Shown in pieces: positions 1 to 64,000 of a stretch of 64,000 bases of DNA. This DNA comes from Nitrososphaerota archaeon. Its GTDB lineage: Archaea > Thermoproteota > Nitrososphaeria > Nitrososphaerales > Nitrosopumilaceae. Position 1 is the stretch's first letter. Every line of letters starts with the position of its first letter. The position numbers and the translations under genes were made by a program. The DNA lies in assembly GCA_028867755.1 (NCBI GenBank), contig JAGWFT010000001.1, positions 548,727 to 612,726 on the forward strand. Reading direction: 5' to 3'. Under the pieces are notes generated by a model, which worked only from the letters and a program-made list of their open reading frames with translations, had not been told where the DNA came from and made no database searches.

Positions 1-1
1 T

Positions 2-2776
2 TGGTATGCATTTTTTGCTAATACTGATGCAGCTAAACAAGCAGATCAAACATCTTTGAGTGGTGCACCTGGGCAAAACCTAGACTTTGGAGTTTTCTGT
101 TCAGGATCTACTCCTTCATCTATACTAGGAGTTGACTTTTCGCAAACTGATGGCATAGCAATTCCTAATGCAGGAGGTCTTTCAGGCACAACTCAGGGAC
201 TTGCATCATTTAGTTCATGCAGTGGTACTTTGCAATCAGTTTCTGTTAACCAAGATAATGTTGTTAGAAATCCGCCTTCTTTGAATTCTAATCCAAATAT
301 AAGTACAGGTCAAATTGGGATTAATCACAATATATGGCCAGTCATTCAACTTTTCTCATTTAGCAATGATGTTAATGTAGAATATGATGGAGCTACAGGA
401 ACACAAAGCGTTGCTCTTACATACTTTGATATTCCAAACATCTCTGTTGGCCTTGATAGAAACACATATTCTGCAGGTTCTGAAGTTTTCGCAACAATAA
501 ATGACATCCAATTAGATGAAGATCCAACAGCTGTAGATTCATGGACATTTAATGTTAATAGTCCTGATGCAACTTTCTATCAAGCATTTCCAGAATCTGG
601 TAGCAGCAATATCTCTGGACTTGTAAATCTCACTCCATATCTAAGTAGCTTAGGTTTTAAGGACAATGGCAAAGTGGAAATGAATCTTGGCAATGTTGTT
701 AATCTAAAGACAAATAACCTTCAAACCAGTTCATCAATAATTGCAAACGGTGTAACTTACAACAAATTAGTAACATTTGTAGAGACTGGGCCAAACACTG
801 GAGTTTTTGAGAGCGATTATGGAAGCATTTCGACAATAGGAATTTTACCGAATGCGCCTAGAGGGCAATCAGCTAACATAGAATATAACCAACAATCTAC
901 ATCTATTGTTTCAGGCACTTCAAACGCTGGCCTCACTCTTGGGTCTGGCCAAAACCAATTTAGTCCTGGTCAAAGAGAAACTATTACACTTACTGATAGC
1001 AACCAAGTTCTAAACTCGGGAATCATTGAAACCTTGAATGATTTTAGAAGCTCAGCCAAAGTACCAACATTGAAGATTGGAAGTCCAATTACACTGATTG
1101 GTGCCTCCAATGTGAATTTCTATCCAAATCCAAATAGTCTCTTAAATCCTATCTCGACATCTTCTAGTGTCCCAGATACAAATTCGGCACGGTTGATGAT
1201 AGACACTAGATCTACACCATCCACTAATTTTTATGAAGTCACCTTGAATCTTGGAATAACTGCTGCAACTCTCAATGGTATGTTAATAGACACTGGCCAA
1301 CCTAATTCTGGAGGAACAAATTGGGTTAACTATGATTTAAGATCGTTCCAACAACAACTAGGTATAAGTTCTTTTTCAGGTACTAGCATAACACTTCATT
1401 TTGGTAGCGCATCTAGCACTGCATCTGTTCAAATCCTGTCTCCCGGTTCAATTTCTTCTGGAAACGGTCTTGTTCAAATAAGTGATTCTGCAGTATCTTC
1501 AATCGAGTCTCAGTCTTCATCATCTCCGGTGTATCTTGAAATTAATTTTGGTAGCTCAGGTGGTGTCATTTCGCAAGAAACCGATTTACAACCAATAGTT
1601 TTTGATTTATTTTCTTTTGGAATGAAAAATAGTCAAACAATGAACAATGCTATGTATAGAGCTGAACTTCAAGAAACTGCTGCTGGATCGGGTACTTTTA
1701 CAGGAACAATTGCATATGTGGTAGTAAACCAACTAAACCAATTCGATCCAGATCTGATAAAAAGCCTACAAACATTTGGTAACAATATCGTATTCCTCGT
1801 AAATGGTCAAATGGTGGATCAAAATGGAATCAATTTCTCTCTTTTGGGCTCTTCATCAGCAGGTCAACAAACTACTGTCACTTCAAAAAACAATCTTCCA
1901 ACAAAAACAGGAACGGTGACTCTTGACTCAGCAAATTATAGGATTGGCTCACCTGTAACAATAACAGTATACGATCCAGATCTTGTATCCGATGATAGCT
2001 CCATTCAATCCTTTACAACTATAAACGATCCAAATTCTCCTGCAGCCGATACTGTAGGCGATGCTAATGGAAATATCTTGCTAGAGGTTTGGATAAAGGG
2101 CTTTAGATTTCATCAATGTACAATAAATGGCGTATTTCATGGAGGGCTTGCTGATGCTGGTTTCACACTTACTGAAACTGCCCCAGGGTCTGGAATGTTT
2201 AAAGGAATATTCAAGATGCCATCTTGGATATGTAGTGAGGATGGAACATCATTGATATCGCCTGTTGGAGGAACAGTACAAGCATGGTACCATGACTTTA
2301 TGGATGCAGCAGGACGATCAGTCATAATAGGTTCAACAGTTGCTTCTTCATCACAAACATATTTGTCGTCTACCACACCATCTCAGTCCGCTCAGGCATC
2401 AATACCTAGTGTTTCACAAGAATATGTTCCAAAGATCAGTCAATCAGCACAAATTGCATATAGCAACGGGTTACCCATGTTACAAAGTCCTAAGATAGGT
2501 CAAACAATCACTTTCAAGGATATCATTTCAAATGGTGATTATCAAAATGATCAGAAAATTTCTTACATCGTTCAAATAAAAGATAGTCAAGGTAAAGTTG
2601 TGTACTTGAAATGGGTTGATGACACAATAAATGCAGCAAACGAAATAAATGAGCAAATTCAATGGACTCCTACTACTGCAGGAAAATATTCTGCTGACAT
2701 TTATGTGTGGAATGGAATGAATTCTCTGGTACCACTAACTGAGAAAAACGAATACCAATTCCAAGTATTGTCTTAA
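2..2776 (+). CDS. S-layer-like / large surface protein (5'-truncated by window edge)
   Basis: Frame is open from base 2 (WYAFFANTDAAKQ...), so the track start at 56 is not the real start. Ser/Thr/Asn/Gly-rich; repeated 'ETGPNTGVF'/'ETAAGSGTFTG'/'ETAPGSGMFKG' motifs; C-terminal Ig-like domain (YIVQIKD...QWTPTTAGKY..DIYVW) typical of thaumarchaeal S-layer protein homologues. Confidence 0.7.
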   Translation, partial: WYAFFANTDAAKQADQTSLSGAPGQNLDFGVFCSGSTPSSILGVDFSQTDGIAIPNAGGLSGTTQGLASFSSCSGTLQSVSVNQDNVVRNPPSLNSNPNISTGQIGINHNIWPVIQLFSFSNDVNVEYDGATGTQSVALTYFDIPNISVGLDRNTYSAGSEVFATINDIQLDEDPTAVDSWTFNVNSPDATFYQAFPESGSSNISGLVNLTPYLSSLGFKDNGKVEMNLGNVVNLKTNNLQTSSSIIANGVTYNKLVTFVETGPNTGVFESDYGSISTIGILPNAPRGQSANIEYNQQSTSIVSGTSNAGLTLGSGQNQFSPGQRETITLTDSNQVLNSGIIETLNDFRSSAKVPTLKIGSPITLIGASNVNFYPNPNSLLNPISTSSSVPDTNSARLMIDTRSTPSTNFYEVTLNLGITAATLNGMLIDTGQPNSGGTNWVNYDLRSFQQQLGISSFSGTSITLHFGSASSTASVQILSPGSISSGNGLVQISDSAVSSIESQSSSSPVYLEINFGSSGGVISQETDLQPIVFDLFSFGMKNSQTMNNAMYRAELQETAAGSGTFTGTIAYVVVNQLNQFDPDLIKSLQTFGNNIVFLVNGQMVDQNGINFSLLGSSSAGQQTTVTSKNNLPTKTGTVTLDSANYRIGSPVTITVYDPDLVSDDSSIQSFTTINDPNSPAADTVGDANGNILLEVWIKGFRFHQCTINGVFHGGLADAGFTLTETAPGSGMFKGIFKMPSWICSEDGTSLISPVGGTVQAWYHDFMDAAGRSVIIGSTVASSSQTYLSSTTPSQSAQASIPSVSQEYVPKISQSAQIAYSNGLPMLQSPKIGQTITFKDIISNGDYQNDQKISYIVQIKDSQGKVVYLKWVDDTINAANEINEQIQWTPTTAGKYSADIYVWNGMNSLVPLTEKNEYQFQVLS

Positions 2777-2781
2777 TACAT

Positions 2782-3939
2782 CTAGAAATTGTATTTGTTT
2801 TTGTAGGGGGAAACAGCGCGTAGTTCTTGCACTACTTTCTTTAATACTTCTACAGTTTTGTCTATCTCTTCTGCAGTATTCGTAATTCCTACAGTTAAAC
2901 GTAGAGAACCAGATATTTGTTCATGGGAAAAGCCCATTGCATTAAGTACATGTGATGCCTTTTGTATTCGTACAGAACATGCTGAGCCAGTAGAGGCAGC
3001 AATCTGGTTCTCATCAAGTTTAATGATGAGATCTTCTCCATTTACCCCAAGAAATGTAAAGTGTGTGTTATTGGGAATTCTCTTTTCAGAATGACCATTA
3101 AGGCTAGTTTCTGGTATCTCCAATAGAACTCTTGTGATTAATTGAGAAGTTAGGTTCTTGAAATAATCTGTGTTTTGATTTATGTTTTCCTTTGCTAATT
3201 TACAGGCCATACCAAAACCTACTATGCTTGCAACATTTTCAGTACCTGATCTTAGTCCATTTTCTTGCCCTCCGCCCAATATGAGAGGAGATATTTTGAT
3301 TCCTTTTTTCAGGTATAATGCACCAACTCCTTTAGGACCGTTTATCTTATGCGAAGATATGGAAAGCAAATCAACTCCAAGCTCTTTAACATCAATTGGA
3401 ACTTTACCAACTGCCTGAACTGCATCTGTATGGAAAACTATATTGTTGTCATGTGCTATGCCTGAGATTTCTTTTATTGGTTGAATTGTACCAACTTCAT
3501 TATTTGCAAACATTATGGTGATAAGACATGTATCTTGTGAAATTTCTTTTTTAATATCATCCACATTTACAAGCCCATGTCTATCTACTGGTAGATATGA
3601 TATTCTGTATCCCTCTCTCTCGAGACGTTTACAGGGTTCAAGTATTGCATCATGTTCTATAGAAGACGTTATGATGTGTTTACCCTTGTTCTGGAATGTA
3701 ATCCCATAAATTGCAGTGTTGTTTGATTCAGTGCCTCCAGAAGTCAAAAGAATTTCTTTACTATCTGCATTAATCAAATCAGCTGCTCTTTTTCTGGCGT
3801 TTTGTAGGGCAACATTAGCAGTTCTGCCAAACTTATGTATAGAAGATGGATTTCCATATTGTTCTTTAAAGTATGGCATCATCTCATCTATTACTTTTTG
3901 ATGAACTGGAGTTGATGCTGCATTGTCTAGGTAGATCAA
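2782..3939 (-). CDS. iscS: Cysteine desulfurase, IscS/NifS family
   Basis: IYLDNAAST, HTDAVQA, SSHKINGPKG (PLP lysine), STGSACS (catalytic Cys). Confidence 0.95.
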   Translation of the reverse strand: MIYLDNAASTPVHQKVIDEMMPYFKEQYGNPSSIHKFGRTANVALQNARKRAADLINADSKEILLTSGGTESNNTAIYGITFQNKGKHIITSSIEHDAILEPCKRLEREGYRISYLPVDRHGLVNVDDIKKEISQDTCLITIMFANNEVGTIQPIKEISGIAHDNNIVFHTDAVQAVGKVPIDVKELGVDLLSISSHKINGPKGVGALYLKKGIKISPLILGGGQENGLRSGTENVASIVGFGMACKLAKENINQNTDYFKNLTSQLITRVLLEIPETSLNGHSEKRIPNNTHFTFLGVNGEDLIIKLDENQIAASTGSACSVRIQKASHVLNAMGFSHEQISGSLRLTVGITNTAEEIDKTVEVLKKVVQELRAVSPYKNKYNF

Positions 3940-4736
3940 TCTGTTATCACATTGAGCTTACCAGGTCTATATCCTTCCCCGTCTATCAATATAGACTCGA
4001 ACCCAATTTCTCTAAGACGTTCATTTAATATGGAAATCTTTTGAAAATCTGTAAGCAAATATAATTCGTTCTGACCTACCTCTATTTTTGCTTCTTTACC
4101 AAAATCTCGCACTCTTACTTGTCTTACGCCAAAAATCTGTTTTACTATATTTTCACTTTTTTCAATCCTTGCTAGCTTTTCTGCAGTTACCATATTGCCC
4201 CATGGGATACGCGATGCAAGACATGAATTTGATGGCTTGTCATATACAGAAAGACCTGCCTCTTTTGAAAAGTTTCTTACCTCTATTTTTGTAAATCCTA
4301 TCTCCACCAGAGGACTCTGAACTCCACTTTCTCGTAATGCAGCTATGCCAGGACGATATTCTCCAAGGTCATCAAGATTAGTACCGTCAACTATCAAATC
4401 AGCTCTTTCATTCTTAGATATTTTTTCTAAATGTGTTGCTAATTGGGTTCTACAATGAAAGCATCTATTCTTATCATTTTTCACAAAGTCTGGATTCTCA
4501 AGCTCATTGTATTCTATTATGATATGTCTTATTCCTATCTCAGAACAAATCTTTTTTGCTGATTCTAGTTCTTCCTGGGAGAGAGTTTTGTAGTCAGCTG
4601 TAACAGCCACAGCGAGATCTCCAAGTGATTTGTATGAAGCATAGGCTACAAGTGCACTATCAACACCCCCTGATAGAGCAATTACAGTCTTACCTTTTCC
4701 ATCAAACCATCTGATTAACTGTTCTAATTTGTTCAT
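3936..4736 (-). CDS. larE: ATP-dependent sulfur transferase LarE (PP-loop)
   Basis: ALSGGVDS PP-loop, RCFHCR, DGTNLDDLGEYRPG, SNSCLASR, QVRVR. Confidence 0.9.
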   Translation of the reverse strand: MNKLEQLIRWFDGKGKTVIALSGGVDSALVAYASYKSLGDLAVAVTADYKTLSQEELESAKKICSEIGIRHIIIEYNELENPDFVKNDKNRCFHCRTQLATHLEKISKNERADLIVDGTNLDDLGEYRPGIAALRESGVQSPLVEIGFTKIEVRNFSKEAGLSVYDKPSNSCLASRIPWGNMVTAEKLARIEKSENIVKQIFGVRQVRVRDFGKEAKIEVGQNELYLLTDFQKISILNERLREIGFESILIDGEGYRPGKLNVITD

Positions 4737-5965
4737 TTTAGGTGAAGTTTTTCTTTTACCTCTGTAATAATCAAAGCATTTGCCTCTCTAAAGGAAATAT
4801 CTAAAGATACTGCAACTGATTTTACATCGTCAGCCTCTACTTTGAAATGTTTTGTTACGTCGTCATTCTTTATTATTTTGCACCGTACTGTGAAATTCCT
4901 TTCCAACACTGTAATTGGCACTGAAACAATAATTCTAGGAACTATATACCGACTTGAAGTTCTTACTCTCACTCCAAGTGTACCGGTTTCAGAGGTAATA
5001 GAATTTATCATTTCATTCAGATTTGACGAGTCACATATGACAGAAACAAGATTAGTCGGTCTACTTTTTTTTGTAATTGATGGAGTGACTGTAACGTCTT
5101 TTGCTCCCATAGAAATCAACTTGTCAATCATTTGACCTATTACTTCGCCTGAAACGTCATCAACATTAGTTTCAATGACCTGAACTATGTCTTGTTCAAA
5201 TTGATGCGTTGTTTCTCCTCTGACAATTTTCAAAATATTTGGAAATCCCTCAAAATCCTTATTGCCTGCCCCATACCCAATTGATCTGACTTTCATAGAA
5301 GGATAAAATTCAGAACATTTGTTTGCAAGATTGACTAGAAGGCTTGCTCCGGTGGGAGTCGTAAGCTCTTCTTTTGCCCCACCGCCCTTGATTATGATAT
5401 CAGAATTGCGGAATATCTCTAGGATTGCACTTGCAGGATTTGATGTAATTCCATGTGAGAAGCTTAGAGTTCCGCCACCAACTGGGATGGGGGTAGAGAT
5501 AATGTCTTCGAAAAAAAGTTTCAAATCATCAAGAGCTATTGCAGAACCAATAATGTCTACAACGGTATCTATGCTTGATGTTTCATGAAAGTGAACTGAT
5601 TCTATTGGTTCTCCATGAATTTTTGACTCTGCTTTGATTAAAGATTTTATGCTTTCCTTTGCAAAGACTTTGGCTTTTTCAGATAATCCTATTTTATCAG
5701 ATAATCGTAATATACAGTCTTGAATCTCAACCCCTTTTCTTTCATTATGTTCTTCTTTTATATCTAAAACTAATCTAGTTGCCTCAGTTCCATGCTTTAC
5801 AGTCTTTTCAAAATCAATATTTTGAATCTTGGAATCCTTGAGATAGTCTTCAGACATTTTGACACCTTCTATTATTTTGGATTTATTAGCTCCAATGTTT
5901 ACAAGAGCAGAAAGTAACATGTCTCCAGAGATCCCTGCTACCTGTGCATCAATTACAAGAGTCAT
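4733..5965 (-). CDS. larC: Nickel-pincer cofactor biosynthesis protein LarC
   Basis: AGISGDMLLSAL, VHFHE, ELTTPTGA, GYGAG, C-terminal ETNVDDVSGE domain. Confidence 0.9.
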   Translation of the reverse strand: MTLVIDAQVAGISGDMLLSALVNIGANKSKIIEGVKMSEDYLKDSKIQNIDFEKTVKHGTEATRLVLDIKEEHNERKGVEIQDCILRLSDKIGLSEKAKVFAKESIKSLIKAESKIHGEPIESVHFHETSSIDTVVDIIGSAIALDDLKLFFEDIISTPIPVGGGTLSFSHGITSNPASAILEIFRNSDIIIKGGGAKEELTTPTGASLLVNLANKCSEFYPSMKVRSIGYGAGNKDFEGFPNILKIVRGETTHQFEQDIVQVIETNVDDVSGEVIGQMIDKLISMGAKDVTVTPSITKKSRPTNLVSVICDSSNLNEMINSITSETGTLGVRVRTSSRYIVPRIIVSVPITVLERNFTVRCKIIKNDDVTKHFKVEADDVKSVAVSLDISFREANALIITEVKEKLHLK

Positions 5966-6091
5966 AATTTTGTAAACAACCTAGAATGCATATAAATTGT
6001 AATTCTGTAGAAAGACGTTCTAACTGTAATGTATGCTGATTTACTGCAGAAAATAGTGAAGTTTAATTAGTGATTAATTCGACGCCTGAAT

Positions 6092-7006
6092 ATGATTACA
6101 ATTGTTGGTTCTGGAAAGGTAGGAGGAGCTGCTGCACTTTTTACCGCCCTAAGAAAAGTGACCGATGAAATTCTCTTGCTAGATGTTGTACAGGGTCTTC
6201 CGCAAGGAGAAGCGATGGATCTTAATCATATGTTATCTGAAAAAGGAATAGATGTAAACGTTAGAGGCTCAAACGATTATTCTGAGATGAAAGGATCAGA
6301 CATTGTGGTTGTTGTAGCTGGATCAGGACGAAAACCAGGTATGACAAGAATGGATTTATTGAAAATTAATGCATCAATTGTAAAAGGTGTAGTAGAAAAC
6401 ATCAAGAAATTTGCAAAAGATTCAATGATAATTCCCGTAACAAATCCTCTAGATCCTATGGCATATCTTACATACAAAATTTCAGCATTTCAAAAAAGTA
6501 GAGTGTTTGGTATGGGTAATATGCTTGATTTATCTAGATTTATTCAATTTATTCATGAGGCAACAGGTTATTCTCGTAACTCAACCCGTGGTCTGGTCAT
6601 AGGAGAACACGGCGAAAATATGTTACCTCTACCAAGATATTCTACAATATCAGGCGTTCCTCTTACTTCGTTATTGCCAAAACAAAAAACAGATGAGATT
6701 GTGCAAAACACACGACAAGTTGCAGCCAAAGTGATTGAACTTAAGGGTGCAACAGTCCATGCCCCAGGAAATGCAATTTCTGCCATTATTGAAGCCATAA
6801 TACGAGACACACGACAAGTTATACCTGTAGCCACCTATCTTGATGGAGAATATGGTTATTCTGATGTCTCAATTGGTGTGCCAGCAGTAATAGGTAAAAA
6901 TGGCGTAGAAAAAATTGTAGAATTAGATCTAGATTCAAATGAAAAAGAGTGGTTCAAGAAAGGCATAGAAAGTGTCAAGACTGCAATTTCAAGCCTTGAG
7001 CTCTGA
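6092..7006 (+). CDS. mdh: Malate dehydrogenase (LDH-like MDH)
   Basis: IVGSGKVG Rossmann motif, [20 protein letters not shown]. Confidence 0.92.
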
Positions 7007-7039
7007 TTACATTTTTTAAACTCGTAACAGTTAGTATTA

Positions 7040-7822
7040 TTGTTGGAATTACTGGAAATACTGAGATCACTTGAATTGGGAAAGATTAATGCCATCAAGG
7101 CAAAAAAACTACTTGCTATATACTCTATAGAAAAAATAGAAGATTTTGCCAAATTTGATGTGGGAAGGAAAATGCGTAGAGGTGTGCCGGAGGTAGTATT
7201 TGCTGAAAAAAAACAACTAGAAGATTTAAAAAAAATCATCCTTACTGCTATGTCTAGATCAGACTGTGTTCTAGTATCCAGAATTAACAAAGATCATTAT
7301 AAGACAATATCTTCTTTTTCTAAGAAGCATAAATTCAAGACCAAAGTGGGAAGAAATACTACCTCGATTTTGTTCTTTAAGAAACTATTATCATCAGGTG
7401 GTAAAGTAGGCGTATTGACCGCTGGTACGTCTGATATTGGTGTTGCAGAAGAAGCTAGATTGATGTGCGAAGCAATGGGTTGCACATGCATTACAAGCTA
7501 CGATGTCGGTATAGCAGGCTTGCATAGAGTTTTTCCAATAATTAAGAAAATGATACGTGAAGAGGTAGATGCAATTATTGTAGTAGCAGGAATGGAGGGT
7601 GCACTTGCATCTGTGGTTTCATCCCTAGTGGATATACCAGTTGTGGGTGTTCCCGCATCGATAGGATATGGGTATGGTGCCAAAGGTGTTGCAGCACTTG
7701 CATCGATGTTACAAAGTTGTACTCTGGGGCTTTCTGTTGTAAATATAGATAACGGCATAGGTGCTGGAGCTTTTGCAGCAAATATAGCAAACAGAGTTGT
7801 GATGAAACGATCTAAGTCTTAA
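7040..7822 (+). CDS. larB: Nickel-pincer cofactor biosynthesis protein LarB (AIR carboxylase-like)
   Basis: RGVPEVVFAEKK, AGTSDIGVAEEA, VVAGMEGALASVV, VPASIGYG. Confidence 0.9.
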   Translation: MLELLEILRSLELGKINAIKAKKLLAIYSIEKIEDFAKFDVGRKMRRGVPEVVFAEKKQLEDLKKIILTAMSRSDCVLVSRINKDHYKTISSFSKKHKFKTKVGRNTTSILFFKKLLSSGGKVGVLTAGTSDIGVAEEARLMCEAMGCTCITSYDVGIAGLHRVFPIIKKMIREEVDAIIVVAGMEGALASVVSSLVDIPVVGVPASIGYGYGAKGVAALASMLQSCTLGLSVVNIDNGIGAGAFAANIANRVVMKRSKS

Positions 7823-8531
7823 TTATTCCAATATGACCCAGCTCTGAACCAATTCCATATCCAATTAATGCGATTCCTGTTCCAAGACCTGCCATCTCCA
7901 ATCCACCCCACACTATGTTTAGACCTGCCATTTTGGATTTTATTGCTCCAATAATAAATGATGCAGACAAGCTAACCCCAACAGCTATTAGAAGTGGTTG
8001 ATATCCACTTAAAAAGAAATACGGAATAATTGGTAAGATACCTCCAACCAAAAATGCACCAAACATGCGAAATGCACTCTTCAATGGGCTCCCTACTATT
8101 TCTAGATTCAACTTTAATTCTTCTGTAAGCATTGTATCCAGCCAAATTTTTTTATCAGAAGTAATTTTTTTTACTATGTTTTCAAGTTCGGTTCCGGTAA
8201 ATCCCTTTTCTTTGTAGATGTTCTCTATCTCATGCCTCTCAGCATCTGGGACATTTTCCATTTCCCATTTCTCTCGTTCAATCTCAGATTGTAAGATTTG
8301 TCTTTGTGATCTTACTGCTAGATAGTTCTGAACTGCCATTGCTTTTGCACCAGTAAACATTGCTACTATTGCAGCTAAGATGATTATGCTTGAGGCTTGA
8401 TCAGCCCCACCAACACCAGCTACCAATCCTAATGAAGTGTTTATTCCATCTCCAAAACCAAATACAAAGTCTCTTATTGAGCTAGTCTCCTTTTGGTGTC
8501 TTTCAATATGTCTTGGTTCTGATATGCCCAT
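7812..8531 (-). CDS. VIT1/CCC1 family metal transporter
   Basis: IRDFVFGFGDGINTSLGLVAGV, EIEREKWEMENVPDAE, multiple hydrophobic helices. Confidence 0.88.
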   Translation of the reverse strand: MGISEPRHIERHQKETSSIRDFVFGFGDGINTSLGLVAGVGGADQASSIIILAAIVAMFTGAKAMAVQNYLAVRSQRQILQSEIEREKWEMENVPDAERHEIENIYKEKGFTGTELENIVKKITSDKKIWLDTMLTEELKLNLEIVGSPLKSAFRMFGAFLVGGILPIIPYFFLSGYQPLLIAVGVSLSASFIIGAIKSKMAGLNIVWGGLEMAGLGTGIALIGYGIGSELGHIGIIKT

Positions 8532-8638
8532 ATGACATTAGATTGTACAATACCATCTTATATGTCCAAAGCAAAAATTTTTCAAAATAAGACTATAAGG
8601 TAAACGATTTATATCGTAGTAAAAAAGACTAAGGGAGA

Positions 8639-10204
8639 ATGGCAGGCAAGAGAATAGTTCTTACCGCAGATCGTAGCTTGATGACTAATTATCGTGGTAA
8701 TTTTCTCTATGGATTTATTGCATGTGGACCTTACGAGGTTGTACCAGAGTGGGTTTTTGATAAAGTGTTTTGTCCTCCTGTAGAAACTGATGTGGTAACT
8801 GGCGAGGCAAAAGTTGCTCAGGTTGGATTGCGCAGAGTGGAAGCTGCACTATTACAAGGTTACAAACGTGATGAAGTATTCATTGCAAATCCAGATTACC
8901 TAGAAAAATGTATAGGACCAGATACCAAAGTTGTAGGGATAAATGTAATGGACCCGTTAGGAATGGCTCCTGTTACTACTACCATGTCTCCTGAAAAGTT
9001 ATCGTATGTTGCAATGAAATTCAAAAGAATGTGTGCTAAGATTATTCAGCTCAAGAAAAAATATGATTTTCATGTAGCAGTTGGTGGGAACGGTGCTTGG
9101 GAACTTGCAAAAACTGAAAGAATGAAAATTCACGGACTAGATACTGTAGTTGTAGGAGAAGCTGATGAACTTGCATTAGATCTATTTCATGATCTAGAAA
9201 AGGGCGATGCTCCAGAACTGATGCATTGCTTTGTAAAAAATATTCAGAATATACCTATGATTGAAGGTCCTACTGTTAACTCGCTCATTGAAGCCATGAG
9301 GGGATGTGGAAGAGGCTGTGACTTTTGTGATGTAAACAAAAGATCAAAGAAAGATCTTCCACTTGAAAGACTACAAAAAGAAGCAAAAATAAATCTAGAT
9401 TATGGATTTGATTCAATTTGGTTGCACTCTGATGAAATGTTACTTTATGGTTGTGATAACCGCGAGTTTAGGCCAAACTATGATGCTATAACTGAATTAT
9501 GGAAAGGACTCAAATCGCTAGGAGCTAGATTTGTAGGAACCACTCACATGACATTTTCTGCTGTATGTGCCGATCCGAAATTATTTCATGATATTTCAGA
9601 AATTAATGGAATGAGTAATGAAAAATGGCTGGCAACAAATCTTGGCATCGAGACGGTAGCACCAAGGATGGTAAAAAAACATCTTGGAGTCAAAACAAAA
9701 CCATTTTCTACCGATGAATGGGGATGGGTTGTCAGAGAAGGTGCAAAGATAATGAATCAAAATCATTGGTTCCCGGCAGCAACTCTTATCATAGGATGGC
9801 CTGATGAAACACCAGATGAGACGCAATATACTATAGACCTGATTGAAGACTTCAAACACACAAACATGAGAGGCATTGTTGCACCGTTACTTTATCAAGA
9901 TTTTAACGAAAAGAATTCAATGCACTTTGGTAATCTCAATGAAGCACAATTTACATTATTCTGGAAATGCTGGGAACATAACTTAAGAGTGATCAATGAT
10001 ATCATTCCTATAATTCTTAGAAACAAGACGTATGGTACTTTGATGAAGCCTGTGATGTATAGCATGATTAAAGCTGGTACTTGGGCAATAATGCGGTATC
10101 TGAGAGGTCTATGTAAGGAGTTATTCAATGGAAAGCTTCCTGATGACATAATGGAAAAGTATGCCAGAAGCAGATCAGTTAATGCTCCTGCTTATACTAG
10201 GTAG
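8639..10204 (+). CDS. B12-binding radical SAM protein, GDGT ring synthase (GrsA/GrsB)-like candidate
   Basis: C223-x3-C227-x2-C230 (GCGRGCDFC). N-terminus IVLTADRSLMTNY...GLRRVEAAL...VVGINVMDPLG...VGG and ~520 aa length resemble the Grs family as I recall it. The radical SAM call is firm; the Grs call is tentative. Confidence 0.7.
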   Translation: MAGKRIVLTADRSLMTNYRGNFLYGFIACGPYEVVPEWVFDKVFCPPVETDVVTGEAKVAQVGLRRVEAALLQGYKRDEVFIANPDYLEKCIGPDTKVVGINVMDPLGMAPVTTTMSPEKLSYVAMKFKRMCAKIIQLKKKYDFHVAVGGNGAWELAKTERMKIHGLDTVVVGEADELALDLFHDLEKGDAPELMHCFVKNIQNIPMIEGPTVNSLIEAMRGCGRGCDFCDVNKRSKKDLPLERLQKEAKINLDYGFDSIWLHSDEMLLYGCDNREFRPNYDAITELWKGLKSLGARFVGTTHMTFSAVCADPKLFHDISEINGMSNEKWLATNLGIETVAPRMVKKHLGVKTKPFSTDEWGWVVREGAKIMNQNHWFPAATLIIGWPDETPDETQYTIDLIEDFKHTNMRGIVAPLLYQDFNEKNSMHFGNLNEAQFTLFWKCWEHNLRVINDIIPIILRNKTYGTLMKPVMYSMIKAGTWAIMRYLRGLCKELFNGKLPDDIMEKYARSRSVNAPAYTR

Positions 10205-10547
10205 ATTTTTCTAATTCTTTGATTGCTGCATCTGCAATAGTATTTCTTTTTGGGGTTAGAACGACAAAATAATTCTTATCTGCTCGTTCTGCTACATCAA
10301 CTGCTCTATATTTTTTCAGGTTCATGTCAAATTCCAACATTTTTCCTTCAATCTTGCCTTTTGTGTATATTATAAGATACGAATTGCCAGTTGTGGGGCT
10401 AAGAGGGATCATTGAAAATATGTATCCTTTGTAGGAGTTTATTGGCAGCATATTCTTCATTGGTGGTGCCATGGTTGACATGTATACAAATATGTCTTCT
10501 GGAGAATCAAATTCTTCAAACTCAAAATTCACGATCTGTTCTTTCAT
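10197..10547 (-). CDS. Hypothetical protein
   Basis: 116 aa ORF with ATG start and ordinary composition; convergent with the radical SAM gene, 8 nt overlap. Confidence 0.7.
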   Translation of the reverse strand: MKEQIVNFEFEEFDSPEDIFVYMSTMAPPMKNMLPINSYKGYIFSMIPLSPTTGNSYLIIYTKGKIEGKMLEFDMNLKKYRAVDVAERADKNYFVVLTPKRNTIADAAIKELEKST

Positions 10548-10751
10548 TTGGTTGTATAATAATCTAAGTGTGGCTTTAGCATAATTGTGAATCTATCATA
10601 GAAATCATAAATCTAATAAAAAAGAAAATGTAAACATCTCATAATGCATATCATGTGTTGTTAGTTTGTAATTGAATACGTATAGTTCATTCTAATATTG
10701 TGAATGAAAAATTAGTTTACTAGATGTTGATAAAAGAAAATTTGACTTCCA

Positions 10752-10860
10752 GTTCTAGTATTTTGGCATAAATCTTAGTCCAGTCTTTGCAGATACTGCA
10801 ATTATTGATATGATTGCAATTGCAAGTACTAGAGCTGCGATCGGGCCAAACTCTGGAACT
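10752..10860. repeat. PEFG-CTERM tail repeat, copy 1 of 4 (109 nt identical)
   Basis: Identical to 12141-12249, 13064-13172 and 14054-14162. Identity with copy 2 extends to 134 nt (10727-10860 = 12116-12249), into the downstream T-tract. Confidence 0.95.
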
Positions 10861-12077
10861 GCAATTGTACCTACTATGTCTATAGTTGTATCTCCCTTGT
10901 GGAAGGGTATACCAAGTGTTCTACTGTTGATATTTTTTACTTCTGTGAATTGTACGTTATGTCCTCCGTCTTGTACTGTAAATGCTTGATCTGGCATATC
11001 TGCTGGGTTGAATTGTTGAGAAGTTGTTTGGTTTGGTCCTGTAGGTGTTGGTGGCAATTGTTTGGAATCGATAAGAGCTCTTGGGAGAGTTATTGATAAT
11101 GAACCATCTGATGATGTGTTAATAGTAATAGCTAATGTGGAAGGTGGTGTGGATTGTGGTCCAAAGACTTGTATATTTTGAATTGCTCCGCCCTGAATTG
11201 TGTATGGTATGTTAAAGGTTCCTATAGGGGTCTGTAATGCAAAAGTACCGTTCACTGATTTGTTAATAGTTGATGTTCCGTCTCCACCGCTATAATAGAA
11301 AGTTGCAGTAGTATTTGTGGCTGGACCATACTGTGCAATTATTGTGTAATTTCCTGCCTTTGTCCATAGTGGACCTGTTGCAAGGACTTTAGTAGAAAAA
11401 TCACCATTGTTACTTGGGATAAGTTGTGCTATTGAAACCAGGTTTTTTAATGAGTTCATAACTCTGACGGTAACTGCAGTTTGATTTGATACGTTTTTGA
11501 CTGCGCCATTGATAACTATTGTGTCGCCTTGGTTATAAGTTGGTGAACTAGTTTGTATTGAAAGAGGTGGAATGCTTGTTGCTACGGAACTACCGTTATA
11601 TTTTTGCAACAGATACTGGTATGCGTTCATGGTACCACTATTTGGATTTGATATTGTAGCATTAAGTGCGTTAGCTCCGATACCTCCTGAAACAGATACT
11701 TGAAATGTTTTAGTATCGTCTTGCCCATCCTTAAAATCCAACTCCACAGAACCAGTATAGTTTCCGGCACTTTGATATGTGTGACTAGTGGTGTTGCTAA
11801 TATTAGTAACTGCTGTGCCATCCCCAAAATTCCAAATTATTTGTTTCACACTACTACTGGTTGTATATGTAACACTAATAGTCTCCAACAATGGGGCTGT
11901 ACCAGAAGGCGGTTGTAAATTAACATTTGTGATAGAATCTGCAAATTTGGGGCAATCTCCGTTGGGACAATTTGCGTTGACTGCTTCAGCTTGTGTAGGA
12001 ATTAAGACTAGTACCGAGAATCCAAAAATTGCTATAATTGCGACTAGTGTTGCACAAAAGGCGCTTGATGTTCTCAT
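10755..12077 (-). CDS. PEFG-CTERM surface protein with PKD domain
   Basis: Signal peptide, PKD signature (WNFGDG...SHTYQSAGNY), C-terminal VPEFG + TM helix + basic tail. Confidence 0.9.
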   Translation of the reverse strand: MRTSSAFCATLVAIIAIFGFSVLVLIPTQAEAVNANCPNGDCPKFADSITNVNLQPPSGTAPLLETISVTYTTSSSVKQIIWNFGDGTAVTNISNTTSHTYQSAGNYTGSVELDFKDGQDDTKTFQVSVSGGIGANALNATISNPNSGTMNAYQYLLQKYNGSSVATSIPPLSIQTSSPTYNQGDTIVINGAVKNVSNQTAVTVRVMNSLKNLVSIAQLIPSNNGDFSTKVLATGPLWTKAGNYTIIAQYGPATNTTATFYYSGGDGTSTINKSVNGTFALQTPIGTFNIPYTIQGGAIQNIQVFGPQSTPPSTLAITINTSSDGSLSITLPRALIDSKQLPPTPTGPNQTTSQQFNPADMPDQAFTVQDGGHNVQFTEVKNINSRTLGIPFHKGDTTIDIVGTIAVPEFGPIAALVLAIAIISIIAVSAKTGLRFMPKY

Positions 12078-12140
12078 TTGCTAGCCAATACTCAAGGATC
12101 ATGAGTATTTATGTATTGATAAAAGAAAATTTGACTTCCA

Positions 12141-12249
12141 GTTCTAGTATTTTGGCATAAATCTTAGTCCAGTCTTTGCAGATACTGCAATTATTGATAT
12201 GATTGCAATTGCAAGTACTAGAGCTGCGATCGGGCCAAACTCTGGAACT
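12141..12249. repeat. PEFG-CTERM tail repeat, copy 2 of 4
   Basis: Read base by base. Shares a further 23 nt with copy 3 (12250-12272 = 13173-13195). Confidence 0.95.
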
Positions 12250-12995
12250 ATTTGTGTACCTATGATCTCTATGTCTTGGTCTCCTTGTAAGAATGGTATT
12301 GTTAAAGTTCTATAGTCTGTATTTGCTGATTCACTTTGTGACTTGACCTCTGCTCCATCTATCAAGATTATAAATGAATCATCTTGACCTGAGTTAGTTT
12401 TTGCATCAATTAATGTCCTTGGCATCTGAAGTGTGATAGAACCATCGCTCGTTGAGTTGATAGAAACAATAAGTGATATGCTTTGTGAATCTATTGTCAT
12501 GTCTTTTACATTTCCTCCTGTTATAGTATAATTGACGCTGAAGGTTTGTTGGCTGTTAGGATCTTTTACTTGGAAAACATTGCTTACAGGAGAAATCGAG
12601 CTTTGAAAGGTAAATCCTGTCTGAGCGGTTACACTAGATGGGCCATATTGGACTTTTACTGTATATGACCCATTTGATTTCCATAGCGGTCCAGAAGCTA
12701 AAAACGATTTTGTAAATTTCCCATCTGAAGAAATATCAATCTGGGCTACTTGAATCAAGTTTGTATTAGAATCTAGTATTTGTACAGTGAGGGGTGTTCC
12801 TGGTACAACCGCCTGCACTTGTCCAGAGATGACTATTGTATCTCCTATTAGGTAAGAACTCTTATCAGTACTAACTGTTATTGCAGGTGCAGTAGGAGTA
12901 AGGGTGGTAGTGGAAGTTGGTGATTGGGCAAACGCATGCAATGAAATGCCAAATGGCATGAATATGGCGATTACTAATAATGCTACTAAACGCAT
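12144..12995 (-). CDS. PEFG-CTERM surface protein
   Basis: Signal peptide, TDKSSY..GDTI Ig-like domain, C-terminal IVPEFG + TM. Confidence 0.9.
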   Translation of the reverse strand: MRLVALLVIAIFMPFGISLHAFAQSPTSTTTLTPTAPAITVSTDKSSYLIGDTIVISGQVQAVVPGTPLTVQILDSNTNLIQVAQIDISSDGKFTKSFLASGPLWKSNGSYTVKVQYGPSSVTAQTGFTFQSSISPVSNVFQVKDPNSQQTFSVNYTITGGNVKDMTIDSQSISLIVSINSTSDGSITLQMPRTLIDAKTNSGQDDSFIILIDGAEVKSQSESANTDYRTLTIPFLQGDQDIEIIGTQIVPEFGPIAALVLAIAIISIIAVSAKTGLRFMPKY

Positions 12996-13063
12996 ACTCG
13001 ATTTGTCTTTATGTCGTATATTTCCTTTACTATGGTTTGGTAAAAAAATGAAAAAAGTAGAGT

Positions 13064-13172
13064 GTTCTAGTATTTTGGCATAAATCTTAGTCCAGTCTTT
13101 GCAGATACTGCAATTATTGATATGATTGCAATTGCAAGTACTAGAGCTGCGATCGGGCCAAACTCTGGAACT
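13064..13172. repeat. PEFG-CTERM tail repeat, copy 3 of 4
   Basis: Identity with copy 4 extends to 130 nt (13043-13172 = 14033-14162). Confidence 0.95.
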
Positions 13173-13993
13173 ATTTGTGTACCTATGATCTCTATCTGCT
13201 CAGCTCCCATTCCAAATGGTATTGTCAAAGTTCTAATATTGGAACTTGGCATATCTGTGAAACTATCTTTTTCTTCACCATCTACTAGGACAAAGAAGCT
13301 GTCATCCTTGACACCAGCTTTTGCATCTAACACTGATCTTGGTATCTTAAGAGTTATCTGACCATCACTGGTTGCTTGTAAGTTTACAGTGAGAGTTTTA
13401 GATGAACTGCTCAGAGTTGCTCCCGTAGCTGTTCCTCCACTGATACTGTAATCAATACAATATAGTTCGTTATTTAGCGTAGCTGCGAGCTGATCTGATT
13501 GGCAACTTGTTGTTCCGCCACCACCGCCAATGCTAAACTGTGTTTGTGTTATGCGCATACCTTGTTGTATCCCATATTGAGCATAGATAGTGTATGTTCC
13601 ACCGCTTGTCCAAAGTGGACTTGCTGTATTAATTTTTGTTTGGAAGTTTCCACTACTGTCAACAGTTAACTGATCAACTTCTACAACATTACCTAATGAA
13701 TCTGAAACTCGTAATGTGACTGGCAGCCCAGGTATTATGTTTTGGGCATGTCCTGTGACAAGTATTGTTGATTGTCTATCATACGTTGTCTTGTCTGTTG
13801 TCAGACTAAGTGGTAATGTGACCGGTATTGTGATTGGCTGAACAGTTGTTGTACTGTTACCTGTCATCAAACCAGTAGTGTAATTTGCTTTTGGAGCACA
13901 ATCTGGTGGGCAGAATCCAAATGCAGGGCCAACACCTACAATGGCTGCTGTTGCAAGAATAGCGATCAACGCGTATTCTTTATGAGTACTCAT
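13067..13993 (-). CDS. PEFG-CTERM surface protein
   Basis: Signal peptide, FCPPDCAP, two Ig-like domains, IVPEFG + TM. Confidence 0.9.
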   Translation of the reverse strand: MSTHKEYALIAILATAAIVGVGPAFGFCPPDCAPKANYTTGLMTGNSTTTVQPITIPVTLPLSLTTDKTTYDRQSTILVTGHAQNIIPGLPVTLRVSDSLGNVVEVDQLTVDSSGNFQTKINTASPLWTSGGTYTIYAQYGIQQGMRITQTQFSIGGGGGTTSCQSDQLAATLNNELYCIDYSISGGTATGATLSSSSKTLTVNLQATSDGQITLKIPRSVLDAKAGVKDDSFFVLVDGEEKDSFTDMPSSNIRTLTIPFGMGAEQIEIIGTQIVPEFGPIAALVLAIAIISIIAVSAKTGLRFMPKY

Positions 13994-14039
13994 TTGCCTG
14001 CGATTAAGTAGAATGGGTATTTATGTATATTTAAAAAAT
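13891..14039. repeat. Promoter + signal-peptide repeat, copy 1
   Basis: 13891-13993 = 14539-14641 (103 nt coding) and 13994-14039 = 14643-14688 (46 nt upstream); one extra C at 14642. Confidence 0.93.
14017..14028 (-). promoter_or_regulatory. Shared TATA-like promoter motif (ATACATAAATAC on - strand) of PEFG genes
   Basis: Same 12-mer at 12105-12116, 14017-14028 and 14666-14677, about 23-27 nt upstream of three start codons; fits archaeal TATA spacing for near-leaderless mRNAs. Confidence 0.55.
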
Positions 14040-14053
14040 GAAAAAAGTAGAGT

Positions 14054-14162
14054 GTTCTAGTATTTTGGCATAAATCTTAGTCCAGTCTTTGCAGATACTG
14101 CAATTATTGATATGATTGCAATTGCAAGTACTAGAGCTGCGATCGGGCCAAACTCTGGAACT
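14054..14162. repeat. PEFG-CTERM tail repeat, copy 4 of 4
   Basis: Identical to the other three copies over 109 nt. Confidence 0.95.
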
Positions 14163-14641
14163 TTTGATATTTCTCCAGCAAGTTGGAACTGAACCTGATT
14201 AGTTCGTGCTTGCTCATTGCCCTGTTGTACGTACAAGGTGTACTGCCCATTTTCTGCCATGAGTTGACTTGATGTGTTTATTTTGGTTGTAAAGTCCCCA
14301 TTGTTGTCTAATGTTAACTGCGATGCAAATACAACATTTCCTGATGGACTAGTCACCTTCATCGCCACATCCTGGCCAGGATATGGATGTAACACACGGC
14401 CACTCACCATGATGACTGAATTATGATCATACGCTGCTGCGTCTGTCGATACCGTGATTGGTATTACATCCTGCGGTTGTTGGATTTCCGCAAGACTCGA
14501 AGTGTTACCTGTCATCATTGCCGCAGTATAATCGGCCCTTGGAGCACAATCTGGTGGGCAGAATCCAAATGCAGGGCCAACACCTACAATGGCTGCTGTT
14601 GCAAGAATAGCGATCAACGCGTATTCTTTATGAGTACTCAT
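14057..14641 (-). CDS. PEFG-CTERM surface protein (short, single Ig-like domain)
   Basis: Start placed at ATG 14641 (MSTHKEY...) by identity to the start of 13067..13993; the track start at 14725 runs through the promoter. Ends in VPEFG + TM. Confidence 0.88.
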   Translation of the reverse strand: MSTHKEYALIAILATAAIVGVGPAFGFCPPDCAPRADYTAAMMTGNTSSLAEIQQPQDVIPITVSTDAAAYDHNSVIMVSGRVLHPYPGQDVAMKVTSPSGNVVFASQLTLDNNGDFTTKINTSSQLMAENGQYTLYVQQGNEQARTNQVQFQLAGEISKVPEFGPIAALVLAIAIISIIAVSAKTGLRFMPKY

Positions 14642-14688
14642 CTTGCCTGCGATTAAGTAGAATGGGTATTTATGTATATTTAAAAAAT
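14539..14688. repeat. Promoter + signal-peptide repeat, copy 2
   Basis: See copy 1; differs by a single-base indel. Confidence 0.93.
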
Positions 14689-15003
14689 TACTATTGTCAT
14701 ATGGCGACTTGTCGACGAATATCATATTAATGAAAATGAGATTTCAAAGTATTGTTTAAGTCCAGAGGTAAAGTAAAGACAAGAATCAGCGTGTCAAAGG
14801 ACTATAAGTAAAAACATTACTGAAAATATACCTTGTTCGGACTTGGGATGTTTTTTGTTATTTAAGGCAGAAAAGCAAATTATCGACAAAATATGGCGGA
14901 TCTAAAACGCCGTAGATTAGATATATATTAACCTCTCGGTGGAACCAACATAGTTTGTGGATTAGTTATTTGTTACAGCTAATGTTCGAAGGAGATTTTC
15001 AAC

Positions 15004-15255
15004 ATGTTAGGTAAGAAAGAGAAGATACTGATTCCAGATCACATCTATGTTCCAAAACATGAGATAATGACTAAAGAAGAAGCTGAAAAGGTACTAGAAA
15101 AATATCATACCAAGCCTACTGAGATGCCACTGATATACGTCAGTGATCCTGCAATCAGAGGTTTGGGAGTAAAGCCAGGTGATATGATAAAAATATTGAG
15201 GAAAAGTCCCACAGCCGGTGAAAGTATCTACTATAGATACGTGGTGGAAGAATAA
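15004..15255 (+). CDS. rpoH: RNA polymerase subunit Rpo5 (H)
   Basis: HIYVPKHEI, DPAIRGLGVKPGD, RKSPTAGESIYYRYV. Confidence 0.97.
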   Translation: MLGKKEKILIPDHIYVPKHEIMTKEEAEKVLEKYHTKPTEMPLIYVSDPAIRGLGVKPGDMIKILRKSPTAGESIYYRYVVEE

Positions 15256-18200
15256 TGACACACATTTCTCACAAGCGATGGCCAATAGTTCAAGATATTT
15301 TAAAAAGAGAAGGAATCGCAAGACAGCATCTGAATTCTTATGATGAATTTCTTGAAAGAGGACTACAAAGTATCATTGATGAAGTTGGCCAAATAGAAAT
15401 AGAAAGTGCAGAGTACCCATACAAAATTCAGCTCGGGAAAGTAAAACTTCAGCAACCGCGTATGATGGAATTAGATGGTTCAATAACTCATATCGCACCA
15501 ATGGAAGCTCGATTAAGAAATGTTACTTACGCATCTCCTATAATGCTTGAAGCAAGTGTAGTGGAAGATGGAAAAATCCTGGAATCAAGATATGTTCATA
15601 TCGGAGACATGCCAGTGATGGTTCGCTCTAACGCGTGCATTTTGCACAACCTCTCTGAACAAAAACTTGTAGAATATGGTGAAGATCCAAATGATCCTGG
15701 CGGATATTTTATCATTAATGGTTCTGAGCGTGTTATTGTCGGGTTAGAAGATCTTTCTTATAATAAAATTATAGTTGACAAAGAAACTGTTGGAGGAAAC
15801 ACTGTTTTCAAAGCAAAAGTATATTCATCCATTGTTGGTTATCGTGCAAAACTTGAACTTGTGATGAAAAATGACGGCCTAATAGTAGCAAAGATTCCAG
15901 GTTCTCCCGTTGATATTCCGGTAGTTACCTTGATGCGTGCACTAGGACTTGAATCTGATCGAGAAATTGCAGCTGCAGTTTCTCTAGTTGACGAAATTCA
16001 AGATGAACTAGAGGCCTCGTTTGAAAAATCAGGTGATGTACCAACTGCCAAGGATGCAATTGTGTACATCAGTAAGAGAATTGCTCCAGGTATGTTAGAA
16101 GAATTCCAGATAAAAAGAGCAGAGACTTTGCTTGACTGGGGTCTCCTACCGCACTTAGGAAAACATCCTGATAATAGAAAAGAAAAGTCTCTATTTCTCG
16201 GTGAAGCCACTTGCAAACTGATTGAACTGAAACTAGGCTGGATTACTCCTGATGACAAAGACCATTATGGAAACAAAGTCATAAAATTTGCAGGTCAAAT
16301 GCTGGCTGATCTTTTCAGAACAGCTTTTAGAAATCTGGTAAGAGATATGAAATATCAACTAGAAAGATCAGGACAAAAAAGAGGGATAAATGCAGTTGCC
16401 GCAGCAGTTAGACCTGGTATAGTTACAGACAAACTAAACAATGCTATAGCGACAGGAAACTGGGGAAGAGGCCGTGTTGGTGTAACACAACTTTTGGACA
16501 GAACAAATTATCTCTCAACAATAAGTCATCTTAGAAGAATACAATCGCCGCTTAGCAGAAGCCAACCTAACTTCGAGGCAAGAGATTTGCATGCTACCCA
16601 TTTTGGTAGAATATGTCCAAGTGAGACTCCGGAGGGATCTAACTGTGGTCTGGTAAAGAATTTGGCCTTATCTGCTATAATATCAGTAAACGTTGCATCT
16701 GAAGATATAGTAGAGAAGCTTTACGATCTAGGTGCAACTTATGTTTCTGATGCGAAAGATGATCTGAAAAAAGAAGGAACGAGGGTTTTTGTTGATGGAA
16801 GACTAATAGGTTACTACAAAGATGGACAGAAGCTAGTAGATTCGCTAAGAGAACTTAGAAGAAACTATAAGATTCATTCACATGTTGGTATTTTCTTGTA
16901 TCAGTCTAGTGTAGAAGGTTCAACAAAGAGACTGTATGTCAACTGTAACGCAGGTAGAGTTCTACGACCTCTAATTGTAATTAAAGATAGCAAATTACTA
17001 TTAACACAAGAGCTAATAGATAAAGTCAGCAAGAAGTTTCTATCATGGACAGATCTTTTGCATATGGGTGTAATTGAGCTAGTTGATGCAAATGAAGAAG
17101 AAAACTGCTACATTGCAATAGATGAAACAGATATGAAAAAACATACCCATATGGAAATATTTCCATCTGCAATTCTTGGAGCCGGTGCATCAATTATTCC
17201 ATATCCGGAGCACAACCAGTCTCCAAGAAATACATACGAATCAGCTATGGCAAAACAAAGTCTTGGTTTCTCAACTCCACTGATGAATGCAAGTACATAC
17301 GTTAGGCAACATCTTATGCTATATCCACAAACTCCAATTGTTACAACAAAGGCTATGGGATTGTTAGGATTAGAGGATAGACCAGCAGGACAAAACTGTG
17401 TCGTTGCAGTACTGCCTTTTGATGGTTACAATATTGAGGACGCAATAGTGATAAGTAAATCATCTGTCGACAGAGGATTAGGTAGAACTTTCTTCTATAG
17501 AATCTATGAGGCAGAAGCTAAACAATATCCGGGAGGAATGAGAGATAACTTTGAAATTCCAACTGCAGATGGAAACATTCGTGGATTTCGTGGTGACAAA
17601 GCATATCGATTATTAGAAGAAGATGGAGTAATCGCAACAGAGTCCACAGTACAGGGAGGAGACATACTCATTGGAAAAACAAGTCCTCCTAGATTTATGG
17701 AAGAATATAGAGAATTCGAGGTAAAAGGACCTTATAGAAGAGATACATCGATAGGTGTTAGGCCATCTGAAAACGGAGTTGTTGATACTGTTGTTATGAC
17801 GCAATCTCATGATGGTGGTAGGATGTATAAAATTAGAGTAAGAGATCTGAGGATTCCTGAGATTGGTGACAAGTTTGCATCACGACATGGACAGAAAGGA
17901 GTTGTGGGATTACTTGTAAATCACGAGGATTTACCTTATACTGCAGACGGTGTTGTACCAGATGTTATGATAAATCCTCACGCTTTCCCATCTAGAATGA
18001 CAGTAGGAATGTTTCTTGAATCTGTTACAGGAAAAGCTGCAGCCTTACGTGGATCAAAGATGGATGGTTCTGCGTTTGTTGGCGAAAAATTAGAAGATGT
18101 TAAGGGAGTTCTAGAAGCTGCAGGATTCAAGTATTCTGGTAAGGAGACAATGTATGATGGTAGAACAGGCAAGTCATTTCCAGTTGATGTCTTCGTAGGT

Positions 18201-18602
18201 GTTGTGTATTATCAAAAACTCCACCACATGGTTGCAGATAAGATTCATGCAAGAGCAAGAGGTCAAGTACAGATGTTAACAAAACAACCAACAGAAGGTC
18301 GTGCAAGAGGTGGAGGGCTTAGATTTGGTGAAATGGAAAGAGACTGTCTTATTGCATATGGTGCATCTATGATGTTAAAGGATAGACTTCTTGAAGAATC
18401 TGACAAGGCTGAAATCTATGTTTGCGAAAGATGTGGATTAGTCTCATATTATGATATTAAACAAAGAAGATTTGTCTGTAGAGTATGTGGAGACAAGGCA
18501 AAGGTTACATCAATATCTGTCGCATATGCCTTTAAACTTCTATTACAAGAAATGATGAGTCTTGATGTTGCACCAAGACTTTTGATAAAGGAGAGGGTCT
18601 AA
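15255..18602 (+). CDS. rpoB: RNA polymerase subunit Rpo2 (B, unsplit)
   Basis: GDKFASRHGQKG, RFGEMERDC, C-terminal zinc motif. Confidence 0.98.
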   Translation: MTHISHKRWPIVQDILKREGIARQHLNSYDEFLERGLQSIIDEVGQIEIESAEYPYKIQLGKVKLQQPRMMELDGSITHIAPMEARLRNVTYASPIMLEASVVEDGKILESRYVHIGDMPVMVRSNACILHNLSEQKLVEYGEDPNDPGGYFIINGSERVIVGLEDLSYNKIIVDKETVGGNTVFKAKVYSSIVGYRAKLELVMKNDGLIVAKIPGSPVDIPVVTLMRALGLESDREIAAAVSLVDEIQDELEASFEKSGDVPTAKDAIVYISKRIAPGMLEEFQIKRAETLLDWGLLPHLGKHPDNRKEKSLFLGEATCKLIELKLGWITPDDKDHYGNKVIKFAGQMLADLFRTAFRNLVRDMKYQLERSGQKRGINAVAAAVRPGIVTDKLNNAIATGNWGRGRVGVTQLLDRTNYLSTISHLRRIQSPLSRSQPNFEARDLHATHFGRICPSETPEGSNCGLVKNLALSAIISVNVASEDIVEKLYDLGATYVSDAKDDLKKEGTRVFVDGRLIGYYKDGQKLVDSLRELRRNYKIHSHVGIFLYQSSVEGSTKRLYVNCNAGRVLRPLIVIKDSKLLLTQELIDKVSKKFLSWTDLLHMGVIELVDANEEENCYIAIDETDMKKHTHMEIFPSAILGAGASIIPYPEHNQSPRNTYESAMAKQSLGFSTPLMNASTYVRQHLMLYPQTPIVTTKAMGLLGLEDRPAGQNCVVAVLPFDGYNIEDAIVISKSSVDRGLGRTFFYRIYEAEAKQYPGGMRDNFEIPTADGNIRGFRGDKAYRLLEEDGVIATESTVQGGDILIGKTSPPRFMEEYREFEVKGPYRRDTSIGVRPSENGVVDTVVMTQSHDGGRMYKIRVRDLRIPEIGDKFASRHGQKGVVGLLVNHEDLPYTADGVVPDVMINPHAFPSRMTVGMFLESVTGKAAALRGSKMDGSAFVGEKLEDVKGVLEAAGFKYSGKETMYDGRTGKSFPVDVFVGVVYYQKLHHMVADKIHARARGQVQMLTKQPTEGRARGGGLRFGEMERDCLIAYGASMMLKDRLLEESDKAEIYVCERCGLVSYYDIKQRRFVCRVCGDKAKVTSISVAYAFKLLLQEMMSLDVAPRLLIKERV

Positions 18603-21600
18603 TGGCAGTTGAAACAATCAAAGTCATAGATGGAATCAAGTTTTCTGTTTGGTCTCCAACTGAAATAAGAAAATATTCTGTTGCTGAAATCACAGCTCCT
18701 GAGACTTATGATGAAGATGGAATGTCTGTTCAAGGCGGATTGATGGATGGCAGGCTAGGTACTCTTGAACCAGGACAAAAATGTCTCACATGTGGAAACA
18801 CTGCAGCTAGATGCCCTGGGCATTTCGGTCATATCGAGCTTGCAGAACCGGTCTTGCATATTGCATTCATTGATAATATCTACAAGCTTTTGTTGACTAC
18901 CTGCAGATCATGTGCTAGGCTAAAGATACCACAAGAAGAACTTGAGGAATATCATAAAATAATGCAAAAAGAAGCTGCATATAGTGTAATCTCGATCAAA
19001 CACATTCCAGACGAAATAATTGAGAGAGCAAAGAAAGAAAAAACATGTCCCCATTGTGGAAAATCGCAATATGAGATGATATTTACAAAGCCTACAATTT
19101 TCATTGAAAGAACAGAACTAGGAGAAAACAGATTACTCCCAATTACCATTCGTGAAAGATTTTCTCACATGATAGACGATGACCTGAAACTACTTGGATA
19201 TGATCCAACCACTGCTAGACCTGAATGGTTTGTGTTACAAGTATTGCCTGTTCCACCTGTTACAGTGAGACCATCCATAATTTTGGAAACCGGAATCAGA
19301 TCTGAAGATGATCTTACACACAAGCTTGTTGATATTATAAGAGTAAATCAAAGACTAAAAGAGAGCAAAGAAGCTGGTACGCCACCCCTCATTGTACAAG
19401 ACCTTGTTGATTTGTTACAATATCATGTTACAACATATTTCGATAATGAGGTATCTGGTATTCCACAAGCTCATCATAGATCTGGCAGACCTCTTAAGAC
19501 ATTAACGCAGAGACTGAAAGGAAAGGAGGGTAGATTCAGAGGTTCACTTTCTGGAAAGAGAGTAGACTTTTCCAGTAGAACTGTAATCTCACCAGATCCA
19601 AATCTGGAAATTTCTGAAGTTGGAGTCCCAGAATCTGTTGCAATAAAGCTTACGATTCCTGAAGTTGTAACAGAATGGAATATTGAAAGATTGAAGAAAC
19701 TTGTTATCAATGGTCCCACTAAATATCCAGGTGCTAATTATATTGTAAGGCCAGATGGTGTAAAAATAAGATTAGACTTTGTTGAGGATAGGGAAACAAT
19801 TGCTAATAACATAGAGATAGGATATCTTGTTGAAAGACATCTATCTGACGGGGACATTGTGATGTTCAACAGACAACCATCATTACATCAAATGTCAATA
19901 ATGGGTCATTACGTTCGGGTCTTACCAAATAAGACTTTCAGATTGCACCCCTCAGTATGTCCTCCATATAATGCAGATTTTGATGGAGATGAAATGAATC
20001 TTCATGTGCCTCAAAGCGAGGAAGCAAGAGCTGAAGCCATTCTACTAATGCGAGTACAGGATCAAATAATCTCTCCTAGATATGGAGGCCCAATAATTGG
20101 TGCGTTGCGTGACTTTATCACAGGAGCATATTTGCTAACAAAAGATGATACAACTCTTACTCCGCAAGAATTTGCTAATCTGGCGATGTTAGCTGGATAT
20201 CAAGACACATTCCCAGAACCACAGGTTAAAGGAAAGGGAGGATCATTGTATACTGGCAAGCAGCTATTCTCATTGTTCTTACCAAAAGATTTCAATTATG
20301 TAATTACGTCAAAGTGGTCAAAAGGAACCAAGGGGCCAACAAAGGACGTTGTAATTAAAAACGGTCAACTTGTAAGCGGTGTGATAGACAAAGCATCAAT
20401 AGGTGCAGAAGAACCTGACAGTGTTCTGCATAGAATAGCTAAAGACTATGGTTATGAGGAGGCAAAGAGATTTCTCAATTCTATTCTAATTATGTTAAAA
20501 CAGTTTATCACAGGATATGGATTTAGTTATGGGTATGCTGACTTGGAATTATCGCTGAAGACCAAGGAATCTATATTGACTGATATTCACGGATCTTATG
20601 ATAAAGTATATGATTTCATATCGCAAGCAAAGAAGGGAACTTTACAGCTAAGTAGAGGACTTTCAGCTGAAGAAGCACTAGAAGCTTATATCGTAAATGA
20701 GTTATCAAAAGCAAGAGACAGAGCAGGCAGCACAGCTGACAAGTCATTTGATGAAACAAATGCAGGCAGAATTATGGCAACAACTGGAGCAAGAGGTTCT
20801 TCTCTGAATATAGGTCAGATGGCAGGCGCATTAGGTCAGCAGTCAATTCGAGGTAGAAGAATCCATAAAGGTTACAGTAATAGAGCATTGCCACATTTCA
20901 AGGAGAATGATACAAATCCTGATTCAAGAGGATTTGTAAAATCAAATTATAGGGATGGCCTTTCGACATTAGAATTTTTCTTCCATGCGATGGGTGGAAG
21001 AGAAGGTCTTGTGGATACTGCAGTAAGAACTCAGCAAAGTGGATACATGCAAAGAAGATTGATAAACGCATTAGAACATCTAAAACTAGAATATGATCAA
21101 ACAGTAAGAGACCCACATGGTCATATTATACAATTTCTCTATGGCGAAGATGGCATTGATGTTTCAAAAAGTGATCATGGTGAAGCATTTAGGATTCCTC
21201 GATTAATTGAATCTCAGAGCATTATTGATTCTGGAAAGAAGGCAGCCAAGGAGGATGTTGCAGAGCTTGTAAAGAAATACACTAAAACATTCAACCATCG
21301 TTTAGCTCAAACTGTTCATGATGCTCTAGCAGAATCAAAACTTAGTAGAGATGGAGTAGAGAAAGTATTGAAAAAAGCGCTGGAATTATATGACAATGCC
21401 AAGGTCGAGCCAGGACAGGCAGTTGGTGTTGTTACGGCTCAATCTATAGGCGAACCTGGTACTCAGATGACACTAAGAACCTTCCACTTTGCTGGTATTA
21501 GAGAAAGAAACGTTACACTAGGTCTTCCAAGACTTATTGAACTTGTTGATGCAAGAAAGAAGCCTGTCACACCAACTATGGATATCTACTTGGAGGAACA

Positions 21601-22396
21601 TCACAAAAAATCAAAAGAAAAAGCAATCAAGGTAGCAAGAGAAATTTTGCATACTAAGATAAGCGCATTGATTACAAGTACAGAGACCGACTATTCTACA
21701 AAAATCAAATTGAATCTCAATCAAGATAGACTAAAAGAAAGAGCATGCACTGTCGAAGATGTTGTCACAGCATTACAGTCATCAAAGAAAAAGTTTGAGA
21801 TCGAACCTAATGGACATTCTATCACGCTTACTCTTCCTGAAGAATCTGATGCTCAAACAATACTAGGCCTTAGAAATAAAGTTCTTTCATCAACAGTCAA
21901 AGGAGTTACCGATATAGAACGTGTGACAATTGTACAACAAGGAGATGAATGGGTTATCCAAACATCAGGTTCAAACATTGCTAAAGTGATGGAAGTTGAT
22001 GGTATTGACAAGAAGAATATCAGAACAAATAATGTCTTTGAGATTGCAAACACACTTGGTATAGAGGCTGCTCGTAATGCATTGATAAACGAACTGAGCT
22101 CTACTCTTGAAGACCAAGGTCTAGAAGTTGACGTCAGATACATCATGTTAGTAGCAGACTTGATGTGTTCTAGAGGATATCTGCAACAAATTGGAAGACA
22201 TGGAATTGCAGGTACAAAGACCAGCGTGTTAGCAAGAGCCGCATTCGAGATTACTGTTCCTACTATTGCAGAAGCTGCATTGGCAGGAGAAGTAGAAGAA
22301 CTCAAAGGAGTAACAGAAAATGTCATAGTTGGTGCAAATATTCCAATTGGTACTGGTACTGTAGATCTTTACATGAAGGTGGTAGAAGATGGTTAA
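18602..22396 (+). CDS. rpoA: RNA polymerase subunit Rpo1 (A'+A'' fused)
   Basis: NADFDGDEMN active site, N-terminal Zn sites, and A''-type AQSIGEPGTQMTLRTFH in a single ORF. Confidence 0.97.
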   Translation: MAVETIKVIDGIKFSVWSPTEIRKYSVAEITAPETYDEDGMSVQGGLMDGRLGTLEPGQKCLTCGNTAARCPGHFGHIELAEPVLHIAFIDNIYKLLLTTCRSCARLKIPQEELEEYHKIMQKEAAYSVISIKHIPDEIIERAKKEKTCPHCGKSQYEMIFTKPTIFIERTELGENRLLPITIRERFSHMIDDDLKLLGYDPTTARPEWFVLQVLPVPPVTVRPSIILETGIRSEDDLTHKLVDIIRVNQRLKESKEAGTPPLIVQDLVDLLQYHVTTYFDNEVSGIPQAHHRSGRPLKTLTQRLKGKEGRFRGSLSGKRVDFSSRTVISPDPNLEISEVGVPESVAIKLTIPEVVTEWNIERLKKLVINGPTKYPGANYIVRPDGVKIRLDFVEDRETIANNIEIGYLVERHLSDGDIVMFNRQPSLHQMSIMGHYVRVLPNKTFRLHPSVCPPYNADFDGDEMNLHVPQSEEARAEAILLMRVQDQIISPRYGGPIIGALRDFITGAYLLTKDDTTLTPQEFANLAMLAGYQDTFPEPQVKGKGGSLYTGKQLFSLFLPKDFNYVITSKWSKGTKGPTKDVVIKNGQLVSGVIDKASIGAEEPDSVLHRIAKDYGYEEAKRFLNSILIMLKQFITGYGFSYGYADLELSLKTKESILTDIHGSYDKVYDFISQAKKGTLQLSRGLSAEEALEAYIVNELSKARDRAGSTADKSFDETNAGRIMATTGARGSSLNIGQMAGALGQQSIRGRRIHKGYSNRALPHFKENDTNPDSRGFVKSNYRDGLSTLEFFFHAMGGREGLVDTAVRTQQSGYMQRRLINALEHLKLEYDQTVRDPHGHIIQFLYGEDGIDVSKSDHGEAFRIPRLIESQSIIDSGKKAAKEDVAELVKKYTKTFNHRLAQTVHDALAESKLSRDGVEKVLKKALELYDNAKVEPGQAVGVVTAQSIGEPGTQMTLRTFHFAGIRERNVTLGLPRLIELVDARKKPVTPTMDIYLEEHHKKSKEKAIKVAREILHTKISALITSTETDYSTKIKLNLNQDRLKERACTVEDVVTALQSSKKKFEIEPNGHSITLTLPEESDAQTILGLRNKVLSSTVKGVTDIERVTIVQQGDEWVIQTSGSNIAKVMEVDGIDKKNIRTNNVFEIANTLGIEAARNALINELSSTLEDQGLEVDVRYIMLVADLMCSRGYLQQIGRHGIAGTKTSVLARAAFEITVPTIAEAALAGEVEELKGVTENVIVGANIPIGTGTVDLYMKVVEDG

Positions 22397-22709
22397 ACTC
22401 TTAGAGAAAGCCATAAAAGATGCAGTAGAGGACGGCAAATGCTCTTTTGGAACAAAAGAGGTTCTGGGGTCTATTAAAAATTCAAAATTAGTTGTACTTT
22501 CCCATTCGGTTTCATTTCCAATGACACAAAAAATAGCTGAAGCTGCAAAGACTGCAAAGGTGCCAACTCTAAACTATAATGGCTCATCAGTAGAGCTAGG
22601 GAGACTGTGTGGGACGCAGTTTAGAATTTCAGCAGTATCACTAAAAACTCTAAGCGATACTAACCTTAAAGCGATTATAAAAGATGTAGAAAACGAGAAG
22701 CAAGCATAA
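22389..22709 (+). CDS. rpl30e: 50S ribosomal protein L30e
   Basis: L7Ae/L30e pattern (GSSVELGRLCG) and conserved position after rpo1. Confidence 0.88.
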   Translation: MVKLLEKAIKDAVEDGKCSFGTKEVLGSIKNSKLVVLSHSVSFPMTQKIAEAAKTAKVPTLNYNGSSVELGRLCGTQFRISAVSLKTLSDTNLKAIIKDVENEKQA

Positions 22710-22779
22710 ATGTCTTATTTTTCACAAACTGTCTATCAAGATTTAAATGTCCCCTTAAGAGATCGATTTTAAAAAAGAT

Positions 22780-23238
22780 ATGACAGAGACAATCAAACTA
22801 ACAACAGATCAAATAAAACTAATGTCACTTTTTCAGAATGTGACTGGTGCAACAGCGAGGGACTGCATCGAAGATGAAAAACAAGACAGAGTAATTTTTG
22901 TAGTAAATCAAGGTAAGATGGGCCTTGCAATTGGAAAAGGAGGTTCTACAATAAGAAATCTTCAAAATGTAGTAAAAAGAAATGTCGAGCTAGTTGAATA
23001 TTCTGAAGATCCTGCAGAATTTCTGAAAAACATGTTAAATCCAAAGTTGGTATCAGAAGTTAAGCTAAATAAAAGATTAGACGGTTCTCTTCAAGCAATT
23101 GTTCTTGTTGATGCAAAGAAGAAAGGTATAGTGGTAGGCAGGGAAGGTAGAAACGCTGAAAAGGCCAGATTGCTCGCAAAAAGATACTTTCAAATTTCCA
23201 GTGTATTAATACAAAGCCCAGAAAAAATAATGGAGTAA
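22780..23238 (+). CDS. nusA: Transcription elongation factor NusA (archaeal, KH domains)
   Basis: GLAIGKGG and GIVVGREG KH motifs; conserved operon position. Confidence 0.93.
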   Translation: MTETIKLTTDQIKLMSLFQNVTGATARDCIEDEKQDRVIFVVNQGKMGLAIGKGGSTIRNLQNVVKRNVELVEYSEDPAEFLKNMLNPKLVSEVKLNKRLDGSLQAIVLVDAKKKGIVVGREGRNAEKARLLAKRYFQISSVLIQSPEKIME

Positions 23239-23244
23239 TGAATA

Positions 23245-23682
23245 ATGGCAAAATCCCCACTCGGTCTATTTGCAGGAAGAGTTCTTAGAGATAAAAGAAA
23301 GAAACAGAAATGGTCTATTGGAACTTACAAGAGGCGACAACTTGGACTGGATAAAAAGGCGAGTCCTCTTGGAGGTGCACCTCAAGCCCGTGGTATTGTA
23401 TTGGAAAAAGTGGGAATAGAAGCCAAACAACCGAACTCTGCTGTAAGAAAATGTGTACGTGTTCAACTCATAAAAAACGGTAAGACCGTAACTGCTTTCC
23501 TGCCAAAAGACGGTGCACTAAATTTTGTTGATGAACATGACGAAGTACATGTCGAAGGAATGGGTGCATCTATGGGAGGAGCAATGGGTGATATTCCGGG
23601 AGTAAGATGGAAAGTATTCAAGGTAAACGGCACTTCACTCAAAGAATTAGTTTATGGCAAGAAAGAAAAACCGAGAAGATAG
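23245..23682 (+). CDS. rps12: 30S ribosomal protein S12
   Basis: [25 protein letters not shown]. Confidence 0.97.
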
Positions 23683-23685
23683 AAA

Positions 23686-24285
23686 ATGACTGAAACACAA
23701 AACCTTTTACTTTTCAGAAAATGGGATACATCCAAAATTGAGATTAAAGATCCTGGCCTGAAAAATGTCATCTCTCTAAAAAAGGAGATAATTCCTATGT
23801 CTTTTGGTCGCTCTGCACTGAAACGATTTAACAAAGCCGAAGTCAATATAGTGGAGAGACTTGTAAACAAACTATCTCATTTTGGAAAAAAATATGCAAA
23901 GAATACCGGTAGAATGGGTGGGAAAAAAATTCAGGCAATAAATACAGTCAAGGCAGCATTTGAGATAATGTATCTTAAAACAGGAAAAAATCCTGTTGAA
24001 GTCTTGATAAGGGCAGTGGAACATTCAGCCCCAAACGAAGATACGACAAGGATAGTATATGGTGGAACTGTATATCATGTTTCTGTAGATGTAGCTCCTC
24101 TTAGAAGAATTGATCTTGCTCTTAGATTTATAGCAGAAGGAGTAAGAGATGCATCATTTTCAAACCCAAAAGCAATAGAAGAAAACCTTGCAGACCACTT
24201 GATACTTGCTGCTTCAAATGATATGAATGCACCTTCTGTTAAAAAGAAAAACGAGCTAGAAAGAATTGCAATGGCCTCAAGATAG
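23686..24285 (+). CDS. rps7: 30S ribosomal protein S7
   Basis: NPVEVLIRAVEHSAP, VDVAPLRR, ELERIAMASR. Confidence 0.96.
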   Translation: MTETQNLLLFRKWDTSKIEIKDPGLKNVISLKKEIIPMSFGRSALKRFNKAEVNIVERLVNKLSHFGKKYAKNTGRMGGKKIQAINTVKAAFEIMYLKTGKNPVEVLIRAVEHSAPNEDTTRIVYGGTVYHVSVDVAPLRRIDLALRFIAEGVRDASFSNPKAIEENLADHLILAASNDMNAPSVKKKNELERIAMASR

Positions 24286-24304
24286 GGGCATTTTTAAAAA
24301 AAGA

Positions 24305-24408
24305 TAGCCCGAGGCAGATTCGAACTGCCGTCTCCAGGTGTCCTCTCATAAGATCCAGAGCCTGGAATCCCTAGCCCAAAAATTGTTTGGCCACTAGACT
24401 ATCGGGCT
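24305..24408 (-). tRNA. tRNA-Gln(CTG) with two introns
   Basis: Acceptor stem AGCCCGA/TCGGGCT+A, anticodon arm CCAGG-CT-CTG-GA-CCTGG, T-arm GGCAG-TTCGAAT-CTGCC. Removing a 16 nt intron (24371-24386, position 21/22) and a 15 nt intron (24340-24354, about 37/38) leaves exactly 73 nt. Confidence 0.93.
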
Positions 24409-24454
24409 ACCGAAACGAGTGGTATATGTTGAGAATATAATTATTATTGTTGGT

Positions 24455-25468
24455 ATGTCCCAACCTCAAAAAATGTTCCAATTGACATTAGGACTGAAAA
24501 TTTGCCGTATCATAAACGGCATGTGGCAAGTAGCAGGAGGTCATGGTCAAATCAATCCAGAATCTGCTATCTCTGATATGTTATCGTATCATGATTCTGG
24601 TTTTACAACATGGGACTTGGCAGATATTTATGGACCGGCAGAAGAATACATTGGAGAATTCAGAAGAAGACTTGTAAGGAATAAAGGTGAAACAGAACTT
24701 GACAATTCCAAGGCATTCACAAAATTTGTTCCAAATCCGGGACCTATGACCAGAACTATAGTGGAACATTACATAGATAAATCAATTCGTAGAATGAATG
24801 TAAAAACAATAGATGTTGTACAATTTCATTGGTGGGATTATAACGATACGCGTTATCTTGATGCTTTACATCATCTTTCAAAGATTTGTGATGAGGGAAA
24901 AATAAAACACATAGCATTGACAAATTTTGATACAGAAAGGGTAAAGACCATGGTAGAAAATGGATTTAAACTGGTATCAAATCAGGTGCAATATTCTATA
25001 ATAGATCAGAGACCTGAAGTTAAGATGTCTACATTATGTCAAAAACATGGAATTAAGTTATTGACATATGGAACTCTACTTGGTGGATTTTTGTCTGAAA
25101 AATATCTAGGAAAACTAGAACCAACAAGATCTCAACTTGATACATCGAGTTTACAAAAATATATGCACATGATTGATGTATGGGGTGGATGGAATTTATT
25201 TCAAGAGTTACTTGTTGTACTTGATAACATAGCAAAGAAGCATCATGTTAGTATAGCAAATGTTGCAACAAGATATATCTTGAATAAACCTACAGTAGCA
25301 GGTGTAATAATTGGGGTACGACTGGGTATTATAGAACACAAGTCAGATAATGAGAGAGTCTTTGGACTACAACTAGACAAAGAAGATGTTGATATTATAA
25401 AATCAGTAACATCGAGATCTCAAGATTTGTACGAAAGAATTGGAGATTGTGGTGATGAATATAGGTAA
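24455..25468 (+). CDS. Aldo/keto reductase
   Basis: RIINGMWQ, WDLADIYG..E, IDVVQFHWWD, HIALTNF, SNQVQYS. Start placed at ATG 24455 (track gives 24419). Confidence 0.9.
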   Translation: MSQPQKMFQLTLGLKICRIINGMWQVAGGHGQINPESAISDMLSYHDSGFTTWDLADIYGPAEEYIGEFRRRLVRNKGETELDNSKAFTKFVPNPGPMTRTIVEHYIDKSIRRMNVKTIDVVQFHWWDYNDTRYLDALHHLSKICDEGKIKHIALTNFDTERVKTMVENGFKLVSNQVQYSIIDQRPEVKMSTLCQKHGIKLLTYGTLLGGFLSEKYLGKLEPTRSQLDTSSLQKYMHMIDVWGGWNLFQELLVVLDNIAKKHHVSIANVATRYILNKPTVAGVIIGVRLGIIEHKSDNERVFGLQLDKEDVDIIKSVTSRSQDLYERIGDCGDEYR

Positions 25469-25524
25469 TTATCAAACAATGACAGAAATTATGTGCTTGA
25501 TAGAATCTCAGATTAAGAATTAAA

Positions 25525-26166
25525 TTATTTCCTACGTATCAAATCAAGACGTGAAAACATTGGATTCAGATATTTACTAGCTCCTACTATGATGGCACTT
25601 ACGCCAGTGCCCACAAGTATTCCTCCTACTACATCAAGTGGATAGTGATTACCCACATAAATCCTTGAATAAATTACCAATAAAGCTTCAGTTACAAGTA
25701 TCAATGATGTAATAATTTTTTTTCTTTGATTAAATCTTGCAAGTACAATGAATGCACCAGCAGAAACAATTAGTGCATGACCCGAAGGAAAAGATGGATC
25801 ACTATCTCCTTTTACTAATAGATTATCAGATGTTAATGGTATTGGTCTTGGTCTGTTAATTTCATCTTTTAGAGCTGTTCCAAGAGGTATTAAGATGATA
25901 AATGCTATGACCAGTAGAACAGCAGTTCTACGTCCTTCCTTACCCCCAAATACAAAAAGTAATGCAGTTGTTGCTATCCATACTACTTCTCTGCCATATT
26001 TTGTAAAATCAATCATTATTTGGTTGACGATTTTATCGTGTGGAATATTTATTACTGTAAATGCAGTGTAATCCCACTTTGTAATCTGGAAATCATTATA
26101 TGTTATTAACAAAGCAAGAATTGCAAATCCTGCAAATAATAACATGCCAGCAATGTAATACTTCAT
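25525..26166 (-). CDS. PAP2-family membrane phosphatase
   Basis: KDEINRPRP, PSFPSGHA, SRIYVGNHYPLDV. Confidence 0.92.
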   Translation of the reverse strand: MKYYIAGMLLFAGFAILALLITYNDFQITKWDYTAFTVINIPHDKIVNQIMIDFTKYGREVVWIATTALLFVFGGKEGRRTAVLLVIAFIILIPLGTALKDEINRPRPIPLTSDNLLVKGDSDPSFPSGHALIVSAGAFIVLARFNQRKKIITSLILVTEALLVIYSRIYVGNHYPLDVVGGILVGTGVSAIIVGASKYLNPMFSRLDLIRRK

Positions 26167-26261
26167 TTAGATACAATCTGAAACGACATTATAAAATCTA
26201 ATGAAACATCTAAAACTATTTTGAACATGTATGAATTTGATTATTATTTTTATCATGGAAT

Positions 26262-26588
26262 CTACTTTGTACTGGCCTCACGAACAGCCGTTGCGTAGTC
26301 GCAATCTGCTCTGAGTCTCATATATGGAATGAGTCTATAGTGAATAGAATACAGGTCTTTTTCCTTGTATAGTATTCCTTTTAACAAAAGCGAAACAAAT
26401 CCACCAGCTATGCGAGATGATGGAATACTTAGCTCTTTGCAAACTAAATCTCGCTTTTTCTTATATTGTTCTAAAGTAAAACTCACATTATCTATTTCTA
26501 AAATCAATGGCCACATCACTTTCTCCCACACCAGTCTTCTATTTTGAGTGGCAGAAGCGTACTTTCCTTTCTCATTTAGCATTAACAA
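26262..26588 (-). CDS. Hypothetical protein (possibly winged-helix)
   Basis: About 106-108 aa basic ORF divergent from the YkgJ gene; no firm motif. ATG at 26582 is an alternative start. Confidence 0.65.
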   Translation of the reverse strand: MLMLNEKGKYASATQNRRLVWEKVMWPLILEIDNVSFTLEQYKKKRDLVCKELSIPSSRIAGGFVSLLLKGILYKEKDLYSIHYRLIPYMRLRADCDYATAVREASTK

Positions 26589-26620
26589 CGTTCAAAAGTC
26601 TAGTCTCAATTTATTGGTTG

Positions 26621-27325
26621 ATGCAATCTAAAATCGAAGAATCTCTAGAATTGCTATCAAAAGACTGGAAGATTGAAACAATAATACATGACTTTATTTT
26701 GGGTAAAAGAAGTGATGCATCAGATTTTCAAATAAAAGTAAATGATGTGATATTTCACATACCGTATCTTTCTTTAGATAACGGTTATGTACTTTGGAAA
26801 TGCTACTGGCCTGAATGTAATAACTGTTGTCGCAGACAAGGAAGGCTACCACTTACCTCAAATGATTTGATAACGATAAGCAAGAATATGAAGTACAACA
26901 AAGTTTCTGATTTTGTAAAAAATGAAACTAATGTAACCACATGGGAAGAAAAGAGTCCTACTGGTAATTCCATAGTGATGACCATGATTAATCTTAAGCG
27001 AAAAAGTGATGAAACAGAAGCAGAAGATGGTACATATATCAAATGTAGGTTTTTAGATCAAAAAGGATACTGTGGTTTACATCCTTCAAGACCAGGTGTG
27101 TGTTATCTTTATCCATTTTCATCATGGCTTGAAAATGAAAAAGGCAGAGCAAGAGTGCATGCAACATTTCAATTTACCGGTGATTGTCCTGGGTTTTACT
27201 TTGGAAAATCTACTGATGAAATGAGAAATATTCTTACAGAATATTCTAAAATTATTTATGATTACACCATGAGCTCAAACAGAACAACTCGTGAAAATCT
27301 CGGCTATGTAAGTATGGGCTTTTAG
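26621..27325 (+). CDS. YkgJ-family Cys-cluster (Fe-S/Zn-chelating) protein
   Basis: KC.WPEC..CC, CRFL....YCGLH..RP..C.LYPF. Start placed at ATG 26621; the track start at 26507 overlaps the opposite gene. Confidence 0.82.
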   Translation: MQSKIEESLELLSKDWKIETIIHDFILGKRSDASDFQIKVNDVIFHIPYLSLDNGYVLWKCYWPECNNCCRRQGRLPLTSNDLITISKNMKYNKVSDFVKNETNVTTWEEKSPTGNSIVMTMINLKRKSDETEAEDGTYIKCRFLDQKGYCGLHPSRPGVCYLYPFSSWLENEKGRARVHATFQFTGDCPGFYFGKSTDEMRNILTEYSKIIYDYTMSSNRTTRENLGYVSMGF

Positions 27326-28329
27326 GCTCGTGCTACCTTCATCATATCGGCCATTCGTATCTCCATTCCAAATCTCCATTCGTTTTTCTTCATATATCTG
27401 TAAATTGATATGAGATCTGCGAAATTCTTTAGCATTCCAAACCTACTGTCCATCTTGCTTCTAACAAAAGATAACACTCTGGAATATATCGCAAATTTTT
27501 CTAATACCTTCTGACGATATCTTTCATTATTTCCAATATTCTCAACAAATATGTCTGCACATGTCATACTCGGAATAATTCCTTCTCCAAGTAGAGGATA
27601 TACAGTACCTATAGACTCTCCAACTCCAACTACTTTGCCATGATAAAATGGTTCACACATGTCAGGTGTAGCTAACCGAATAGGCCTTCCCACAGTCTTT
27701 ATGACTTTGCCTCCGTATTTCTTTAAGAATGCATTAGTTTCCTCAACATGATTTCTATTTTTATCACCAGCACCTATATGTGCTATATTTTTCCCTAATG
27801 GAAAATACCAGAAATAGCCGCTCATGGATGAGAAAGGCTTGAGATAAAAATCATCAAAAGGAACACCATTCTCATACTGAACCTTATATTGAAAAGTTGG
27901 CAAATGAAAATCATTCGCAAGTCTTGGAAGATAAGATCTGTGAAAACCTGTGGAGTCTATGATTATGTCAAACTCTGATTCCAAATCTGCAATCTTTGGA
28001 GCACTTCCATAATGAATCTTGCAGTCTTTTGACATGTCCTTTATCAAACCAATTTTGTTGTATGTACACAGCCCCATCAATTTGATAGTAAATCGCTCAG
28101 AGTTCATGTTTATGTACATTTTTTTTCCGTCATGTATCAGATAGTCATTAAAATCAAGACTGCATTTTTTTGCAAACTCTTCCATTGGGCGTTTTGTGGT
28201 GCCCCATGCACATATAGAATCATGATTTTCCTCTGTAGATCTTTCAAAACCGACCACTTCGTGTTGATTTTTCAATCTTCCAAGAAGATAGGCACCGGCA
28301 ACTCCTACACCGACAACAGCTATTTTCAA
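27322..28329 (-). CDS. FAD-dependent oxidoreductase, geranylgeranyl reductase-like
   Basis: IAVVGVGVAG, CAWG, IIDSTG, GYFWYFP, GVGESIGTVYPLLGEGI. Confidence 0.78.
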   Translation of the reverse strand: MKIAVVGVGVAGAYLLGRLKNQHEVVGFERSTEENHDSICAWGTTKRPMEEFAKKCSLDFNDYLIHDGKKMYINMNSERFTIKLMGLCTYNKIGLIKDMSKDCKIHYGSAPKIADLESEFDIIIDSTGFHRSYLPRLANDFHLPTFQYKVQYENGVPFDDFYLKPFSSMSGYFWYFPLGKNIAHIGAGDKNRNHVEETNAFLKKYGGKVIKTVGRPIRLATPDMCEPFYHGKVVGVGESIGTVYPLLGEGIIPSMTCADIFVENIGNNERYRQKVLEKFAIYSRVLSFVRSKMDSRFGMLKNFADLISIYRYMKKNEWRFGMEIRMADMMKVARA

Positions 28330-28376
28330 ACTAGCTTATACCTAGAATCACCTAATAAAAAGATTGTACGCATTCA

Positions 28377-31265
28377 TCATTCTATTAGTATGGCAGGCTT
28401 GTATGGTCTTGCAGTCCTAGACTTGTTTTTTGGATCATACTTGTTTTGATCAGACTCAGAAAAGATCTGAACCTTTATTTCATATTCATTTTTTATCAAT
28501 GATTCTAATTCAGACAACATCTTTATTTCGTCAACAAGACTCACTTTATTTTTAGAGTCTCTATCATCTTGAGGATCTGATAAAATATCATTAACTGTCT
28601 TCTTGACAAAATCCGGGTCTTTTTTAATCTCTTCAGTCTCTTTATCAGATATAAGCAATTTTATCAAGCTACCAATGTTGACACCGCCACTTGTGATTTT
28701 CTCTAGAATTTTCTTATAGGCTTTTACTTTCCATGGCGCAGATGTGTATATGGTTATTTTCTTTGGGTTCATTTTTGTTACTTTGATTATATTTTTGATA
28801 TCCTCTAATGTTGATCTCAGAAGAGTTTCGGATTGTATTGCAAGTAAATCAATTTTTGTTTCATTTGGAGTTGGCCAAGAAGATTTTGACACTAACCCTG
28901 AATTTCCAAGTCTTGACCACATCTCTTCGGAAATATATGGTGCAAAGGGAGACATCATTGCAACTCTTGCAGAAAATACTCCATGCAGAATTCCTAAATG
29001 ATCCGTTCTATTTTTTGCCTCAACCCGTTTAAGATACCATTGCAAATCAGAGTCAAACTCATATAAAATATAATGAAGAGCTTCTCTTAATCTCATTTTT
29101 TGAATAGAATAAGTTGCTTTAGAAATCAATTGTTGTAAACGACTCTGAATCCATCTGTCTTCTTGTGTAAGGGTTGTCTCATTTGCAGTCTTGTATTTGG
29201 TGCATTCATCAAGCATATATTCGAGCTTACTTTTGATGCCGCGTACTGCTTCTTGGTTGAAATCTGCGTCTTGCAATAGCTCTGCAGAAATTAAAATTGC
29301 AAGCCTAATGGAATCTGCACCATGTGTTTTGATTGCATCTCTCAACGGTATTATATTGCCCATCGATTTTGACATCTTTTTACCATCCATCAAAACTGAA
29401 CCATTAACCACTATTTCTTCAGGCCAATATTTTTTTGGAAATATTGCTAGATGATTAAAAATAAAAAATGTCAAGTGATTTGGTACAAGATCCCTTCCTG
29501 AATGTCTTGCATTAACTGGATAATAATACTGAAATTCTTTTTTAATACTCTCCAATCTCTCAGAAACTATTTTAGAATCTGACGAGACCTGCTCAGATTT
29601 TCCCTTGTCAAGAAATATGTAATCAAAAAATGAATCAGATATGTGTTCTGAATTTATCTGATTAGCATTGACATATTTTGCTATGATGTAGTAAGCCATG
29701 TAGATGACAGAATCTGACAAACTCTCTATTATCCAATTTTTATCCCAAGGTAATTTTGTTCCAAGGCCATGTTGTCTGGCACATGCCCTTTCTTTGAGCC
29801 AGTCTACTACGTGATTGAACTCATTTCTGATCTCTTCGGGAAGTATCTTCATCTCATTTATCCAAGAATGAACTTTTTCTTTCCATTCTGGATTTGAGTA
29901 ATTGAGGAACCATTGATTATCCAAAAGCTTGACTACACATTCAGCTCCACATCTGCATCTTACAGGACTTTCGTTTAGTTCATACAGGATGTCTGCATTA
30001 CCATTTCCAAGAATCCATTTCTTAACCTCTTCCTTTGCATCAGTGACTGTTTTTTGAGCAAACCTGCCAGTATTTTGTTTGAGTTTTCCGCTATAGAATT
30101 CTTTTGCATAAAGTTCCTTAGTAGCTTCTTCCAACTTTGGATTATTTTGATTGTCTATGCCAAGTTTTTGAATTAAATCCCTTGCAGGAATATCGCTATA
30201 TCCTTCTGTCTCAATTATGGAAATGGGTTTGATCTCTGAAAGAAAAGGTAAATTTGTATACTTATCCATGTTCTTTTTCAAATCCTCTAGTGCTTGATAG
30301 TCAAATGGAGCATGAGCAGGCACTGACATTACAAGACCAGTACCATTATCGCTTTCTACAAACGTAGCAGGTAGTATGAAGATATCCTTATTTCTTTCTG
30401 GAATTTTTATTTTTCTGCCTACAAGTTCAGCTCCTGTTATATTTCCAATCTTTGTTATTTTCTTATTTAGGAATCCTAACTTTGTAGCACATTCTGAGCT
30501 GATTACCCACTCCTCATTATCGACTTTTGTAATCTCATAATTGACATCTGGATTTACCCAAAGATTAGTTACGCCAAATATTGTCTCTGGACGTAGAGTA
30601 GCGATTGGTAAAACATACTTGTCATCTCTGAATTTAATAACTGTGTATTCTGTAAAACTCGGTTCTACATCCCCTAGAGTATCATGTTGGGACACAGGAT
30701 TCTGATCTTTTGGGCACCATCCTACTGGGTGTGTTCCTTGAATGACAAGACCATTTTCTTTTAATTTTTTAAACTGCCATTCTATGAATTTATTGTAAAA
30801 GGGATCTATAGTAGTGAATTCTCGCCTCCAATCTATTGAATATCCCATCTCTATCATACCAGCTTTAATCTCTTGATGAAAATAATCTGCAATTTTTACA
30901 GGCTCTGAGAATTCTCTTATTTTTTCATCGGGAACTTTATATAATGTTCGAAATGCATCGATGAGATTCTTATCATTTTCTTGTACTCTTCTGGCCATAC
31001 CAAGAATTGGGGTTCCAGTATAATGAAATCCCATTGGAAATAATACGTTATATCCAGACATCCGCATGAATCTTGCATGGACATCAGCTAACGTGTATGT
31101 TCTACCATGTCCTATGTGTTGTGGTGAATTGGGGTAAGGATAGGCTACAGTTACAAAGAATTTCTTTCTTGCATCAGGATCACTCTCAAATTGTTTTTCT
31201 GCATGCCATTTTTGTCTCCATTTCTCTTCTATTGATATCCAATCCATCGTTTTGTCACTTTCCAA
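28377..31265 (-). CDS. leuS: Leucine--tRNA ligase (archaeal type)
   Basis: HIGH, KMSKS, ATLRPET editing domain, GTGLVMSVPAHAP. Confidence 0.96.
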   Translation of the reverse strand: MESDKTMDWISIEEKWRQKWHAEKQFESDPDARKKFFVTVAYPYPNSPQHIGHGRTYTLADVHARFMRMSGYNVLFPMGFHYTGTPILGMARRVQENDKNLIDAFRTLYKVPDEKIREFSEPVKIADYFHQEIKAGMIEMGYSIDWRREFTTIDPFYNKFIEWQFKKLKENGLVIQGTHPVGWCPKDQNPVSQHDTLGDVEPSFTEYTVIKFRDDKYVLPIATLRPETIFGVTNLWVNPDVNYEITKVDNEEWVISSECATKLGFLNKKITKIGNITGAELVGRKIKIPERNKDIFILPATFVESDNGTGLVMSVPAHAPFDYQALEDLKKNMDKYTNLPFLSEIKPISIIETEGYSDIPARDLIQKLGIDNQNNPKLEEATKELYAKEFYSGKLKQNTGRFAQKTVTDAKEEVKKWILGNGNADILYELNESPVRCRCGAECVVKLLDNQWFLNYSNPEWKEKVHSWINEMKILPEEIRNEFNHVVDWLKERACARQHGLGTKLPWDKNWIIESLSDSVIYMAYYIIAKYVNANQINSEHISDSFFDYIFLDKGKSEQVSSDSKIVSERLESIKKEFQYYYPVNARHSGRDLVPNHLTFFIFNHLAIFPKKYWPEEIVVNGSVLMDGKKMSKSMGNIIPLRDAIKTHGADSIRLAILISAELLQDADFNQEAVRGIKSKLEYMLDECTKYKTANETTLTQEDRWIQSRLQQLISKATYSIQKMRLREALHYILYEFDSDLQWYLKRVEAKNRTDHLGILHGVFSARVAMMSPFAPYISEEMWSRLGNSGLVSKSSWPTPNETKIDLLAIQSETLLRSTLEDIKNIIKVTKMNPKKITIYTSAPWKVKAYKKILEKITSGGVNIGSLIKLLISDKETEEIKKDPDFVKKTVNDILSDPQDDRDSKNKVSLVDEIKMLSELESLIKNEYEIKVQIFSESDQNKYDPKNKSRTARPYKPAILIE

Positions 31266-33960
31266 GAATGGATTGTTCAGCTACAAGAAGTGCATCTTTT
31301 ATCTTGGATAGATCTTTTCCCCCACCTTGTCCAAATGTATCCTTCCCGCCTCCTGAACCACCTAATACTTTGGCTATGTTTTTGACTAAATCTCCTGCTT
31401 TCATGGTCTTTACAGCGTCAGCACCAGAGAATGCAACTATGCGAATCGAATCATTTTTTATGATCAGTGCACAATAGATGAGAGATTTATCAAGATTAGA
31501 TGCTTGTTCGCCTACCGATATATGGTATTCATCGTCAAGTTCTTCCTCAACCATGATGAATAGCTTGACTTTTCCAAGATTTTTTGCTTGAGCAATTGCT
31601 GTCTTTGCAGCAGATTCTGATGTTCTTTTCATAATCTGCTTTATCTTCTTTTTTGCATCTTCACCATCTTTGACAACATGTTCAAATGATTCTAGAATTT
31701 TTTCCTTGCTTGAGCCAAGGGTTTTTACTATATGTGATATTTTCTTGTCTTGATTTTGTGTATATTTGAGTGCTGCTTCTCCAGAAACAAATTCTAATCG
31801 TACTACACCATCTTGTATTCTTTCCGCTTTTGTAATCTTGATCAAGCCTAATTCGCCTGTTTTATTGACATGGGTTCCACCACATGCTTCAACATCAAGG
31901 CCGTCTATGTTTACAATCCTGACTAATTTTACTGGAACAACCCCACCTTGATATATCCTAAATCCATATTTTTGCTCAGCATCACCGCGCTCAAATTCAT
32001 TGATGAGAACAGGTATGTTTTTTCTAATAGTAAGATTGGCAAAATCTTCAATTTTTATTATTTCTTCTTCTGTAAGGTTTGAATGATGAGTAATGTCAAG
32101 TCTTGCATAATCCTTGTCCTTGAACGCTGAATGTTGCCAAATCCATGAACCTAAAGTGTTTCTTGCAGATGCATTAATGACATGTGTACTTGTATGGTGT
32201 CGTGTTATACCGTAACGCCGTGCCACATCTATCTTGCATTTTACATTTTCCCCCTCTTTAGGAGTTCCACCTCTTGTTTCATGAACTACGATGTTACCAT
32301 GTTTATTCACATCAACAACATCATAGTTTTCAATCCTTCCATGGTCAGGCTCTTGACCGCCCCCTCTTGGATAAAATGACGTTTTATCAAGTATCACATA
32401 CTTTCCATTTATGACTTTGAGTACCTTGGCTTCAAATTCATATGGATCTTCTTTGTAGTACAGCAAATTTGTATCTGGAATTTTATCTAAATCCATCTGT
32501 ATTGCTTTTTCAGCCTTCTCTGATTGATGTAGATCAGACAGTCTTTCGTAAAATGTAGGAGGTATTTCTGAAATGATCAGGGTCTCTTTTAGAAAATCAG
32601 GTGTTATACCATCTGATTCGTATAATCTAATTAAATCCTCTACAGTTAATTTCTTGTTTTGTGATTTTAATGTACTTGCAATATTTGTCATCCTAATTCG
32701 TGATTCTTTATAACGCTCCTTCTCAATCTTGATTATTGTTTTGACATCTTTTCGAGTTCCTTCAAGTTCTGGGTATGTTGATTTTAGATAATCTATGTGC
32801 AAGTCAATTAGATTGTCAAGATCAAAGTTCCACCCAAACCTATCTATTGTTGCTAACGTGCGTCTCAGTATCATCCTTAGATTGTATCCTCCACCGACAT
32901 TACTTGGCAATGCGCCATCTGAGATGGCAAATATTAGAGTTCTTAGATGGTCTGCAATGAGATAGATTCCTTCTAGAGGTGAAATCATCTTCTCCATTTT
33001 ATTATTGTCAATTTCTGCCTCTGCAGCAGCATTTTTTCTTGCTATTGATATGTCAGTAGACTCGGATAATGTCTTGGAGATAGCTCTGAAATATCTCGAT
33101 ATGATATTAGAATTTAATTCGAGGCCTGTCTTTTCTGTCATGTGTTTTATTATGGGACCAAAACAACAATCATAGGCAGTTGGAGTTCCCATTGTAATCC
33201 ATGCAAATCGTTCAAGTCCTGCTCCCATATCTATAATTTTTTGGTCTAATACAGAATAGTTTTCTAAATTGCCTTGGAATTCAGTAAATACCGCATTACC
33301 TAGTTCTAATCCTCGTACGAAATATTCTAACGATGATCCAAACGAACCTCCACCTGCCCATACGTCTTCCACAAAAACTATCTCTTCTTTGTTAATCCCA
33401 AATCTGTCAGTGAGTAGTCTAAAATCTAGCTCAACACATTTGTCCTTCCAATAACCTTGCGAGTTTGGTATGCTGTGTTGGCCAATCATGCAAAAACTTG
33501 AAAAGTGTCTGCCTGTCACTCCCACATTTTCTATATCTTTGAATCTAAGGCATGTTTGTGGTACAATCAAAGGATTTGCCGGAAACTCAAAGACTACTTT
33601 TGAACCCATCACTCTTTGAAAATCAACAATGGATGCAATTGTAAAGTATAGATCGTCTCTCCATCTGCATACTACTGGATATCTGCTAACTGATTTGTGT
33701 CCGTTACTTACAAAAAAGGATTCTACTTCTTTCCAAGCTTGTGTATAATCAAATCGCTTTTTGGTAGGAGGATCTCCTATGAATGAATAGCTATTTTCTA
33801 AATGGTCAGGGCAAAAATTTTGTCCATTATCTAGCACCCAAAAATATCTACCACATTTGGAACATGATTTTCTCTTGAATCCCTCTTTTTCAAAAAGGGC
33901 AACCTTGTAATACCTATCTGGGTCTGATGAAAACTTGGCAAGAATCTCACTCTTGTCCAT
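31255..33960 (-). CDS. alaS: Alanine--tRNA ligase
   Basis: VGVTGRH, DMGAGLER, HTSTH/EACGGTH editing domain, C-terminal GGGK..FGQGGG. Confidence 0.96.
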   Translation of the reverse strand: MDKSEILAKFSSDPDRYYKVALFEKEGFKRKSCSKCGRYFWVLDNGQNFCPDHLENSYSFIGDPPTKKRFDYTQAWKEVESFFVSNGHKSVSRYPVVCRWRDDLYFTIASIVDFQRVMGSKVVFEFPANPLIVPQTCLRFKDIENVGVTGRHFSSFCMIGQHSIPNSQGYWKDKCVELDFRLLTDRFGINKEEIVFVEDVWAGGGSFGSSLEYFVRGLELGNAVFTEFQGNLENYSVLDQKIIDMGAGLERFAWITMGTPTAYDCCFGPIIKHMTEKTGLELNSNIISRYFRAISKTLSESTDISIARKNAAAEAEIDNNKMEKMISPLEGIYLIADHLRTLIFAISDGALPSNVGGGYNLRMILRRTLATIDRFGWNFDLDNLIDLHIDYLKSTYPELEGTRKDVKTIIKIEKERYKESRIRMTNIASTLKSQNKKLTVEDLIRLYESDGITPDFLKETLIISEIPPTFYERLSDLHQSEKAEKAIQMDLDKIPDTNLLYYKEDPYEFEAKVLKVINGKYVILDKTSFYPRGGGQEPDHGRIENYDVVDVNKHGNIVVHETRGGTPKEGENVKCKIDVARRYGITRHHTSTHVINASARNTLGSWIWQHSAFKDKDYARLDITHHSNLTEEEIIKIEDFANLTIRKNIPVLINEFERGDAEQKYGFRIYQGGVVPVKLVRIVNIDGLDVEACGGTHVNKTGELGLIKITKAERIQDGVVRLEFVSGEAALKYTQNQDKKISHIVKTLGSSKEKILESFEHVVKDGEDAKKKIKQIMKRTSESAAKTAIAQAKNLGKVKLFIMVEEELDDEYHISVGEQASNLDKSLIYCALIIKNDSIRIVAFSGADAVKTMKAGDLVKNIAKVLGGSGGGKDTFGQGGGKDLSKIKDALLVAEQSILGK

Positions 33961-34037
33961 TTCACAAGTTTTTGTTCCGATGGATATTAAGCATTCTGAA
34001 GCAACACATTAAATATGATCTTTTTTGAGAATTTCTT

Positions 34038-34550
34038 ATGTTCATATTTGAAAAGAAAGGCTGGAAAGAGGGAGATTATGTTTTTGCTTCCCAACAAAAC
34101 GGCGACTATCGAGATGTTGTAATAGGTATTGTAACAGGAATAGAGAACTCCAAAATAGGAGTGAACGGTATCATAATAAATCCAGTTGGCCTGAAAAACA
34201 AGGTTTCTCAAGGAAAGGCTGGTCCACAATCAGAACAGATATTGAAAAATCCTAATCCAAAAGAGGTCATCTTTGCTTTAATCTACAGAGTTGAATATGA
34301 CAACTTTACAGGAATTTTTGATGTAGGCACTGACCATGTAGAGAAACTACACAAAAATATTTACAGTATTATCACTGGATGGGTAAGAGAATCTATTCCA
34401 GAATTGATAAACAATGTTCTTTCTTTGTCCGATGGACTAGATAAGGATCAGGCAAAAAGGCTTTTGAAACAAAGGATGGATACACTGTATGATAAGGATC
34501 TAAAGAGATACATGTATTCTATTTGCAGAAGTCTGAAGATCCTCAATTAA
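34038..34550 (+). CDS. Hypothetical protein
   Basis: 170 aa ORF filling the gap between alaS and rpl12. Confidence 0.7.
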
Positions 34551-34611
34551 CTTATTTACCGTCTATATTTTTTGTAAGCAAGAAAATCTCCATAGTTTTA
34601 TATTATGGCTC

Positions 34612-34932
34612 TTGCAAATTCCGTTTACAATGGAATACGTATACGCTGCATTGCTTTTGCACAAAGAAAAGAAGGAAATCAATGAGGCAAATATTACTAG
34701 TATAATTAAGGCCTCAGGAGCTACAGTAAACGAAGCTCAAGTAAAAGCACTCATAGCAGCATTAGCTGATGTGAACATTGAAGAGGCAATTAAAGCTGCA
34801 CCAGTTGCAGTAGCCGCAGCACCAGCAGCATCCGCAGCAAGTGGTGCTAAAGAAGAAAAGAAAGAAGCTGAAGTACCCTCTGGAAAGACTGAAGAGCAGG
34901 CAATGGAAGGCCTTTCAGCACTGTTCGGTTAA
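34612..34932 (+). CDS. rpl12: 50S ribosomal protein L12 (P1/P2 stalk)
   Basis: [11 protein letters not shown], Ala-rich hinge, C-terminal GLSALFG. Confidence 0.95.
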
Positions 34933-35002
34933 ATCTGTCATTTTATTTCCTTTTTTGTAATTCTCTAAAGATTATTTACTATCTTATCTAATACCTTGTA
35001 AT

Positions 35003-35638
35003 TTGACAGAGTTTTCATTACCTGTTCAGGCCACCATTCTTGCCTTGGACCTTTTTGGAACCATGGCTTTTGCTGTTACTGGTGCATTCAAGGCAATTGA
35101 ACACAAAGCCGATATTGTTGGCATAATAATTCTATCAACAATTACTGGTGTGGCGGGAGGAATTCTGAGAGATATAGTGATGGGACACTTTCCCCCTCAT
35201 TCTATATCTGATCCTTATTACATGATCATAACTGTAACAACTGGAATTATCATATTCTTTCTATATCCAAAAATGCAAAAACACTGGAATTTATTTTTAA
35301 AATTTGATGCAATAGGACTTGGAGTTTTTACTGCTATTGGGGCAACATTTGCATATGAACTCTATGGTATGAATTTTCTTGCTATTGCTTTAGCAGGTAT
35401 GGTAACTGCTGTTGGGGGTGGAATTTTACGTGATATGTTCGTAAACGAAGTACCTATGGTATTTGTAAAAGAACTATATGCTTCTGCAAGTTTTCTTGGC
35501 GTGTTAGTTTTCTATATTGCACTTACCATCGATTATAATCTAGAGATTGCAACAATATCTTCTATTGTAGTTACAACTATACTTAGACTTGTAGCAATGA
35601 AATACAACTGGAATTTGCCAAAGGCACGTGAAAAATAA
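35003..35638 (+). CDS. Trimeric intracellular cation channel (TRIC) family protein
   Basis: Duplicated motif GGGILRD/AGGILRD, DAIGLGVF. Confidence 0.88.
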   Translation: MTEFSLPVQATILALDLFGTMAFAVTGAFKAIEHKADIVGIIILSTITGVAGGILRDIVMGHFPPHSISDPYYMIITVTTGIIIFFLYPKMQKHWNLFLKFDAIGLGVFTAIGATFAYELYGMNFLAIALAGMVTAVGGGILRDMFVNEVPMVFVKELYASASFLGVLVFYIALTIDYNLEIATISSIVVTTILRLVAMKYNWNLPKAREK

Positions 35639-35647
35639 ATTTCTTAT

Positions 35648-36514
35648 TTACTGTGAGGTATAATTCTTTAATTTGCCTGCCAGCGCAGTCGCCTGGGCGT
35701 GAGCTTTTTGGAGTGTCTGTTTCCTAGTTTCCTCAGTTAGGTAACCTGATTCGATAGCAAGTGATCTGGCATGTTGTGCGGCTCTTGCAAGAATTGCATT
35801 GACATTTTCCTTTGTCACATATCCTATCTCAATGGATAGGGACATTGCTTCTTGATGGGCCCTTGCAAATGCCTCTCTATACTTTTCTACATCAATTATT
35901 AGTTCTTCTTGATTGTAGACTATACTTTCCTCTAACGCTGAGTTCAGAATGATTCCTGCCTCGACTGGTTTGACATCAAGCTTACTGAGAAGAGTTGCAA
36001 GTTTTGTAGAAATTACATCACCTTTCTTTGCAGCAGTAGAGTCTTTAGTTATCCAAATTGTCCCTTGATCAATCTTTGTAGCAACTCCAGCCTCCTTGAA
36101 ATCAGTAAGGATCGGACCAGGAGTTATTCCTGTGTTACCTGCCTTTATGATGACATCAATACTTGCCTTGTCTCCACCTCTAGCCGCTAACATTATCTTG
36201 TTCTTCCCAAGCAAAATGTTTAGCTTATGCGGGCTCATGTTTGTGAACATTAAGACACATTGACCAACCAGTTTGTCAACCAACTTTTCGATTGCTGGCA
36301 TCTTAAGTGCAGTGAGTGCTTTTTGAGCTACTTTGTCTTTAATACTGATGATCTCAACTTCGTTTTTGAATTTCTTCCTTAATGGTAATAACTGAGAAGA
36401 TCTGACCTTTTCCATTCGCACTAGTGCGATTACTTTGTATTTTTTTGGAAGTTCTTGTACCTGTTGATACATCTGCATTTTCTTTTGGGGATATTCAGTT
36501 CTATTCTGATGCAT
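35648..36514 (-). CDS. rpl10: 50S ribosomal protein L10 (P0)
   Basis: AGNTGITPGP, TKIDQGTIWI. Confidence 0.95.
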   Translation of the reverse strand: MHQNRTEYPQKKMQMYQQVQELPKKYKVIALVRMEKVRSSQLLPLRKKFKNEVEIISIKDKVAQKALTALKMPAIEKLVDKLVGQCVLMFTNMSPHKLNILLGKNKIMLAARGGDKASIDVIIKAGNTGITPGPILTDFKEAGVATKIDQGTIWITKDSTAAKKGDVISTKLATLLSKLDVKPVEAGIILNSALEESIVYNQEELIIDVEKYREAFARAHQEAMSLSIEIGYVTKENVNAILARAAQHARSLAIESGYLTEETRKQTLQKAHAQATALAGKLKNYTSQ

Positions 36515-36515
36515 C

Positions 36516-37169
36516 TTACTTCGTTCCTGCCTGTGGTTTGATTACTTTGCCCATGGTAGTCTTCACCATGATTTTCTTAATGTTCTTGTCACCGCTTGGT
36601 AGTTTTTTCTCAATGGTATTGATTACTGCATTTGCGTTAGCAGCTAAATCATCATCTGACATGGATTCATCACCTATCATGCATGCCAATGAAAGAGAAT
36701 TTCTCAGTCTTACTCTAATTGAGGATCTGAATCTTTCTAATATTGTATCTATTGGTGCATTGAATGGAACTGGAGTTGGCATCTTTCCTCTTGGGCCCAT
36801 AAATTGACCTAGTATCTTACCAACATTAGCCATAAGTTGAGTATCTGCAAGAAAGAAATCGTAACCATTAATCAGTTTGCGTGACTCCCTCTTGTTGGTA
36901 CCAATTTGTGTCAGTTGGGCTCCATCCACAACCTTGTCAGCATTTGCACTTTTGGCCTTCAGTCCGAGATCGCCTGAAGCAATCACACACACAGATGCAG
37001 GCTGGTTTAATTTCTTTGGTAACTGAACAGTCTCGTTAATGGCAAATCCTTTCTTAACATCGATATCCTTGAAAACCATGATTAGCTCTACGGATTGCTT
37101 GAATTTTCTCTCCTTCTGCTCCTTCTTAGCTTCAGTTATCATTTGAGCTACTTGTAATTCGTTGATCAT
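36516..37169 (-). CDS. rpl1: 50S ribosomal protein L1
   Basis: RKFKQSVEL, MGPRGKMPTP, VKTTMG. Confidence 0.96.
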   Translation of the reverse strand: MINELQVAQMITEAKKEQKERKFKQSVELIMVFKDIDVKKGFAINETVQLPKKLNQPASVCVIASGDLGLKAKSANADKVVDGAQLTQIGTNKRESRKLINGYDFFLADTQLMANVGKILGQFMGPRGKMPTPVPFNAPIDTILERFRSSIRVRLRNSLSLACMIGDESMSDDDLAANANAVINTIEKKLPSGDKNIKKIMVKTTMGKVIKPQAGTK

Positions 37170-37335
37170 TACGAAAGGGCTTTCTGAATGCCTATTTAAA
37201 ATCGTTTACTGGCAGAATTATTCGGAAAAGACCTACATCTAAAAATTTCATCTTATGAAATTTAAGTTGTAAGAACATCAGTTTTCTATAACAGAACTTA
37301 CATTTATTAAATAGTAACAAAAAGTAGTCGCAAAG

Positions 37336-37794
37336 TTGCACAAATTTGACGAACTAGACATGAAAATAATTACTGAACTCACCAGAGACGGTAATATTTC
37401 TGTGCCAAACCTTTCAAAAAAATTAGGAATAAACACATCTGTACTATATAGTAGGATCAAAAGGCTCACCAAAAAGAAATTAGTAAAGAAGTTTACAATA
37501 GTGGTAGATGAATCGCTAATAGGTATTGGTGTAAGAGCTACGATGGGAATCAACAGAGACCCTAAGTTAAAGGATCAAATTCACAAATCTCTCATGAAAA
37601 CACCCGAAGTCATAGAAATATCTGAGGTTACTGGCAGGTTTGATATTCTAATTACTCTGAGAGCCAAGAATCTGGAAGAATTACATACTGTTGCAATTGA
37701 AAAGATTGGAAAGATAGAGGGAATACAAAATACTGAAACTTTTGTCGAACTTCAGAGAACGGATAAAGATCCTGTATACTCTATGACCGAATAG
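37336..37794 (+). CDS. Lrp/AsnC family transcription regulator
   Basis: DELDMKIITEL N-terminal HTH, EVTGRFDI RAM domain. Confidence 0.92.
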   Translation: MHKFDELDMKIITELTRDGNISVPNLSKKLGINTSVLYSRIKRLTKKKLVKKFTIVVDESLIGIGVRATMGINRDPKLKDQIHKSLMKTPEVIEISEVTGRFDILITLRAKNLEELHTVAIEKIGKIEGIQNTETFVELQRTDKDPVYSMTE

Positions 37795-37795
37795 T

Positions 37796-38278
37796 TTACT
37801 TGAACTTCTCTTCCCATTTGCCTGCGTTAATTTCTGCAGTTACTTCTTTGGGATTCTTTCCATCTACCTTTATTCCAAGAGATAAGCATGTTCCAATGAC
37901 CTCTTTTGCTGCAGCTTTAAAGTCTATGGCATAAGACGAATCAATTTTTAATTTTGCAACCTTTACGGCAGAATCAATTGTAATCTCGCCAACCCAAGTA
38001 GCACCAGATGTTCCTGATCCTTTTTGAAGACCAGCCTCTTTCAAAATTAGTGCTGCTGCAGAAGGAATTCCCACATCTACTGTCCATTGTTTACTTTTCT
38101 TATCTACAGTGACAGTAACTGGAATTTTCATGCCCTCGAAATCTTTTGTTTTCTCGTTAATGGTACTAACTATCTGTAGGATGTTCACGCCCAATGGTCC
38201 TAACGTAGGGCCTAATGGAGGACCAGCACTTGCTTGTCCGCCTGTTACAAGTGCAGAAACTGTTTGAACATCTGTCAT
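37796..38278 (-). CDS. rpl11: 50S ribosomal protein L11
   Basis: GGQASAGPPLGP.LGPLG, GTCLSLG. Confidence 0.96.
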   Translation of the reverse strand: MTDVQTVSALVTGGQASAGPPLGPTLGPLGVNILQIVSTINEKTKDFEGMKIPVTVTVDKKSKQWTVDVGIPSAAALILKEAGLQKGSGTSGATWVGEITIDSAVKVAKLKIDSSYAIDFKAAAKEVIGTCLSLGIKVDGKNPKEVTAEINAGKWEEKFK

Positions 38279-38315
38279 GATTTCTCTTCCCTCTTTACTG
38301 TAAATTTAATCCTTG

Positions 38316-38771
38316 CTACTGTGATGATGGTTTGAGATAGTTTGCATCTACAGTTACTGGAAGTTGATAAGGTGCATCGAGCAAAATCACAGTTGCTTCT
38401 TCTTTATCATGATCAATTCTGGTGATTGTTGCTTTCATGCCTTTGAAAGGACCTCCAATTATCTCAACTATTTGATCAACTGAAAGCTCTGACACGGTAG
38501 ATTTCTTTATAAGATATCCCTCGATGTCTTTGAATTGCAATTCTCCTCTAAGCTGGCCTCTGATGTGTCTCATTCCTTGCAAAGCATCAAATGCAGCATT
38601 TGCATCAATTGCCTCCAATACCACATATCCTTTTAGATTTTCCAATAACAAAACAGATTGTATGTTTAATTTCTTTAACTTGATTCGATTGTCCAAGAGT
38701 CCAAGTACTACCTTTTCTTGGCCTCCAGTGGTCCTAATTGCAAAAAAATGAGATTTTATTTCCTGCGTCAA
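38316..38771 (-). CDS. spt5: Transcription elongation factor Spt5 (NusG)
   Basis: IRTTGGQE NGN domain and KOW motif VEIIGGPFKG. Confidence 0.95.
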   Translation of the reverse strand: MTQEIKSHFFAIRTTGGQEKVVLGLLDNRIKLKKLNIQSVLLLENLKGYVVLEAIDANAAFDALQGMRHIRGQLRGELQFKDIEGYLIKKSTVSELSVDQIVEIIGGPFKGMKATITRIDHDKEEATVILLDAPYQLPVTVDANYLKPSSQ

Positions 38772-38773
38772 GT

Positions 38774-38953
38774 CTACCTGTGTCCTAAATTGATTACTGC
38801 AAATGTAAACTGTATTATGAAACCGATGCCACCAACAGTAGCCATTCCTAGAACCACTAATCGTAAATGCTGCATATAGTCATCCTTGTCTGACTTCCTT
38901 GCAAGCTTTATGGTGTTTGCCATATCCTTCAACATTTGTCTTGGGTTTACCAT
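38774..38953 (-). CDS. secE: Protein translocase SecE/Sec61-gamma (not in ORF track)
   Basis: Translated by hand: MVNPRQMLKDMANTIKLARKSDKDDYMQHLRLVVLGMATVGGIGFIIQFTFAVINLGHR*. One TM helix; conserved position upstream of spt5. Confidence 0.9.
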   Translation of the reverse strand: MVNPRQMLKDMANTIKLARKSDKDDYMQHLRLVVLGMATVGGIGFIIQFTFAVINLGHR

Positions 38954-38992
38954 TGAAGGAAGTTAATAAAGTGTACTTATAATCCTTATTTT

Positions 38993-39769
38993 ATGCAGTT
39001 ACTCGTAGCGTATCAATTAGATCCAGCTGGTTACAATATGGCATCTTACATTATGCAAGACATGAAAACCCAGGGAGATATTTATCATGGAAAAAATTTT
39101 GATCTCGTTGTGATTTCTACACCATCGATCTCTGCTGATTGGATCGAAGAAAAATATCAGTATGACAGTTATGTATTTTTGTCAAAACATGCATCTGAAA
39201 GTGGTGATCTTGCACTTACTTGTCATAGTACTGGAAATTTTTCTGAAGCACAATTTGGTGGATTTTCTAGACAGATAGCTGTACCACATCCGCATCTTCA
39301 AAAATCATACATGAAACATTTATGGACGAAAAGAAGCGATTTCTCAAAATTTGAGATTACTATTGAGGCTACTCATCATGGGCCTACTGCTTTAACTAAG
39401 CCAACACTATTCATTGAAATTGGAACAACGCAAAAGGAATGGGATGACAAGAAACTCTGTGAAAATGTGGCTAAAATAGTAGTAGAAGAGATCTGCAAAG
39501 AGCCAGAAAAGCACAAAGTTGCAATATGCTTCGGAGGAACCCATTATCCAAAGAAATTCACAAAGGAATTGATCGAAGGAGAGTTTGCTCTTGGCACTGT
39601 TGTACCAAAACATGCATTAGATCATTTAGACAACATTCTTTTTTCACATATGTTAGACAGAAACAAAGAAGCCAAGTATGCTCTAGTTGATTGGAGCAGT
39701 CTTGGCAAAAACAAACAAAAGGTAGTTACTCTTATACAAAATACCGATTTAGAGATGATAAAAGTTTGA
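38993..39769 (+). CDS. dtdA: D-aminoacyl-tRNA deacylase (archaeal DTD2)
   Basis: FLSKHASE, LTCH..GN, EATHHGPT, FIEIG, FGGTHY. Confidence 0.92.
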   Translation: MQLLVAYQLDPAGYNMASYIMQDMKTQGDIYHGKNFDLVVISTPSISADWIEEKYQYDSYVFLSKHASESGDLALTCHSTGNFSEAQFGGFSRQIAVPHPHLQKSYMKHLWTKRSDFSKFEITIEATHHGPTALTKPTLFIEIGTTQKEWDDKKLCENVAKIVVEEICKEPEKHKVAICFGGTHYPKKFTKELIEGEFALGTVVPKHALDHLDNILFSHMLDRNKEAKYALVDWSSLGKNKQKVVTLIQNTDLEMIKV

Positions 39770-40062
39770 ATCTAGAAGAAAAGGTCTACAAAAAATTAAT
39801 GGAAGTTCCAAAAGGCCATGTTACAACATATGGTGATCTAGCAAAAGCAGTTGGACTAAAAAATGGTCAGAGAGTAATAGGGAGAATCATGAACAAAAAT
39901 CCTTACCCAGTCATAGTTCCATGTCATCGTGTTATCATGTCAAGCGGCAAAATAGGTGGGTATGCGTGGGGTGAAAAAATCAAGACTAACATGCTTACAA
40001 AAGAGGGAATAAGAATTAAAGATGGTAAAATATCTGATCCTAAAATAATTCACAGATTTTGA
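39766..40062 (+). CDS. MGMT family methylated-DNA repair protein
   Basis: VPKGHVTTYGDLA, VPCHRV active site. Likely TTG start at 39766 overlapping the dtdA stop (track starts at 39691). Confidence 0.9.
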   Translation: MNLEEKVYKKLMEVPKGHVTTYGDLAKAVGLKNGQRVIGRIMNKNPYPVIVPCHRVIMSSGKIGGYAWGEKIKTNMLTKEGIRIKDGKISDPKIIHRF

Positions 40063-40064
40063 TC

Positions 40065-40514
40065 TTATTTCTTGGAACGGACTTCTTCTATCAAGCTTCT
40101 AAGATGAGCAAGATTTCTTACTTGATTTCCGCTCACTTGTTTGTACAAGTTCCAGTATGATTCATTTGTTATTTCTTTTCTCCCCTTGGATACGTGTAGT
40201 TGATGACGCATTGCTCTTATTCTCTTTACATAGACTTCCTTCTTTCCAACTCGTGCTCCTTTTGCACCTTTCCTAGATCCATGTTTGGTACTACGCTTGC
40301 TTCGCTGTCTTTTTTTAAAGTGGGCTCTTCCTTTGGAAGTGCCCTTGATTGATTTTATCTCTATCACATTTGCAGTAATCAAACTTCGTATGTTATCACG
40401 GGTAATGGCATCTGCAACATCATCAAGATGAGCTGGATCAAACTTTACTCTATCAACGCCCACTCCAAGGATTCTGGAGACAAGCTGTCTCTTTGTCCTA
40501 AGATTTACTACCAC
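40065..40514 (-). CDS. rpl19e: 50S ribosomal protein L19e
   Basis: LRTKRQLVSRILGVG..RV, ITRDNIRSLI, GSRKGAKGAR. Confidence 0.95.
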   Translation of the reverse strand: MVVNLRTKRQLVSRILGVGVDRVKFDPAHLDDVADAITRDNIRSLITANVIEIKSIKGTSKGRAHFKKRQRSKRSTKHGSRKGAKGARVGKKEVYVKRIRAMRHQLHVSKGRKEITNESYWNLYKQVSGNQVRNLAHLRSLIEEVRSKK

Positions 40515-40899
40515 TTGTTGACACTCTCGCGTTGAAAACCCTGAAGTTCATTTCTTTTGCCTTGGCAATGATCTCAAGTCTCTTCTTCTTTCCTACACTA
40601 TGACCAAACCTAACGCCATCAGTTTTAGGATTAAGTTTTGCCAAGTCTTTCAAGTTGTAAACTAGATTATCGGTATAGCCAGATGGATGAAGTCCTCTTG
40701 CAATCTTAGGTCCGCCATATCCTACTTTCACAAGGGATGGCCAGCCTTTCTTTTGTTTTCTTTGATGATTATCCATTCCTTTTGGTTTTCTCCATGAAAC
40801 AGCAAGTCTGGCATATCGCCAACTTTCCTGTCTAACAAAGCTAGGCTTGTTCTGTAATACTTTTTTCCTAAGTTCTAAAGCTTCTTTGTTGATGGGCAT
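40498..40899 (-). CDS. rpl32e: 50S ribosomal protein L32e
   Basis: FVRQESWRY, WRKPKGMD, VGYG. Confidence 0.95.
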   Translation of the reverse strand: MPINKEALELRKKVLQNKPSFVRQESWRYARLAVSWRKPKGMDNHQRKQKKGWPSLVKVGYGGPKIARGLHPSGYTDNLVYNLKDLAKLNPKTDGVRFGHSVGKKKRLEIIAKAKEMNFRVFNARVSTSGSKS

Positions 40900-41000
40900 G
40901 TAAAGATCACTGCCTAAATTTTACAATAAATACGTTTCTTGATAAAGGCACACGTGATCCGAAGAGATAATAAGGAAATTCCAACGAGTCGGTTTACCCA

Positions 41001-42605
41001 ATGATTGAGGATTTGGAGCCAGCCAGTACACGTCTACTCGTATCTCAGTTGGAACAAATTGGTATCAAACCGGGAACGATACACAGAAACTTACAAGTCA
41101 AAAATCTGACAGATCTCATAATTGGAAAAAATGAGGGGCTTTTGACTGCAAATAATGCAATATCTGTTAAAACTGGTAAATATACAGGACGATCTCCAGA
41201 TGATAGATTTATCGTAGATAATGAACAAACTCATGATACCGTAGACTGGGGAAAGATAAATCATCCATTTCCAGAAGATAAATTCGACAAACTCTTTGAG
41301 AAGATGAAAAGACATCTAGAAGCCAAGGAGATATTTGTTTTTGATGGATTTGTTGGGGCAGATCCTGAACACAGATTGTCGATTAGAATTATCACCGATC
41401 ATGCTTGGCAAAATTTGTTTGTAAGACAGTTATTCATAAGGCCATCCTCATCAGAACTTGAGTCTCATAAACCAGAATATACACTTCTTGCAATAAATGA
41501 TTTCAAAGCCATTCCTGAAGATGATGGTACTAGAACAGACGTCTTCATCATACTCAACTATACAAAAAAAGTTGTTCTTATTGGTGGTACTTCTTATGCA
41601 GGAGAGATAAAGAAAGCAATGTTTTCTGTGATGAATTATTCTCTCCCGTCAAAAGGAGTCTTTCCAATGCACTGTTCTGCTAATATAGGAAAGAACGGTG
41701 ATACTTCTCTATTCTTTGGACTTTCTGGTACTGGAAAGACAACGTTGTCTGCTGATTCCAATAGGATGTTAATAGGAGACGATGAACATGGATGGGCTGA
41801 TAGAGGTGTATTTAATTTTGAAGGTGGTTGTTATGCCAAATGCATTAATCTCAATAGAGAAGCTGAACCACAAATCTGGGATGCGATAAGGTCTGGAACT
41901 GTATTAGAAAATGTAATAGTCGATAATAAAACTATGATGCCTAACTTCAATGATGGAAGTTTGACAGAAAATACCCGAGCTGCATATCCTCTTGACTATA
42001 TTCCAGGTGCAGTAATTCCAAGCTTGGGAGGTAACCCAAACGTCATAATTTTTCTTACAGCTGATGCATTTGGGGTAATGCCTCCAATTGCAAGATTGAC
42101 AAAAGAAGGAGCTATGTATCATTTTATGTCAGGTTATACAAGTAAACTTGCTGGTACAGAAAGAGGAATAACAGAACCCAAGGCCACATTTTCAGAATGT
42201 TTTGGTGCACCATTCATGTCAAGACATGCATCTGTTTATGCAAAACTTCTAGGAGAGAAGATTACTAAACACAATACTGTCGTGTACCTTGTCAATACGG
42301 GATGGTCGGGTGGCCCATATGGTATAGGAAAGAGAATGAATATCAGTCATACAAGAAGAATGGTCACTGCTGCGCTTACAGGAGAACTTGATACTGTAAA
42401 GTACAGGCATGATGATATCTTCAACCTAGATGTACCTGCTGAATGCCCAGGAGTCCCATCTGAGGTATTAAATCCTCGTAACACTTGGTCTGAGAAGGAT
42501 GCATACGATAATTCTGCAAGGAAACTTGCTCAAATGTTTGTAGAAAACTTTAGAAAATTTGGCAATGTTTCAAAGGATATAGTGGATGCTGGACCAAAAA
42601 TCTAG
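41001..42605 (+). CDS. pckA: Phosphoenolpyruvate carboxykinase (ATP)
   Basis: TGRSP.D, YAGEIKK, GLSGTGKTTLS, IGDDEHGW, ENTRAAYP. Confidence 0.96.
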   Translation: MIEDLEPASTRLLVSQLEQIGIKPGTIHRNLQVKNLTDLIIGKNEGLLTANNAISVKTGKYTGRSPDDRFIVDNEQTHDTVDWGKINHPFPEDKFDKLFEKMKRHLEAKEIFVFDGFVGADPEHRLSIRIITDHAWQNLFVRQLFIRPSSSELESHKPEYTLLAINDFKAIPEDDGTRTDVFIILNYTKKVVLIGGTSYAGEIKKAMFSVMNYSLPSKGVFPMHCSANIGKNGDTSLFFGLSGTGKTTLSADSNRMLIGDDEHGWADRGVFNFEGGCYAKCINLNREAEPQIWDAIRSGTVLENVIVDNKTMMPNFNDGSLTENTRAAYPLDYIPGAVIPSLGGNPNVIIFLTADAFGVMPPIARLTKEGAMYHFMSGYTSKLAGTERGITEPKATFSECFGAPFMSRHASVYAKLLGEKITKHNTVVYLVNTGWSGGPYGIGKRMNISHTRRMVTAALTGELDTVKYRHDDIFNLDVPAECPGVPSEVLNPRNTWSEKDAYDNSARKLAQMFVENFRKFGNVSKDIVDAGPKI

Positions 42606-44647
42606 TTTTGTTTACGCCTAACGGTCAAGCCTACTGTCACAGTTATCAGCATAATTCCTGAAATTATTGCCACTTGTTTTGTCGGAATTCCTATGATATC
42701 CTGAAGATTGAAGATATTTTTTTGAGCAACTTGGCTGACAAGTACCTCTTGATACGCTTCCTCTGTTTCGTTTGAGTCTTTTATCTGTGCCAAGAGCCAA
42801 TATTGGCCTTTTTCATAAACAGGAATAGAACCTGTTTCTTGAGGAGTAACAGAGGAACTAACGACCTTACCTGTATCCGAGTTTATCAAAGAAATTTTTG
42901 CATAAGACCATTTGTCAGGATAATCAATTGAAAAGTAAAGAGTACCATTGCTCTGGTCTACTAGAAGAGTTCCCTTTGTCACATGAATTACAACGGGTAT
43001 GCGGTAACTTGTTGTGTTATCTTTTAAAATGAGAAATCCATCACTATCTCCCTCGTTTTTAACTGTGTCTGAAATCTTGATATTCAATGTATCATTAGAT
43101 TGAGAATAATCAAAACCTATGCTGGTTTCATTTGATGAGAAACTTGCTCTCAACTGAGGAATCATAGAACTATCAAGTGTCCTCAAATGTAGTGTCTTTG
43201 TCTTGGATTGATTATCAAAAGATAGATTGAAAACTAGACTATGTGGTGACATTATCAAATTTGATTCTAATGCTCTAGTGATGTTTAGTCTTCCACCCCC
43301 AACAGCAGAAATAGGAAAAAGTTTACCATATGCATCAGTGACTGGGTCTGTTGTAGTGACAAGAAGTGACGCTACATCTGGAGGAGACAATCCTGGATAT
43401 TTTTGTAAAATAACTGCAGCAGCTCCTGCAACATGGGGGGCTGCAAAGCTTGTTCCGCTTGTAAGATTGTACTTTCCTCCAATAGTTGTAGAGTTTACAA
43501 ATACTCCAGGCGCAACAAGATCTGGCTTTATGTAGAAAGGAGATACTGGTCCTTGAGAACTAAAAGGTGCAATGAAATCCGGATGATAAAACATATTCAA
43601 ACTTCCTGTTGTGTCAGAAGTTAGCATAGACTTGAGTGCAAGTCCATCCTCTTTTGACATTGAAATAACTGGTATTCTTGGTATGTAGCCTGCAGTTTTG
43701 TTCGGTCCCACAAGCTCTCCAAAAAATATTCCTGTATCATTGTTAAACACAACAAGTGCTCTTGCACCAAGATCTGCAGCATTTTTTTCTTTTTCAGCAA
43801 AATAGACTTTCTGTCCTTTTGTGTCGCTGCCTCTTTCTTCAAGAAGTATGGCTCCCCTAGCATCTAATTTTTGAAGATCTTGTAGCCTTCCATATCCTCC
43901 ATAAACTACCTTACCTTCTATAGGACTTGGCAAGTTTTGGACTCCTACCATTGGAATAACCTGATATTGTTTTTTATCGACTTCAAAAGTTGCCACTAAA
44001 CTAGACGTCAAGTTATTGTATGACGCACCGACAGTAATTGCGTTGATATCTATTCCTGGGCTTCCAATGGTATCCTCCTGTGGACCATTATTTCCAGCAG
44101 CCACAACTATGACGATTCCTTTCTTTACAGCCTCATCAATTGCATTGTCAATCTGATCATTTGTCTTGTTAATTCCTAAACTAATGTTTACAACATTAAC
44201 CCTATCTGATATTGCCTGTTGGATGGCTTTTACTATGTAATCTGACGAGACTGCTTCTCCTGTTGATGATACCTTGTATGAAAACAATTTTGACTTGGGT
44301 GCTATTCCGGTAAAATTACCATCAGCAGCAATAATCCCTGCCACTTCGGTACCATGACCATTAATATCTAGGGGATTCTCGCTTGGATTAACATAATCGT
44401 ATCCTCCAATCACCTTTCCGGACTGACCATAGCCCAAAAGGTTGGGATGATTGTAATCTATTCCAGTATCTATTACTCCGATCTTAATTCCTTGACCTTC
44501 AAGGCCTTTCATTTGGGCAGCTTTGGCACCGACAAGCTCTATGCTCTTTTGTAGATTGTTTGAAATTTCTTGTTCGTTTGATCCTGATAAAAATAAACAT
44601 ATGCAGAAAATAATAAAAAGTGAAAAAATTAGTAGTCGATCAATCAC
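42602..44647 (-). CDS. S8 subtilisin-like peptidase with PA domain and C-terminal TM anchor
   Basis: Catalytic triad motifs VIDTGID, HGTEVAG, SGTSFAAPHV; PA insert; hydrophobic C-terminus. Confidence 0.93.
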   Translation of the reverse strand: MIDRLLIFSLFIIFCICLFLSGSNEQEISNNLQKSIELVGAKAAQMKGLEGQGIKIGVIDTGIDYNHPNLLGYGQSGKVIGGYDYVNPSENPLDINGHGTEVAGIIAADGNFTGIAPKSKLFSYKVSSTGEAVSSDYIVKAIQQAISDRVNVVNISLGINKTNDQIDNAIDEAVKKGIVIVVAAGNNGPQEDTIGSPGIDINAITVGASYNNLTSSLVATFEVDKKQYQVIPMVGVQNLPSPIEGKVVYGGYGRLQDLQKLDARGAILLEERGSDTKGQKVYFAEKEKNAADLGARALVVFNNDTGIFFGELVGPNKTAGYIPRIPVISMSKEDGLALKSMLTSDTTGSLNMFYHPDFIAPFSSQGPVSPFYIKPDLVAPGVFVNSTTIGGKYNLTSGTSFAAPHVAGAAAVILQKYPGLSPPDVASLLVTTTDPVTDAYGKLFPISAVGGGRLNITRALESNLIMSPHSLVFNLSFDNQSKTKTLHLRTLDSSMIPQLRASFSSNETSIGFDYSQSNDTLNIKISDTVKNEGDSDGFLILKDNTTSYRIPVVIHVTKGTLLVDQSNGTLYFSIDYPDKWSYAKISLINSDTGKVVSSSVTPQETGSIPVYEKGQYWLLAQIKDSNETEEAYQEVLVSQVAQKNIFNLQDIIGIPTKQVAIISGIMLITVTVGLTVRRKQN

Positions 44648-44723
44648 AGATTATCTGAAAATTGACTAGATAAAATGCATTTGCAACCAAAGCCATAAAT
44701 GGCAAGAACTGTGTGGGGGTACT

Positions 44724-45347
44724 ATGGCAAAATATGAACTTCCAAAGTTACCATACGCATACGATGCATTGGAGCCACACATTGATGCTAAAACAATGGA
44801 AATCCATCATTCAAAACACCATCAAGCATATACTGACGGCTTGAACAAAGCTTTGGAAACTCTGAGTTCTGATCTACAAAACATGGAGTTAACAAAGTTA
44901 CTTGCAAGCTTGGACAAAGTTCCAGAAAGCACAAGGGGTGCTGTGAATTTTCATGGAGGAGGATATGATAATCATTCATTGTTCTGGAATCACATGAAAT
45001 CAAATGGTGGTGGAACACCAGGTGGAGTCTTGGCTGATGCAATTAATGCAACATTTGGAAGCTTTGATAGCTTCAAAGAGAAATTCACAAAAGACACAAT
45101 TGCTATTCAAGGAAGTGGCTGGGGATGGCTGACATACAACCCACAAAATAAGAAAGTTGAATTCACTACAATGCCAAATCAGACTAGTCCTAGAACTAAG
45201 GGTTTAGTTCCCTTGTTAGGGCTGGATGTATGGGAACACGCATACTACCTAAAGTATCAAAATCGCAGAGCCGATTACGTTGGTGCATGGTGGAATGTCG
45301 TAAATTGGGATGAAGTAGACAACAGACTATCCAAGGCAAAAGCATAA
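44724..45347 (+). CDS. sod: Fe/Mn superoxide dismutase
   Basis: [26 protein letters not shown]. Confidence 0.97.
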
Positions 45348-45372
45348 CCCTTTTCCTTTTTGTTTCTATTGT
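45348..45372 (+). terminator. Oligo-T archaeal terminator after sod
   Basis: CCCTTTTCCTTTTTGTTTCTATTG immediately follows the stop codon. Confidence 0.5.
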
Positions 45373-45517
45373 ATTGTTTTAAGTTGTTAGACGGTTATTG
45401 CTCTTGTGATGTTATAACAATTGATAAAACAAGAACATCTAAAATTAGAAAATTGTTTTTAATTTACTTGCAAAAAGTGTTTTTCAGAATGCATTTATAG
45501 GTGGCTAAGAGAATTTT

Positions 45518-45946
45518 TTGCAAATGAGTGAAGAGCAGGCTCAGGCTCTATTGCAACAATTACAAGCGCTTGAGGGATATTTGGCAGATTTAGTGCAACG
45601 AGAAGAGTCCGTAATGAGACTTTTACAAGAAGCAACAGGAGCTATTGAATCTATGAAAGCAATGAGTGGAGATGCAACACATGAAACTCTTGTACCTGTA
45701 GGTCTGGGGACTTATGTAAAAGCAAAGATTGAACCAAACCAAAAAATGATCATCAATATTGGTGCTGGAGCTTCAATTGAACAAGACAAGGATTCTGCAA
45801 TTAACTATATGGAATCTAGAATCAAAGAATTGGAGATTGTACTACAACAATTGGCGGCTCAGAGGCAAGAAGTATCATTTAGACTTGAACAAGGTCAACA
45901 GGAAATGAACAAACTTATACAATCAAGTCGCGGTTCTACGCAGTAA
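45518..45946 (+). CDS. pfdA: Prefoldin subunit alpha
   Basis: Coiled coils flanking ETLVPVGLGTYVKA...INIGAG..IE. Confidence 0.93.
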   Translation: MQMSEEQAQALLQQLQALEGYLADLVQREESVMRLLQEATGAIESMKAMSGDATHETLVPVGLGTYVKAKIEPNQKMIINIGAGASIEQDKDSAINYMESRIKELEIVLQQLAAQRQEVSFRLEQGQQEMNKLIQSSRGSTQ

Positions 45947-45957
45947 GGAAATTCATC

Positions 45958-47331
45958 ATGTTTGATAAACTACGAAGTGCGTTTTCTTCAGCAGTAAAAA
46001 GCTTTGGAGAAAAAGAACTTAAAGAAAAAGATATAGACGAAGTTTTGTTCCAACTTGAGGTATCTTTACTAGAATCTGACGTAGCAACAGAAGTAATTGA
46101 TCTATTAAAGTCTGATCTGAAAAAACAATTAATTGGTACTACAATACAAAAGGACACCATAGATGAATTTGTAAAAACAAGCCTACGACAAAGTGTTTCA
46201 AACATGTTTGATTCTGCAGGTAAAATTGACATCTTATCTGGCATACAAAAAAAGAAGGAAAAGGGAGACCCATACATTATTTCATTTATGGGCATTAACG
46301 GAACAGGAAAAACTACTACTATTGCAAAATTTGCCAATCTTTTACGTGAAAATAAATTTTCATCTGTAATTGCAGCTGCAGATACATACAGAGCAGGAGC
46401 AATTGAACAGATAAGCGAACATGGCAAGCGACTAAACATCAAAGTTATAGCACAGAATTATGGTTCTGATCCTGCCGCTGTTTCACGTGACGCTGTATTA
46501 TATGCCAAGTCTCACAAGGTAGATTGCGTGCTAATTGATACGGCAGGAAGAATGCAGACAAGCAAGAACCTCATGGATCAGATATCGAAAATCAACAAAG
46601 TGGTAAATCCTGATCTAAAGTTATTTGTTGGTGATTCACTGGCAGGAAATGATACAGTTAGCCAAGCCCGAGAATTTCATAATTACACTAAATTTGATGG
46701 TGCGATTCTTACCAAAAGCGATGCAGATGCACGTGGAGGTGCTGCTATCTCAATAGTCAAGGTGACATCAAGCCCAATTCTCTATCTGGGTATGGGCCAA
46801 GAATACAAAGACCTGAAAGTATTTGACAAAGACTCATTTCTGGATTCCTTATTTGGGCCGCAGGAATCTATACATGAGATATCAACTCCACCAAAAGAAA
46901 AACCTCAACAACAACCCAAACAAAAGGAAATTGTTATTGAAGAAGAGAAAAAAGTAGAAAAACAACTCGAACCAGAACCAAAGATAGAACCAAAGTTAGA
47001 ACCAAAGTTAGAACCAAAGATCAAACAAGAAATAAAAACAAAACCTGTAAGCAAAGACCAGGATAAAGATGAGGATCCTTTTAATGGGATAGAAACAAAA
47101 GATATTGAAAAATATTCAGATTTGTTTGATGTTCCCCCGCCTACTAGTGATAGTGAGGCACGAAATCTTGCAGCAAAAATAAGACGATGGATTTCTGATG
47201 GCAGACCAAAACCTACAAAAGAAGAAGAAAAAGATGTTATTGATGAGGAAATTAGTGAAAACAAAGATGAAATATCTGAAGAGGAAAAACCAAAAAAGAA
47301 ACGTTCTATGTTTGGATGGATGAAGAAATGA
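45958..47331 (+). CDS. ftsY: SRP receptor FtsY with C-terminal charged extension
   Basis: GINGTGKTTT, DTYRAGA, DTAGR, TKSD NG-domain motifs; about 150 aa Glu/Lys/Pro-rich tail. Confidence 0.95.
   Translation: MFDKLRSAFSSAVKSFGEKELKEKDIDEVLFQLEVSLLESDVATEVIDLLKSDLKKQLIGTTIQKDTIDEFVKTSLRQSVSNMFDSAGKIDILSGIQKKKEKGDPYIISFMGINGTGKTTTIAKFANLLRENKFSSVIAAADTYRAGAIEQISEHGKRLNIKVIAQNYGSDPAAVSRDAVLYAKSHKVDCVLIDTAGRMQTSKNLMDQISKINKVVNPDLKLFVGDSLAGNDTVSQAREFHNYTKFDGAILTKSDADARGGAAISIVKVTSSPILYLGMGQEYKDLKVFDKDSFLDSLFGPQESIHEISTPPKEKPQQQPKQKEIVIEEEKKVEKQLEPEPKIEPKLEPKLEPKIKQEIKTKPVSKDQDKDEDPFNGIETKDIEKYSDLFDVPPPTSDSEARNLAAKIRRWISDGRPKPTKEEEKDVIDEEISENKDEISEEEKPKKKRSMFGWMKK
46975..47022 (+). repeat. 12-nt tandem repeat x4 (EPK[I/L]) within ftsY
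   Basis: GAACCAAAGATA GAACCAAAGTTA GAACCAAAGTTA GAACCAAAGATC. Confidence 0.9.
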
Positions 47332-48242
47332 AACTAAAAACAAGGGACCTATTAACATTAAATGAACTTGGTAAATCAGAACTTAATGAAATCATAGACA
47401 ATGCAATAAAGATGAAGAAGGATCTAAAGAAAGGGATTTCAAAACCACTTCTTAAAAATAAAACGCTCGCAATGATATTTCAGAAACCATCTACAAGGAC
47501 AAGAATAAGCTTTGAAACTGGAATGTTTCAACTAGGTGGACACGCCTTAAATTTAGCTGCAGATGAATTACAATTGAAACGTGGAGAAACCATAGAAGAT
47601 ACCGCAAAGACACTTTCACGATATGTAGATTTGATAATGGCTAGGGTTTATTCTCATGACGAAGTAGAGTTACTTGCAAAAAATTCATCTATTCCTGTAA
47701 TAAATGGACTTTCAGATTCTTTTCATCCATGTCAAATATTGGCGGATCTCATGACAATAAAAGAAAAAAAGAAAAAATTCGCTGGTCTTAAACTGGCATG
47801 GGTAGGTGACGGTAATAACGTGTGCAACTCAATGATATATGGCTGTGCAAAAACTGGCATCAACATTAGTGTAGCAACTCCAAAGGGGTATGAGCCAAAT
47901 CAAGATGTTGTGAAAGAATCTAGCAAATTGACCGAAGTAAAATTATCCAATTACCCAGAAACTGCTGTGAATGGAGCAGATATCGTAGTCACAGACACTT
48001 TTGTTTCAATACATCATCAAACAACTGATAGGACAAAGGATTTTCTTCCACGTTTTCAAGTAAATTCATCTCTTATGAAAAAAGCTAATTCATCTGCAAT
48101 CTTTATGCATTGTTTGCCTGCCAAACGAGGCCAAGAAGTTACAAGTGACGTGATCGATGGACCACAATCAGTAATATGGGACGAAGCTGAAAATAGACTT
48201 CATGCTCAAAAGGCGCTTATGGCAGCATTGTTGAGAGTCTAA
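47316..48242 (+). CDS. argF: Ornithine carbamoyltransferase
   Basis: KPSTRTR, HPCQILAD, GDGNNV, HCLP; the real start may be ATG 47328. Confidence 0.95.
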   Translation: MDEEMKLKTRDLLTLNELGKSELNEIIDNAIKMKKDLKKGISKPLLKNKTLAMIFQKPSTRTRISFETGMFQLGGHALNLAADELQLKRGETIEDTAKTLSRYVDLIMARVYSHDEVELLAKNSSIPVINGLSDSFHPCQILADLMTIKEKKKKFAGLKLAWVGDGNNVCNSMIYGCAKTGINISVATPKGYEPNQDVVKESSKLTEVKLSNYPETAVNGADIVVTDTFVSIHHQTTDRTKDFLPRFQVNSSLMKKANSSAIFMHCLPAKRGQEVTSDVIDGPQSVIWDEAENRLHAQKALMAALLRV

Positions 48243-48286
48243 CGTTTATAAGAGCTTCACCAAAATTTTTTGTAAATAGGTAAGTA

Positions 48287-48778
48287 TTGATGGCATATTC
48301 ACAAATATTACGCAGATCTCGTGAAGAGAAAACCAACTATGGTAGGAGAAGAAATCTTCTCATGGGTAGACGAGACTTTATCACAGTTCAGATATCAAAC
48401 GAGAACACTCTTGTACAGATTCACAAACCCGAAATGTCAGGAGACAAAGTCCTCTCATCTGCTCATTCCAGGTCCCTTTTGAAAAAAGGCTGGAAAGGCT
48501 CAAGAAAGAGTGTGCCAGCAGCTTATCTGACAGGTTATCTTGCAGGAAAGAAAGCACTAGCTCACGGTGTCAATAGTGCTGTTCTTTATGTTGGTACTAG
48601 ACGATATACTCAACGAATATCTGCAGCATTGAAAGGAATAATAGATGCTGGACTAGAAGTACCTGCAGATGAAGAAACTTTTCCTTCTGCAGACAGAATT
48701 ACTGGTAAACATCTCAAAGTTGCAAATGAGATTGACAAGATAAAATCAGCAATAGATAATGAGGTAAAGACTAAATGA
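48287..48778 (+). CDS. rpl18: 50S ribosomal protein L18
   Basis: RRSREEKTNY, AAYLTGYL, GIIDAGL. Confidence 0.95.
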   Translation: MMAYSQILRRSREEKTNYGRRRNLLMGRRDFITVQISNENTLVQIHKPEMSGDKVLSSAHSRSLLKKGWKGSRKSVPAAYLTGYLAGKKALAHGVNSAVLYVGTRRYTQRISAALKGIIDAGLEVPADEETFPSADRITGKHLKVANEIDKIKSAIDNEVKTK

Positions 48779-49404
48779 GCAGATCAGAAACAAGACAAAG
48801 ATCTAGAGAACCAGAAGTGGAATGGGTACCAAGAACAACTTTAGGAAAATTAGTTGCAACAAGCAAAATTACAACCATGAAAGAAATCTATGAGAATGGT
48901 TATCGCATTCAAGAGGCGGGAATTATCAAGAAGTTATTACCTGGTATCAAGACAGAAGTTATTGATGTTGGCATAGTCCAAAAACAGACTACCAACGGAG
49001 AATATACCAGATTCAAGGCACTCGTAGCAGCAGGTGATGAAAATGGATGGCTTGGCATAGGTCAAGGAAAATCCAAACAAATGAGAATTGCTATAGAAAA
49101 AGCCACTAGTCAAGCTTATCTTAACGTAAGTCCAGTGAAACTGGGCTGTGGAAGTTGGGAGTGTAAATGTGATCAGAAACACTCTGTGCCTTTCAAGGTC
49201 AGGGGTAGAGGCGGAAGTGTAACAGTTGAAATCATCCCAGGGCCTAGAGGTCTGGGACTAGTTGCAGGCGGAAATATTAGAAACCTGTTAAAACTGGCAG
49301 GCCTCAAAGATGCATGGACAAAAAGCAAAGGCTCCACAAATACAATGACATCAACATCACGAGCAGTTTTGAATTGCTTGAGACAAACATTTAGTCAAGG
49401 TTGA
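48775..49404 (+). CDS. rps5: 30S ribosomal protein S5
   Basis: WVPRTTLG, GCGSWEC, PGPRGLGLVAG. Confidence 0.95.
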   Translation: MSRSETRQRSREPEVEWVPRTTLGKLVATSKITTMKEIYENGYRIQEAGIIKKLLPGIKTEVIDVGIVQKQTTNGEYTRFKALVAAGDENGWLGIGQGKSKQMRIAIEKATSQAYLNVSPVKLGCGSWECKCDQKHSVPFKVRGRGGSVTVEIIPGPRGLGLVAGGNIRNLLKLAGLKDAWTKSKGSTNTMTSTSRAVLNCLRQTFSQG

Positions 49405-49410
49405 ATGTAG

Positions 49411-49878
49411 ATGGGAAAAGCTTTCTTAGTAGTTAGAATGAAAGGAACAATTAATGTTCCACATTGGGCAAACACTACTCTAGATCTACTCCATTTGGAC
49501 AAGAGATTTAGGGCAACAATAGTGCCGGAACGAGATAATACAAAAGGAATGTTGAATAAGATTAAGCATTATGTGTCTTGGCAAGAAATTGATGTTACAG
49601 TGGCAAAGGAACTTTTAGAAAAAAAGGCTAGGAAGAATGGTTATAGAAAAATTACCTCTGAAGATATTGAAAAACTTGGGTTCAAAAATACCGATGATCT
49701 GGCAAAATCATTAGCAGATGGTGCAATTGCATTATCAAAGTTAACACCGCTCAAACCATGGTTTGCTCTAGCCCCACCAAGACATGGATTCAAGAGGAGC
49801 ACAAAGAAGATGTATGGTGAAGGGGGAATATTGGGAAGTCATAAACAACTTCTTGAACAAGTGAGGCTAATGATGTAA
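49411..49878 (+). CDS. rpl30: 50S ribosomal protein L30
   Basis: VVRMKG..N, LAPPRHG; position between S5 and L15. Confidence 0.93.
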   Translation: MGKAFLVVRMKGTINVPHWANTTLDLLHLDKRFRATIVPERDNTKGMLNKIKHYVSWQEIDVTVAKELLEKKARKNGYRKITSEDIEKLGFKNTDDLAKSLADGAIALSKLTPLKPWFALAPPRHGFKRSTKKMYGEGGILGSHKQLLEQVRLMM

Positions 49879-49879
49879 A

Positions 49880-50302
49880 ATGGCAACAAGACTGCGAAAG
49901 ACAAGAAAATATCGAGGAGGAAGACATCACGGATGGGGACAGATAGGACAACACAGAGCCAGCGGTCACAAAGGAGGCCTTGGACAATCTGGTATGCACA
50001 AACATCACTTTATCAGGATGCTATTAACAGATCCAAAACATTTTGGTCATGATTCTACTCACCCGCCACATCCAAACCTAGTAAGGAAATGGGCAAGTGT
50101 GAGAGATCTAGATGATATTTATGCAAAGCACGGAAAACAAGAAGGCGGAAAGAAAATAATAGATCTCTCAGAGCTTGGCTATGACAAGTTGTTAGGAGGA
50201 GGACAGACAAAGAATGCCTATGTCGTAAAAGTAGAACGATTTTCTGCTACGGCAGAAGAAAAAGTTAAGAAATCTGGTGGCGAGGTGCTTGCAACAGAAT
50301 GA
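49880..50302 (+). CDS. rpl15: 50S ribosomal protein L15
   Basis: RKTRKYRGGR.HGWG, GYDKLLGGG, A.EKVKKSGG. Confidence 0.95.
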   Translation: MATRLRKTRKYRGGRHHGWGQIGQHRASGHKGGLGQSGMHKHHFIRMLLTDPKHFGHDSTHPPHPNLVRKWASVRDLDDIYAKHGKQEGGKKIIDLSELGYDKLLGGGQTKNAYVVKVERFSATAEEKVKKSGGEVLATE

Positions 50303-51732
50303 GTGAAGAAGCAACACCAACAGGTTTTCTTAGAACAATAATTTCTAAAGCAGAAACTTACATTCCGCAGGTACCAAAACCCAAGAAGAAAATTTCCTTA
50401 CATGTTCGTTTGATATGGTGTGGAATAGCTTTATTCATATACATGATTATGGGGCAAACTCCTCTATATGGAGCAACTACTCCTGCATTTGACTTTCTTG
50501 CTTTTGCAAGAGTAATTTTTGCATCTCAGCAAGGAACCTTAGTAGAACTTGGAATTGGGCCTATAGTAACAGCTGGACTCTTGATGCAGCTCTTAAAAGG
50601 TTCTGAAATATTTCATTTGGATTTTAAAAAGCCAGAGGACAGAGAGCTCTATCAAACAGCAACAAAAATTGTAACATATATCGTAATCGTTGCAGAGTCG
50701 TCATTATATGGAATGGCTGTATACGGGCCAAGACTTCCCAGCCATGAAGCTGCCTTTATTCTAATAGGGCAACTTATCGGTGCATCAGTAATCATCATGT
50801 TATTAGACGAATTGGTCCAGAAAGGATGGGGCATTGGAAGTGGAATCAGTTTATTCATTGCTGCAGGTGTAGCTCAACAGGTCGTTTGGGCTCTAATCAG
50901 TCCAATTCCAGCAGGAGACGGAGGTCCAGTTGGAGTTATTGCAAATATTATCTACGCGTTTCTACACCACGACTTTAGTAACCTGTTGTTTAGGGCAAAC
51001 CAAATACCTAGTGTCTTTGGTCTTCTTATCACAGCTGGTGTATTGCTAATTCTTGTATATACTCAAGGGATCAAAGTGGAAATTCCCATCGTATCAACAA
51101 AATACAGAGGATTTTCTGCAGTATATCCAATCAAACTCATGTACGTCTCAAACATCCCTGTCATCTTGGCATCAGCACTCACTGCCAACGCGGTGTTTAT
51201 TGGTCAAATAATGTGGGCTAACTTTAATCCGCGAAATGCAAATCCTATAATGAATTTCTTGGGAATGTTTGATCCGACTTCCCCATCTACTCCAACAGGA
51301 GGTATTCTTTACTATATAACAGCACCACGTGGTCTTGATATTGTTGCACTAGATCCAGGACGAGCTGTTGCGTATATCTTATTCATGGTGGGCATAGTTG
51401 TTCTCTTTGGAAGACTTTGGATTGAACTTGGAGGACTCTCTGCTAAAAGTGCAGCAAAGAATTTGCTTGATGCAGACGTGCAAATACCTGGCTTTAGGCG
51501 TTCCAATCAACCAGTAGAAAGCTTACTGCAAAAGTACATCCCATCTGTTACAATACTTGGCTCTATTATTCTTGGATTGCTAGCTGGATGTTCAGATGTA
51601 TTAGGAACTTTTGGCTCAGGGACTGGGATGCTACTTACAGTTGACATCTTGATTAACTATTACAACTTGTTAGTAAGAGAAAGAGTAGAAGAGGTAATGC
51701 CTACCCTGGGTGCGTTGCTTGGTAGAAAGTAA
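50299..51732 (+). CDS. secY: Preprotein translocase SecY
   Basis: LVELGIGPIVTAG, GIGSGISLFI, YPIKLMYVSNIP, GSGTGMLL. Confidence 0.97.
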   Translation: MSEEATPTGFLRTIISKAETYIPQVPKPKKKISLHVRLIWCGIALFIYMIMGQTPLYGATTPAFDFLAFARVIFASQQGTLVELGIGPIVTAGLLMQLLKGSEIFHLDFKKPEDRELYQTATKIVTYIVIVAESSLYGMAVYGPRLPSHEAAFILIGQLIGASVIIMLLDELVQKGWGIGSGISLFIAAGVAQQVVWALISPIPAGDGGPVGVIANIIYAFLHHDFSNLLFRANQIPSVFGLLITAGVLLILVYTQGIKVEIPIVSTKYRGFSAVYPIKLMYVSNIPVILASALTANAVFIGQIMWANFNPRNANPIMNFLGMFDPTSPSTPTGGILYYITAPRGLDIVALDPGRAVAYILFMVGIVVLFGRLWIELGGLSAKSAAKNLLDADVQIPGFRRSNQPVESLLQKYIPSVTILGSIILGLLAGCSDVLGTFGSGTGMLLTVDILINYYNLLVRERVEEVMPTLGALLGRK

Positions 51733-52324
51733 AAGAATAATAATTGTCGGAATTCCAGGGGTTGGAAAAACCACTCTTGTTTCCAAGGTTGTCGATGTAT
51801 TAAGAGAAAAAAAAATCAGTGTTAGTGTCTCAATATTTGGCACTGTAATGTTTGAAGAAGCAAAGAGGGTTAAGGGAATCCAAAGTAGGGATGATCTCCG
51901 TAAACTTTCTGTACGAGAACAAAAAGAACTTCAATCTATGGCCGCAAGAACAATAGCATCGATAACAGATGAAGTAGTGATAGTAGACACTCATGCGTTT
52001 ATCTCAACAAAGGAGGGCTTTTACCCTGGATTACCTCATAATGTTTTAGAAATTTTGATGCCTGACAGCTTTATTATGATTACTGCAAGACCAGAAGAGA
52101 TCTATAATCGAAGAATGAAAGATACCTCAAGAAATCGTGACATTGTATCAATTGACGCAATCAAGAAAGAACTCGATGTTACAAGTGCAATGCTTTCAAC
52201 CTGTTCCATACTTTGTGGCTCACCAATAAAGATGGTCCTCAATACTGAAGGTAAGATTGATGAGGCTGCAAAAGGGATTGTTAGTGCAATGGGATTTAAC
52301 AATGGAACAAATCATACTCTTTGA
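51710..52324 (+). CDS. adk: Adenylate kinase (archaeal)
   Basis: GIPGVGKTT, DDLRKL, VDTHA, PGLP; real start probably TTG 51719. Confidence 0.92.
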   Translation: MRCLVESKRIIIVGIPGVGKTTLVSKVVDVLREKKISVSVSIFGTVMFEEAKRVKGIQSRDDLRKLSVREQKELQSMAARTIASITDEVVIVDTHAFISTKEGFYPGLPHNVLEILMPDSFIMITARPEEIYNRRMKDTSRNRDIVSIDAIKKELDVTSAMLSTCSILCGSPIKMVLNTEGKIDEAAKGIVSAMGFNNGTNHTL

Positions 52325-52345
52325 TCTTCTAAACGTGATACTAAA

Positions 52346-52930
52346 TTGCTCAAATCAGTAATAATATCAGGTCCTCCTGCTATAGGAAAGACTACTATCG
52401 CAAAGGGTCTTGCAAAGGAATTTGGCCTAAAATATCTCAGCGGGGGCGACGTACTAAAGGAAATGGCAAAAGAAGAGGGATTCAAGACTGGAAGGGACGA
52501 TTTTTGGGATACCGAGGCAGGAATGAAGTTTCTGAACATGAGAAAAGGAAATTCTGAATTTGATAAAGCAGTTGACGAGAAACTAAAGAAAATATTCCTA
52601 ACTGAAGATGTAGTCATAACTAGCTATACTCTTCCTTGGCTAGTCAAAGATGGGATCAAGATTTGGCTTGCTGGGTCACAAGAAATCAGTGCAAGAAGAA
52701 TGACTACAAGGGACAATATTTCATACGACAACGCATATGGAATTGTAAAAAAAAGATATGATGAAAACAAAATGATATACAAGACACTATATAGCTTTAA
52801 TTTTGGAGATGATCTATCTGTGTTCGACGAAATAATAAATACGGACGGTCTGGGTCCAGATCAGGTACTTGAACTTGCAAAGAAGGCAGTGAAAAATCAT
52901 TATGACACTCAAACAAATAGAAAATCTTAG
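52346..52930 (+). CDS. cmk: Cytidylate kinase (archaeal)
   Basis: ISGPPAIGKTT, LKYLSGG, position after adk. Confidence 0.88.
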   Translation: MLKSVIISGPPAIGKTTIAKGLAKEFGLKYLSGGDVLKEMAKEEGFKTGRDDFWDTEAGMKFLNMRKGNSEFDKAVDEKLKKIFLTEDVVITSYTLPWLVKDGIKIWLAGSQEISARRMTTRDNISYDNAYGIVKKRYDENKMIYKTLYSFNFGDDLSVFDEIINTDGLGPDQVLELAKKAVKNHYDTQTNRKS

Positions 52931-53900
52931 AGTAATAGATCAAGACATAACGAACGATTCGTATGGCACTTACTATGACAAAAGGTCGATAGAACAGCTA
53001 TTAAACTACGGTTTCATATTGCTGGATAAACCAAATGGTCCAACAAGTCATGAGGCTGTTGCATGGGTAAAAAAAATACTGAACATTCCAAAGGCAGGAC
53101 ATAGTGGAACTCTAGATCCTCAAGTGTCGGGAATTTTGCCAATTGGTTTTGGTGAGGCAACAAAATCATTGATAGTTCTTTTGCTTGGACCAAAAGAATA
53201 CCAGTCTTTGGGCAGGTTACACTCTTTGCCTTCCACGGAAAAACTAGATGAAGTGTTAAAATTGTTAACAGGAAAAATTTACCAAAAACCTCCACAACGA
53301 TCAGCTGTATCAAGACAAACCAGAATAAGACATGTTTATGAAATTGAAACTGTAGAACAAAAGGAACGACTCTTGCTTTTACGTATCTTGTGTGAAGCAG
53401 GAACATATATTAGAAAAATTTTTTATGATATGGGAGAAATTTTAGGACCTGGAGCCACAATGATAGAATTGAGAAGAACAAGAGTGGCACAATTCAATGA
53501 AGACTCTAACCTTGTGAGAATGCATGACCTTGTTGATGCATATGCACTATGGAAAGAAAAGAATGACGAATCCAAGATACGAAGAATACTCATGCCAATT
53601 GAATACTGTCTAAGCGAGATAAAATCAGTAGTCATAAGAGACTCTGCAGTGGATGCACTATGTCATGGAGCACAATTGGCAATTCCTGGAATTCTTGAAA
53701 TCTCACATGGGCTCAAGAAAGGGGACTTGGTTGGTGTTTATACGCAAAAAGGGGAGGTTGTAGCCCTTGCTGAAGCCATTATGCCAGAAGAAGAGATAGT
53801 TGAAAACACCAAAGGGTTTGCATTTCAGATAAAAAGAATCATCATGGCGCCTAACACCTATCCCAAAAGCTGGCGCTCAAAAGCAGTAGTTAACAATTAA
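52902..53900 (+). CDS. cbf5: H/ACA pseudouridine synthase Cbf5 (TruB family)
   Basis: LDKPNGPTSHE, GHSGTLDP, CEAGTYIR, PUA domain. Confidence 0.96.
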   Translation: MTLKQIENLRVIDQDITNDSYGTYYDKRSIEQLLNYGFILLDKPNGPTSHEAVAWVKKILNIPKAGHSGTLDPQVSGILPIGFGEATKSLIVLLLGPKEYQSLGRLHSLPSTEKLDEVLKLLTGKIYQKPPQRSAVSRQTRIRHVYEIETVEQKERLLLLRILCEAGTYIRKIFYDMGEILGPGATMIELRRTRVAQFNEDSNLVRMHDLVDAYALWKEKNDESKIRRILMPIEYCLSEIKSVVIRDSAVDALCHGAQLAIPGILEISHGLKKGDLVGVYTQKGEVVALAEAIMPEEEIVENTKGFAFQIKRIIMAPNTYPKSWRSKAVVNN

Positions 53901-53927
53901 AAAGGAATCAAATTCACCTTTTGAAAG

Positions 53928-54377
53928 TTGATTCCAAAAGGAGCTACGATTTGTTTTGTTGTAGGAGTAATAGGAGCAGGAATAATTGGGGCATTTTTGT
54001 TTCAAATTTCAAGCCAGGCACCAACTCTAGTCTACCAAAGTGGACCATCTCTTTCAGTAATACCAGATAAAATAAACTATCGACTAGGTGAACCAGTACA
54101 AATAAGGATAATTAATTCAGGAACTGCTCCTCTGACATTTTCTGACTCTTCGTTTGGATTGAAGATTAGAGGTCTTGATGGTACCATAATTTACTTGCCT
54201 ATATCTGCACAAATGGTCTCAACATTAAATTCTCATGAAGAGAAAATGTTTGTCTGGAATCAAACAAAGACAGATGGGAGCAAAGTTATTGAGGGTAGAT
54301 ATAAGATCGAGTCTAACACATCGCCAGACGCAGGCAATGTATTGAAAAAATCAGTTACAATAAACATCTTTCAGTGA
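53928..54377 (+). CDS. Membrane-anchored Ig-like hypothetical protein
   Basis: N-terminal TM helix, then 'YRLGEPVQIRIIN.G' and 'FVWNQ...GRY' beta-sandwich pattern. Its TGA stop is the first 3 nt of the candidate attL. Confidence 0.75.
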   Translation: MIPKGATICFVVGVIGAGIIGAFLFQISSQAPTLVYQSGPSLSVIPDKINYRLGEPVQIRIINSGTAPLTFSDSSFGLKIRGLDGTIIYLPISAQMVSTLNSHEEKMFVWNQTKTDGSKVIEGRYKIESNTSPDAGNVLKKSVTINIFQ

Positions 54378-54408
54378 AATCATTGAAATCATGTGATGTA
54401 TCAATTAA
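54375..54408 (+). repeat. Candidate attL
   Basis: TGAAATCATTGAAATCATGTGATGTATCAATTAA: contains the exact 12-mer and ATTGAAATCAT-N5-GTATCAA, both shared with 57645-57672. Confidence 0.5.
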
Positions 54409-54468
54409 CGTAATAACTAATCTAGCAATAACCTATATTATATAATTCCAAGGCTATATGATGGTGTA

Positions 54469-55578
54469 ATGCAGAGAAGCACCCTACGCTTTGAGAATGC
54501 GATCAAATCAGAGCATACCAGAAAGATGTACAGGTACTACCTTGAAAACTTCAAGAAATTTGTAAAGATAAGAGAGGATGATGGACTGTTACAGCTCAAA
54601 GAATCATTCTTGCAGGAAGCTGTGGAAGATTTTCTGTTTGACCTGAAAAAGAAGATTTCTCCCAATTCTATTCCACAAAGATTCTCAGCCTTACAGCTTT
54701 TCTTTTCAATGAATGACAAAGTGCTGAACTGGGAAAAAATCAAAAAGATGTTTCCTGCTACAGTCAAAAGAACGGGCGGGGATGCATGGTCTACACAAGA
54801 CATAAAGAAAATGCTTGAGAGTACTAAAAGCAAACGAGAGAAGGCACTAATTCACTTTCTTGCATCTACAGGTTGCAGAATAGGAGCCATACCTGACATT
54901 AAATTAAAACACGTTTCAGATATTGAAAATTGTAAGACTGTCAAGATCTATGAGGGGACAACCGAGGAATACCATGTGTTTCTGACACCCGAGGCAAACG
55001 TAGCCTTGGATGAATATTTAAACAAACGAAAATCTGATGGCGAAATCTTGAGTTCTGATTCACCGCTCTTTAGACAAAGGTACAGACTTGGAGGGGCTAA
55101 AGTCAAGCCAGTCAACACGGTTTTGTTAAAGGCTAAGATGACTGATGTAATACATGCAGCCAATATTGAGAGGCTCAAACAAGGAAGGAGATACAGCATA
55201 CAATTGGACCATGGATTCAGAAAGAGATTCAACACCTTACTTAAGAATAATTCTATAGGCAATATTGCGTTAAAAGAAAAGCTGATGGGTCACAAAGGAG
55301 TTTTTGATCTGGATGGTAGATACCACAAACCAGACGTCAAGACTTTATTTGAAGAATTTAAGCTTCACATTACAAATTTGGTCATTAGTGACTCAGAAAG
55401 AGATAAACTAACTATTGCTAAATTATCAGCCGAAAAATCAGAATCCGATAAAAAAGCTATGAGAATTGCAGAACTAGAAGAACAGGTGGCTGCCGTGATT
55501 CATAAACTGGATTTAATCTCGGGAACAAAGAGTGAAGAGAGAAAACCGCCCTTCACAAATGAAAGCCAGCTAGATTAG
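54469..55578 (+). CDS. Tyrosine recombinase/integrase
   Basis: Catalytic set R137 (STGCRIG), H248-x-x-R251 (HGFR), H275 (LMGH), Y285; SAM-like N-terminus; coiled-coil C-tail. Confidence 0.93.
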   Translation: MQRSTLRFENAIKSEHTRKMYRYYLENFKKFVKIREDDGLLQLKESFLQEAVEDFLFDLKKKISPNSIPQRFSALQLFFSMNDKVLNWEKIKKMFPATVKRTGGDAWSTQDIKKMLESTKSKREKALIHFLASTGCRIGAIPDIKLKHVSDIENCKTVKIYEGTTEEYHVFLTPEANVALDEYLNKRKSDGEILSSDSPLFRQRYRLGGAKVKPVNTVLLKAKMTDVIHAANIERLKQGRRYSIQLDHGFRKRFNTLLKNNSIGNIALKEKLMGHKGVFDLDGRYHKPDVKTLFEEFKLHITNLVISDSERDKLTIAKLSAEKSESDKKAMRIAELEEQVAAVIHKLDLISGTKSEERKPPFTNESQLD

Positions 55579-56266
55579 CTTTATTCGAATGCCATATAGG
55601 TTCGAATCCAATCTGTCGGTCGTATTCTTTTGGTTGCTCCTCAGTTAAACCTGCTAAAAGAGATAGCCATCCCATCAATCTAGAATAATCTTCGTATGCA
55701 GACTTCCAGATTTGATTTCCAAATGAATACTGGCTAGATATTAAATGGTCCATCATGTCACCAACCACATTTAACATTTGATACATTATCCCAACCCTGA
55801 AATCTGTTGTTGGCTTTCCACCTCGTATTTTTCCATTAGGAATACTAACCATTGACATGACCAGCCTTGCAAGATTATTTTTTCTGAACTGGGTACTGTT
55901 AAATCGCATATTATTCCCGCTAAATTTGGCAGCTTCTGCAGCCTTTCGAGGATCTAGTAATTCAGCTACTTCATCCTCAAATGTTTCAGCTAATTTTTCA
56001 CTAACCGCTATTGATTCAAAAAAATATGTTAGATCAGCCATTGCAGGAAAAATAACAGTATCGAGAACGTATACTTTCATCCTGTCTAATTCCCGAATTT
56101 TCTTCTTTTCATCTGTTGAAAGTTCCTTGCCCGCCTTGGTCAGATTTTCCTTCTCTCGGTGTAATTGTAACCATTCTTGGACAAAGTTAACTAGCGTATC
56201 GTTAGGAATGTAACTTTTCATTTCACCAATCTTATGAACCTGCTTATTCATGTAACAGTAATTCAT
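55553..56266 (-). CDS. Hypothetical protein (predicted mostly helical)
   Basis: 237 aa ORF convergent with and overlapping the integrase by 26 nt. Start uncertain; ATG 56221 (MKSYIP) is plausible. Confidence 0.7.
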   Translation of the reverse strand: MNYCYMNKQVHKIGEMKSYIPNDTLVNFVQEWLQLHREKENLTKAGKELSTDEKKKIRELDRMKVYVLDTVIFPAMADLTYFFESIAVSEKLAETFEDEVAELLDPRKAAEAAKFSGNNMRFNSTQFRKNNLARLVMSMVSIPNGKIRGGKPTTDFRVGIMYQMLNVVGDMMDHLISSQYSFGNQIWKSAYEDYSRLMGWLSLLAGLTEEQPKEYDRQIGFEPIWHSNKANLAGFHL

Positions 56267-56276
56267 TATGTTACAT
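56250..56276. promoter_or_regulatory. Inverted repeat / candidate operator in divergent promoter
   Basis: ATGTAACA-N11-TGTTACAT, between the divergent ORF237 and the AbrB operon. Confidence 0.55.
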
Positions 56277-56295
56277 ATATCTATTATTATATTGA

Positions 56296-56472
56296 ATGCA
56301 AGAAAATGCTGACAATAAAGAGATCGTAAAGACCTGGCTCACTGGCAACAGTTCCTGTACGCTTGTAATCCCAAAAAGGTTTGCGATAGAATACGGTCTT
56401 GACAAGCCAGCCCATGTAATTATAGAGAAAAGATCTGACGGTTTGCTGGTCCGAAAGCTGGATGTGATCTAA
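56296..56472 (+). CDS. AbrB/MazE/SpoVT-like DNA-binding protein (not in ORF track)
   Basis: Translated by hand: MQENADNKEIVKTWLTGNSSCTLVIPKRFAIEYGLDKPAHVIIEKRSDGLLVRKLDVI* (58 aa). Swapped-hairpin pattern G-S-x-x-(L/V)xIP...GL...(V/I)...xGLL(V/I)RK; stop abuts the next ATG. Confidence 0.82.
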   Translation: MQENADNKEIVKTWLTGNSSCTLVIPKRFAIEYGLDKPAHVIIEKRSDGLLVRKLDVI

Positions 56473-56685
56473 ATGCAGCCATCGAATCTTGACAAGCTTA
56501 GAAAATGCTGTGAAAACCAGAAAACCTATCTTATCGTATATGATGGCGGACCCACTCCAGATCTTCCAGTATTAGTTTGTCAGTCGTGTTATGACAGTTT
56601 TCCAGTATTTCAGAAATTCATAAAATCAAAACAATTCGTTGAAGATTCTTCGAATCAAAAAATGCCAACCCATTCTGTAAAGTGA
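56473..56685 (+). CDS. Small Cys-rich (putative Zn-binding) protein
   Basis: KCCEN...VCQSCY; translationally coupled between the AbrB-like gene and rep. Confidence 0.7.
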   Translation: MQPSNLDKLRKCCENQKTYLIVYDGGPTPDLPVLVCQSCYDSFPVFQKFIKSKQFVEDSSNQKMPTHSVK

Positions 56686-56691
56686 CAAAAA

Positions 56692-57672
56692 ATGAAATCA
56701 GAAAATGAAACTTTGATAAAATATTTCCGTCCTGCCTCTAAGCAAAGTACTCAGATTCTAGCAGCAGTAGCAGCATTTGTTGCAGACCACAAGTTTATGA
56801 CAAATTGGATGACAATAGAACGTGACGGATGGAATCTTCCATGCACTCTTGATAAATATGACTGGTGTGGTCTATGGGTAACTTTTGGTTGTCTGAAAGA
56901 TAGACTACATGAAATGTTAGGAAAGGGAAGACGGGTTTACATAAAGCAATACCAACGATCATGTTATAGATCATCTTGCATGGAATGTTATCTTAAATGG
57001 ATAGCAAGACAGGCAAATAGGGCAACTAGAAGAATTGAAGAATATGCCAAGCTAACAGGTCAAAAACCAGTTCATCTAATGCTCATGGTCAATCCTTCAC
57101 AATATGATCTTCCCTATGACTTGCTAAGAAAACGTATGATGGAGATACTCAAGATAGCTCAATGGGAAGGCGGGGCAGTTATCTTTCATCCCTTCAAATT
57201 CAATGAATCTTCCAGGGATTGGTATTATGCACCTCACTTTCATCTAGTAGGGTTTGGAGAAAAGGATAGAATTGCAAGAGCCTTTGGAAGGTACAAATGG
57301 TATGTGAAAATAGCAGAGGAAAGAAAATCAGTCTTTCAGACGTTCTGTTACCTTCTCTCACATTGCGGCATAAGAAAGAAACACCATACGGTAACTTGGA
57401 TAATGGGTTTATCATATAGCAAAGTACCTTCTGAAAAAGAGCCAAAAAACACGTGTTGCCCTGCCTGCGGAGGCGAATTTGTGCCTGTGTATTACGATGG
57501 AGTACATCCTATTGTGACCTCAGAGCGGCATTTTGAGGGTCTGGTGGACTCAGACGGGCATTGGAAGACAGTGGAAACTGGAAAATGGATTGGGAATGAA
57601 GATAATAGATTCGATTATGCCCCATTTAGAGATCTAAATGAAGTATTGAAATCATTGACAGTATCAAATTAA
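56692..57672 (+). CDS. rep: HUH-superfamily rolling-circle replication initiator (Rep)
   Basis: Motif 1-like VHLMLMV, HUH motif PH182FH184LVG, catalytic-Tyr motif Y220LLSH; N-terminal SC91YRSSC96MEC99YLKW and C-terminal CPACGG zinc motifs. Resembles archaeal (pleolipovirus/plasmid-type) RCR Reps as I recall them. Confidence 0.82.
   Translation: MKSENETLIKYFRPASKQSTQILAAVAAFVADHKFMTNWMTIERDGWNLPCTLDKYDWCGLWVTFGCLKDRLHEMLGKGRRVYIKQYQRSCYRSSCMECYLKWIARQANRATRRIEEYAKLTGQKPVHLMLMVNPSQYDLPYDLLRKRMMEILKIAQWEGGAVIFHPFKFNESSRDWYYAPHFHLVGFGEKDRIARAFGRYKWYVKIAEERKSVFQTFCYLLSHCGIRKKHHTVTWIMGLSYSKVPSEKEPKNTCCPACGGEFVPVYYDGVHPIVTSERHFEGLVDSDGHWKTVETGKWIGNEDNRFDYAPFRDLNEVLKSLTVSN
57645..57672 (+). repeat. 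Candidate attR (inside rep 3' end)
   Basis: ATTGAAATCATTGACAGTATCAAATTAA; ends at the rep stop codon. Confidence 0.5.
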
Positions 57673-57755
57673 TTGTTCTAGAAATCTTTTTCATATAATG
57701 AGAAAACCGCAATAGACTGTGACATTAGCCAAATAATTTTAACCAAGGTTTGTCT

Positions 57756-58256
57756 TTATTGCAGTCGAATTGTTGAGTATATCCATTTGTTTCTTGTAAT
57801 CCAATATATTCTCAATACAAACACAAATGCAATTGCTTCTGCCAAGACAATCCCAGTAGGTAAAAATAATGTTGATAGTTGTATTATTGAACCAACTATG
57901 AGTAATGTAAGTGCTGATGATTCAAGTGAGGCACTATGAATTGCCTTTAACCATCTATTTGTATTCGATGTGTATGTCACAACATATTTTTTATGCTTTA
58001 GAATTAATTGGAATACACCTATAGCCAATAATATCCAAATCAGATGGTAAGTATTGACATTACCTAATACTGTATTCAATAGAATTATGCTTTGATTTGG
58101 AAATACAAAATGACCTGCAGTTAAACCGCTTATTACAGCTACGTATATTGTTACTATGTTCGAAAAAGTGTCTTTTATGAGTGGAATTGCCTTTGTAGTA
58201 ATCAAATATTTGATAATTGTATAGATGACGTATATGGCATATCTGAATTTTCCCAT
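57756..58256 (-). CDS. Hypothetical multi-pass membrane protein
   Basis: 166 aa, about 4 hydrophobic segments, AT-rich. Confidence 0.7.
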   Translation of the reverse strand: MGKFRYAIYVIYTIIKYLITTKAIPLIKDTFSNIVTIYVAVISGLTAGHFVFPNQSIILLNTVLGNVNTYHLIWILLAIGVFQLILKHKKYVVTYTSNTNRWLKAIHSASLESSALTLLIVGSIIQLSTLFLPTGIVLAEAIAFVFVLRIYWITRNKWIYSTIRLQ

Positions 58257-58411
58257 ACTTATTGAATGTGGTACAACCTAAAAAAATCTTCTATCATACA
58301 ATATTGTAACTTCTTCGAAAATATCAAAGGCATAATCTAATACCTATTCAGCAGCAGTAAAATAGAGTTGTTTGCTTTTCGGGTTTCATTTCTTTTAGGT
58401 AGATGAATGAA

Positions 58412-58891
58412 TTAACCTGATTTTGGTTTGGATTCTTTCATTAATTTGTACATGTCTGATAGTAAATTTTCAATATTTTCCAGTTTCTGATATATTGGTT
58501 CAGGTTGTGGCATGATGGGATTTTTTCTAGCTTTTCTTGCTAATCTATCCACTGAGAAGAGGCTGAGCAATAGAATGGCTATTGTTATTATGCCACTAAT
58601 AAAATTGAAATCGTAAACAATGAAACCTATGCTAGTTAGCAATAATCCAATTCCTACTATTGTCAAACCTGCAACCGTGTTAGAGTATGTGCTTCCTTTT
58701 GGAATTCTACCTGTTGTTACATTAAGACGAGCTATAGTAGCAACCAAGAACAGTATAGCTGCTATGCCGAGAAATGTAAGCACGGCTACATTTTTTGAAT
58801 CCGCTTGAAGTAAGAAAAATAGTGCGGTTAATGTTGTTCCAGCTAAGAATGCAAATGCCGTAAAATGGGGGTCATGTGTAGAATTTTCCAA
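58412..58891 (-). CDS. Hypothetical 4-TM membrane protein with C-terminal coiled segment
   Basis: 159 aa, TTG start, four hydrophobic helices then PIYQKLENIENLLSDMYKLMKE. Confidence 0.7.
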   Translation of the reverse strand: MENSTHDPHFTAFAFLAGTTLTALFFLLQADSKNVAVLTFLGIAAILFLVATIARLNVTTGRIPKGSTYSNTVAGLTIVGIGLLLTSIGFIVYDFNFISGIITIAILLLSLFSVDRLARKARKNPIMPQPEPIYQKLENIENLLSDMYKLMKESKPKSG

Positions 58892-59035
58892 GTTGTCCTG
58901 TCTGATTTTTACCTGTGTTTTGAATTAAGGTTATCCATCTATTTACGTGGGTCTTGCTGCAAAAGGAGTAAGTATTGAACTAAAGTCACCTATGCACTAG
59001 AAAGTTTATTCGACCAGACACCAAAGAATATTGAA

Positions 59036-59866
59036 TTGAGTAAACTTGGATTTCTATTTTGTCTTGATTACGTTATTGTAAAAAATAGAACAAAAAATGC
59101 AAGAATAGTATCTAGTAAAGTAAAACCAAAAAAAATGAATCCAATGAAGATTTTTGTTATGAAATTTTCTCAGATACCTCTGATTGTTTTCAAAGAAGGT
59201 CACGTTGTAATTGGAACAGATGATGAAGAAAAAGCATATACGATTTCAAATATCATAAAATCTAATCTAGCTAATTTTCAATGCTATCCTTCTGGAATCA
59301 AGGTACGGAAACTTATTGAGGTTTATTATGATTCTAATTTTAATTGCAATTTTTCCAATTTCTCATCGGATCCCTGTGGAGTGGTAAAGGGGGAAATTAC
59401 AGAAAAAGAATTGATGGAAGCTATTATAGAATCAGGCAAAATCTACAAAAATAAAGAATTAATGGAAGAATTATTGCTCTTGACGGATTCTCGTGAGCAT
59501 CTAAACAACAGAGACTATGCCGCTTCTTTCCTATTTTCATGGTTAATTCTAGAGAGAAAAATATTCAGTGATTGGGATTACAAAATTAAAAGTCTCAAAT
59601 TATCTAATGATAGAACCAGTCAATTCCTAAATCATAAGAGAGAGTGGTCACTTGGTCGTGTTCTTGAGATCAGTAATCTTTTAGGCATAATATCGAATGA
59701 AAAGTATCAAACATTAGCAAAATTCAGAGATATTAGAAATAACTTGGCACATGGATTTCTTAAAGTGGAAAGAGACGACGCAAAAAAATGTTTTGCAATG
59801 GCTGATTTTGAATTATCCAACAAGATGTTATTGCTCAAATCACCTAAAGCGGAAAGGACTGTTTGA
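59036..59866 (+). CDS. HEPN-domain protein (ApeA-like putative RNase)
   Basis: R234-N-N-L-A-H239 (Rx4H) preceded by SFLFSWLILE helix. Start uncertain; ATG 59135 is plausible. Confidence 0.7.
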   Translation: MSKLGFLFCLDYVIVKNRTKNARIVSSKVKPKKMNPMKIFVMKFSQIPLIVFKEGHVVIGTDDEEKAYTISNIIKSNLANFQCYPSGIKVRKLIEVYYDSNFNCNFSNFSSDPCGVVKGEITEKELMEAIIESGKIYKNKELMEELLLLTDSREHLNNRDYAASFLFSWLILERKIFSDWDYKIKSLKLSNDRTSQFLNHKREWSLGRVLEISNLLGIISNEKYQTLAKFRDIRNNLAHGFLKVERDDAKKCFAMADFELSNKMLLLKSPKAERTV

Positions 59867-59916
59867 ATTTGGTAAAAATGATCAAGTTAATGAAATGGTA
59901 ACACGATGAATGCCTA

Positions 59917-61470
59917 TTGCAAAAACGGGCTCTAATAACGGTAGTAATTGTAGTCGTAATTATAGTAGTATTAATCCCAGTTGGATATGGATTGGCACAG
60001 CGAGCTACAGTTACAAGCCTGAAATTTCATTTCAACAGGGCAGAACTTGCAAATGTTGATTTCTCCCAGACTCAAACAATCGGCAATTTAGAACAGTTGT
60101 ATAATAATATCCAAAACCCGTCCCTTGGGACCCTATCGGAGGTAGCCTCGATAGAATCTGCCGTTCCTTCTGAATCAACAATAATGTTTGACTTGTTAGC
60201 AAATACGAGATATACTTTCAACGTCTACGTGGATGTATCAAATCCTTCATTCATACCTGTCGTAATTGACAAAGAAGACATCAAGGTATCAATTAGTGGT
60301 CACGAGTTACCAGGGGATGTTACAATACCACAACAGATTACAGTTCCAGCTGGAGGATCGACCACAGTAGAATTGGAAGGAATAACAGCAAGTGGGAGAG
60401 ACATAGCAGATGTTCTTGCTAATTCCATAAGCAATGACTATGTTCTTGATTTCAATTTTGCAATAACTAGTTTTTATCCTACCTTATTTGGAGAGGTCCA
60501 AATTCCTGCTGACATTGATCTGATAACTTATCCGATTCCTCCAAAGCCAACTCTCTCTAACTTTCAACAAGACGGGTACAATGTAAATTCCTACACATTA
60601 TCATTTCAAAATTCAAACAATATTCCTATTGAAGGACAGATGCAAGTTGGGGTAATGAAGGGAAATTCCTATGGGTGTGATCCAGCCTGTATAGTGCCAG
60701 TGGATAGTGGATTGGGCACATTTCTGCGAATAACGGGAAGTGATCTGTTTGGAATTCAAGTCTTTGAAGCAAACTACAATCCATCGCCTGAACAAACGTT
60801 TTCTATGAATATACAAAATCCAACATTGAGAAACAACGCAAATTCTGCATTTATCATGAGATGGGTTCCAACCTTTGATACTATTCCTTATACCGCAACA
60901 ATTACCATTGCTGGAGTGCCAGAAACGTCACAGGGTGAATTTCATTCATCAACATTTAGCACGATTCGAGATGTGGTATACAATTTAGGAAGAGATTTTG
61001 GATATGTTGGGTCTAGAGAATTTGTATCTCCTACCATTGAAACCGCACAAACGCCAAGCTCCGCTTTGTCAAATACCATAAACTCTATTCTGAACGGAGT
61101 CTCATCAGCTCCCCAACTTCCTCCAGTTCAGAGTTCTGGCACACAAATAGTAAACGGAGTATACAACGTTCCTCCTGGAAGATATCAATACTTTACATTT
61201 ACCTCTTCCTGTACTGGCACTCTATCGGGAAGCTTTGCCGCACAAGCTACATTAGGAAATAACATTGTTACATACGTACTCGATCAAGCTGGTTTTAATC
61301 AATTTCAAGCTGGAAATTCTGCCTCAACCTACTATAACAGCGGAAAAATTTCATCGGGAAGTTTTCATGTATCTCTCGGAACTGGTACCTACTACATAAT
61401 ATTATCAAACACATATTCAATAATCTCAACTAAAACCGTCGATGTGCAAGCTTATTACAGTTGTAATTGA
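59917..61470 (+). CDS. Membrane-anchored extracellular beta-rich protein (LEA_2-like N-terminal region)
   Basis: N-terminal TM; 'VDVSNPSFIPVVIDK..I.VSISG' LEA_2-like pattern; C-terminal jelly-roll-like domain (GTYYIILSN). Confidence 0.65.
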   Translation: MQKRALITVVIVVVIIVVLIPVGYGLAQRATVTSLKFHFNRAELANVDFSQTQTIGNLEQLYNNIQNPSLGTLSEVASIESAVPSESTIMFDLLANTRYTFNVYVDVSNPSFIPVVIDKEDIKVSISGHELPGDVTIPQQITVPAGGSTTVELEGITASGRDIADVLANSISNDYVLDFNFAITSFYPTLFGEVQIPADIDLITYPIPPKPTLSNFQQDGYNVNSYTLSFQNSNNIPIEGQMQVGVMKGNSYGCDPACIVPVDSGLGTFLRITGSDLFGIQVFEANYNPSPEQTFSMNIQNPTLRNNANSAFIMRWVPTFDTIPYTATITIAGVPETSQGEFHSSTFSTIRDVVYNLGRDFGYVGSREFVSPTIETAQTPSSALSNTINSILNGVSSAPQLPPVQSSGTQIVNGVYNVPPGRYQYFTFTSSCTGTLSGSFAAQATLGNNIVTYVLDQAGFNQFQAGNSASTYYNSGKISSGSFHVSLGTGTYYIILSNTYSIISTKTVDVQAYYSCN

Positions 61471-61546
61471 TTTATGCTTCCTCATTTCTTGCCAATGTGT
61501 TCTGGAATATTGATGAAGCCATGCAAATTTCCATAAATCTTTTAAA

Positions 61547-63778
61547 TTGCCCAAAGAATGGTTATGTACGAAAATACTAGAAAAATTCTCCATTCAATAT
61601 TCTATACTTGTTGTGTTATCCTTATCTTTGGTAATTCTGGCAACTCCACACGCTTATGCAGCTAATGCCCAAGTAACAATTAGTAGCGGTGCATCTAATA
61701 CAGGAGGAACTTGTTCACCAACAAGCTGTTTCAATCCGCAAACCATGAACATCAATGTGGGGGATACTGTAACTTGGACAAACTATGACACAGTGGGACA
61801 CACTGCAACGAGTGGTAATCCATCCGACAATCAAACAGGTACTGTCTTTGATAGCAGTTTGATTGCAGCTAGTAGGACTTACACAAGCCCCGCTTTCAAT
61901 ATTGCAGGTACATACAATTATTTTTGTGCAGTTCATCCTTGGATGACAGGACAGATCATAGTTGGTAGCGGTGCATCGCAACCAACCCCGCAATACAATC
62001 CACCACCACAATACACGCCTCCGCCTCAGTATACGCCGCCTACTCAAAACCCTAATGCAGACATTACAATTAGTCGAGGAGCAAGTAATACTGGAGGAAG
62101 TTGTTCTGCAACAAGTTGCTTTAACCCAAATGTTTATTCAGCAAATGTAGGTCAGTCTGTTACATGGTATAATGCTGATACTGTGGGACATACCGTAACA
62201 AGTGGAAATCCTTCTGATAATAGAACAGGGACTATTTTTGATAGTAGCTTGATTCGGTCGGGAGGTAGTTATGGACTTGTCTTCAACTATGCAGGAACTT
62301 ACAACTATTTCTGTCAAGTACATCCATGGATGACAGGCGAGATAATTGTTGGTGGGGGGGCATCACAACTTCCGCCTCAACCACAATACACGCCTCCGCC
62401 AAACAACGTGATAATAAGTAGCGGTGCATCTAACACAAAAGGAACTTGCACCGCAACAAGCTGTTTCAATCCACAAGATGTATACATCAATATTGGAAAC
62501 ACTGTAACATGGACAAACTATGACACAGTGGGACATACGGCAACAAGTGGTCGCCCATCTGACCCACAGACGGGAACTATTTTTGACAGTAGCTTGATTT
62601 CAGCTGGCAGGTCTTACACTAGTCCTCCTTTCAACGTACAAGGCACTTACAACTATTTCTGCCAAGTACATCCATGGATGACAGGCGAGATAATTGTTGG
62701 TAATGGCGTGTCACAATCATCGCAATTACCAAGTACAATACCCGTAGATGGTACTAGTTACTCTATCACTTATGCCATTACTAATGGAAATGTCCTTGAT
62801 ATCAAAGCAAATCCTCAATCAAAATCCTTGACTGTATCTATCCAGACAACTGGCGACGGTTTGTTGACAATCACAATGCCAAGAGCATTAATTGACGCAA
62901 AGAAATCTGATGGTACCGATGATCAATTTGTAGTGTTAAATGATGGTCAGCTAAACAGTCAGTCGTATGTAACTTCTACGACAGGGACTGATAGGACATT
63001 GTCAGTTCCATTCAAGGCTGGAACACAACAAATAGAGATAGTCGGAACCTTTGTTGTAGGAGAATTTTCGTCCTCCTCTCAATCCAATCCATCAACGCAA
63101 ACTCCTTATTCTATAAATGTCCAAACAGACAAATCATCTTATAATTCAGGAGACACGGTAACAATCACTGCATATTCTCCTAATGTATCTGCAGGACAAA
63201 ATGTTGCTATACTTGTGACCGATCAGCTGTCTAATGTTGTTGCATCAAGAACAACACAATTTAACGGACAAGGATATGCAACACTTCAGATAGGATTACC
63301 TTCAAATTCGCAAGCTGGTACTTATCAAATAACTGCAAGTGCTTCTTCTAATGGAAATTATCTGACAGGAAGTGCTTCCTTTACTACCACATCTAATATT
63401 TACACGCCATCTACACCATCTATCACATCTGGTGTGTCAATAGTTTCCGTCCAGCCCACAAATCAACTAGGAAATAACGTGGTGACTTCTTATAGTAAGG
63501 GAACAACTGGTTTTGTCAAAGTTGTTGTCTCATCCACATCAAGTCAGTCTGCTCTCATCACTGTTAATCTTGTAGGCTCTGATGGCACAAGTCTAGGCGT
63601 AGGTTCTATCAAGACATCGTTAGGAACAGGCACTAGTGAGATGGTAATTTCATTTTATATCCCAGCAGGTGCAACTGTTGGCACAGCCAATATCTATGCA
63701 GACATGTATTCAGATTGGATCACTAATGGAGGCACTCCTCTTACAACTGAATCTTCATCCACGGTGGGTATACAATGA
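61547..63778 (+). CDS. Secreted protein with three type-1 copper (cupredoxin) domains plus Ig-like domains
   Basis: Three repeats, each with GHT(A/V)TSG and YNYFC-x-VHPWM (His...Cys-x2-His-x2-Met), at about 61661-61969, 62057-62356 and 62404-62704. Confidence 0.92.
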   Translation: MPKEWLCTKILEKFSIQYSILVVLSLSLVILATPHAYAANAQVTISSGASNTGGTCSPTSCFNPQTMNINVGDTVTWTNYDTVGHTATSGNPSDNQTGTVFDSSLIAASRTYTSPAFNIAGTYNYFCAVHPWMTGQIIVGSGASQPTPQYNPPPQYTPPPQYTPPTQNPNADITISRGASNTGGSCSATSCFNPNVYSANVGQSVTWYNADTVGHTVTSGNPSDNRTGTIFDSSLIRSGGSYGLVFNYAGTYNYFCQVHPWMTGEIIVGGGASQLPPQPQYTPPPNNVIISSGASNTKGTCTATSCFNPQDVYINIGNTVTWTNYDTVGHTATSGRPSDPQTGTIFDSSLISAGRSYTSPPFNVQGTYNYFCQVHPWMTGEIIVGNGVSQSSQLPSTIPVDGTSYSITYAITNGNVLDIKANPQSKSLTVSIQTTGDGLLTITMPRALIDAKKSDGTDDQFVVLNDGQLNSQSYVTSTTGTDRTLSVPFKAGTQQIEIVGTFVVGEFSSSSQSNPSTQTPYSINVQTDKSSYNSGDTVTITAYSPNVSAGQNVAILVTDQLSNVVASRTTQFNGQGYATLQIGLPSNSQAGTYQITASASSNGNYLTGSASFTTTSNIYTPSTPSITSGVSIVSVQPTNQLGNNVVTSYSKGTTGFVKVVVSSTSSQSALITVNLVGSDGTSLGVGSIKTSLGTGTSEMVISFYIPAGATVGTANIYADMYSDWITNGGTPLTTESSSTVGIQ
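62297..62353 (+). repeat. Internal near-identical repeat of Cu-ligand loop
   Basis: 62297-62353 vs 62645-62701: 57 nt with one mismatch. Confidence 0.9.
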
Positions 63779-64000
63779 ATTATTTTAGATTATTTTCAAC
63801 TGGTTTTGTTTTAGCGATAATATACCTTGGAATATCAGAGTCATTTGCACAGAATGCAATTATCATAAATACTGACAAGACTTCATACGGTCCAGGTGAT
63901 CTTGTAACTGTTACTGGTACAGTATCAGGTGCACCAAATCAACTTGTGGCTATACAGGTAAAAGATCCTAGTGGAAACCTTATTTCAATACGAACTGTTC
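63775..64000 (+). CDS. Secreted Ig-like protein, PEFG-CTERM-type N-domain (3'-truncated; not in ORF track)
   Basis: MNYFRLFSTGFVLAIIYLGISESFAQNAIIINTDKTSYGPGDLVTVTGTVSG...VKDPSGNL; ATG overlaps the previous stop codon; open to the window edge. Confidence 0.8.
   Translation, partial: MNYFRLFSTGFVLAIIYLGISESFAQNAIIINTDKTSYGPGDLVTVTGTVSGAPNQLVAIQVKDPSGNLISIRTV

Follow-up and report, generated by a model that had tools for sequence, protein, structure and literature searches.

The window (the whole 64,000-nt stretch of DNA analysed) comes from an ammonia-oxidising archaeon, archaeal AmoA being encoded in its genome (G000). Directly after a housekeeping block (L15-SecY-Adk-Cmk-Cbf5) lie five ORFs: a tyrosine integrase, a reverse-strand ORF, and a series of AbrB-like, Cys-rich and Rep ORFs coupled by gaps of 0 and 6 nt. 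The sequence-only reading had taken these genes as a minimal, intact replicon of ~3.27 kb. Its ORFs, motifs and tight coupling were all recovered at the coordinates listed below; the replicon is not minimal, however, as the interval 54375-57672 covers no more than the opening 3.3 kb of an insertion 14.8 kb long.

54378-54399 (no strand): host-side arm of the left junction, diverged between G000 and the REEA70 MAG; from 54400 on the two are near-identical
54400-64000 (no strand): the part of the integrated element that lies inside the window, starting at its left end; three congeners have empty sites, and identity to REEA70 steps up at 54400
54405-54415 (no strand): candidate att core TTAACGTAATA, at the left mapped junction
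54469-55578 (+): tyrosine integrase, 369 aa, with a conserved C-terminal coiled-coil extension; Pfam, PHROG, NCBIfam and catalytic residues
55553-56266 (-): conserved helical protein, 237 aa, no assigned family; 67 homologues, none named
56252-56274 (no strand): palindrome GTAACA-N11-TGTTAC in the divergent promoter region; count and positional conservation
56296-56472 (+): AbrB/MazE-like small protein, 58 aa; sub-threshold Pfam match
56473-56685 (+): Cys-rich (Zn-ribbon-like) protein, 70 aa; start codon directly after the AbrB-like stop
56692-57672 (+): predicted HUH Rep, 326 aa, SNJ1-RepA-like; motifs, model, profile comparison and BLASTP
57756-58256 (-): cargo, membrane protein, 166 aa, low-GC stretch; ORF and composition, 100% identical in REEA70
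58412-58891 (-): cargo, membrane protein, 159 aa; ORF call and comparison with related loci
59036-59866 (+): cargo, HEPN-like protein with Rx4H motif RNNLAH; weak profile matches
59917-61470 (+): cargo, secreted or membrane-anchored protein, 517 aa, LEA_2-like domain; Pfam LEA_2 7.8e-6
61547-63778 (+): cargo, triple cupredoxin (plastocyanin-like) and MG2 surface protein, 743 aa; Pfam
63775-64000 (+): cargo, MG2-domain protein, 150 aa, running off the window

Borders, insertion site and integrase

Comparison with empty sites places the inserted sequence between position 54400 and a point ~5.2 kb beyond the window end (~69171-69186 in continued window coordinates; G000:C24:603126 to ~617900 overall). 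In three congeners (G006, G013 and G012) the site is empty, the integrase's left neighbour gene lying 56-355 bp from tRNA-Ser(GGA), a tRNA recognised both by Rfam and by ARAGORN run with the intron option. In the MAG REEA70, which represents a different species, the island is also present, and at the same site. Nucleotide identity between G000 and REEA70 rises from 75-80% to 94-100% exactly at 54400 and remains high as far as the tRNA, with no step at 57672. The claim of an integrated element therefore holds, and the element was acquired horizontally.

The integrase gene stands at the element end distant from the tRNA, and the insertion lies 5' of the tRNA. Integrases that target tRNA genes usually do so at the 3' end, from which the present insertion differs. 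Alignment by eye shows the host-side arm to be similar to the stretch that immediately precedes the tRNA promoter in the empty-site genomes. The candidate att core TTAACGTAATA has its partner, TTACAGTAATA, at continued coordinates 69172-69182, within the tRNA-Ser(GGA) TATA-box region. The two match at only 9 of 11 nt, which could be chance, but both copies fall at independently mapped junctions, and on these alignments we tentatively regard them as a candidate att core pair. Published thaumarchaeal att sites have lengths down to 8 bp (PMC6563490).

The integrase exceeds the cut-off of Pfam Phage_integrase PF00589 (3.2e-9, 37.2 bits against 27.1) and also matches a PHROG integrase (4e-13) and an NCBIfam XerA-like family (3e-19). 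The full catalytic set reported for it was borne out: R (in ASTGCRIG), HxxR (HGFRKR), H (GHK) and Y (of DGRY) are kept in an alignment with nine relatives. The 237-aa ORF is convergent with the integrase gene and divergent from the Rep operon; its model (pLDDT 76) is all-helical and gave no informative match in a fold search.

The Rep operon and its control region

Rep combines an N-terminal Zn finger, H166, H182-F-H184, Y220 and a C-terminal CxxC. All 37 homologues compared keep H166, H182, H184 and Y220 and eight Cys/His positions, together with HFH (182-184), YLLSH (220-224), C59/C67/C91/C96/C99 and C256/C259. In the AF2 model (pLDDT 84.5), H182-F183-H184 lie on strand 176-188 with H166 on the adjacent strand; Y220, the single invariant Tyr on the catalytic helix (214-222), aligns with the Y of the 'YALSH' motif of SNJ1 RepA. 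Homologues number more than 169 at 90% clustering, with 1661 representatives at 50% clustering, and have no match to any Pfam family.

Fold comparison gave modest Z values, with generic ferredoxin-like folds scoring almost as high: SIRV1 ORF119 Rep came first among the 48,161 chains compared by VIA-align (Z 6.2 over 102 residues, rmsd 3.6), and pMV158 RepB reached Z 5.3. Foldseek against the PDB returned E>0.02, while 31 BFVD entries matched the model at E<=1e-3, the named ones being Microviridae/G2P/gpA-type replication initiators. The Microviridae (VP4/gpA-like) proteins, SIRV1 ORF119 and pMV158 RepB have the central HUH alpha/beta fold in common with Rep residues ~106-246, but have no detectable sequence similarity to Rep and lack its N-terminal Zn finger and C-terminal CxxC module. 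Because the fold scores are modest, the HUH assignment leans on motifs and profile links. Alignment by hhalign linked Rep to SNJ1 RepA (probability 88.8%, E 2.5e-6) and to a Halobacterium plasmid ORF (96.4%, E 1.1e-9), both alignments spanning the Zn finger and the HPF, PHFH and Y-LSH motifs, and Rep is 53% identical over its full length to the 'SNJ1-like RC-Rep' of the element NitAQ6f-E2 (BLASTP E 3e-130). The fold and profile evidence thus supports the HUH Rep first proposed from motifs and points to a rolling-circle initiator of the SNJ1-RepA-like type.

Of the proposed operon ending in Rep, the coupling and the Rep motifs stand; the AbrB assignment stays below threshold: the 58-aa ORF matches Pfam MazE_antitoxin PF04014 at 4.3e-4 and 20.6 bits, under the cut-off of 24.7. 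This ORF is conserved in four related loci (L011, L013, L014 and L016), in which the five-gene module occurs together, and its dN/dS is 0.03; it is likely a DNA-binding regulator of the Rep operon. The Cys-rich ORF is kept in the same four loci and matched no family in Pfam, PHROGs or NCBIfam. The palindrome GTAACA-N11-TGTTAC occurs once in the 64-kb window (0.02 expected) and at the same position in 5 of 5 related loci with the module, and in no other locus. It was the only conserved cis element found in our search, which identified no origin or nick site. As a hairpin it is weak (z = -1.3). We regard it as a candidate operator, with an origin hairpin less likely.

Recent transfer and competing readings

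Between G000 and REEA70, dS is saturated in the host flank and only 0.015-0.25 in the island; the island is therefore a recent arrival in one of the two species or in both. Values of dN/dS from 0.03 to 0.15 across the integrase, 237-aa (0.15), AbrB-like, Cys-rich and Rep genes reflect purifying selection. These sequence comparisons indicate a mobile element, recently transferred between species and maintained by selection. Its distribution is patchy, Rep being present in 2 of 24 relatives and in 25 of 401 genomes of the order. Related elements occupy other sites, often beside tRNAs, some with direct repeats of 15-47 nt, and nearly every complete locus pairs Rep with a tyrosine integrase. Given the HUH fold and profile matches, the empty sites and this patchiness, both outcomes that the sequence-only reading had named as contrary to it (a Rep with no HUH match; syntenic, vertical inheritance with no empty sites) are contradicted by the data.

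Searches of Pfam, PHROGs and NCBIfam found no capsid, ATPase, conjugation gene or PHROG structural family, in agreement with the original gene inventory. The element encodes an integrase, occupies a site empty in related genomes and carries no virus or conjugation hallmark genes, as expected of a cryptic integrated element (CIE); of the flanking direct repeats by which CIEs are also recognised, the mapped junctions show only the 9/11 core. It is single-copy in the assembly: no circular contig, extrachromosomal copy or second copy was found, and terminal overlap was seen in 0 of 42 fetched loci. Single copy number with no circular form, the imperfect att core and the existence of decayed relatives (an integrase-Rep fusion in L017; Rep genes with stops in G007 and G216) would also fit a fixed, immobile genomic island, with integrase and Rep left as relics and the region now persisting just as host cargo (copper proteins and defence genes). 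We consider this unlikely, since the catalytic residues are all intact, the integrase (0.08) and rep genes have evolved at dN/dS 0.08-0.09 since the two copies split, and the low island dS argues for recent arrival.

A provirus of unrecognised type, for example pleolipovirus-like or vesicle-like, with the membrane and surface proteins of the cargo as virion components, is very unlikely. SNJ1-type Reps do occur in viruses, two small membrane proteins and a number of secreted or surface proteins are among the island's products, and such a provirus might account for an otherwise unexplained route of transfer between species. Besides the missing capsid, packaging ATPase and PHROG structural matches, though, the genes downstream of Rep differ completely between family members, as expected for cargo and not for a virion module.

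The notion that the five genes by themselves constitute an excisable, self-contained rolling-circle plasmid of ~3.27 kb, bounded by a ATTGAAATCAT-containing repeat at 54382 and 57645, is largely refuted and retains scarcely any credibility. The 23-nt, 78% repeat (54382-54404 and 57645-57667) exists, the five genes co-travel in the four loci above, and several metagenomic contigs with the module are 3.2-3.3 kb long. Yet most of the left copy belongs to the host side of the junction, and REEA70 has unrelated sequence in place of this copy; the right copy falls within the coding sequence of Rep; and the same 10 kb contain 17 further chance repeats of similar quality. Moreover, the unit inserted and transferred is 14.8 kb of uniform 94-100% identity, and the 3290-nt contig L001 begins within the integrase gene and has no terminal overlap, which marks it as an assembly fragment.

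Next to no weight attaches to an IS91-like HUH transposase in place of a plasmid-type Rep: the title of Wang et al. 2018 (cited in PMC6563490) reports homology of the SNJ1 RepA family to IS91 transposases, and IS91-family Y2 transposases, like Rep, have an N-terminal Zn-binding domain followed by the HUH domain, but they are multicopy, have no separate integrase and use two catalytic Tyr, whereas the Rep gene is single-copy and integrase-linked with one invariant catalytic Tyr, and none of 37 Rep family members matched Pfam Y2_Tnp or Zn_Tnp_IS91, although that negative decides nothing by itself.

Relation to described elements and proposed mechanism

From its published att sequence and coordinates we located NitAQ6f-E2, a cryptic integrated element that Krupovic et al. 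2019 (PMC6563490) described in Ca. Nitrosotenuis sp. AQ6f. Like the present element it encodes an integrase (+), a convergent ORF (-), one or more small ORFs (+) and a Rep of ~330 aa. The novelty originally claimed was thus overstated: this kind of element was already described in ammonia-oxidising archaea in 2019, and small CIEs were proposed then as vectors for thaumarchaea (PMC6563490). The two elements are of comparable size (19.3 kb and 14.8 kb), and both carry cupredoxin cargo. Their integrases differ, with no similarity detectable by tblastn. NitAQ6f-E2 has a different reverse ORF and no AbrB-like or Zn-ribbon homologues. Its insertion point is the 3' end of tRNA-Phe and its att is perfect over 16 nt, in contrast to the promoter of tRNA-Ser(GGA) and a 9/11 core at best.

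Rolling-circle replication dependent on RepA is established for SNJ1 (PMC12642351), a haloarchaeal virus of the Simuloviridae. The Zn finger, HUH and Y-LSH motifs of SNJ1 RepA and of haloarchaeal plasmid Reps align with those of Rep, although SNJ1 RepA is longer (481 aa), contains insertions and is ~25-28% identical over 144-153 aligned columns. SNJ1 likewise encodes MazE/AbrB-superfamily regulators upstream of repA, the AbrB-like proteins of the two having no significant pairwise similarity; unlike the present element, it is a capsid-encoding episomal virus and has no integrase.

We consider it highly probable that the interval 54375-57672 forms the conserved core, for integration and replication, of a cryptic integrated element of ~14.8 kb that belongs to the NitAQ6f-E2 family. 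This core would comprise the integrase, the helical protein, the palindromic control region and the operon of AbrB-like, Zn-ribbon and HUH Rep genes. The integrase would have placed a circular form into the promoter region of the intron-containing tRNA-Ser(GGA), with a probable crossover in the short core TTA(CA/AC)GTAATA. Once the element is excised, its SNJ1-RepA-like Rep would nick an origin through Tyr220, attach covalently and drive rolling-circle replication using host enzymes. The AbrB-like protein, the Zn protein or both may bind GTAACA-N11-TGTTAC and so control rep and the divergent gene. Counting against this account are the failure to find a circular copy, the imperfect att core, the modest fold scores of Rep, the negative search for an origin or nick site, and the unusual placement of integrase and insertion relative to the tRNA.

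The other ~11 kb would be cargo open to exchange, made up of genes for copper proteins and surface proteins and genes of defence type. The HEPN-like ORF has weak matches to Pfam DUF4145/HepT-like and to PADLOC Csx1/Csm6 HEPN (3.4e-4), and the counterpart position in related elements is held by HEPN_AbiV, TIR and AIPR genes; its product is a candidate defence RNase. The LEA_2-like protein is 96% identical in REEA70. Past the window lie genes for a zf-AN1 protein, a CAP-domain protein, a 2H-phosphoesterase/metallophosphatase fusion and a DUF3800 protein with a DUF3800-X RNA. The 743-aa protein matches Pfam Copper-bind in three stretches (1.7e-24) and MG2 (1.3e-8), and cupredoxin cargo recurs in L005, L012, L014, L022, L025 and NitAQ6f-E2.

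Extent of the island at tRNA-Ser(GGA)

We followed the host contig past the window end and compared the longer stretch against congeners. In three of these (G006, G013 and G012), just 56-355 bp separate the gene that lies left of the integrase here (53928-54377) from a tRNA gene, which is followed by a 2-hydroxyacid dehydrogenase whose counterpart in the genome under study lies at 69657, in coordinates continued along the same contig. These three congeners thus provide empty sites, and their short gene-to-tRNA spacing indicates an insertion of ~14.8 kb in our genome, from 54400 to about 69171-69186. The sequence-only reading had described an integrated rolling-circle element forming a self-contained 3.3 kb unit; the kind of element was borne out, by a HUH Rep and by the empty sites in relatives, but its size and borders were not, as the inserted and transferred stretch is the full 14.8 kb. 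The tRNA gene at the right end was overlooked by ARAGORN in its default mode because of an intron:

69224-69322 (continued; positions 5951-6049 of L030, the contig stretch past the window end), tRNA-Ser(GGA) with a 13-nt intron, identified by Rfam and by intron-aware ARAGORN (-i)

The same island occupies the same site in REEA70, a MAG of a different species. Identity between the two genomes, computed in 300-nt bins, was 0.65-0.80 in nearly all bins of the host flank, stepped up to 0.94-1.00 at 54400 and held until the tRNA, with three short dips inside the island (56400-56700, 59700-60000 and 66600-66900). In parallel, dS was saturated in the flank genes secY, adk, cmk, cbf5 and the 149-aa ORF (53928-54377), whereas island genes gave 0.015-0.25 (0.76 for the Zn ORF). 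The step in identity and the low dS of the island relative to its flank together identify the whole 14.8 kb as the mobile unit, and the island reached at least one of the two lineages well after they had diverged. Purifying selection has acted on the core genes, with dN/dS between the two genomes of 0.08 (integrase), 0.15 (reverse ORF), 0.03 (abrB), 0.12 (zn) and 0.09 (rep). The empty congener sites, the near-identical copy at the same site in another species and the purifying selection on integrase and Rep constitute strong evidence for recent mobility. A search for a circular form found no terminal overlap in any fetched locus, and the element is single-copy. Contigs of ~3.3 kb, considered as free plasmids, proved to be fragments; one (L001) begins inside the integrase gene.

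A 23-nt repeat (54382-54404 and 57645-57667) had been put forward as the border, and it cannot be an att site. On the left, 54382-54399 belong to the host side and read differently in REEA70; on the right, the copy coincides with the end of the rep gene; and the same 10 kb contains 17 comparable repeats. Exact direct repeats (k>=9) across the junctions yielded nothing convincing. The only sequence common to the mapped junctions is TTAACGTAATA (54405-54415) against TTACAGTAATA (69172-69182), the latter overlapping the TATA-box region of tRNA-Ser(GGA), which is conserved in the empty-site genomes. Att sites of only 8 bp are on record for thaumarchaea (PMC6563490), which makes this pair a plausible candidate for a short att core. 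In G013, the 'empty' stretch that separates the 149-aa gene from the tRNA (L034, about 18272-18436) contains CCTAGTTTGCTGTAAT, which resembles the right end of the element plus the core (CCTAGTTTACAGTAAT) and may have been left behind by an earlier occupancy.

The tRNA-Ser(GGA) gene is a hotspot on both sides. The 14.8 kb island lies 5' of it in our genome and in REEA70, where another ~16 kb separates the 3' end of the tRNA from the following host gene; synteny is lost past the tRNA in G012, and an additional 1.4-2.6 kb is present there in G006, G008 and G011. A stretch of ~4 kb at the site of our element in G008 and G011 was rejected as a related element, the G008 stretch being without an integrase. 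The G008 segment (L032:14483-18250) encodes an SbtA bicarbonate transporter, PII-like SbtB, HxlR, a methyltransferase, an LMW phosphatase and an aquaporin (an arsenic-type set). G011 is an unpublished genome used as one supporting comparison, and no conclusion rests on it.

Core genes and the replication initiator

All five core ORFs lie exactly where the sequence-only reading had placed them:

54469-55578, +, integrase (Pfam PF00589 passed; PHROG integrase and NCBIfam XerA-like models matched)
55553-56266, -, reverse ORF of no family, its 3' end overlapping the integrase 3' end
56296-56472, +, AbrB/MazE-like ORF, 58 aa (AbrB match sub-threshold, 20.6 vs 24.7 bits)
56473-56685, +, Cys-rich (Zn) ORF, 70 aa, beginning at the base right after the AbrB-like ORF
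56692-57672, +, Rep ORF, 326 aa, six bases past the Cys-rich ORF

The same reading had noted the absence of capsid, ATPase and conjugation genes, and we likewise recognised no capsid, packaging ATPase or conjugation gene in the element. Its ammonia-oxidising host is also confirmed, as the genome encodes an archaeal AmoA.

The R, HxxR, H and Y positions of the integrase are kept in an alignment of its relatives. Past the catalytic Tyr, integrases across the family share a coiled-coil-like C-terminal extension of ~70 residues (here 55320-55578, residues ~285-369) with an SDSER... motif. No family was found for the Rep, reverse ORF or Zn protein in Pfam, PHROGs, NCBIfam, PDB sequences or tblastn against phages and plasmids. 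For the reverse ORF, a structural model (pLDDT 76) searched with VIA-align and by ESM Atlas structure and feature searches returned generic helical hairpins only, and pairwise similarity between SNJ1 gp5 and the AbrB-like protein was not significant.

The element class, including an 'SNJ1-like RC-Rep', was published in 2019, so the novelty first attached to this locus was overstated. NitAQ6f-E2, a cryptic integrated element of 19.3 kb, is located in tRNA-Phe and has genes for an integrase (+), a hypothetical protein (-), a 66-aa hypothetical protein (+) and the SNJ1-like RC-Rep (+) (Krupovic et al. 2019, PMC6563490). Our order-wide search recovered it, at the coordinates given in that paper, in a genome assembled as a single contig of 1.7 Mb. 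The fetched region includes tRNA-Phe(GAA), and the 16-nt att described in the paper is present at both of the ends reported there. The Rep of NitAQ6f-E2 and ours share 53% identity along their full length (E 3e-130), so our Rep belongs to one family with a protein already annotated in print. The element described here is a new member of a class already in the literature, and its borders are unusually well defined.

Support for the last ORF as an HUH Rep, as originally claimed, is good but indirect. Across 37 aligned sequences, H166, H182, H184 and Y220 are invariant, as are the Cys/His positions C59, C67, H73, C91, C96, C99, C256 and C259. In an AlphaFold2 model (pLDDT 84.5), HFH forms part of a strand, and the helix after it bears Y220. 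Among 48,161 PDB representatives, the closest structures were the SIRV1 ORF119 Rep (Z 6.2) and then RepB of pMV158 (Z 5.3); Foldseek against PDB gave nothing at E<=1e-3. The model had 31 matches at E<=1e-3 in BFVD, the named ones being Microviridae, G2P or gpA-type replication initiators. Profile comparison linked the Rep to SNJ1 RepA (probability 88.8%, E 2.5e-6) and to a Halobacterium plasmid ORF (probability 96.4%, E 1.1e-9), with the Zn finger, HPF, PHFH and Y-LSH motifs aligned. SNJ1 replication is RepA-dependent and proceeds by a rolling-circle mechanism (PMC12642351).

Candidate operator and possible sufficiency of the core

A GTAACA-N11-TGTTAC palindrome (56252-56274) extends across the reverse-ORF start and sits a little upstream of the abrB TATA region. 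The window has a single copy, where 0.02 would be expected, and the palindrome holds the same position throughout the AbrB+Zn subfamily (L007, L011, L013, L014 and L016). We read this conserved palindrome as a candidate operator. A role as origin hairpin is weak, the palindrome being thermodynamically unremarkable.

Ammonia-oxidising archaea still lack genetic tools (PMC11897584), and Krupovic et al. 2019 (PMC6563490) proposed building thaumarchaeal vectors on small integrated elements of this class. This locus supplies a mapped target, the tRNA-Ser(GGA) promoter, and the conserved candidate operator. We consider it rather unlikely that the 3.3 kb core (the att-proximal end, integrase, helical ORF, palindrome and AbrB-Zn-Rep operon) can by itself replicate autonomously by the rolling-circle mode and integrate site-specifically into that promoter. 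If it can, the element would still be moving between Nitrosopumilaceae species today, and would offer a ready-made replicon-plus-integration cassette for a first AOA genetic system.

Cargo and related elements

Beyond the core, the island carries varied cargo:

61547-63778, triple-cupredoxin/MG2 surface protein
MG2 protein
HEPN-like protein with an RNNLAH motif
two small membrane proteins
LEA_2-like secreted protein
zf-AN1 protein
CAP-domain protein
2H-phosphoesterase/metallophosphatase fusion
L030:5008-5100, +, DUF3800-X RNA, about 4.3 kb past the window end (Rfam 41.9 bits, above gathering)
L030:5095-5787, -, DUF3800 gene, directly beside that RNA at the island right end

Here the DUF3800 protein-RNA pair is cargo of an archaeal mobile element.

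Rep was present in 2 of 24 close relatives, in 25 of 401 genomes sampled from the order and in 23 of 112 sampled from the host's family. More than 169 homologues, from Nitrosopumilaceae-type MAGs, are every one 'hypothetical'; none of the 1661 family representatives at 50% clustering has a Pfam domain. As the family has no Pfam, NCBIfam or PHROG model, such elements are systematically annotated as hypothetical.

At other loci the integrase-Rep core is followed by different cargo (HEPN_AbiV, TIR, AIPR, Usp, Na/H exchanger and cupredoxins), and integrase type and reverse ORF differ among subfamilies. Plastocyanin-like cupredoxin genes recur downstream of the Rep family in otherwise different elements (L005, L012, L014, L022, L025 and L041). 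This recurrent cupredoxin and defence cargo suggests that the elements influence both the copper-dependent physiology of ammonia-oxidising archaea and their resistance to viruses.

Many related loci adjoin tRNAs, and some have clear direct repeats, of 15 nt in L017 and ~47 nt in L024. The former (L017:9380-15300) is a decayed 5.9 kb relative between perfect 15-nt repeats of a tRNA-Thr 3' end, with an integrase fragment fused to Rep in one 519-aa ORF and cargo of Usp, Na/H exchanger and a CBS protein; the latter is a 12.6 kb element with integrase and same-family Rep between imperfect repeats (1582-1628 and 14174-14220). Two congeners carry related Reps at other sites: G254:C8:251070-252050 (L042), at 81% nucleotide identity, and G007:C59:2576-3448, with an in-frame TGA. 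One further protein (P0192, 716 aa) fuses an N-terminal MT-A70 DNA methyltransferase domain to a Rep of the same family.
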